Positions 1 to 625 of a stretch of 625 bases of DNA are shown piece by piece. The notes under the pieces were generated by a model. The model saw only the letters and a program-made list of their open reading frames with translations, was not told where the DNA came from and searched no databases. The DNA is from Escherichia coli (GTDB taxonomy: Bacteria; Pseudomonadota; Gammaproteobacteria; Enterobacterales; Enterobacteriaceae), in assembly GCF_003334255.1 (NCBI RefSeq), contig NZ_QOWU01000207.1. One strand, 5' to 3'. The position numbers were made by a program, and so were the translations under genes. Numbering within the stretch: position 1 is the first letter of the stretch; the number at the start of each line of letters is the position of its first letter.

Positions 1-43
1 GTTTTCAGCCCCCATCATCTGTTGAGTTTCGGGAGCCGCGGTT

Positions 44-277
44 TTGACGTTTTGCGGGGACCTGCTCTTTGTTCCCTCCGGTATTCACCATCACCTGTTT
101 GAGAACCTTCGCCGCATGGGGCATCACTGCCACGGCCTGACGCACCTGTCCTGGGCAGAACGCAAAATTTTTTACCGGGTTTTGGGTAAAAAATTTTGTG
201 GGCTGTTCATTTACCCTGGACAGGTGCGGCAGGTTGTGGCTGTATCAGCCCCCGGCGACAGGGGCTTAAACAGGTGA
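44..277 (+). CDS. Hypothetical ORF (77 aa, His/Cys-rich), probably spurious
   Basis: From the ORF track. It has a TTG start at 44 with a possible SD-like GGGAG at 31-35 (8-nt spacer) and a TGA stop at 275-277. The product matches no family I recognise, and the ORF is spanned by the 88-bp compound palindrome at 141-228, which is atypical for genuine coding sequence. Confidence 0.12.
   Translation: MTFCGDLLFVPSGIHHHLFENLRRMGHHCHGLTHLSWAERKIFYRVLGKKFCGLFIYPGQVRQVVAVSAPGDRGLNR
141..228. repeat. Compound imperfect palindrome: outer 15-bp GC-rich inverted repeat (14/15 matches) enclosing the inner AT-rich palindrome
   Basis: Read directly: 141-155 CGCACCTGTCCTGGG pairs with 214-228 CCCTGGACAGGTGCG, with one mismatch at 152/217 (T/T). 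The outer symmetry axis is offset by 4 bp from the inner one, leaving asymmetric internal loops at 156-160 (5 nt) and 201-213 (13 nt). The element can form an 88-nt extended hairpin or cruciform on either strand. Confidence 0.75.
163..198. repeat. Perfect 14-bp inverted repeat with 8-bp spacer: CAAAATTTTTTACC - GGGTTTTG - GGTAAAAAATTTTG
   Basis: Read directly: arm 163-176 is the exact reverse complement of arm 185-198, and all 14 pairs (163/198 through 176/185) are Watson-Crick. Spacer 177-184 is asymmetric. Each arm contains the self-complementary octamer AAAATTTT (164-171 and 190-197). Pair 161/200 (C-G) also matches, and 162/199 would be a G-U wobble in RNA. The arms are 11/14 A+T in an otherwise GC-moderate context. 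Confidence 0.9.
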
Positions 278-456
278 ATGGCACCGGACACAACAACGGG
301 CAGGGACCCGCCGCAACGACGTGAAGCGCGGTTTGCGAAACGGCGTTGCGCCTTACATCCCGGCGTCTTTTTGCCGGGATGCCTGGAGCGCAGGCCACGG
401 CGCGACAGAGGCGGCGCGACCGGAACGGTCGCTGCAAGCCCGGGGTTTTCACGCAT
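211..456 (-). CDS. Hypothetical ORF (81 aa, Arg-rich), probably spurious; the reading frame stays open upstream to 612
   Basis: From the ORF track, with ATG at 456-454. By my reading the same minus frame is open from 612 down to 211 but has no ATG, GTG or TTG upstream of 456. It overlaps ORFs in the other frames. No recognisable domain. Confidence 0.12.
   Translation of the reverse strand: MRENPGLAATVPVAPPLSRRGLRSRHPGKKTPGCKAQRRFANRASRRCGGSLPVVVSGAIHLFKPLSPGADTATTCRTCPG
247..266. repeat. Short stem-loop: 6-bp stem AGCCCC / GGGGCT with 8-nt loop
   Basis: Read directly: 247-252 pairs with 261-266; loop is 253-260. A stem this short has weak significance in GC-rich sequence. Confidence 0.4.
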
Positions 457-600
457 CGGACCGTAGCGACAGCCCGAAACCGCGCCAGCGGGTTCGGCGG
501 AGACTGGCGGGTGCGCCAGCAGCTGCCTGTCGGAGTCGGGCCTGACGACCGGATGCCGCCAGGCAGCCGGGAGCCGAAGGTGCGCCCGGCAGACAGGACA
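301..600. other. GC-rich block (about 71% GC by hand count) with several short stem-loops and no clear codon-position GC periodicity; candidate structured non-coding region
   Basis: Hand counts of GC by position modulo 3: 66/70/70% over 301-450 and 76/64/78% over 451-600, which is weak or absent periodicity. Stems seen: 312-318/344-350 (7 bp), 356-364/373-381 (9 bp), 416-422/426-432 (7 bp, loop GAA), 504-509/514-519 (6 bp, loop GGTG), 566-571/585-590 (6 bp). All three plus-strand frames and two minus-strand frames are open across 320-450, as expected for GC-rich non-coding DNA. GC falls to about 48% after position 600. Confidence 0.35.
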
Positions 601-612
601 ACACTGCAGTAG
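346..612 (+). CDS. Hypothetical ORF (88 aa, Arg-rich), probably spurious
   Basis: From the ORF track. It has a TTG start at 346 and a TAG stop at 610-612, with the frame open from 325. The product is Arg/Pro/Gly-rich, typical of out-of-frame reading of GC-rich DNA. Codon-position GC bias is only weak over 451-600 and absent over 301-450. Confidence 0.12.
   Translation: MRLTSRRLFAGMPGAQATARQRRRDRNGRCKPGVFTHRTVATARNRASGFGGDWRVRQQLPVGVGPDDRMPPGSREPKVRPADRTTLQ
356..381. repeat. 9-bp perfect inverted repeat / stem-loop with 8-nt T-rich loop (CATCCCGGC - GTCTTTTT - GCCGGGATG)
   Basis: Read directly: 356-364 pairs with 373-381 in 9 Watson-Crick pairs, 6 of them G-C. The loop 365-372 contains T5. 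No U-tract follows the stem on either strand, so it is not a canonical intrinsic terminator. Confidence 0.7.
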
Positions 613-625
613 TCAGAATCAGAGC

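Follow-up and report, generated by a model that had tools for sequence, protein, structure and literature searches.

RNA-polymerase-dependent single-strand origins are found as the minus-strand origin of filamentous phages and as the sso of rolling-circle plasmids. The Frpo elements of conjugative plasmids resemble them, since in both a hairpin in single-stranded DNA (ssDNA) mimics a promoter and recruits the host RNA polymerase, and the resulting RNA serves as a primer (PMC7690428). Single-strand origins make only primers, however, whereas Frpo also drives mRNA synthesis.

Two Frpo elements of F were compared with the sequence studied here. The first is Frpo itself, also called ssiD, Frpo1 or ssp1a (D90178; Masai & Arai 1997). 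The second, Frpo2 (ssp1b), is an ssDNA promoter upstream of ssb-yfjA-yfjB-psiB-psiA that is required for early expression in vivo (PMC9849209). Deletion of Frpo elements nearly identical to the one described below abolishes early expression of ssb and ygeA (PMC9849209). ColIb-P9 (IncI1) carries the class 1 ssDNA promoters ssi1-3, or Frpo1-3. The F and ColIb-P9 homologues are active as ssDNA, inactive as dsDNA and needed for early (zygotic) expression (PMC9849209, PMC11541004, PMC12672017, bioRxiv 10.64898/2026.01.09.698686). According to the literature on these homologues, once the T-strand enters the recipient the hairpin mimics a duplex promoter, and host sigma-70 RNA polymerase binds it and transcribes ssb, psiB and other leading genes before the complementary strand is made. 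The RNA derived from the hairpin can also prime complementary-strand synthesis, and conversion to duplex abolishes the hairpin and turns the promoter off. Frpo-type promoters enable SSB, PsiB and anti-defence genes of conjugative resistance plasmids to be expressed minutes after entry, before there is a second strand. Class 2 and class 3 ssDNA promoters (ssp2 and ssp3; F, pESBL) share the principle and the genomic neighbourhood of Frpo. They are reported to be without sequence homology to it (PMC12672017) and are set apart here by that description; only ssp2 is reported to stall complementary-strand synthesis (bioRxiv 10.64898/2026.01.09.698686).

We analysed a stretch of 625 nucleotides, referred to as the window. 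We hold with high confidence that it is a leading-region repeat upstream of ssb with a Frpo-type promoter at its core, and that the 147-codon reading frame running through it arose by chance.

Genomic context of the window

The window is one copy of a direct repeat of about 640 bp that precedes leading-region operons in F-like (IncF) conjugative plasmids. The repeat extends over about 638 bp and runs past the window end at position 625. At least 5000 plasmid records matched the window, at 23,337 places with several per record; among the matches listed, the records came mostly from Escherichia, Klebsiella and Salmonella. The element was present 3 to 4 times per plasmid, in a fixed position upstream of leading operons that share one orientation. 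None of the phage records searched showed sequence similarity to the window, and a scan of the window for tRNA and tmRNA genes found none.

In NZ_CP024721, where positions 8001-8625 correspond to the window, all leading-region genes lie on the strand opposite to the window plus strand. On the minus strand, the ssb ATG follows an AGGAG and lies 22 nt past window position 1. The F nic sequence TTTGCGTGGGGTGTGGTGCTTT is found on the window plus strand, 7.5 kb 5' of the window. The plus strand of the window is the transferred T-strand. A leading-region location upstream of genes templated by the T-strand is characteristic of class 1 ssDNA promoters, and this is the location that we observed.

The hairpin and its homologues

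The feature of the window that is truly functional is the palindrome, mentioned only in passing in the preliminary description. Nested inverted repeats (I6, I2, I4, I1 and I3) make up a plus-strand hairpin at 26-341 (316 nt, 123 pairs, 8 of them G.T). It is built from a 5' arm (26-176), an apical loop, GGGTTTTG (177-184), and a 3' arm (185-341). Folding of positions 1-360 of the plus strand as DNA gave a dG of -110.1 kcal/mol and a z of -11.6, compared to a z of -9.6 for the minus strand. The plus strand was more stable than its complement, by 9-20 kcal/mol, in all of 18 homologues and in the 3 ColIb copies. Covariation was then quantified: both bases had changed in 18 pairs, whereas shuffles gave 11.2 +/- 1.8 such pairs and sliding of the partners gave 5-10. 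Moreover, 90.6% of cells were paired, compared to 40-47% with the partners slid. Compensatory changes conserve the hairpin fold. A search of all Rfam families at E up to 10 returned only sub-threshold matches to miRNA precursors, which were rejected because they reflect merely a long hairpin.

Class 1 ssDNA promoters are also characterized by an imperfect T-strand stem-loop of about 300 nt and by homology to the two F elements already characterised, Frpo (ssiD) and Frpo2; both the stem-loop and the homology were found here. Judged by its sequence, 26-341 is thus a Frpo-type class 1 (ssi/ssp1) ssDNA promoter, an already described kind of element.

The closest relative is F Frpo2, which shares with the window its position directly upstream of ssb on the T-strand and its hairpin architecture. 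Identity was 96.2% over window 1-263, which is the stretch carried by the Frpo2-acrIIA4 construct (PMC11541004). The two F copies in NC_002483 were 93.6% and 90.5% identical to the window, the former being the Frpo2 copy, aligned over window 1-447. Frpo2 carries a 3-nt TCA insertion at 223, after the -35-like hexamer, that the window lacks, and the window in turn has an extra C at 249 and an extra base at 292. The F copies end at window 447/448, whereas the repeat of the window continues to about 638. F ssiD/Frpo1 was 87.8% identical over 9-355 (347 nt), with 1-nt indels at 125, 156 and 221. It has in common with the window the strand, the hairpin, the CCCTGGAC/GTCCGGGG helix and the AT-rich apical helix. 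Unlike the window, which precedes ssb, Frpo1 sits upstream of ygeA/ygeB; its -35 to -10 segment has another sequence (GGCGGAGACGG against GGTGCGGCAGG) and pairs less well. ColIb-P9 Frpo1-3 share the upper hairpin, with 76-78% identity in a stretch of about 100-115 nt that takes in the loop, the -35 helix and the CCCCCGG block, as well as the downstream hairpin and the GGAGCGC...CGGCGCGAC motif. Their lower stem (window 26-100 and 266-341) was not alignable, and overall identity was about 57-60%, with many indels. By analogy with the F and ColIb-P9 homologues, this copy is predicted to act as an ssDNA promoter. The class 1 assignment and the 5' RACE in PMC12672017 agree with Frpo function.

We also considered readings other than an ssDNA promoter for the inverted repeat: an RNA structure such as a 5' UTR or an antisense RNA, a mobile element of the foldback or MITE-like type, or a signal for replication or termination. 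The good folding of both strands and the repetition of the element within each plasmid speak for such readings. However, a transcript from the start site predicted below would hold only about half of the hairpin, and transposase genes and target-site duplications are absent. The fixed position relative to the leading operons, the consistent stability advantage of the T-strand and the near-identity to elements whose deletion silences ssb and ygeA early in transfer likewise argue for the ssDNA promoter, and we regard these other readings as improbable. Extra roles of the hairpin are nevertheless plausible, since Frpo RNA primes DNA synthesis in vitro (bioRxiv 10.64898/2026.01.09.698686, PMC7690428) and the ssp2 promoter class acts as a replication roadblock (bioRxiv 10.64898/2026.01.09.698686).

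Promoter-like motifs in the hairpin

Frpo-type function would require promoter elements within the folded T-strand, and we infer the placement of these motifs and of the start site from the modelled hairpin. The 3' arm would supply the non-template strand. A putative UP element, the A+T-rich helix GTAAAAAATTTTGT (186-199, plus strand), adjoins the loop and pairs with 162-175. It is followed on the same strand by a -35-like TGGACA (217-222), which matches TTGACA at 5/6 positions and lies opposite TGTCCT (147-152). The candidate -10 region, CTGTATCAG (240-248, plus strand), begins 17-18 nt after the -35-like hexamer and matches TATAAT at 3/6 positions. It appears to be partly unpaired, with a mismatch at T241 and with ATCA (244-247) in an internal loop, facing ATC (123-125). 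The 5' arm would act as the template, with a predicted start zone at 112-118 on the minus strand, about 7 nt downstream of the -10-like region. Transcription would proceed towards position 1 and ssb, giving an RNA of minus-strand sense. This arm geometry is suggested by the strand assignment and by the published Frpo2 construct, in which window 1-263 alone is retained.

Both the -35-like hexamer and the -10 region are conserved. T241, G242, T243, T245 and G248 were invariant across the 18 homologues, and CCCTGGAC and its partner TGTCC(G/T)GGG were kept in IncF, Serratia, insect-metagenome and ColIb-P9 homologues. The order UP-like, -35, -10 from loop to base matches the one given for Frpo in the Fig. 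2e legend of PMC11541004, and an UP element is mentioned for Frpo in the same paper. A canonical -10 was not found; the best hexamers at canonical spacing, CTGTAT and TGTATC, match TATAAT at no more than 3/6 positions. Similarly, a relaxed -35/-10 scan of the T-strand in eight homologues gave no candidate that was both canonical and positionally conserved. Scanning of the window as duplex DNA detected no consensus sigma-70 promoter and one terminator-like site, which is the chance level.

An alternative geometry, in which TTGAGA (99-104) and CATCAC (122-127) in the 5' arm would direct transcription towards the loop, was rejected. The partner of that -35 is missing from the functional Frpo2 construct, which ends at window 263, and the AT-rich 'UP' tract would fall downstream of the promoter.

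The open reading frame across the element

In the preliminary description, attention was drawn to a frame of 147 codons at 26-466, interrupted only by a TGA followed immediately by an ATG. Its limits are as given there: TGA at 23-25, TGA at 275-277 and TAG at 464-466, all in plus-strand frame 2, with the ATG at 278-280 directly after the internal stop. The frame comprises ORF1 (44-277, plus strand, TTG start, 77 aa) and ORF2 (278-466, plus strand, ATG start, 62 aa). Its openness is no greater than chance, however. Of 5000 dinucleotide-preserving shuffles of the window (62% GC), 94.6% had in some frame a run of 147 codons or more with no more than one internal stop. The window's own longest runs, 138 codons without a stop and 202 with one, are both in another, minus-strand frame.

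We then examined the frame for signs of coding. Frameshifting indels were present in 17/24 homologues compared, including copies 88-96% identical to the window. Within ORF2, copies 89-96% identical had 1-nt indels at 286, 292, 330 and 366, and the Serratia, insect and ColIb homologues had 8-13 frameshifting indels each. Variable sites were spread over the codon positions as 32/38/35, with no third-position bias. The pN/pS was 0.95 for ORF1, 1.41 for ORF2 and 1.10 for the whole frame, giving no sign of purifying selection. Across all six frames it ranged from 0.44 to 1.53 with no frame convincingly constrained, the counts in 449-625 being small. A minus-strand ORF at 5-145 (5-211 in some records) was tried as a leader peptide and rejected, with a pN/pS of 1.00.

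Neither Pfam, searched at E up to 10, nor NCBIfam contained a match to the ORF translations. Both translations are nevertheless present in protein databases as 'hypothetical protein' clusters, and ORF1 matches the uncharacterised phrog_31045 (E 4e-48). These database proteins are the products of automatic gene callers on the same nucleotide element and therefore are not independent evidence for a gene. Indeed, PGAP annotates differing ORFs, strands and frames over the element across records. phrog_31045 probably stems from plasmid or prophage-like records outside the phage collection that we searched, since neither blastn nor tblastn found a match among the phage records. One PHROG family and several NCBI/UniRef clusters thus appear to be annotation artefacts, and automatic annotation keeps placing mutually inconsistent "hypothetical proteins" on the non-coding Frpo element. 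The preliminary description would have given up the frame if it had neither database homologues nor conservation in related genomes; the former do exist as these clusters, while the frame is indeed unconserved in related copies.

A real gene inactivated by a nonsense mutation, with uninterrupted orthologues elsewhere, is very unlikely. Such a pseudogene could account for the copies that have GGTGTGTGG or GGTGTATGG in place of GGTGAATGG and so lack the TGA, for the deposited ORF1 proteins of the PHROG family, and for the L005 copies, which read stop-free for 147 codons from the position aligned to 26. Three frameshifting indels (156, 221, 330) separate the L005 reading from the window, however, so that it is not the same protein. 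The pN/pS values, the even codon-position spread, the indels in the distant homologues, the inconsistent PGAP calls and the lack of Pfam and NCBIfam matches also argue against a pseudogene, and all genes of the region lie antisense to the frame. Recoding of the TGA at 275-277 (selenocysteine or programmed read-through, giving a 146-aa product), to which the in-frame TGA alone points, has a negligible probability, as the sequence following the TGA has less structure than shuffles over both 51 nt (z +1.85) and 71 nt (z +1.02), Rfam at E up to 10 contains no matching SECIS or other recoding family, neither the TGA nor its flanking frame is conserved, and the hairpin engages the TGA in pairing with C92 and A93.

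The 147-codon frame, including its TGA/ATG junction, is a chance frame on the untranscribed sense of a GC-rich element. Coincidence had been judged the likeliest explanation from the outset, and the shuffles, indels, codon-position spread, pN/pS and family searches bear this out, as does the SECIS search, in which the hairpin sought 3' of the TGA was not found. The junction itself is explained by the hairpin, because the TGA and the ATG are stem nucleotides. In the pair map, T275 pairs with A93, G276 with C92, A278 with T91, T279 with A90 and G280 with C89, and A277 is bulged. In copies carrying GGTGTGTGG or GGTGTATGG, the 5' arm compensates for the change (TCACCT to TCACCC), and alignment columns 77/276 read CG in 10 of the sequences and UA in 7. 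Considered as a possible gene, the frame 26-466 is without importance, being a chance ORF in an already known element.

The segment 3' of the hairpin

The defined promoter takes up about half of the repeat, and the published 328-nt Frpo excludes the segment from 345 to about 638. Motifs of this segment are common to non-homologous 'Frpo*' candidates. We suggest, tentatively and with more doubt than conviction, that the segment could be a functional unit of its own within ssDNA-promoter cassettes. Such a module might halt or insulate transcription coming in from the upstream operon, stabilise the 3' end of the mRNA of that operon, or serve as a signal during conversion from single- to double-stranded DNA.

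All features of the segment are described here on the plus strand. A second conserved hairpin, CATCCCGGC / GCCGGGATG (356-381), corresponds to inverted repeat I24, is present in the centroid DNA fold and lies outside the published Frpo. The insect Frpo' and ColIb Frpo1-3 homologues retain this stem but build it from other bases, so that compensatory change preserves the hairpin between the IncF, insect-metagenome and IncI copies. It is followed by a conserved 24-mer, GGAGCGCAGGCCACGGCGCGACAG (385-408), which occurred once in every repeat copy of six loci and was 95.8% identical in ColIb-P9 Frpo3. The distal GC-rich part of the repeat (449-625) is absent from F and nearly invariant where present, with 8 variable columns of 177, compared to 19-31% in the hairpin segments. 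A third small hairpin, GCGCGACCG-GAA-CGGTCGCTGC, is located at 414-435. Its loop is flipped in some copies (GTTCC), and in the L004 copies the match to the motif is on the opposite strand.

Coding potential of frame 26-466

The preliminary description had placed the stops of plus frame 2 at TGA 23-25, TGA 275-277 and TAG 464-466, with an ATG (278-280) directly after the middle TGA, and these positions proved accurate. The frame contains ORF1 (44-277, plus strand, TTG start, 77 aa) and ORF2 (278-466, plus strand, ATG start, 62 aa). A 147-codon frame with one stop is not unusual in the 625-nt window, whose GC content is 62% overall and increases from left (about 50%) to right (73%). Some frame of at least 147 codons with no more than one internal stop was found in 94.6% of 5,000 dinucleotide-preserving shuffles, and another frame, on the minus strand of the window itself, stays open for longer (138 stop-free codons, 202 with one stop).

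Comparison with copies 88 to 96% identical to the window revealed 1-nt indels at 156, 168, 221, 249, 286, 292, 330 and 366. In the homologues from Serratia, insect metagenomes and ColIb, there were 8 to 13 frameshifting indels as well as extra stops, and the TGA at 275-277 was missing from several copies. A stop-free reading in the copies of one further plasmid locus (L005) was considered as an orthologous protein and rejected, since three frameshifts separate it from the window. Variable columns numbered 32, 38 and 35 at codon positions 1, 2 and 3, and pN/pS was 0.95 for 26-277, 1.41 for 278-466 and 1.10 overall; pN/pS tests revealed convincing constraint in no other frame. No match for the frame was obtained in NCBIfam or, even at E up to 10, in Pfam. 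ORF1 did match phrog_31045 (function not assigned; E 4e-48), and public databases hold both translations in clusters labelled "hypothetical protein", with 61 and 80 members; a single longer member is called "pilus protein". All of these entries derive from the same nucleotide element, over which PGAP predicts ORFs that differ in strand and frame across records. The database calls, which at window-equivalent positions include 26-277, 278-466 and 321-545 (plus) and 5-211 and 449-691 (minus), are probably annotation artefacts on a non-coding element.

A recoded stop had been proposed as another reading of the TGA, to be checked by looking for a SECIS-like hairpin directly 3' of it; this sequence folded worse than shuffles and gave no hairpin support. 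The frame is, moreover, antisense to the whole operon structure of plasmid NZ_CP024721. The shuffles, the indels, the loss of the TGA, the substitution pattern, the lack of a Pfam or NCBIfam family and the antisense orientation all support the initial suspicion that frame 26-466 is a coincidence, and we conclude that it is.

Plasmid context and transferred strand

The window matched at least 5,000 plasmid records at no fewer than 23,337 places, several per record, and had no match among phage records. The matches listed were mostly from Escherichia, Klebsiella and Salmonella, and mostly on conjugative plasmids. The window is 100% identical to positions 8001-8625 of NZ_CP024721 (IncFIA/FIB/FII), where its neighbours are a methyltransferase gene on one side and ssb on the other. 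The ssb ATG comes after an AGGAG and stands 22 nt past position 1 of the window. Every gene of this region, namely, the ssb, DUF905, parB-like, psiB, hok, antirestriction and methylase genes, is on the window minus strand, and oriT/traM is on the left of the window. The F nic-site sequence, TTTGCGTGGGGTGTGGTGCTTT, was found on the same strand as the window plus strand and 7.5 kb 5' of the window. The same arrangement was seen in a Klebsiella plasmid (L004), in L005 and L006 (a further plasmid locus) and, after correction for strand orientation, in F. Transfer of the nicked strand proceeds 5' to 3', and the window plus strand is therefore the transferred strand (T-strand), which serves as template for the leading genes.

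A hairpin selected on the T-strand

The inverted repeats I6, I2, I4, I1 and I3 form a nested set about position 180, and the plus strand of 1-360, folded as single-stranded DNA, formed one long imperfect hairpin at 26-341 with 123 pairs, 8 of them G.T (dG -110.1 kcal/mol, z -11.6 versus shuffles). The complement folded more weakly (dG -100.3 kcal/mol, z -9.6). The TGA-ATG junction at 275-280 lies within the helix, T275 pairing with A93, G276 with C92, A278 with T91, T279 with A90 and G280 with C89, while A277 is bulged.

The hairpin was then projected onto the columns of an alignment of 18 distinct homologues and its pairs were counted, with shuffles (n = 500) and partners slid by 1 to 3 columns as controls. 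Standard pairs occupied 90.6% of cells, compared to 40 to 47% after sliding. Changes on both sides affected 18 pairs (shuffles, 11.2 +/- 1.8; slid, 5 to 10), and double changes occurred in 64 cells, a value reached by 0 of the 500 shuffles (23.8 +/- 4.3). Many hairpin positions in this alignment switch between G-C or A-T and G.T. Because a G.T pair on the T-strand becomes an A.C mismatch on the complement, this alternation fits the stability advantage of the T-strand, which was the more stable strand in 18 of 18 homologues and in three ColIb copies, by 9 to 20 kcal/mol. Covariation and the stability advantage together indicate that the fold is selected on the transferred strand.

Membership in the class 1 ssDNA promoters

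The homology, location and strand of the element, together with the hairpin and its covariation, place it in the class 1 Frpo/ssi/ssp1 family of single-stranded-DNA promoters. It is already known: many sequenced plasmids contain the window at 100% identity, and a copy that has been studied experimentally matches it at 96%. Reference Frpo/ssi sequences and the Frpo2-acrIIA4 construct were taken from the supplementary tables of PMC11541004. F Frpo2, the part used in that construct, is 96.2% identical to the window over 1-263, and F ssiD (D90178, the original Frpo of Masai & Arai 1997) is 87.8% identical over 9-355. Over 1-447/448, the two F (NC_002483) copies showed 93.6% (upstream of ssb) and 90.5% identity. 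Identities were 68 to 72% for Serratia and insect-metagenome Frpo' sequences and 76 to 78%, over the apical ~100 nt, for the ColIb-P9 copies.

The stem-loop adopted by single-stranded Frpo restores -35 and -10 boxes and draws in E. coli RNA polymerase, and the resulting RNA can prime DNA synthesis (PMC9849209; PMC7690428). Frpo2 lies upstream of ssb; early expression of ssb and yfjA in transconjugants, before ss-to-ds conversion, requires it, and conversion turns it off (PMC9849209). Thousands of homologues occur in leading regions, where the genes always have the T-strand as their template, and a Frpo-driven anti-CRISPR was protective only if on the T-strand in the leading region (PMC11541004). 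The term "class 1" covers ssi1-3 and the Frpos, the start sites of the pESBL copies having been confirmed by 5' RACE (PMC12672017); the names ssp1a and ssp1b are also in use, and priming in vivo is supported (bioRxiv 10.64898/2026.01.09.698686).

Putative promoter anatomy

The transcript would have to be complementary to the T-strand and run toward lower window coordinates. From loop to base, the 3' arm (plus strand) carries a putatively UP-like, AT-rich helix (186-199), an 8-nt bulge, TGGACA (217-222; 5/6 to TTGACA) within the CCCTGGAC/GTCC(T/G)GGG helix kept in all families, a helix of 17 to 18 nt, CTGTATCAG (240-248), with a mismatch at T241 and an internal loop formed by ATCA 244-247 and ATC 123-125, and a GC-rich 5-bp helix. 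This order, with the placement that we infer, agrees with the UP, -35 and -10 description in PMC11541004, and the geometry also fits the working construct of that study, which ends at window 263. The -10-like region resembles TATAAT poorly, and a canonical promoter was detected in neither a standard nor a relaxed scan. The predicted start lies around positions 112-118 of the template, and ssb would then be preceded by a leader of ~135 to 140 nt. F Frpo2 has a 3-nt TCA insertion, which would leave the helical spacing unchanged because it would form a bulge on the non-template arm. Once the DNA is double-stranded, the 5' arm would face a non-template strand reading AGGACA ... CAGTGATG and not TGGACA ... 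CTGTATCAG, consistent with the activity reportedly being lost on conversion.

The most invariant hairpin blocks (40-62 and 306-325, lower stem) lie downstream of the putative start site. On the 5' arm the block is GCGGTTTTGACGTTTTGCGGGGACCTGC, in which TTGAC is invariant, and on the 3' arm it is GCAGGGACCCGCCGCAACGACG; both are missing from the ColIb-P9 copies. The core promoter model leaves their conservation unexplained.

Repeat copies and the GC-rich flank

NZ_CP024721 contains three repeat copies (2605-3229, 8001-8625 and 11326-11938; 99.8%, 100% and 92.5% identity), all of which have an operon downstream. The repeat unit spans window position 1 to ~638. Two copies 5.4 kb apart are 99.8% identical over 625 nt and the third is 92.5% identical, a pattern that suggests gene conversion between copies. 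In most plasmids, more than one copy is a candidate source of the window.

The repeat is about twice the length of the defined 328-nt Frpo, the extra part being window 345-625 and on to ~638 (8345-8638 of NZ_CP024721). No assigned function was found for 345-625, which has excess structure (z -4.0 and -3.3), and it seems rather unlikely that this conserved flank is a separate functional module. On its plus strand are a hairpin (356-381) whose pairing compensatory changes maintain in the insect and ColIb copies, a 24-mer (385-408) 95.8% identical in ColIb Frpo3, and a small hairpin, GCGCGACCG-GAA-CGGTCGCTGC (414-435), the loop of which is inverted in some copies. Two from a Klebsiella plasmid (L004 11636-11650 and 17112-17126) have GTTCC in place of the central GGAAC, the kind of loop flip that hairpin-mediated template switching would produce. 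The distal part (449-625, plus strand) is absent from both F copies, which end at 447/448; where present, it varies in 8 of 177 columns, versus 19 to 31% of columns in hairpin segments, which could reflect strong constraint or recent homogenization. Its CATCGGACCGTAGC...GCCCGAAACCGCG...GGGTTCGGCGGAG resembles the 3' ends of "Frpo*" candidates, a different promoter class (PMC11541004 suppl. 4).

A group II intron (L004 20574-22917), with ltrA at 21169-22836 in T-strand sense, interrupts the third repeat copy of the Klebsiella plasmid at window-equivalent 585, adjoining the inverted repeat at 559-597; many Klebsiella and E. coli records therefore match only up to 585.

Follow-up and report, generated by a model that had tools for sequence, protein, structure and literature searches.

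Frpo-type promoters date from 1997, when, as summarized in PMC7690428 and PMC9849209, Masai and Arai described single-stranded DNA of about 328 nt from the plasmid leading region that folds and thereby reconstitutes -35 and -10 boxes. According to the same two articles, the folded Frpo recruits E. coli RNA polymerase in vitro, and the resulting RNA can prime DNA synthesis. Expression that is single-strand-specific, early and transient has been described in vitro for F Frpo1, and in vivo for both Frpo1 and Frpo2 (PMC9849209, PMC12672017, PMC7690428). Deletion of Frpo2 abolished early expression of ssb and yfjA in transconjugants and did not lower transfer frequency (PMC9849209). Frpos and the ssi1-3 elements of ColIb together make up the class 1 single-stranded DNA promoters (Wen et al. 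2025, PMC12672017), for which start sites were determined by 5' RACE at the class 1 (ssi1-3) promoters of pESBL and not at the F Frpos (PMC12672017). Rifampicin-sensitive early conversion events have been reported in vivo in a 2026 preprint and are consistent with priming from ssp1/Frpo (bioRxiv 10.64898/2026.01.09.698686). The name Frpo2 was introduced by Couturier et al. 2023, and the name ssp1b is used by Fraikin et al. 2026. In sum, Frpo-type promoters were validated in vivo between 2023 and 2025 and have been catalogued across thousands of conjugative elements. The class 1 promoters ssi1-ssi3 of ColIb-P9/pESBL are said to have been described by Bates in 1999 and by Nasim in 2004.

The window, by which we mean the whole stretch of 625 nucleotides from Escherichia coli that was analysed here, contains an element of this already known kind and is not a discovery. 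We conclude with high confidence that it is a class 1 single-stranded DNA promoter, of the Frpo2 type (ssi, ssp1b), of an IncF conjugative plasmid. As reference Frpo/ssi sequences, we used those tabulated in the supplement to Samuel et al. 2024 (PMC11541004). The window was 93.6% identical to F Frpo2, which lies upstream of ssb, over window positions 1-447, 90.5% identical to F Frpo1 (the same element as ssiD; upstream of ygeA) over positions 1-448, and 87.8% identical to the F ssiD sequence (D90178.1) over 351 nt; its apical unit was also alignable with ColIb ssi1-3. Since the window is homologous to these references, lies in the leading region on the expected strand and carries a hairpin that is under selection, it is a member of the known family and essentially an allele of F Frpo2. 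Our analysis covered identity, location, strand, structure, covariation and the absence of coding, and activity of the window allele as a promoter on single-stranded DNA would be expected from the literature on its relatives. A reading made earlier from the letters of the window (hereafter, the sequence-only reading) had offered recombinase or transposase hairpins, single-strand origins, retron-type non-coding RNAs and MITE/REP-like units as candidates; it was right in looking for a functional single-strand hairpin, but no candidate that it listed was correct, the single-strand origin being nearest in function.

In BLAST searches of annotated collections, sequences 100% identical to the window turned up in IncF-type conjugative plasmids from Escherichia, Klebsiella, Salmonella and Shigella, and more than 5000 plasmid records matched the window. 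Identity of at least 99% was seen in 359 of the best 5000 plasmid records, which marks the window as a common natural allele. The search of complete E. coli genomes gave 13,781 places (median 3 per genome), 13,624 of them on plasmids and 157 on chromosomes; the one chromosomal place that was inspected belonged to an integrated F-like plasmid, in which the genes had the same order. On plasmid p7_2.1 (locus L001), where the window occupies 9001-9625, ssb is annotated at 8452-8979 on the minus strand. Its ATG, preceded by the ribosome-binding sequence AAGGAG, lies 22 nt beyond window position 1 on the opposite strand. The leader from the hairpin base to the ssb ribosome-binding site (window 1-25, minus strand) reads ...GGCTGAAAAC ATCAACAGAAGGAGACACATC ATGGCAGTTCGTGGC within 8960-9030 of L001, and the operon downstream has the order ssb, DUF905/yfjA, a ParB-like gene (yfjB), psiB and psiA.

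The F-type nick sequence TGCGTGGGGTGTGGTGCTTT was found at 1446-1465 of L001, between traM and a transglycosylase gene and on the same strand as the + strand of the window; the window lies about 7.5 kb 3' of the oriT nick. During F transfer, the strand leaves with its 5' end first from nic, and the leading region enters first. Given this polarity, the position of the nick sequence on the + strand identifies the + strand as the transferred strand. The + strand of the window is thus the template for ssb, and it reaches the recipient some 7.5 kb behind the nick. L001 carries a second copy at the Frpo1 position (3605-4229; 99.8% identical), upstream of a ygeA/ygeB-like pair, and a third (12330-12767; 90%) upstream of a DUF3560-methyltransferase operon. 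All three copies share the orientation of the transferred strand, with a leading-region operon downstream of each; ssb, methyltransferase, psiB/psiA and hok/mok genes are their neighbours. A group II intron reverse transcriptase about 0.8 kb from copy 3 was noted in one Klebsiella plasmid only.

The sequence-only reading had drawn attention to two concentric inverted repeats, and its coordinates and pair counts proved exact: CGCACCTGTCCTGGG (141-155) pairs with CCCTGGACAGGTGCG (214-228) at 14 of 15 positions, and CAAAATTTTTTACC (163-176) pairs with GGTAAAAAATTTTG (185-198) at 14 of 14. The G+C content is 28% in the inner unit and 73% in the outer arms, compared with 62% in the window. Its judgement that such symmetry is not due to chance was borne out by 1000 dinucleotide-preserving shuffles, in which the longest perfect inverted repeat (spacer 3-20 nt) was 11, against 14 observed, with none of 14 or more. 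Folding of both strands, a check that it had proposed and that was run on 120-250, gave z = -9.7 for the + strand and z = -9.4 for the - strand. The extent that it assigned to the structure, 141-228, held only in part, in that the arms are real but the boundaries are too narrow: the 88-nt nested palindrome (141-228, + strand) is the apical third of a much longer hairpin. A repeat finder extended the arms to 126-155/214-243 and 156-176/185-205 and located more nested repeats at 91-108/260-277 and 54-82/283-311. Positions 26-341 of the + strand fold as a single continuous hairpin (5' arm 26-176, loop 177-184, 3' arm 185-341) with 123 pairs, of which 115 are Watson-Crick and 8 are G.T, and with a DNA folding energy of -109.8 kcal/mol (z = -13.1). 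This complete Frpo-type hairpin corresponds to the published Frpo/ssiD unit of about 328 nt. A conserved flank (342-449, + strand) accompanies the hairpin in every copy, being kept to about 447-449 in F Frpo1, F Frpo2 and copy 3; it contains a 9-bp hairpin (356-364/373-381) and tandem CGGCGCGAC at 398-406 and 412-420, and folding of 342-625 gave z = -3.4.

Conservation of the pairing was examined in nine F-like homologues, comprising the window, its paralogues, a Salmonella pSLT-like plasmid, F ssiD, a Serratia copy and two insect-metagenome copies. Over the whole hairpin, 89.7% of cells in this alignment were paired, compared with 39-47% when partners were slid by 1-3 columns; 16 compensatory pairs were counted, and the covariation score was reached by none of 500 shuffles. 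A pattern scan of a genome collection gave 8 loci, to which real divergence was added by two Entomohabitans copies only; one locus, in Phascolarctobacterium (L007), was rejected as a chance pattern match. The two Entomohabitans copies and ColIb-P9 ssi1-3 were included in an alignment of the apical unit (n = 11), in which 83.3% of cells were paired, compared with 42-57% after sliding, with 8 compensatory pairs and a covariation score that 0 of 500 shuffles attained. In 12 of 12 homologues, the transferred strand was 7-20 kcal/mol more stable than its complement and contained more G.T pairs, a combination that marks selection as acting on just one of the two strands. Judged from these comparisons, the pairing of the hairpin is kept by selection on the transferred strand.

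We propose that the + strand of the window would enter the recipient single-stranded during conjugation, that bases 26-341 would fold back, and that the stem would mimic duplex promoter DNA. Host sigma-70 RNA polymerase would bind this stem and transcribe down the 5' arm toward position 1, and the transcript would continue into ssb and then yfjA-yfjB-psiB-psiA before a complementary strand exists. When the plasmid becomes double-stranded, the hairpin would be lost and the promoter switched off. The transcript from the hairpin promoter may also prime synthesis of the complementary strand. According to this proposal, the outer GC-rich arms would form the duplex that carries a -35-like TGGACA (217-222), with the inner palindrome as its apex; the internal loop 123-125/244-247 would act as a pre-melted -10 region, RNA would start near the template bulge at 115-117, and the basal stem would serve as the downstream duplex.

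Transcription with the + strand as template always proceeds toward lower coordinates, and hence toward ssb. Which arm supplies the promoter boxes is a separate matter, and the reading that we favor, and consider probable, takes the 3' arm as the non-template strand, with the -35 at TGGACA and the elements ordered from apex to base. The AT-rich inner stem (163-176/185-198, + strand; loop GGGTTTTG at 177-184) is a candidate UP-like A/T-tract duplex upstream of the -35, and the apical arm at 185-198 probably represents the UP-like element. The A:T pairs of the apex are almost invariant across homologues in the apical alignment (n = 11). A UP element is annotated in the Serratia Frpo, according to the legend of Fig. 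2e in Samuel et al. (PMC11541004), and the apex is the only A+T-rich stretch of that Frpo, which together suggest the order apex, -35, -10. The AT-rich apex is absent from the two insect-metagenome homologues and is thus not indispensable. Between the AT-rich stem and the -35-like box, the 3' arm carries an 8-base asymmetric bulge, TTCATTTA (206-213, + strand), which is unpaired in the fold and likewise in the folds of F ssiD, ColIb ssi1-3 and Salmonella Frpo*5. Its motif T-N-C/T-A-T-T/C-T is kept in most homologues; insect Frpo'4 has unpaired bases ending ...cacttta directly before CCC, in a far larger unpaired stretch.

CCC and the adjoining TGGACA (217-222) make up the putative -35-like segment at 214-222 of the + strand, the hexamer matching TTGACA at 5 of 6 positions. 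On the template arm, its partner is TGTCC (147-151), beside a T217/T152 mismatch. The pairs G148:C221, T149:A220, C150:G219, C151:G218 and GGG:CCC were invariant in 11 of 11 homologues, with covariation at neighbouring pairs, and TGTCC/GGACA and GGG/CCC are the only paired blocks of the apical unit that never vary across the F and ColIb lineages (n = 11). Stronger hexamers occupy the same 3'-arm spot in Salmonella Frpo*5 (TTGGAT-16-TACGAC) and insect Frpo'4 (TTGCAT-15-TAAGAT). These hexamers of the relatives follow a bulge (a longer unpaired stretch in insect Frpo'4) that ends at a C-run (CCC/CCCC), and in insect Frpo'4 the place of TGGACA is taken by CCC-t-TGCAT, with TAAGAT after it.

The candidate -10 region (237-248, + strand) consists of TG (237-238) followed by CTGTATCAG, on the 3' arm. 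A244-A247, which face A123-C125, are unpaired and form an internal loop that has a counterpart in the same position in F ssiD and ColIb ssi2/3, and TGTG at 235-238 is invariant among F-like homologues. The hexamers available after TGGACA, namely CTGTAT at 17 nt, TGTATC at 18 nt and TATCAG at 20 nt, are all weak. Two of these three have no A at position 2, which counts against the favored reading, as does the presence in most other copies of 3 additional bases (TCA) between the proposed -35 and -10, which lengthen the non-template spacer. Three unpaired bases of the template arm, CAT (115-117, + strand), lie 5-8 nt past the -10 loop and would mark the neighbourhood of the start, with RNA extending toward position 1; the bulge is predicted to be unpaired in the F ssiD fold as well and reads CAA or CGA in other F-like homologues. 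A plain sigma-70 consensus promoter and terminator scan of the window found no sigma-70 promoter, which counts against the identification but is unsurprising because the promoter would exist only across the two arms of the hairpin.

The same Frpo promoter might instead use the 5' arm as its non-template strand and fire toward the apex (99-127, + strand), from a -35 at TTGAGA (99-104) and, after 17 nt, a -10 at CATCAC (122-127) in the internal loop; we think this rather unlikely. RNA would then start on the 3' arm near 235 and run through the apex and down the 5' arm to ssb, and the nested palindrome would be transcribed leader and not upstream promoter DNA. In TTGAGA, 5 of 6 positions agree with the consensus, and all 9 F-like homologues have the hexamer unchanged; its 17-nt distance from CATCAC is constant in E. 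coli, Klebsiella and Salmonella copies, and the hexamer score of TTGAGA-17-CATCAC in F-like copies equals or exceeds that of the favored reading. F ssiD has CATACT at the -10 place, which matches at 4/6 and includes the A of position 2 and the T of position 6, and an invariant wobble, G134.T235, lies near the start that this arrangement would require. The 3-nt TCA indel would be harmless to it, because it would fall in transcribed DNA. However, TTGAGA is absent from the homologous promoters ColIb ssi1-3, and firing toward the apex leaves the long basal stem and the AT-rich apex without a role. In their Frpo-acrIIA4 construct, Samuel et al. used an Frpo segment that corresponds, as the reverse complement, to approximately window 1-265; it lacks 266-341 and so most of the partner of TTGAGA (265-270), and this construct was reported to be far more effective from the transferred strand of the leading region than from lagging-region or complementary-strand placements (Samuel et al., PMC11541004). 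The UP element of Samuel et al. and the A+T-rich apex also imply the order apex, -35, -10, as in the reading with TGGACA on the 3' arm.

Other explanations concern the function of the hairpin as a whole. Rather unlikely, too, is the view that it is mainly a single-strand initiation site or a barrier for complementary-strand synthesis, like sso or the F ssp2 roadblock, with expression secondary. ssiD was recovered at first as a signal for single-strand initiation. In vitro, DNA synthesis is primed by Frpo transcripts (PMC7690428), early rifampicin-sensitive conversion occurs in vivo at loci downstream of ssp1/Frpo promoters (bioRxiv 10.64898/2026.01.09.698686), and a 316-nt hairpin at -110 kcal/mol is a plausible impediment to a polymerase. 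Priming would nevertheless run through the same promoter activity and is therefore an added role, not an alternative; the roadblock was mapped to ssp2, which is of a different class, and not to Frpo1 or Frpo2 (bioRxiv 10.64898/2026.01.09.698686), and the Frpo2 deletion described above cost early ssb/yfjA expression and not transfer (PMC9849209). We regard as improbable the proposals that, in the double-stranded vegetative plasmid, read-through transcripts from the upstream methyltransferase operon fold into a double-stranded RNA hairpin, as an RNase III target or an insulator that helps to silence ssb-psiB in the donor, or that the apical AT-rich palindrome and the 8-nt bulge bind a plasmid or host protein and not RNA polymerase alpha; the apical 131 nt as minus-sense RNA fold at -67.6 kcal/mol. 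It is very improbable, despite the several near-identical copies per replicon, the long imperfect palindrome and the lack of an Rfam family match, that the element is a mobile palindromic repeat of the MITE, REP or ERIC-like kind, a hairpin recognized by a recombinase or transposase, or a non-coding RNA of the retron type. At a permissive threshold, Rfam returned generic microRNA-hairpin matches only (best 25.3 bits, against a threshold of 95), which were discarded as hairpin artefacts scoring far under the gathering level. The BLAST comparison that the sequence-only reading had suggested for such repeats did find several copies, but they are not dispersed like MITE/REP units: they are confined to plasmid leading regions, in a single orientation and directly upstream of operons, and at least one of the chromosomal places belongs to an F-like plasmid that has integrated. 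It had also suggested looking for recombinase, reverse transcriptase or HUH genes in the flanking annotation, and the L001 copies have none next to them, no reverse transcriptase, HUH transposase, other transposase or integron integrase adjoining any of the three. Searches of phage collections with the whole window and with the 88-nt unit gave zero matches. The repeat unit lacks terminal inverted repeats of its own, and its extension to about 449 is asymmetric. Retrons, integron attC sites, HUH-transposon ends, MITE/REP units, protelomerase or telomere palindromes and viroid-like rods were rejected on context. There is next to no chance that the region encodes a small protein, whether in ORF 44-277 (+ strand) or in the annotated pseudogene fragments, even though this 77-codon frame is still open in close relatives and the NCBI pipeline places CDS and pseudogene features across the region. 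The middle of the frame is shifted in F ssiD to give an unrelated peptide, in-frame stops interrupt it in the Serratia copy and in one insect-metagenome copy (insect5), segment lengths vary among homologues by non-multiples of 3, and its strand, the transferred one, is antisense to all genes of the leading region. An NCBIfam scan of five ORFs including 44-277 gave no family match. Because relatives carry frameshifts or interruptions in it, ORF 44-277 is no gene, in agreement with the doubt that the sequence-only reading had already cast on it; on the question whether substitutions preserve codons or base pairing, which it had named as a possible refutation, they preserve base pairs.

The value of these observations lies in annotation, as spurious ORFs and "frameshifted ssb" pseudogenes are routinely annotated on top of this conserved non-coding hairpin. 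The hairpin also shows where the early-expressed ssb-psiB establishment operon of antibiotic-resistance plasmids begins. As a small refinement, TGTCC/GGACA, with GGG/CCC beside it, stands out as the only absolutely invariant paired block of the apical unit, and some relatives can dispense with the AT-rich apex.

Among the known systems, F Frpo2 (NC_002483.1, approximately 58174-58621) shares with the window the position upstream of ssb, the strand relative to oriT, the hairpin and the same downstream operon of ssb, DUF905/yfjA, ParB-like/yfjB, psiB and psiA. The window allele differs from it in having no 3-nt TCA bulge after GGACAG and in a few other substitutions, and its outer stem is almost perfect. 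In addition, the window has a T:A pair in the AT-rich stem at a site of G x G mismatch in many homologues, and the absence of TCA together with this pair makes the palindrome look more perfect. F Frpo/ssiD (D90178.1) shares the AT-rich apex, the 3'-arm bulge, the CCCTGGAC box, the internal loop and the long basal stem. Frpo1 precedes ygeA/ygeB and not ssb, and its apex has a different sequence, in which a mismatch (G x G or C/A) interrupts the AT-rich stem; the bases of its -10 region are TGTCTT/CATACT, compared with TGTATC/CATCAC in the window.

The ssi1-3 elements of ColIb-P9 (IncI1, AJ238399.1) share the apical unit CGCAAAA(T/G)TTTTT...AAAAA(T/G)TTTTGTGG with the 3'-arm bulge, the invariant CCCTGGAC paired with GTCCGGGG, and the internal loop beside GGGGC/GCCCC, and their tail, CCTTACA...CGGCGCGAC, resembles the window flank at 342-449. 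ColIb ssi3 also heads an ssb-psiB operon (PMC10104558). The basal half of ssi1-3, in contrast, is unrelated in sequence and has no TTGAGA/TTGACG blocks, and the hairpin is shorter (about 160-230 nt). The sso elements of rolling-circle plasmids and the hairpins of filamentous phages follow the same principle, in which a folded strand acts as a pseudo-duplex promoter and the RNA serves as a primer (PMC7690428). They have no sequence similarity to the window, which gave no phage matches. To our knowledge, these sso and phage hairpins serve replication only. Frpo, unlike these elements, also yields translatable mRNA for establishment and anti-defence genes.

No part of the Frpo-type hairpin is, as judged by sequence comparison, more plastic than its apex, which differs among homologues in both content and length. 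The AT-rich inner palindrome is wholly absent from two copies of insect-gut metagenome origin, Frpo'5 and Frpo'6, which carry a short GC-rich cap in its place, and the apex of the Serratia copy Frpo'1 is longer by about 20 nt (both at about columns 190-260 of alignment A1). At the centre of the AT-rich stem, window positions 170/191 (columns 32/77 of A3, the apical-unit alignment), a standard pair is missing in 6 of the 11 homologues. Five of these, namely those with AAAAGTTTTT facing AAAAAGTTTT, have a G x G mismatch, and the Serratia homologue has a different non-pair; the window itself has T:A.

Lower in the stem, two G.T wobbles recur among the F-like homologues: G134.T235 is unvarying (9/9), and G135.T234 is retained in seven of the nine. 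G134.T235 is a conserved mismatch in a stem that is otherwise Watson-Crick. It lies close to where transcription would start under the alternative reading of the promoter.

Set against the Klebsiella locus L002 (20001-20329) and the construct with F Frpo2, the window allele is missing the 3-nt TCA directly after GGACAG (between 222/223); F Frpo2, like most copies, has it. Where present, TCA would bulge out of the 3' arm. Without it, the outer arms noticed in the sequence-only reading are almost perfect in the window, and the proposed -35 and -10 boxes have a shorter spacer between them.

RefSeq places two features over each of two non-coding hairpin copies of plasmid p7_2.1 (L001). One is a pseudogene labelled "single-stranded DNA-binding protein, frameshifted", the other a "hypothetical protein" marked as partial. 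They lie at window 5-210 (-) and 278-452 (+), i.e., L001 9005-9210 and 9278-9452, and the equivalent pair at L001 3609-3814 and 3882-4055. These features look like annotation artefacts, which likely arise because the palindrome holds conserved open frames.

F-like Frpo sequences at 91-97% identity were also found on contigs L006, L008 and L012, from MAGs labelled Oscillibacter, Collinsella and Erysipelotrichaceae. The most likely explanation is mis-binning, with plasmid contigs of enterobacterial origin ending up in MAGs of Firmicutes or Actinobacteria. A further candidate, L007 (Phascolarctobacterium), was rejected, as it matched the search pattern by chance only. In L002, the leading region of an IncF plasmid from Klebsiella pneumoniae, an inserted ltrA, which encodes a group II intron reverse transcriptase/maturase (29926-31593), lies about 0.8 kb away from the third Frpo copy (28766-29091).

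The repeated unit reaches past the hairpin, with conservation up to about 447-449 in F Frpo1, F Frpo2 and copy 3 of L001. This flank (342-449) contains a 9-bp hairpin (356-364/373-381) and a tandem CGGCGCGAC (398-406 and 412-420); a U-tract, as an intrinsic terminator would need, is absent from it. The ColIb-P9 relatives ssi1-3 have a resembling tail, CCTTACA...CGGCGCGAC.

What the first reader, a model, noticed from the sequence alone, without database searches (positions are those of the whole stretch)
207..612. Mutually overlapping ORFs in up to five frames, most likely annotation artefacts
Three plus-strand and two minus-strand ORFs of 62-88 aa overlap within 207-612, all Arg/Pro/Gly/Ala-rich. 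At most one can be real, and weak codon-position bias suggests none is. The caveat is that the minus-strand frame open over 211-612, and the plus frame 325-612 on the same triplet register, show slight periodicity in 451-600 (GC 76/64/78% by position).
Basis: seen in the sequence. Interest (0 to 1): 0.15.

Follow-up and report, generated by a model that had tools for sequence, protein, structure and literature searches.

The report
Spurious ORFs over folded plasmid DNA
The five overlapping ORFs are not genes: they lie over one arm of a known hairpin promoter that works on single-stranded plasmid DNA during conjugation, and over a neighbouring 185-base folded DNA element that is highly conserved and that I could not find described in the searchable literature.

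Summary
The five ORFs, their Arg/Pro/Gly/Ala bias and the 76/64/78% GC by position are all there, but none exceeds what 67% GC gives by chance.

None of the ORFs is coding. They match no protein family. Database homologues are only "hypothetical" enterobacterial plasmid calls of erratic length. In homologous DNA the translations change frame or disappear.

The window is one 640-bp repeat unit of the IncF leading region, just upstream of ssb. Its + strand is the transferred strand.
- **Positions 26-343** are the Frpo2/ssp1b class-1 single-stranded-DNA promoter hairpin. The finding covers its 3' arm (207-343).
- **Positions 406-590** are a separate multi-helix element. It stays 92-100% identical beside hairpins that are only 72-89% identical, and occurs in more than 5000 plasmids of Escherichia, Klebsiella, Salmonella, Enterobacter, Citrobacter and Kosakonia.

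Evidence that the element is structured and strand-specific:
- 38 of its 50 base pairs show compensatory changes.
- G·T versus A·C counts, and folding energies, favour folding of the transferred strand.
- It sits directly 3' of a class-1 hairpin in 113 of 122 copies.
- It is absent from Rfam and from the papers I could search.

I think it most likely acts in cis on the incoming single strand, as a barrier or insulator protecting the adjacent hairpin promoter. That mechanism is inferred, not shown.

The parts
26..343 (+). Class-1 single-stranded-DNA promoter hairpin (Frpo2 / ssp1b type), just upstream of plasmid ssb. Left arm 26-176, apex loop 177-184, right arm 185-343. The conserved paired core is about 36-331.
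   Evidence: Folding the window as ssDNA gives -188 kcal/mol, z = -11.5. It is 94% identical to F Frpo2 and 90% to F Frpo1. It matches F ssiD D90178 as listed by Samuel et al.. RNAalifold on 12 homologues gives 79 pairs, 11 of them compensatory. ssb lies directly to the left on the minus strand.
207..343 (+). The part of the finding that is the 3' (non-template-like) arm of the hairpin. It holds the conserved CTGGAC (216-221), the GGTTGTGGCTGT block (232-243), and an unpaired ATCAG bubble (244-248) opposite 110-114. Published models place the -35 and -10 mimic in this stem.
   Evidence: Conserved columns and the internal loop are. The construct of Samuel et al. that conferred acrIIA4 protection ends at about window 264. 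The exact -35/-10 assignment is inferred; the consensus scan finds no canonical site.
356..381 (+). Hairpin H1 (356-364 pairs with 373-381), between the promoter hairpin and the core element.
   Evidence: Centroid fold. Compensatory variants are visible: ATCCCGGC/GCCGGGAT (window), RTGCCGGC/GCCGGCAY (Salmonella, Klebsiella), GCCCCGGC/GCCGGGGC (Kosakonia).
406..590 (+). Conserved structured core element ('tail core'): hairpin H2 followed by a P1/P2-closed junction that carries H3, H4 and H5.
   Evidence: Covariance model R1 scores it at 156.5 bits, E about 1e-41, on the + strand only. It is 92-100% identical next to hairpins of 72-89% identity.
411..439 (+). Helix H2 (411-422 with 426-439), followed by the conserved GCAAGC.
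   Evidence: One search gives the mapping. 10 of 11 pairs have double changes, e.g. GCGACCG/CGGTCGC against GCATCCG/CGGATGC. The loop GAA is inverted to TTC in L003.
452..584 (+). Long-range helices P1 (452-457 CGCATC with 579-584 GGTGCG) and P2 (458-463 with 537-542), which close the multi-helix junction.
   Evidence: The pair at A7 columns 69/208 is GC 35, CG 26, AU 20. The pair at 67/209 is GC 51, CG 33. The pair at 74/162 is GC 51, AU 38. The T·G in P1 is present in 88 of 89 sequences.
474..497 (+). Helix H3 (474-482 with 489-497): an invariant CCCGAAACC...GGGTTCGG stem with a variable apex.
502..531 (+). Helix H4 (502-511 with 522-531). Its sequence is replaced almost completely between lineages while the pairing is kept.
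   Evidence: 8 of 9 pairs show double changes, e.g. CTGGCG.../...CGCCAG against CTTACCGCG/CGCGGTTAG.
549..570 (+). Helix H5 (549-557 with 562-570), with a purine-purine mismatch that is usually kept. It is followed by the invariant GGGAGCCGAAGG (568-579).
   Evidence: 6 of 8 pairs show double changes.
207..612 (.). Spurious ORFs: + 278-466, + 321-545, + 346-612, - 207-452, - 211-456 (frame open to 612) and - 449-604 (extended to 697 in RefSeq as WP_071606928.1).

Best explanation
None of the overlapping ORFs is a gene. The window is one copy of a roughly 640-bp repeat unit in the leading region of an IncF conjugative plasmid. It lies directly upstream of ssb, and its + strand is the strand transferred into the recipient.

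Positions 26-343 fold on that strand into the long imperfect hairpin known as Frpo2/ssp1b, a class-1 ssDNA promoter. Host RNA polymerase uses this hairpin to transcribe ssb, psiB and their neighbours before the complementary strand is made. The finding's left third (207-343) is the hairpin's 3' arm.

The GC-rich remainder is a second, separate non-coding module. It consists of a small hairpin (356-381) and a 185-nt multi-helix element (406-590). Its helices are kept by compensatory substitutions across enterobacterial F-like and I-like plasmids, and its junction sequences are invariant.

I propose that this element also folds in the incoming single strand and acts in cis on it. Most likely it is a structured barrier or insulator on the 3' (polymerase-entry) side of the hairpin. 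It would hold up complementary-strand synthesis, or read-through transcription, arriving from upstream, so that the hairpin promoter stays folded and active for longer.

Shown here: the ORFs are non-coding; the hairpin is Frpo-type; the element is real, conserved, widely distributed, structured, and linked in position and orientation to such hairpins. Inferred: that it folds as DNA rather than RNA (about 0.7) and that it works as a barrier (about 0.3).
For: - **Origin and orientation.** The window is 100% identical to pEC958 and many IncF plasmids. It occurs 2-3 times per plasmid and is present in 3831 of 5426 complete E. coli genomes. All leading genes lie on the minus strand, and oriT lies to the left. 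The + strand equals the ssi-active strand of F ssiD.
- **Hairpin.** The literature shows Frpo1 and Frpo2 drive early leading-gene expression from ssDNA (PMC9849209; PMC12672017).
- **Not coding.** Close relatives carry 1-nt indels.
- **Conservation of the element.** 449-580 is 93-100% identical where the neighbouring hairpin is 72-89% identical. A diverged Salmonella tail finds at least 5000 PLSDB plasmids: Klebsiella 3278, Escherichia 509, Salmonella 479, Enterobacter 342, Citrobacter 164 and others.
- **Structure.** RNAalifold predicts 46 pairs, 22 compensatory. On the model-based alignment of 93 distinct sequences, 95.4% of cells pair against 82.4% in shuffles, and 38 of 50 pairs have double changes against 21.6 +/- 1.6 (0 of 500 shuffles reach either). 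Slid controls pair 27-47%. The trend is the same on a MAFFT-only alignment.
- **Strand.** G·T 174 against A·C 16 in the pairs. P1 has a near-invariant T·G. The unconstrained + strand MFE is lower than that of the - strand in 82 of 84 sequences with DNA parameters, by 4.6 kcal/mol on average. The model hits only the + strand.
- **Linkage.** 113 of 122 copies have a class-1 hairpin homologue directly 5'. Several of the rest have another large hairpin.
- **Precedent for a barrier.** In F, the ssp2 hairpin stalls complementary-strand synthesis at the edge of its stem and so prolongs expression from the ssDNA promoters (bioRxiv 10.64898/2026.01.09.698686).
Against: - No experiment addresses the element, so the barrier role is an analogy.
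- Invariant unpaired blocks (GCAAGC, CATCRGAC, GGTTCGGCGGAG, CGGAGT, CGACGAC, GGAGCCGAAGG) suggest sequence-specific recognition. A passive roadblock would not need that.
- The element is dispensable for promoter activity as such. F itself has only a shorter 'type B' tail. The construct of Samuel et al. that conferred acrIIA4 protection lacks it. Some class-1-like hairpins have no tail, for example L006 4855-4997.
- Watson-Crick covariation is the same on both strands, so the strand call rests on wobble pairs and energies. The structure was derived on the + strand, which biases the wobble count. With RNA parameters the MFE asymmetry is weak (58 of 84).
- Many of the sequences are closely related.
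Confidence: 0.55

Rival explanations
1. The element works as RNA on the minus strand. It would be part of the leading-operon transcripts, for example a 3'-UTR stabiliser, a processing site or a terminator for the upstream operon, or a leader for read-through into ssb.
For: All leading genes are transcribed in the minus sense, so this RNA must exist whenever the upstream operon reads through. The minus-strand RNA of 344-625 folds well (-140 kcal/mol, z = -3.5). Watson-Crick covariation fits either strand. RNAalifold on the minus strand still recovers H2, H3, H5 and P2.
Against: On the minus strand P1 would carry an A·C in 88 of 89 sequences, and RNAalifold does not predict it there. Wobble pairs favour the + strand 174 to 16. 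The consensus fold is less stable on the minus strand in 83-84 of 84 sequences. No U-tract terminator follows the element. The distance to the upstream stop codon varies from 14 to 214 nt.
Confidence: 0.15
2. The element is a priming signal on the transferred strand: a single-strand initiation sequence of the primase (G4) or PriA (phiX174) type, or a site where a transcript is handed to DNA polymerase. It would start complementary-strand synthesis rather than block it.
For: The fold is strand-specific, multi-hairpin and GC-rich, with invariant unpaired blocks, and it lies on the strand that enters as ssDNA. From my own knowledge, G4-type and phiX-type ssi signals are such SSB-resistant multi-hairpin structures. 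Frpo itself was first isolated as an ssi, F ssiD. Conversion of the T-strand is thought to be primed repeatedly.
Against: Priming here would replicate straight through the adjacent hairpin and switch it off. No CTG start triplet is conserved at a fixed place. The leading-region fragment of F listed as an ssi in the table I read (ssiD) ends before the tail, and ssiE is unrelated in sequence. I had no reference ssi sequences to compare with.
Confidence: 0.15
3. The conservation is not functional. The segment would be a selfish or recombination-homogenised repeat (gene conversion between the 2-3 copies per plasmid and between plasmids), or a remnant of a mobile element.
For: Copies within one plasmid are 99-100% identical. 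Similarity ends sharply at about 385, 448 and 580. Alternative 'type A' and 'type B' tails are exchanged like cassettes. Mobile elements insert at its edges.
Against: Homogenisation cannot produce the pattern seen between lineages, in which stems change on both sides while pairing is kept (38 of 50 pairs) and junction bases stay invariant across genera. There are no terminal inverted repeats or target duplications. The position and orientation relative to the hairpins are fixed.
Confidence: 0.07
4. One of the ORFs, most plausibly a minus-strand one co-oriented with the leading genes such as 449-697 (WP_071606928.1), encodes a real small protein.
For: RefSeq annotates it, and the protein databases hold hundreds of similar 'hypothetical' entries named YdaA or YchA. 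The minus frame is open for 134 codons.
Against: No family hit. The lengths and coverage of the 'homologues' are erratic, and all come from the same DNA. The translations break frame in L005, L006 and L131 and are absent in Klebsiella and Kosakonia although the DNA is conserved. F plasmid copies end at 448. Codon-position bias is not significant.
Confidence: 0.02
5. The element is a plus-strand RNA, antisense to the leading operons. It could be made from the double-stranded plasmid using the -35/-10-like sequences of the hairpin's right arm, which point rightwards.
For: The + strand is the strand that folds. The promoter-like sequences of the right arm face the element.
Against: Frpo is described as inactive in double-stranded form (stated). 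No sigma-70-like promoter or terminator is found in the window on either strand. There is no Rfam family.
Confidence: 0.05

Closest known systems
Frpo / ssi class-1 single-stranded-DNA promoters (F Frpo1 = ssiD, F Frpo2 = ssp1b, ColIb-P9 ssi1-3)
   Same: Window 26-343 is a member. It is 90-94% identical to the F copies, sits in the same place upstream of ssb, forms the same long imperfect hairpin on the transferred strand, and has the same AT-rich apex and conserved CTGGAC motif.
   Different: The published elements are about 330-350 nt (F ssiD 351 nt, ColIb-P9 ssi1-3 326-331 nt) and stop at about window 353 (F ssiD) or 409 (ColIb-P9). The 406-590 element lies outside them and has no hairpin-promoter architecture.
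ssp2 (class-2 ssDNA promoter of F) acting as a roadblock to complementary-strand synthesis (Fraikin et al., bioRxiv 2026)
   Same: It is a folded T-strand structure in the leading region that delays ss-to-ds conversion and so lengthens expression from ssDNA promoters. This is the working model I borrow for the element.
   Different: In ssp2 the barrier is the promoter hairpin itself. Here it would be a separate, promoter-less, multi-helix module with invariant junction sequences. No stalling has been measured at it.
Single-strand origins (sso) of rolling-circle plasmids, and G4- or phiX174-type ssi priming signals (from my own knowledge)
   Same: They are non-coding, strand- and orientation-specific, 100-300 nt multi-hairpin ssDNA structures with conserved loop motifs, and they act only on the single-stranded intermediate.
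   Different: Those initiate complementary-strand synthesis. I found no sequence similarity and no conserved start motif that I could test. The position just upstream of a promoter that must stay single-stranded argues against a priming role.
REP/BIME-type intergenic GC-rich palindromes and the CUP repeats of the IncN pKM101 leading region (from my own knowledge)
   Same: They are repeated GC-rich intergenic modules between operons. CUP repeats likewise precede leading-region genes several times per plasmid.
   Different: REP elements are simple palindromes found all over the chromosome. This element is a 185-nt junction fold confined to plasmid leading regions. CUP elements carry conventional promoters and repressor sites. 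I did not compare sequences with either.

Membership tests
Class-1 ssDNA promoter (Frpo/ssi) | Sequence homology to F ssiD/Frpo1, F Frpo2 or ColIb-P9 ssi1-3 | tested here: met
   Window -199..447 is 94.2% identical to F Frpo2, and 1-448 is 90.5% identical to F Frpo1. It matches the ssiD sequence in Samuel et al., Suppl. 4.
Class-1 ssDNA promoter (Frpo/ssi) | Long imperfect hairpin formed by one strand, conserved through compensatory change | tested here: met
   -188 kcal/mol, z = -11.5. 79 consensus pairs, 11 compensatory, with conserved G·T pairs on the + strand.
Class-1 ssDNA promoter (Frpo/ssi) | Lies on the transferred strand upstream of leading genes that use that strand as template | tested here: met
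   ssb, psiB and psiA lie on the minus strand to the left. traM, oriT and the SLT gene lie further left.
Class-1 ssDNA promoter (Frpo/ssi) | -35/-10 mimic in the stem and an AT-rich UP-like apex | tested here: inconclusive
   The AT-rich apex (165-198), the conserved TGGACA (217-222) and an unpaired ATCAG bubble (244-248) are present. However, the spacing varies by 3 nt between copies and the consensus scan finds no canonical site.
Class-1 ssDNA promoter (Frpo/ssi) | Transcription initiates on ssDNA and not on dsDNA | not testable with these tools
   Known for F Frpo1 and Frpo2 from the literature. Not measured for this copy.
Protein-coding gene (any of the five ORFs) | Reading frame and translation conserved in homologous DNA | tested here: not met
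   tblastn matches hop frames or are absent. 1-nt indels occur in L005, L006 and L131. F copies end at 448.
Protein-coding gene (any of the five ORFs) | Membership of a protein family, or homologues outside this DNA | tested here: not met
   NCBIfam 0 hits and PHROGs 0 hits for the ORFs in 207-612. For the one frame searched against the large protein database (minus 214-612), the 285 hits are all hypothetical enterobacterial plasmid ORFs of 74-220 aa. Pfam was not run.
Protein-coding gene (any of the five ORFs) | Codon-position compositional periodicity | tested here: not met
   76/64/78% GC, chi-square p = 0.24.
Known RNA family (Rfam 15) | Match to a curated covariance model | tested here: not met
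   The window gives only sub-threshold miRNA look-alikes on the hairpin. Klebsiella copies give nothing over the element.
Structured cis-element conserved by selection on pairing | Compensatory base changes above shuffled and slid controls | tested here: met
   0 of 500 shuffles reach the observed value on all five measures. 94-95% of cells pair, against 26-47% when partners are slid.
ssDNA roadblock of the ssp2 type | Nascent complementary strand stalls at the structure, and conversion downstream is delayed | not testable with these tools
   Needs 3'-end capture and parS/ParB timing, as.
Priming signal (G4-type or phiX174-type ssi) | Supports primer synthesis on SSB-coated ssDNA; conserved start site | not tested
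   No reference sequences were available. No CTG is conserved at a fixed position in the alignments.
Intrinsic transcription terminator | GC-rich stem followed directly by a T/U run | tested here: not met
   The scan finds one weak site, at 312-299 (-) inside the hairpin, and none in 344-625.

The most novel reading that the evidence does not exclude
The 406-590 element is a functional folded single-stranded DNA: a conserved multi-helix junction with invariant recognition surfaces, working only while the plasmid is single-stranded in a new host. It would be read by a host or plasmid protein (polymerase, helicase such as UvrD, primosome, SSB partner or an early leading-region protein) to time complementary-strand synthesis and early gene expression. 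That would make it a new class of ssDNA cis-regulator, shared by most F-like and many I-like resistance plasmids of Enterobacterales.
Probability: 0.35. Interest if true: 0.75.

Novelty: new variant of a known kind. Interest (0 to 1): 0.55.

Why it matters
The ORFs themselves are ordinary artefacts, and several are propagated in RefSeq. They include "frameshifted SSB" pseudogenes laid over a hairpin. Flagging them would clean up the annotation of thousands of plasmids.

The more useful result is what lies under them. Next to the ssDNA promoters that drive the first minutes of plasmid establishment there is a second conserved element, supported by covariation. It is present in 3880 of 5426 complete E. 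coli genomes and in more than 5000 PLSDB plasmids, many from clinical isolates. None of the recent studies of leading regions that I could read mentions it.

If it controls how long the leading region stays single-stranded, or how neighbouring ssDNA promoters are insulated from each other, it is part of the mechanism by which resistance plasmids get past restriction, CRISPR and SOS in new hosts. It is directly testable with reporters that already exist (parS/ParB conversion timing, sfGFP fusions, 3'-end capture).

Tried and rejected
- **Genome-contig scan.** The 16-mer CGGCGGAGACTGGCGG was too short for 298 Gb.
- **Phage collection.** No DNA match, so it does not explain the phrog_31045 hit.
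- **Low-identity 'proteins'.** I fetched their contigs to get diverged DNA. They come from assemblies full of split genes, so I did not use them.
- **L130.** It turned out to be the same backbone as L003. L132 is riddled with frameshifts and was left out of the alignments.
- **Exact -35/-10 hexamers.** I tried to fix them on the right arm. The spacing differs by 3 nt between copies and no canonical site is found, so I leave them as inferred.
- **ParB-like leading protein YfjB/HerB.** I considered that it might load on the element. The paper reports no defined site and does not examine plasmid sites. No evidence either way, so I dropped it.
- **Mobile-element remnant.** I considered a group II intron or IS remnant. 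Rfam finds intron domains only in the inserted intron, not in the element, and there are no terminal repeats.
- **Literature.** Four searches found nothing on a conserved module 3' of Frpo. The older subscription papers (Masai and Arai 1997, Bates 1999, Nasim 2004, Manwaring 1999) could not be read, so an earlier description cannot be excluded.
Full report
**Observation.** The minus frame of 211-456 is open as far as 612. The translations are 48-57% Arg/Pro/Gly/Ala, and GC by triplet position in 451-600 is exactly 76/64/78%. None of this exceeds chance. The positional bias gives chi-square p = 0.24, and shuffling 201-625 gives 3.3 +/- 1.2 ORFs of at least 60 aa against 5 observed, with 73 of 500 shuffles reaching 5. 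The region is 67.5% GC, so stop codons are rare in every frame.

**Where the window comes from.** It is 100% identical to many IncF plasmids, for example pEC958. It occurs a median of 3 times per genome in 3831 of 5426 complete E. coli genomes, almost always on plasmids.
- In these plasmids it lies between a methyltransferase gene and ssb. All leading-region genes (ssb, a ParB-like gene, psiB, psiA, hok) are on the window's minus strand.
- traM, oriT and the SLT gene lie further to the left.
- The + strand is therefore the transferred (T) strand and the template of the leading genes. It is also the strand of the ssi-active F ssiD sequence.
- Within one plasmid the unit 1-638 recurs at 99.4% identity upstream of another operon, and 13-449 recurs at 90% upstream of a third. 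The window is essentially one repeat unit.

**The hairpin.**
- As single-stranded DNA the window folds at -188 kcal/mol (z = -11.5). The fold is dominated by one long imperfect hairpin, 26-343, with an AT-rich apex at 177-184.
- The hairpin is 94% identical to F Frpo2 and 90% identical to F Frpo1/ssiD.
- Frpo1 and Frpo2 (also called ssp1a and ssp1b, class 1) are ssDNA promoters. The hairpin mimics a duplex promoter and drives ssb, yfjA, yfjB, psiB and psiA before the complementary strand is made (PMC9849209; PMC11541004; PMC12672017; bioRxiv 2026.01.09.698686).
- Twelve homologues share 79 consensus pairs, 11 of them with compensatory changes, and have conserved G·T pairs on the + strand.
- The finding's left part, 207-343, is the 3' arm of this hairpin. 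It contains the conserved CTGGAC motif and an unpaired ATCAG bubble. I could not fix the -35 and -10 hexamers exactly.

**The ORFs are not genes.**
- There are no NCBIfam or PHROG hits for any ORF in 207-612.
- A search of 5.8 billion proteins with the longest open frame returns 285 entries. All are hypothetical proteins from Escherichia or Salmonella plasmids (some named YdaA or YchA), 74-220 aa long, covering 30-99% of the query. That is the signature of gene callers picking different frames on the same DNA.
- In tblastn against 18 homologous loci, every ORF's matches jump between frames even in near relatives (L005, L006, L131). They disappear in Klebsiella and Kosakonia, although the same DNA scores 120-200 bits with a structure model.
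- L006 has three separate 1-nt deletions in the most conserved stretch.
- Both F plasmid copies end at 448.
- RefSeq nevertheless annotates a "frameshifted SSB" pseudogene at 5-210 (-), a pseudogene at 278-452 (+), and hypothetical proteins at 449-697 (-) and 619-849 (-).

**A second conserved module.** The GC-rich remainder is not filler.
- In plasmids whose hairpin is only 72-89% identical to the window's, or only partly alignable, the stretch 449-580 is 93-100% identical, with sharp borders near 385 and 580.
- Variants fall into classes: full length, 385-579/603 (I-type plasmids and some F-like ones), and 344-448 followed by a different "type B" tail, as in F itself.
- The table of Frpo-like sequences in Samuel et al. 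showed diverged versions of the same tail beside Salmonella and insect-metagenome candidates.
- A 121-nt Salmonella tail then found at least 5000 PLSDB plasmids at 78-90% identity: Klebsiella 3278, Escherichia 509, Salmonella 479, Enterobacter 342, Citrobacter 164, plus Raoultella, Serratia, Edwardsiella, Kosakonia and others.
- In annotated leading regions of Salmonella, Klebsiella, Kosakonia, Enterobacter and Citrobacter plasmids, the element follows the class-1-like hairpins I could locate there, always on the T-strand side.

**Structure.**
- A MAFFT alignment of 19 copies shows invariant blocks separated by segments that differ in sequence but stay self-complementary. RNAalifold predicts 46 pairs, 22 with compensatory double changes.
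- In window coordinates the helices are:
  - H2: 411-422 with 426-439
  - P1: 452-457 with 579-584
  - P2: 458-463 with 537-542
  - H3: 474-482 with 489-497
  - H4: 502-511 with 522-531
  - H5: 549-557 with 562-570
  - a further hairpin, H1: 356-364 with 373-381
- I built a covariance model from 26 diverse sequences, including 11 from a metagenome scan. It hits window 406-590 at 156.5 bits and nothing on the opposite strand.
- On 119 matches (93 distinct), 95.4% of pair cells are standard pairs against 82.4% in shuffles. 38 of 50 pairs have changes on both sides, against 21.6 +/- 1.6. The covariation score is 0.315 against 0.105. No shuffle in 500 reaches any observed value. Sliding the partners by 1-3 columns drops pairing to 27-47%.
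- That alignment is fitted to the model, so I repeated the count on the MAFFT-only alignment, with the same outcome: 94.3% against 82.7%, 25 against 17.1 pairs, 0 of 500.
- P1 is informative. One of its pairs is G-C, C-G or A-U in 35, 26 and 20 sequences, and the window differs from its close relative L006 by four substitutions that are all compensatory.

**Which strand folds.** Watson-Crick covariation cannot tell.
- *Wobble pairs.* On the + strand the pairs include 174 G·T cells and 16 A·C cells. Even without the near-invariant T·G of P1 (88 cells) and one doubtful H4 pair (36), recurrent G·T positions outnumber recurrent A·C positions 7 to 2.
- *Minus-strand prediction.* RNAalifold on the minus strand does not recover P1. 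It replaces it with an invariant 4-5 bp helix that has no covariation support.
- *Folding energy.* Without any constraint, the + strand folds more stably than the minus strand in 82 of 84 sequences with DNA parameters (mean difference 4.6 kcal/mol). With RNA parameters this holds in only 58 of 84.
- *Context.* The neighbouring hairpin is known to fold on this same strand as DNA.
- I conclude, at about 0.7, that the element folds in the transferred single strand.

**Linkage and context.**
- Of 122 copies with enough upstream sequence, 113 have a recognisable class-1 hairpin directly 5'. Of the other nine, several have a different large hairpin, and one has an IS inserted at the junction.
- The element is not obligatory. 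F carries a shorter type B tail (36-43 bits). One I-type hairpin has none. The Frpo2 fragment that Samuel et al. used for their acrIIA4 protection experiment stops at about window 264.
- Structure-seeking mobile elements land at its edges. A group II intron sits in + sense one base 3' of P1, at window 585. An IS110-family element sits at about 354.

**Mechanism.** Complementary-strand synthesis and transcription both read the T-strand from the window's right to its left. Any polymerase coming from the upstream operon therefore meets the element just before it reaches the hairpin.
- In F, the ssp2 hairpin has been shown to stall complementary-strand synthesis at the edge of its stem. Removing it halves PsiB production from Frpo2.
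- By analogy I propose that the element is a folded barrier or insulator that keeps the adjacent hairpin single-stranded and folded for longer.
- The invariant unpaired blocks suggest that a protein reads it, which a passive barrier would not need. I therefore give this specific role only about 0.3.
- I keep several alternatives open: a priming signal, a minus-strand RNA element, a plus-strand RNA, and non-functional homogenisation. The last is hard to square with compensatory change.

**Comparison with what is known.**
- The hairpin is a member of the known class-1 ssDNA promoters.
- The element is outside the published ssi fragments of about 330-350 nt, which end at about window 353 or 409.
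- It has no Rfam family.
- It is not mentioned in the recent leading-region papers I could read or found by four literature searches.
- I rate it a new variant of a known kind: cis-acting folded-ssDNA elements of plasmid leading regions.

**Dead ends.**
- One genome-collection scan was wasted on a pattern that was too short.
- There were no phage matches.
- The contigs behind the low-identity "proteins" were poor assemblies.
- Exact promoter hexamers could not be assigned.

Noticed in passing
window 44-277 (+): The ORF running through the promoter hairpin matches phrog_31045 (unknown function) at E = 1.4e-47. No record in the phage DNA collection matches the window. This 'protein family' is probably built from translated Frpo-type hairpins.
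   Followed up: partly
window 5-210 (-); also L002 609-814: RefSeq/PGAP annotates a 'single-stranded DNA-binding protein, frameshifted' pseudogene over the left arm of the hairpin at each repeat copy. It looks like an annotation artefact spread by protein-similarity evidence.
   Followed up: partly
L003 20243-22584 (insertion point = window 585); same in L130: A group II intron (Rfam D1-D4-7 plus domain V/VI; ltrA on the + strand; starts GTGCGAC) is inserted one base 3' of closing helix P1 of the element, in the sense of the transferred strand. The site suggests targeting of a stem-loop in single-stranded DNA.
   Followed up: partly
L133, between about 4557 and 5712 (insertion point = window ~354); metagenome locus L146; a further IS110-family gene at L134 21024-22028: An IS110-family element sits exactly between the base of the promoter hairpin and hairpin H1 in an E. 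coli plasmid. The same junction sequence appears in a metagenome contig, suggesting a preferred target here.
   Followed up: partly
L003 11233-11340 and 16709-16815 (= window 423-425): The loop of helix H2 reads TTC instead of GAA while the stem is unchanged. This is a loop inversion of the kind produced by template switching within an extruded hairpin.
   Followed up: no
L004 10106-10216 (-) and 15494-15605 (-); L139 9043-9191, 12030-12174, 16998-17140: F plasmid Frpo1 and Frpo2, and a Raoultella plasmid, carry a shorter 'type B' tail. It keeps H2 and then has different hairpins (GCCCGnnGGGC, GGAGACAGC..GCTGGCTCC) that also covary between F and Raoultella. It may be a reduced relative of the element.
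   Followed up: partly
L002 6600-6700 (window 600-700); L004 about 9990-10060: Directly after the element come microsatellite-like, purine-rich runs on the T-strand: (CAGTAG)n in the window's plasmid and (GAAGAG)n in F. They are unexplained.
   Followed up: no
Alignment A6 columns 40-48 (window 440-451): Most non-E. coli copies have a conserved GTTGACC (a -35-like hexamer) in the linker between H2 and P1. The window type has GGGGTTTTCACG instead.
   Followed up: no
window 491-496 and 573-578: The invariant TTCGGC in the 3' strand of H3 is also complementary to the invariant GCCGAA near the 3' end of the element. H3 and this pairing are therefore mutually exclusive, which could be a conformational switch. 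Both segments are invariant, so covariation cannot test it.
   Followed up: no
L135 10745-10844 (+): A sub-threshold Rfam match (39.6 bits; gathering score 79) to AS-pc01, an antisense RNA described from plasmid pHK01, lies between two small leading-region genes of a Klebsiella plasmid.
   Followed up: no

Follow-up and report, generated by a model that had tools for sequence, protein, structure and literature searches.

Genomic setting

The window is a stretch of 625 nt of Escherichia coli DNA (assembly GCF_003334255.1, contig NZ_QOWU01000207.1). It belongs to the leading, or first-transferred, region of an IncF-type conjugative plasmid and lies directly upstream of ssb. It is one copy of a dispersed repeat of ~450-625 bp that bears the Frpo (class 1) single-stranded-DNA promoter. 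A nucleotide match search found the window at 100% identity in hundreds of plasmids. Matches are present in 3,831 of 5,426 complete E. coli genomes, nearly all of them plasmid-borne, at a median of 3 places per genome. The best 5,000 matching records of a plasmid collection come from Escherichia, Klebsiella, Salmonella, and Shigella and are mostly conjugative, and a phage collection searched with the window gave no match. IncF matches carry about three copies of the element per plasmid.

In plasmid p7_2.1, the genes around the window are all located on its - strand. They are an anti-restriction gene, DUF3560, and a methyltransferase gene on one side, and ssb, DUF905, a ParB-like gene, psiB, psiA, and hok on the other. 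The start of ssb is found 22 nt to the left of window position 1. At the opposite end, positions 619-625 (- strand, stop at 621-619) hold the end of a 76-aa ORF, the last of the upstream methyltransferase operon, whose start overlaps the methyltransferase stop as ATGA. At a second locus (L003), traM and a transglycosylase gene, which flank oriT, lie beyond DUF932. Because the neighboring genes are on the - strand and oriT and traM lie beyond DUF932, the + strand is the template of the leading genes and thus the transferred strand. This agrees with the published assignment of the leading-region template (PMC11541004). On entry into the recipient, the 5' end of the + strand leads.

The three copies in the 12.6-kb p7_2.1 locus can be aligned to position 448. 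Two continue nearly identically to ~628, and the third diverges and is still GC-rich. Copies inside a single plasmid are nearly identical, and their modules are mosaic across plasmids. Imperfect repeats of ~460 bp were noted in IncI-type leading regions in 2013, and recombination between such leading-region repeats is documented (PMC3817090).

Composition and coding potential

The GC content of the window is 52.5% at positions 1-200, 70.7% at 301-600, and 48% at 601-625, which bears out the GC-rich island that the first-pass annotation placed at 301-600. The mean GC of the p7_2.1 locus is 0.575, and the only 300-nt segments with a GC of at least 0.68 are the three repeat copies. The idea that the island might be a GC-rich repeat cluster did not hold, as Tandem Repeats Finder reported none; the element is a dispersed repeat.

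The island was described as non-coding, with flat codon-position GC and five frames open at once. The flat codon-position GC is real (0.66/0.70/0.70 over 301-450; 0.76/0.64/0.78 over 451-600). Long ORFs do occur in five frames, but only two frames are free of stops across 301-600, and the remaining four have 1-2 stops each. At least two stop-free frames appear in 24% of composition-matched shuffles. Open frames in the island are expected by chance at 71% GC. The non-coding claim is upheld by homologues of the distal module B1 (described below), in which no frame is open across all 25 copies. Relative to the window, these homologues have repeated indels of 1 and 2 nt, which are not triplets, and the fold is kept. 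An NCBIfam search with six ORFs of the window matched no family.

Annotation by PGAP places a hypothetical protein, WP_071606928.1, on the - strand at 449-697 (449-604 within the window). Its frame is not kept in homologues, and the ORF is judged spurious. That the island encodes one or more small proteins (the PGAP products, ORFs of 51-88 aa) is barely credible: ORF annotations in many records and the two stop-free frames speak for it, and the unconserved frame, the flat codon-position GC, the lack of an NCBIfam match, and the ease with which open frames arise at 71% GC speak against it. The PGAP hypothetical proteins on the island are best treated as artefacts of its base composition, which marks thousands of such annotations as probably spurious.

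The promoter hairpin

The consensus fold of 19 diverged copies places a promoter hairpin of the Frpo class 1 type, equivalent to Frpo2/ssp1b, at positions 54-311 of the + strand. The consensus includes compensatory pairs. In this copy, the minimum-energy fold of the hairpin stretches to ~20-341, and nested inverted repeats surround position ~180. Folded whole as ssDNA, the window reaches -188 kcal/mol (z -11.5). The GC-rich island had been treated as one unit. Its first part, 301-311 (up to 341), is the base of this known hairpin, and the remainder is separate from it.

Positions 1-447 are 93.6% identical to the F plasmid Frpo2, which is upstream of ssb, and positions 1-448 are 90.5% identical to Frpo1. 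This identity marks the window as one of the copies of the Frpo single-stranded-DNA promoter. The homology to the F copies ends at 448, so positions 449-585 are outside the repeat of F. A long imperfect transferred-strand hairpin upstream of the leading genes is formed by 54-311 and not by B1. A simple duplex promoter scan of the window found no consensus promoter.

Frpo is described as a hairpin of 328 nt in which -35 and -10 boxes are rebuilt (reviewed in PMC7690428). From it, ssb and psiB are expressed early, and it is also able to prime DNA synthesis (PMC9849209, PMC7690428). Homologous repeats, termed ssi, are present in IncI plasmids, and promoter activity from ssDNA is known from the literature for F and pESBL only. 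The repeat and its promoter hairpin are thus already known. The island is part of the same repeat unit as the class 1 Frpo/ssi promoters of F and ColIb-P9 (Masai & Arai 1997, Couturier 2023, Wen 2025). It shares their strand and leading-region context, and both are selected to fold as transferred-strand DNA. In contrast to Frpo, B1 lies outside the 328-nt hairpin, is multi-branched, and has no promoter-like hairpin.

Hairpins Ha and Hb

Two small inverted repeats follow the promoter hairpin on the + strand. Ha (313-350; GCAACGnCG ... CGnCGTTGC) is conserved in class 1 copies and has one compensatory pair (CG in 16 copies and UA in 3; consensus columns 346-383 of alignment A4). Hb (356-381) has a 9-bp stem, 356-364/373-381, whose position is conserved and whose sequence is not. 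Unrelated hairpins occupy the same site elsewhere, e.g., CACACC-gtca-GGTGTG in IncI plasmids, ATCCCGTCGCC/GGCGACGGGAT in Citrobacter, and GTGCCGGC...GCCGGCAC in Klebsiella.

The 9-bp stem is exact and perfect, as first noted. It had been singled out as the only stem of interest, the shorter ones being attributed to chance. The comparison of copies reverses this ranking: Hb is the helix least conserved in sequence, and the shorter stems carry the compensatory changes.

The distal module B1

Module B1 is a multi-helix domain of ~180 nt at positions 398-585 of the + strand. It is present in 2,950 of 5,426 complete E. coli genomes. A diverged copy from Citrobacter (69% identity), found by scanning genome contigs for the Hc motif, served as a stepping stone to further B1-bearing plasmids of Lelliottia, Klebsiella, Enterobacter, and Citrobacter. 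The contig scan itself returned few true enterobacterial matches, the rest being chance matches and contaminant contigs. A profile search yielded 49 copies across the collected loci. Alignment A3 is made up of 25 distinct copies, with identity down to ~69%.

RNAalifold predicts 47 pairs in seven helices for A3. P1 (398-401/573-576) closes the domain without covariation, and P2, also called Hc, pairs 411-422 with 426-439. The long-range helix P3 (456-463/537-545) contains three covarying pairs and encloses two hairpins. These are P4 (472-475/490-493), for which CCGAAAC/GTTCGG is an alternative pairing, and P5 (502-514/519-531). P6 (549-557/562-570) follows.

On the consensus structure, 98.6% of the cells in A3 are paired. 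Compensatory changes, in which both sides differ, occur at 20 of the 47 pairs and amount to 110 cells, though the 25 sequences group into a small number of clades, so that fewer events are independent than the cell count implies. None of 500 column shuffles matched B1 in any pairing measure. When the 3' partners were slid by 1-3 columns, four compensatory pairs at most were obtained. Several pairs are present as three or four pair types. P2 occurs as GCGACCG/CGGTCGC, GTGGCCG/CGGCCGC, GCTGCCG/CGGCAGC, GCAGCCG/CGGCTGC, and GCATCCG/CGGATGC. In P6, the lower stem varies among CCGG/CCGG, CTGG/CCAG, CTGA/TCAG, and CCCG/CGGG, and in its upper stem TGCC/GGCA is exchanged for CAGC/GCTG. P5 is replaced by an unrelated hairpin in two copies, with a T.T mismatch still retained. 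The helices of B1 are maintained by compensatory changes.

The island had been read as a chain of stem-loops. In the single sequence, this structure is only moderately beyond chance; it is the comparative data that are highly non-random. The fold of 342-600 has a z of -3.6 as + strand DNA and -3.4 as - strand RNA, and that of 398-586 has a z of -2.2 and -2.4, respectively. Single-sequence thermodynamics do not distinguish the strands. Between IncF and IncI plasmids (IncI1 ColIb-P9), B1 is 93-97% identical, compared with 88.7% for the psiA-ssb coding block and ~77% for the promoter hairpin.

Two motifs accompany the helices. The unpaired motif CTGCAAGCC (432-440, + strand), or AGCAAGCG in Klebsiella lineages, is conserved directly 3' of Hc. 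At the 3' end of B1, GGAGCCGAAG is invariant in 25 of 25 copies and contains CCGAAGG (574-580, + strand), a DNA mini-hairpin sequence with a GAA triloop; three IncI-type copies have T in place of the final G of this heptamer (580).

The folded strand

The pairs of B1 include 87 G.T cells on the + strand, at 15 positions of which 13 are variable, and no A.C cells. The reverse-complement alignment, folded independently, gave 43 pairs at -48.4 kcal/mol, compared with 47 pairs at -61.9 kcal/mol, and its deviations are C.A/A.C mismatches. G.T without A.C on the + strand means that the folded molecule has the + strand sequence, and an RNA of mRNA sense is excluded. A covariance model of B1 was searched against 18 loci, R100, and 68 kb of F. 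All significant matches are in the transferred-strand orientation and are found only beside promoter hairpins. Folded DNA is the economical reading, since the + strand is the one transferred and B1 is tied to single-stranded-DNA promoters.

The first-pass annotation considered a structured RNA. The structure is supported by strong covariation. An RNA fits less well than folded ssDNA, given a fold on the transferred strand and the lack of an Rfam family. The Rfam check that it proposed left the island unmatched: a permissive search of the window gave only sub-threshold noise of the microRNA type on the hairpin, and a search of four loci at gathering thresholds found nothing that overlapped the B modules. 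The block is very probably a structured module of the Frpo repeat that is non-coding and belongs to the transferred strand.

Alternative distal modules

The shared core is followed by one of two alternative distal modules, B1 (the type in the window, ~398-585) or B2 (the type in F). F itself has no B1. B2 is also folded: GCGTC pairs with GACGC in a long-range helix, an internal hairpin contains a compensatory pair, and in the motif CCCCGAAGGGG the CCGAAGG heptamer appears again.

B1 is not restricted to the Frpo hairpin. It adjoins a non-homologous long hairpin of the promoter type, likewise with an A/T-rich apex, in a Citrobacter plasmid (locus L033, 9291-9479) and in a Lelliottia plasmid (locus L025, 9800-9970). 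The core of Hb, linker, Hc, and GCAAGC is also present at further intergenic sites in the leading regions of these plasmids. Some class 1 copies, of the IncI ssi1 type, contain neither B1 nor B2. The late-entering (3') flank of these promoters is regularly filled by one of a few structured modules.

Possible role at the promoter

The island, including B1, occupies the gap between the upstream methyltransferase operon and the promoter hairpin. On the + strand, the promoter hairpin (54-311) is followed on its late-entering 3' side by the two small hairpins and then B1. On balance, the island is probably a non-coding transferred-strand flank of a class 1 single-stranded-DNA promoter that acts in cis as a boundary or accessory. 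Taken separately, the mechanistic part, in which B1 serves the promoter in cis as a boundary or accessory, is tentative; it is the likeliest of the mechanisms considered but has well under an even chance.

The block would act as folded ssDNA in the minutes that precede synthesis of the complementary strand. An SSB-resistant fold would then separate the promoter hairpin from the end of the upstream operon. The upstream operon would also be transcribed from the single-stranded template, and the block may halt read-through RNA polymerase and SSB, which would melt the hairpin. Alternatively, it may keep a host factor at the promoter. The fold could also shield or re-nucleate the promoter hairpin.

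Scans for an intrinsic terminator or a duplex sigma-70 promoter between the upstream operon and the hairpin gave chance-level results only. A transcript made on a single-stranded template tends to remain hybridized to it (Masai & Arai, as cited in PMC7690428), and RNA-hairpin terminators may for this reason perform poorly there.

The invariant unpaired motifs argue for specific protein recognition over mere stability. They also count against a pure insulator, which needs no such motifs. A boundary or accessory role is further weakened by the class 1 copies that carry neither module. HerB/YfjB, a ParB-like protein, was considered as a binder and set aside; the ChIP-seq sites given in the abstract are chromosomal, with no link there to the element.

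The nearest parallel for a folded transferred-strand structure in the leading region is the ssp2 hairpin of F, which affects how polymerase advances and keeps the promoter active for longer (Fraikin et al. 2026, preprint). In that case the roadblock is the promoter hairpin itself, whereas the class 1 promoter with B2 in F shows no extra delay. Complementary-strand conversion across ssp1b/Frpo2 in F takes 162 s upstream and 155 s downstream, without a measurable delay. For B2 at least, this leaves a role as a replication roadblock unsupported. The in vivo data from F weaken the case for the shared core as a replication roadblock or an efficient primase site.

In a broader reading, B1 and B2 would be an unrecognized class of sequence-specific folded ssDNA elements that work with conjugative single-stranded-DNA promoters, for which the chance falls a little short of even. 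Such elements may dock a protein of the host or the plasmid, such as primase or a primosome component, RNA polymerase, a helicase, or a target of anti-defence. They may instead terminate transcription on single-stranded templates.

Alternative explanations

The main rival to a boundary or accessory is a priming or primosome-loading signal. Here, B1 or its Ha-Hb-Hc core would be a single-strand initiation signal, either a primase G site or a primosome-loading site, that primes the complementary strand on the entering DNA without need of RNA polymerase. This is unlikely. In its favor are the specificity of the fold for the transferred strand and a suggestive layout. Three hairpins followed by CTGCAAGCC recall hairpins III-II-I followed by CTGC(A/T)AAGCC in G4, alpha3, and St-1, where the primer begins at CTG; Hc with CTGCAAGCC resembles hairpin I with this motif. 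Like the phage G sites, B1 would present an SSB-resistant, GC-rich hairpin cluster on ssDNA that precedes a motif of the CTGC(A)AAGCC type. B1 differs from them in having no covariance-model homology and in not keeping the CTG in every lineage; it is CAG in about half of the lineages (Klebsiella-type copies). The B1 model found no match in phiX174, G4, the R100 replicon region, or elsewhere in 68 kb of F. The R100 G site is presumably within the replicon region searched.

A phiX174-type primosome assembly site was also considered and is not supported. Besides the lack of a covariance-model match in phiX174, its F-G intergenic region has only two short word matches with the window.

Two other families of priming signals resemble B1 in part. 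The CCGAAGG sequence of B1 is described as a mini-hairpin in the ssiA priming signal of RSF1010 (PMC13037366). The ssiA and ssiB signals, which serve the RepB' primase, have the same heptamer and act only as ssDNA, but each is a single hairpin of 40 nt, and their plasmid primase is absent from IncF plasmids. The ssoA and ssoU elements of rolling-circle plasmids are likewise non-coding (~150-300 nt), highly folded, and specific to strand and orientation. They are active solely in the single-stranded intermediate, also after conjugative entry. B1 has no homology to them, their RSB and CS-6 signatures are not conserved, and TAGCGA is present in some copies only.

The rifampicin data bear on priming in both directions. 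Rifampicin does not abolish complementary-strand synthesis of F, which points to RNA-polymerase-independent priming somewhere. It does abolish the early conversion of F downstream of ssp1a and ssp1b, which is evidence against the shared core acting as an efficient primer site that withstands rifampicin. In addition, copies of B1 are found only beside promoters, with none along the rest of the plasmid sequence searched.

An RNA made from the + strand is improbable. B1 would then be a structured non-coding RNA, antisense to the leading genes, that is produced once the plasmid has become double-stranded. Covariation with wobbles of the G.U type fits this, since G.T is also expected of a + strand RNA, and the multi-branch fold is typical of RNAs. 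There is also a precedent in the antisense family AS-pc01 (RF02875), on the + strand elsewhere in the leading region. However, the bona fide DNA hairpin of the promoter is likewise richer in G.T than in A.C, with ~17 and ~6 pair positions, respectively, among its 19 copies. CCGAAGG is a triloop motif of the DNA type, B1 is invariably attached to single-stranded-DNA promoter hairpins, and no Rfam family matched. A sigma-70-like promoter and a terminator are absent from the nearby + strand in the two lineages scanned.

A functionless GC-rich spacer, kept uniform by recombination or gene conversion among the dispersed repeats, is highly improbable. The near-identity of copies within one plasmid, the mosaic modules, and the documented recombination (PMC3817090) are what such a spacer would lead one to expect. 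Gene conversion does not account for compensatory changes in six helices across lineages at only ~69% identity, and the one-sided G.T bias and the invariant unpaired motifs would be left unexplained.

An RNA element of the - strand, acting as a 3' UTR, terminator, or stabilizer of the upstream methyltransferase operon, has if anything a slightly smaller chance. The block comes immediately after the last ORF of the operon, and the 342-600 fold is stable on this strand (z -3.4, as above). Against this, all 13 of the variable wobble positions become A.C mismatches, a hairpin with a U-run terminator is absent, and the genes upstream of B1 differ from plasmid to plasmid.

Implications

The single-stranded-DNA promoters of the leading region drive a burst of anti-defence and SOS-inhibitor expression that lets resistance plasmids establish in new hosts. 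Prior work has taken these promoters as single hairpins. No description of the distal structured module was found in the literature searched on Frpo and class 1-3 promoters, a search from which the 1990s primary papers stand apart. A full-text search with strings from the B1 sequence returned no relevant paper, and the two longest strings had no match. The module described here is a second one that is supported by covariation and better conserved than the hairpin.

If the reading of B1 and B2 is true, the promoter would consist of two parts, the second of which has escaped notice. If B1 is needed for promoter function, insulation, or priming, constructs and deletions would need a new definition of the minimal functional unit. 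B1 may then account for the separation of transcription units on a single-stranded template, and it would offer a conserved cis target against plasmid establishment.

Phage-like words in the repeat

In the homologous IncI repeats (ssi), the left portion includes either GGAGCGAAAGCTCC or GGGGCGAAAGCCCC (L006 about 28230-28260 and 35270-35300, with equivalents in L004). Both contain GCGAAAGC, which in the origin of phage G4 is a very stable DNA mini-hairpin. The phiX174 F-G intergenic region (L034 2310-2372), the location of the primosome assembly site, was compared with window 185-197 and 323-332 and has two short words in common with them. One, GGTAAAAA(A)TTTT, falls at the apex of the hairpin; the other is the exact 10-mer GAAGCGCGGT. 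The two words are not colinear, and their occurrence in both sequences may be due to chance.

Annotated and candidate genes

The Frpo hairpin, a single-stranded-DNA promoter upstream of ssb, is overlain by a PGAP pseudogene call, "frameshifted single-stranded DNA-binding protein" (- strand; window 5-210; 609-814 and 6005-6210 of L001, the p7_2.1 plasmid locus). The call covers the hairpin in both copies, even the one that has no adjoining ssb. It is probably an annotation artefact, propagated from mis-called proteins.

Hexamer repeats rich in purines, either (CAGTAG)n or (GAAGAG)n, lie 3' of the multi-helix module B1 and of B2, the alternative folded module. They occupy L001 6626-6700 (window 626-700) and equivalent sites in other copies, and n differs among plasmids. 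Their - strand codes for the poly-Leu tail of a 76-aa ORF, and the ATG of this ORF overlaps the stop of the methyltransferase gene (ATGA). This ORF may be a small membrane protein or an artefact.

The enterobacterial plasmid repeat is also found at 91-96% identity in contigs labelled as unrelated taxa. These are assigned to Streptomyces morookaense (L008 and L009) or are metagenome-assembled contigs of Oscillibacter, Erysipelotrichaceae, and Collinsella (L010, L022, and L023). Contamination or mis-binning of public assemblies is the likely source.

RNA signals on the transferred strand

The Rfam family AS-pc01 (RF02875, "antisense to pHK01_035") matches L001 9097-9194 on the + strand at 109.6 bits. 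The match falls between the third promoter copy of this locus and the first gene of that copy. Judged by this match, + strand antisense RNAs do exist in the L001 leading region. A clean terminator-like hairpin followed by a T-run, GCAGAGttcgcgCTCTGC TTTTTT, is located on the + strand of two other loci (L033 8917-8945; L025 about 9441-9470). It separates a promoter-type hairpin from the gene presumably driven by that hairpin, and points opposite to the leading genes.

Introns and probable hairpin extrusion

Several plasmids and contigs contain an insertion of ~2.3 kb directly 3' of GGAGCCGAAGGTGCGC, the 3' edge of B1 at window position 585 (L003 20285-22626; L008 348-2689; L022 42-2378). In L003, the insertion contains ltrA (group II intron reverse transcriptase/maturase) in the + or transferred-strand orientation. 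This exact placement and the presence of ltrA suggest a homing site adjoining B1, which may be targeted in single-stranded form. Another group II intron, with ltrA on the - strand, is located just left of window position 1 in pEC958 (L002 277-2940). It splits the 5' end of ssb at a site directly downstream of the promoter hairpin.

Hc, hairpin P2 of B1, has an inverted loop in two L003 copies, at 11345-11361 and at 16821-16837, both of which correspond to window 415-431. The loop is reverse-complemented from GAA to TTC, and the stem is unaltered. A loop inversion of this kind is the signature of template switching mediated by a palindrome, and it suggests that the Hc hairpin does extrude.

Follow-up and report, generated by a model that had tools for sequence, protein, structure and literature searches.

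Genetic context of the window

The window, i.e., the whole stretch of 625 nucleotides analysed here, belongs to the leading region of a conjugative F-like plasmid. It was 100% identical to pEC958 and many IncF plasmids and matched more than 5,000 plasmid records; among complete Escherichia coli genomes, 13,623 of the 13,780 matching places were plasmid-borne. Comparison with pEC958 revealed that the window is one copy of a dispersed repeat (Table 1). Of this repeat, pEC958 carries three copies, and each of them precedes an operon of the leading region; the identities to the window are 99.8% and 92.5%. In this plasmid, the window is located between a methyltransferase operon and ssb. The leading genes are all on the − strand of the window and directed toward oriT, which lies between an SLT-domain gene and traM; ssb, a parB-like gene, and psiB are downstream of the window on the − strand (to the left), with oriT beyond. 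Therefore, the + strand of the window is the template of the leading genes. The equivalent of this + strand in F-like plasmids is the transferred strand (T-strand), as is well established and has also been reported recently (Samuel 2024).

Table 1. Features located in the window.
Feature	Position	Strand	Basis or remark
Dispersed repeat of ~630 nt, one copy	1–625	+	Sequence comparison with pEC958
Long imperfect stem-loop, class-1 ssDNA promoter Frpo2/ssp1b driving ssb	20–341	+	Nested repeats, fold, homology
Conserved single-stranded 5′ flank GTTGCGCCTTA	345–355	+	Base 355 is the final base of the published F ssiD/Frpo clone
hp1 hairpin	356–381	+	Inverted-repeat search, folding, comparison of paralogues and relatives
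hp2, GCGCAG-GCCA-CGGCGC	388–403	+	Imperfect in the window, one A·G mismatch
hpB, GC+GCGACCG-GAA-CGGTCGC(T)GC	414–435	+	Covarying stem
Branched multi-helix domain	452–584	+	RNAalifold, compensatory changes

The left part of the repeat is occupied by a stem-loop of approximately 320 nt with its tip at about 177–184 and a minimum free energy (MFE) of −188 kcal/mol (z −11.5). Positions 9–355 showed 87.8% identity over 352 nt to F ssiD (D90178) in the same (+) orientation, and ColIb ssi3 could be aligned to the window only in parts. By its homology to F ssiD, its orientation, and the long stem upstream of the ssb/psiB operon, this stem-loop belongs to the single-stranded-DNA (ssDNA) promoters of class 1. 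The −35 and −10 boxes of Frpo2 found no reliable placement by eye, and a scan of the window for duplex promoters detected none. F ssiD is the Frpo element reported by Masai and Arai (1997). The copy upstream of ssb has been named Frpo2 (Couturier 2023, PMC9849209) or ssp1b (Fraikin 2026, doi 10.64898/2026.01.09.698686), and such promoters have been assigned to class 1 (Wen 2025, PMC12672017). According to published work, the F Frpo1/2 and pESBL ssi1–3 promoters are active only when single-stranded, the −35 and −10 boxes being rebuilt in the stem. Promoters of the Frpo type drive the first genes expressed on plasmid entry, i.e., those for SSB, the SOS inhibitor PsiB, and anti-restriction functions, and current models regard each of them as one long stem-loop. 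A group II intron (ltrA) splits ssb of pEC958 approximately 60 nt downstream of the repeat (L001 3426–5940, left of the window) and leaves a short N-terminal ssb fragment beside Frpo2; a further leading-region group II intron was seen in a Klebsiella plasmid (L126 16671–18430).

The Frpo stem is followed by a GC-rich block. Over the stem and the block, RefSeq/PGAP calls a “frameshifted single-stranded DNA-binding protein” pseudogene and several “hypothetical protein” CDSs. These calls, at window positions 5–210, 278–452, and 449–625 (L001 6005–6210, 6278–6452, and 6449–6691), are not the same in the three repeat copies and probably represent artefacts of annotation. Protein coding by 342–625 was rejected: the open reading frames begin in a different, unrelated upstream sequence in each copy, and the relatives show loop indels of 1, 2, 5, and 7 nt as well as substitutions paired across helices.

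The distribution of the hairpin region was followed with the 53-nt segment 340–392. Across 5,426 complete E. coli genomes, it was present at 10,154 plasmid and 113 chromosomal places; 1,968 of the genomes (36%) had none, and those carrying it had a median of three. Thus 99% of the copies were plasmid-borne, at two to three per plasmid, and they were always within the Frpo repeat.

Structure and conservation of hp1 and the adjacent helices

The hairpin at 356–381, noticed in a preliminary description made from the letters of the window alone, was confirmed as a perfect 9-bp inverted repeat that folds both alone and in the whole window. Its 5′ arm CATCCCGGC (356–364) and 3′ arm GCCGGGATG (373–381), 9 nt each and 100% complementary, are separated by the 8-nt loop GTCTTTTT (365–372). 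The T5 run that had been described as the loop is present, but it forms the 3′ part of the 8-nt loop rather than a loop of five T residues. On the + strand, an extra wobble pair G365·T372 is possible. When hp1 was folded alone with DNA parameters, the energies of the + and − strands were −11.3 kcal/mol (z −4.5) and −11.6 kcal/mol (z −4.8), respectively, and this stability was matched by one of 200 shuffles for the + strand and none of 200 for the − strand. When the whole window was folded, the MFE and centroid structures both retained the hairpin. hp1 had further been called the most stable local stem of the GC-rich block. It is indeed the longest perfect stem there and ranks at the top with RNA parameters (−18.3 kcal/mol, followed by 502–531 at −18.0 kcal/mol); with DNA parameters, however, hp1 (−10.3 kcal/mol) ranks below 410–440 (−11.9 kcal/mol) and 474–497 (−10.5 kcal/mol), and 502–531 has −10.2 kcal/mol. 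The sequence after the stem reads CCTGGAGC on the + strand and TAAGGCGC on the − strand, with a T-run in neither orientation, and a terminator scan of the window did not flag it. The earlier view that hp1 is not a standard rho-independent terminator in either orientation is therefore upheld.

hp1 is a member of the repeat located just outside the minimal promoter. F ssiD ends at window position 355, and hp1 begins at the next base; the Frpo2-acrIIA4 construct, which is functional in vivo, spans only 1–263. Both published constructs fire without hp1, and hence the hairpin, though part of the repeat, is dispensable for promoter firing; neither promoter nor priming activity was found to require it. 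A homologous hairpin, CACACC-GTCA-GGTGTG, is contained in the published ssi1–3 units of ColIb-P9 (Bates 1999).

The paralogous copies of pEC958 have identical hp1 stems and different loops, and the arm pattern of hp1 occurred three times in 32 kb of plasmid, compared with 0.04 occurrences expected by chance. For a wider comparison, leading regions from Salmonella, Klebsiella, Edwardsiella, Enterobacter, Raoultella, Citrobacter, and E. coli plasmids and 120 metagenome loci were collected, giving 122 distinct copies in total. A hairpin at the position of hp1 was identified in IncF and IncI1 plasmids, in Klebsiella, Salmonella, Citrobacter, Edwardsiella, and Raoultella, and in metagenomes. Plain MAFFT alignment of the 122 copies followed by RNAalifold did not recover hp1 because the variable stems were misaligned; we instead used hairpin calling in each sequence and a covariance model. 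Hairpin calling distinguished 35 stem/loop versions with stems of 5–13 bp and loops of 3–10 nt. Over these versions, 275 pairs were Watson-Crick, 25 were G·T (mostly loop-proximal extensions), nine were other mismatches, and none was A·C. The IncI1 version is the hairpin known from ColIb-P9, with CCTTA as the conserved left flank and ..GGAGCGCAG as the right one.

Compensatory changes affected both arms. Examples are the change from CATCCCGGC/GCCGGGATG to CATCCCGCC/GGCGGGATG and that from GTGCCGGC/GCCGGCAC to GCACCGGC/GCCGGTGC, and two Edwardsiella paralogues had AGCCCGGC/GCCGGGCT and AGTCCGGC/GCCGGACT, respectively. Pairs were swapped from G-C to C-G (L170), from T-A/G-C to C-G/A-T (L204), and from C-G to T-A (L241), and the two paralogues of one Edwardsiella plasmid (L127) differed by C-G versus T-A. 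The covariance model was built of hp1, hp2, and hpB, and 65 matches were aligned to it. In this alignment, 94.3% of the cells were paired, compared with 80.2% in shuffles (0 of 500 as high) and 23–57% in slid controls, and double changes were found in 23 of the 24 pairs. For hp1, all nine pairs showed compensatory double changes and 93% of the cells were paired; the corresponding values were six of six pairs and 88% for hp2 (helix 2), and eight of nine pairs and 98.9% for hpB (helix 3). Pairing kept by compensatory changes exceeded the controls in an alignment that was itself fitted to the model and in which some divergent rows put a different upstream hairpin into the columns of hp1. Judging from these sequence comparisons, hp1 is a selected structural element in which the pairing rather than the sequence is under selection. 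A single-copy sequence with unconserved pairing had been named in the preliminary description as what would speak against the hairpin; hp1 is multi-copy and its pairing is kept by compensatory change, and therefore this objection does not apply.

A scan of genome contigs with the 16-mer CGACCGGAACGGTCGC gave true matches only in Citrobacter (L025) and in two contigs filed as Streptomyces morookaense DSM 40503 (L035 and L036); other matches to the 16-mer were dismissed as chance hits in GC-rich genomes. L035 and L036 carry the repeat with 87–91% identity to the window, and this enterobacterial repeat is most likely an assembly contamination. The scan of viral contigs yielded no match.

The helices to the right of hp1 vary in a similar manner. 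hp2 is perfect in IncI1 (GCGCCG-TTTC-CGGCGC), and hpB appears in relatives as GCATCCG/CGGATGC, GCAGCCG/CGGCTGC, and GTGGCCG/CGGCCGC. The branched domain consists of a closing helix (452–454/582–584), an inner long-range helix (456–463/537–545), and the hairpins 474–497, 502–531, and 546–573, and its single-stranded junctions GGTTCGGCGGAG, GACGAC, and GGAGCCGAAGG are invariant. RNAalifold on 18 diverse sequences predicted 34 pairs in this domain, 17 of which had compensatory double changes. Within it, GGTTCGG (491–498) could pair either with CCGAAACC (474–481), as in the predicted hairpin, or with the conserved CCGAAGG (573–580), a possible case of alternative pairing or a pseudoknot.

The GC-rich block is approximately 95–99% identical in more than 5,000 plasmid records. 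Window 385–582 was 91.6–93.6% identical (BLAST) to the IncI1 copies L003/L004 1501–1725, with long invariant runs, and the identity between the IncF and IncI1 Frpo stems was 72.9–75.7% over the alignable stretches only. The near-identity of the block beside diverged stems suggests, from the alignments, module exchange or a very strong constraint. An IncI1 copy of the ssi1 type (L247 2440–2810) retains the Frpo stem, hp1, and hp2 and then ends abruptly at the border of GGCGCGACTG and AAGAAAAACG, without hpB and the distal domain. Because this copy stops after hp2, hp1 and hp2 move together with the promoter unit, from which the remaining structures can be separated as a module of their own. A second, unrelated distal module (..GCGACAGCCTGGGATGGAAACCCGCTGCCC..GGGCAGAGACAGCGCAGCTGGCTCGGTGCGAAGCATGACAGCCCCGG..) substitutes for 452–584 after hpB in some copies (L129 15449–15791, L025 3219–3532, and L127 10759–11017 and 13948–14185).

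An Rfam search of the window returned nothing at 342–625; three sub-threshold miRNA-like matches, all at the tip of the Frpo stem, were discarded as chance noise. Inspection by eye for a Chi site, a conserved CTG primase start, and an n′-site revealed none of them, which is a weak negative for each. Neither hp1 nor hp2, hpB, or 452–584 came up as a described structure in full-text searches of the accessible literature for the element motifs and for work related to Frpo. The known system at this locus is that of the Frpo/ssi ssDNA promoters, of which hp1 is a component.

Folding strand and possible roles of hp1

The kinds of non-Watson-Crick pairs differ between the two strands. On the + strand, G·T pairs outnumbered A·C pairs by 19 to 4 over hp1, hp2, and hpB, and among the wobbles occurring in at least six distinct sequences, the whole block had eight G·T and one A·C. 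A G·T wobble on the + strand corresponds to an A·C mismatch in the mRNA-sense strand. With DNA parameters, the + strand was the more stable one in 56 of 60 cases for hp1–hpB and in all 18 for the distal domain; with RNA parameters, the counts were 33 of 60 and 15 of 18, respectively. These results provide moderate evidence that the folding molecule is T-strand DNA. The evidence is only moderate because a deamination bias could contribute: if C-to-T deamination proceeds faster on the + strand because it is frequently single-stranded, its G·T counts could rise without selection. The loops of hp1 are T-rich on the + strand (42% T, compared with 13% across the block), and those of the CCTTA-type copies have G as the first and T as the last base, allowing extra G·T pairs on the + strand only. 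Loop T-richness was left out of the strand evidence because A-rich loops, as they would appear in the RNA sense, are also common.

We propose that hp1 may act as an accessory “foot” hairpin of the transferred DNA strand beside Frpo2, a role drawn from comparative evidence that we regard with about as much confidence as doubt. The T-strand, i.e., the + strand of the window, enters the recipient single-stranded; the stem-loop of Frpo2 folds on it and recruits RNA polymerase, and ssb and psiB are transcribed leftward. hp1 would form as the strand enters, 14 nt past the 3′ foot of the Frpo2 stem, followed by hp2, hpB, and the branched domain. By folding there, it could shield the imperfect base of the promoter stem against competition by the GC-rich 3′ flank as well as against invasion or destabilisation by SSB. 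Together with its neighbours, hp1 may also tune how the complementary-strand polymerase, which arrives from this side, reaches and silences the promoter. Against such a role, the strand bias is modest, with the + strand favoured in barely more than half of the cases for hp1–hpB when RNA parameters are used, and the − sense RNA would fold into nearly the same hairpin. The conversion timing reported for F, 162 s upstream and 155 s downstream of ssp1b, indicates no extra delay across this element, and therefore a strong roadblock is unlikely. More tentatively, hp1 might be helix 1 of a folded DNA domain of approximately 240 nt (342–590, comprising hp1, hp2, hpB, and the branched domain) that would be functional only on the transferred single strand, with control of replisome or primosome access, exclusion of SSB, and binding of a host or plasmid factor as candidate roles. 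Such a domain, joined to class-1 ssDNA promoters on thousands of resistance plasmids, would be the equivalent in structured DNA of a non-coding RNA.

The main rival to the accessory DNA hairpin is a role as RNA in transcripts that read through from the upstream operon. The mRNA-sense (−) strand can form CAUCCCGGC-AAAAAGAC-GCCGGGAUG, which might stabilise a 3′ end or act as a pause or termination element sparing Frpo2 from read-through polymerase. The position, past the end of the last ORF annotated upstream and ahead of the next promoter, suits this explanation, as does the fact that within the window no canonical terminator lies between the two operons; in a class-2 ssDNA promoter region of the same plasmid, a canonical hairpin and T-run terminator occupies the equivalent place, and operon ends are thus marked there. 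Moreover, the − strand folds equally well alone (−11.6 kcal/mol), and the hairpin is very stable as RNA (RNA parameters gave −18.3 kcal/mol for the sequence of the + strand). We nevertheless consider the RNA role rather unlikely, as a U-tract occurs in none of the variants and both the wobble asymmetry and the strand energies favour the + strand, whose recurrent G·T pairs would be A·C in such an RNA. A DNA element of another kind, in which hp1, hp2, hpB, and 452–584 form a barrier or timer on the T-strand that slows the complementary-strand replisome before Frpo2 and prolongs zygotic induction, would agree with the + strand bias and with the location of the structured block on the 3′ (template-upstream) side of the promoter, where DNA synthesis arrives. 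A precedent exists in the stem of ssp2, at the base of which synthesis stalls and UvrD is needed for resolution. The barrier, and likewise its variant of a priming or primosome-loading site, appears unlikely to us: F shows no measurable delay across ssp1b, a 9-bp hairpin is trivial beside a 320-nt stem, the block is not among the independent ssi signals of F, ssiD ending before it, and inspection by eye showed neither a conserved CTG nor another motif of the primase type.

Two further explanations dispense with a folded single strand. If the palindrome had no function of its own and merely hitch-hiked with the Frpo repeat, being kept uniform by gene conversion, concerted evolution of the paralogous copies (92–99.8% identical) and a promoter that works without hp1 would be accounted for. 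The compensatory double changes in every pair of hp1 and the maintenance of pairing between unrelated stem sequences are not, and the shuffle and slide controls already point against neutrality; we regard this explanation as very unlikely, including its variants as a REP element, opposed by the almost wholly plasmid-borne distribution, and as an intrinsic terminator, opposed by the lack of a T/U tract on both strands. Finally, a dimeric protein could bind hp1 as a palindrome of duplex DNA once the plasmid is established. The inverted repeat is perfect, symmetric co-change of half-sites can mimic covariation, and the leading-region ParB-like protein, of which a ParB/RepB-family gene is conserved nearby, or a host factor would be candidates. 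Such a site is highly improbable, given that the arms range from 5 to 13 bp and the spacers from 3 to 10 nt, that the sequences are unrelated among plasmid groups (CACACC, ATCCCGTCG, GTGCCGGC...), and that the asymmetry of G·T and A·C is unexpected for a duplex site.

The context that the preliminary description had missed, the foot of the ~320-nt Frpo/ssi stem-loop in a conjugative leading region, explains the hairpin. Selection on pairing extends beyond the promoter, with small hairpins and a branched domain kept folded beside Frpo, apparently on the transferred DNA strand, and hp1 thereby draws attention to a folded-DNA module that is conserved among the most widespread resistance plasmids. 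If these structures tune the single-stranded time of the promoter or the priming of the strand, they would represent a new layer of control over plasmid establishment, and IncF and IncI plasmids would share a conserved target. If they are dispensable, the result is a mere annotation of a known repeat, though still an argument for removing the “hypothetical protein” calls of PGAP from this region.

Comparison with known systems

hp1 shares its locus, repeat, strand, and gene context, upstream of ssb, with the class-1 Frpo/ssi/ssp1 promoters, and the hairpin lies within the published ColIb ssi1–3 units. However, the functional element described in that system is the long stem-loop with reconstituted −35 and −10 boxes, and hp1 is outside both F ssiD and the Frpo2-acrIIA4 construct.

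Intrinsic terminators resemble hp1 in having a GC-rich perfect stem, here of 9 bp, a short loop, and a position between operons. hp1 differs from them in that its T-run is in the loop and that neither the window nor any variant has a T/U tract after the stem, whichever strand is read; with no T/U run within 0–2 nt of the stem, hp1 was rejected as an intrinsic terminator. Small perfect GC hairpins were also observed on the T-strand 3′ side of the class-2 region upstream of the antirestriction gene (L002 10300–10760, where the − strand is the T-strand). The hairpin GGCGGGG-ATTTA-CCCCGCC of that region has AAAAA before it and is a canonical intrinsic terminator in the mRNA sense.

REP/BIME elements are likewise short GC-rich palindromes, and a REP-like unit had been suggested from the superficial likeness of CGCCTTA..CCGGC to REP half-sites. 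REPs are present in hundreds of chromosomal copies. hp1, in contrast, is almost confined to plasmids, with two to three copies in each and only 113 chromosomal places in the 5,426 genomes, and the likeness falls in the 5′ flank and the 5′ arm rather than in a REP-type stem; the REP suggestion was accordingly abandoned.

Structured ssDNA replication signals include the ssi/primosome assembly sites of the G4 and phiX174 types, the minus-strand origin of M13, and ssoA of rolling-circle plasmids. In each, several hairpins are clustered and function solely when the DNA is single-stranded, be it an entering or a displaced strand, as proposed here for the T-strand. They have no sequence similarity to 342–590, and the ssi screens of F gave ssiD, which ends at 355; we know of no priming activity of 342–590.

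An analogy to a role beside the promoter is the roadblock at ssp2. The ssp2 stem-loop stalls synthesis and prolongs zygotic induction (Fraikin, Yamaichi & Lesterlin 2026, preprint, doi 10.64898/2026.01.09.698686). Like the module proposed here, it is folded T-strand DNA of the same leading region that affects the processing of the incoming strand, but it is a non-homologous long stem-loop of class 2 with the stall at the base of its own stem, and no stall has been reported at ssp1b. By analogy, the roadblock at ssp2 sets a precedent for folded T-strand DNA having roles other than that of a promoter.
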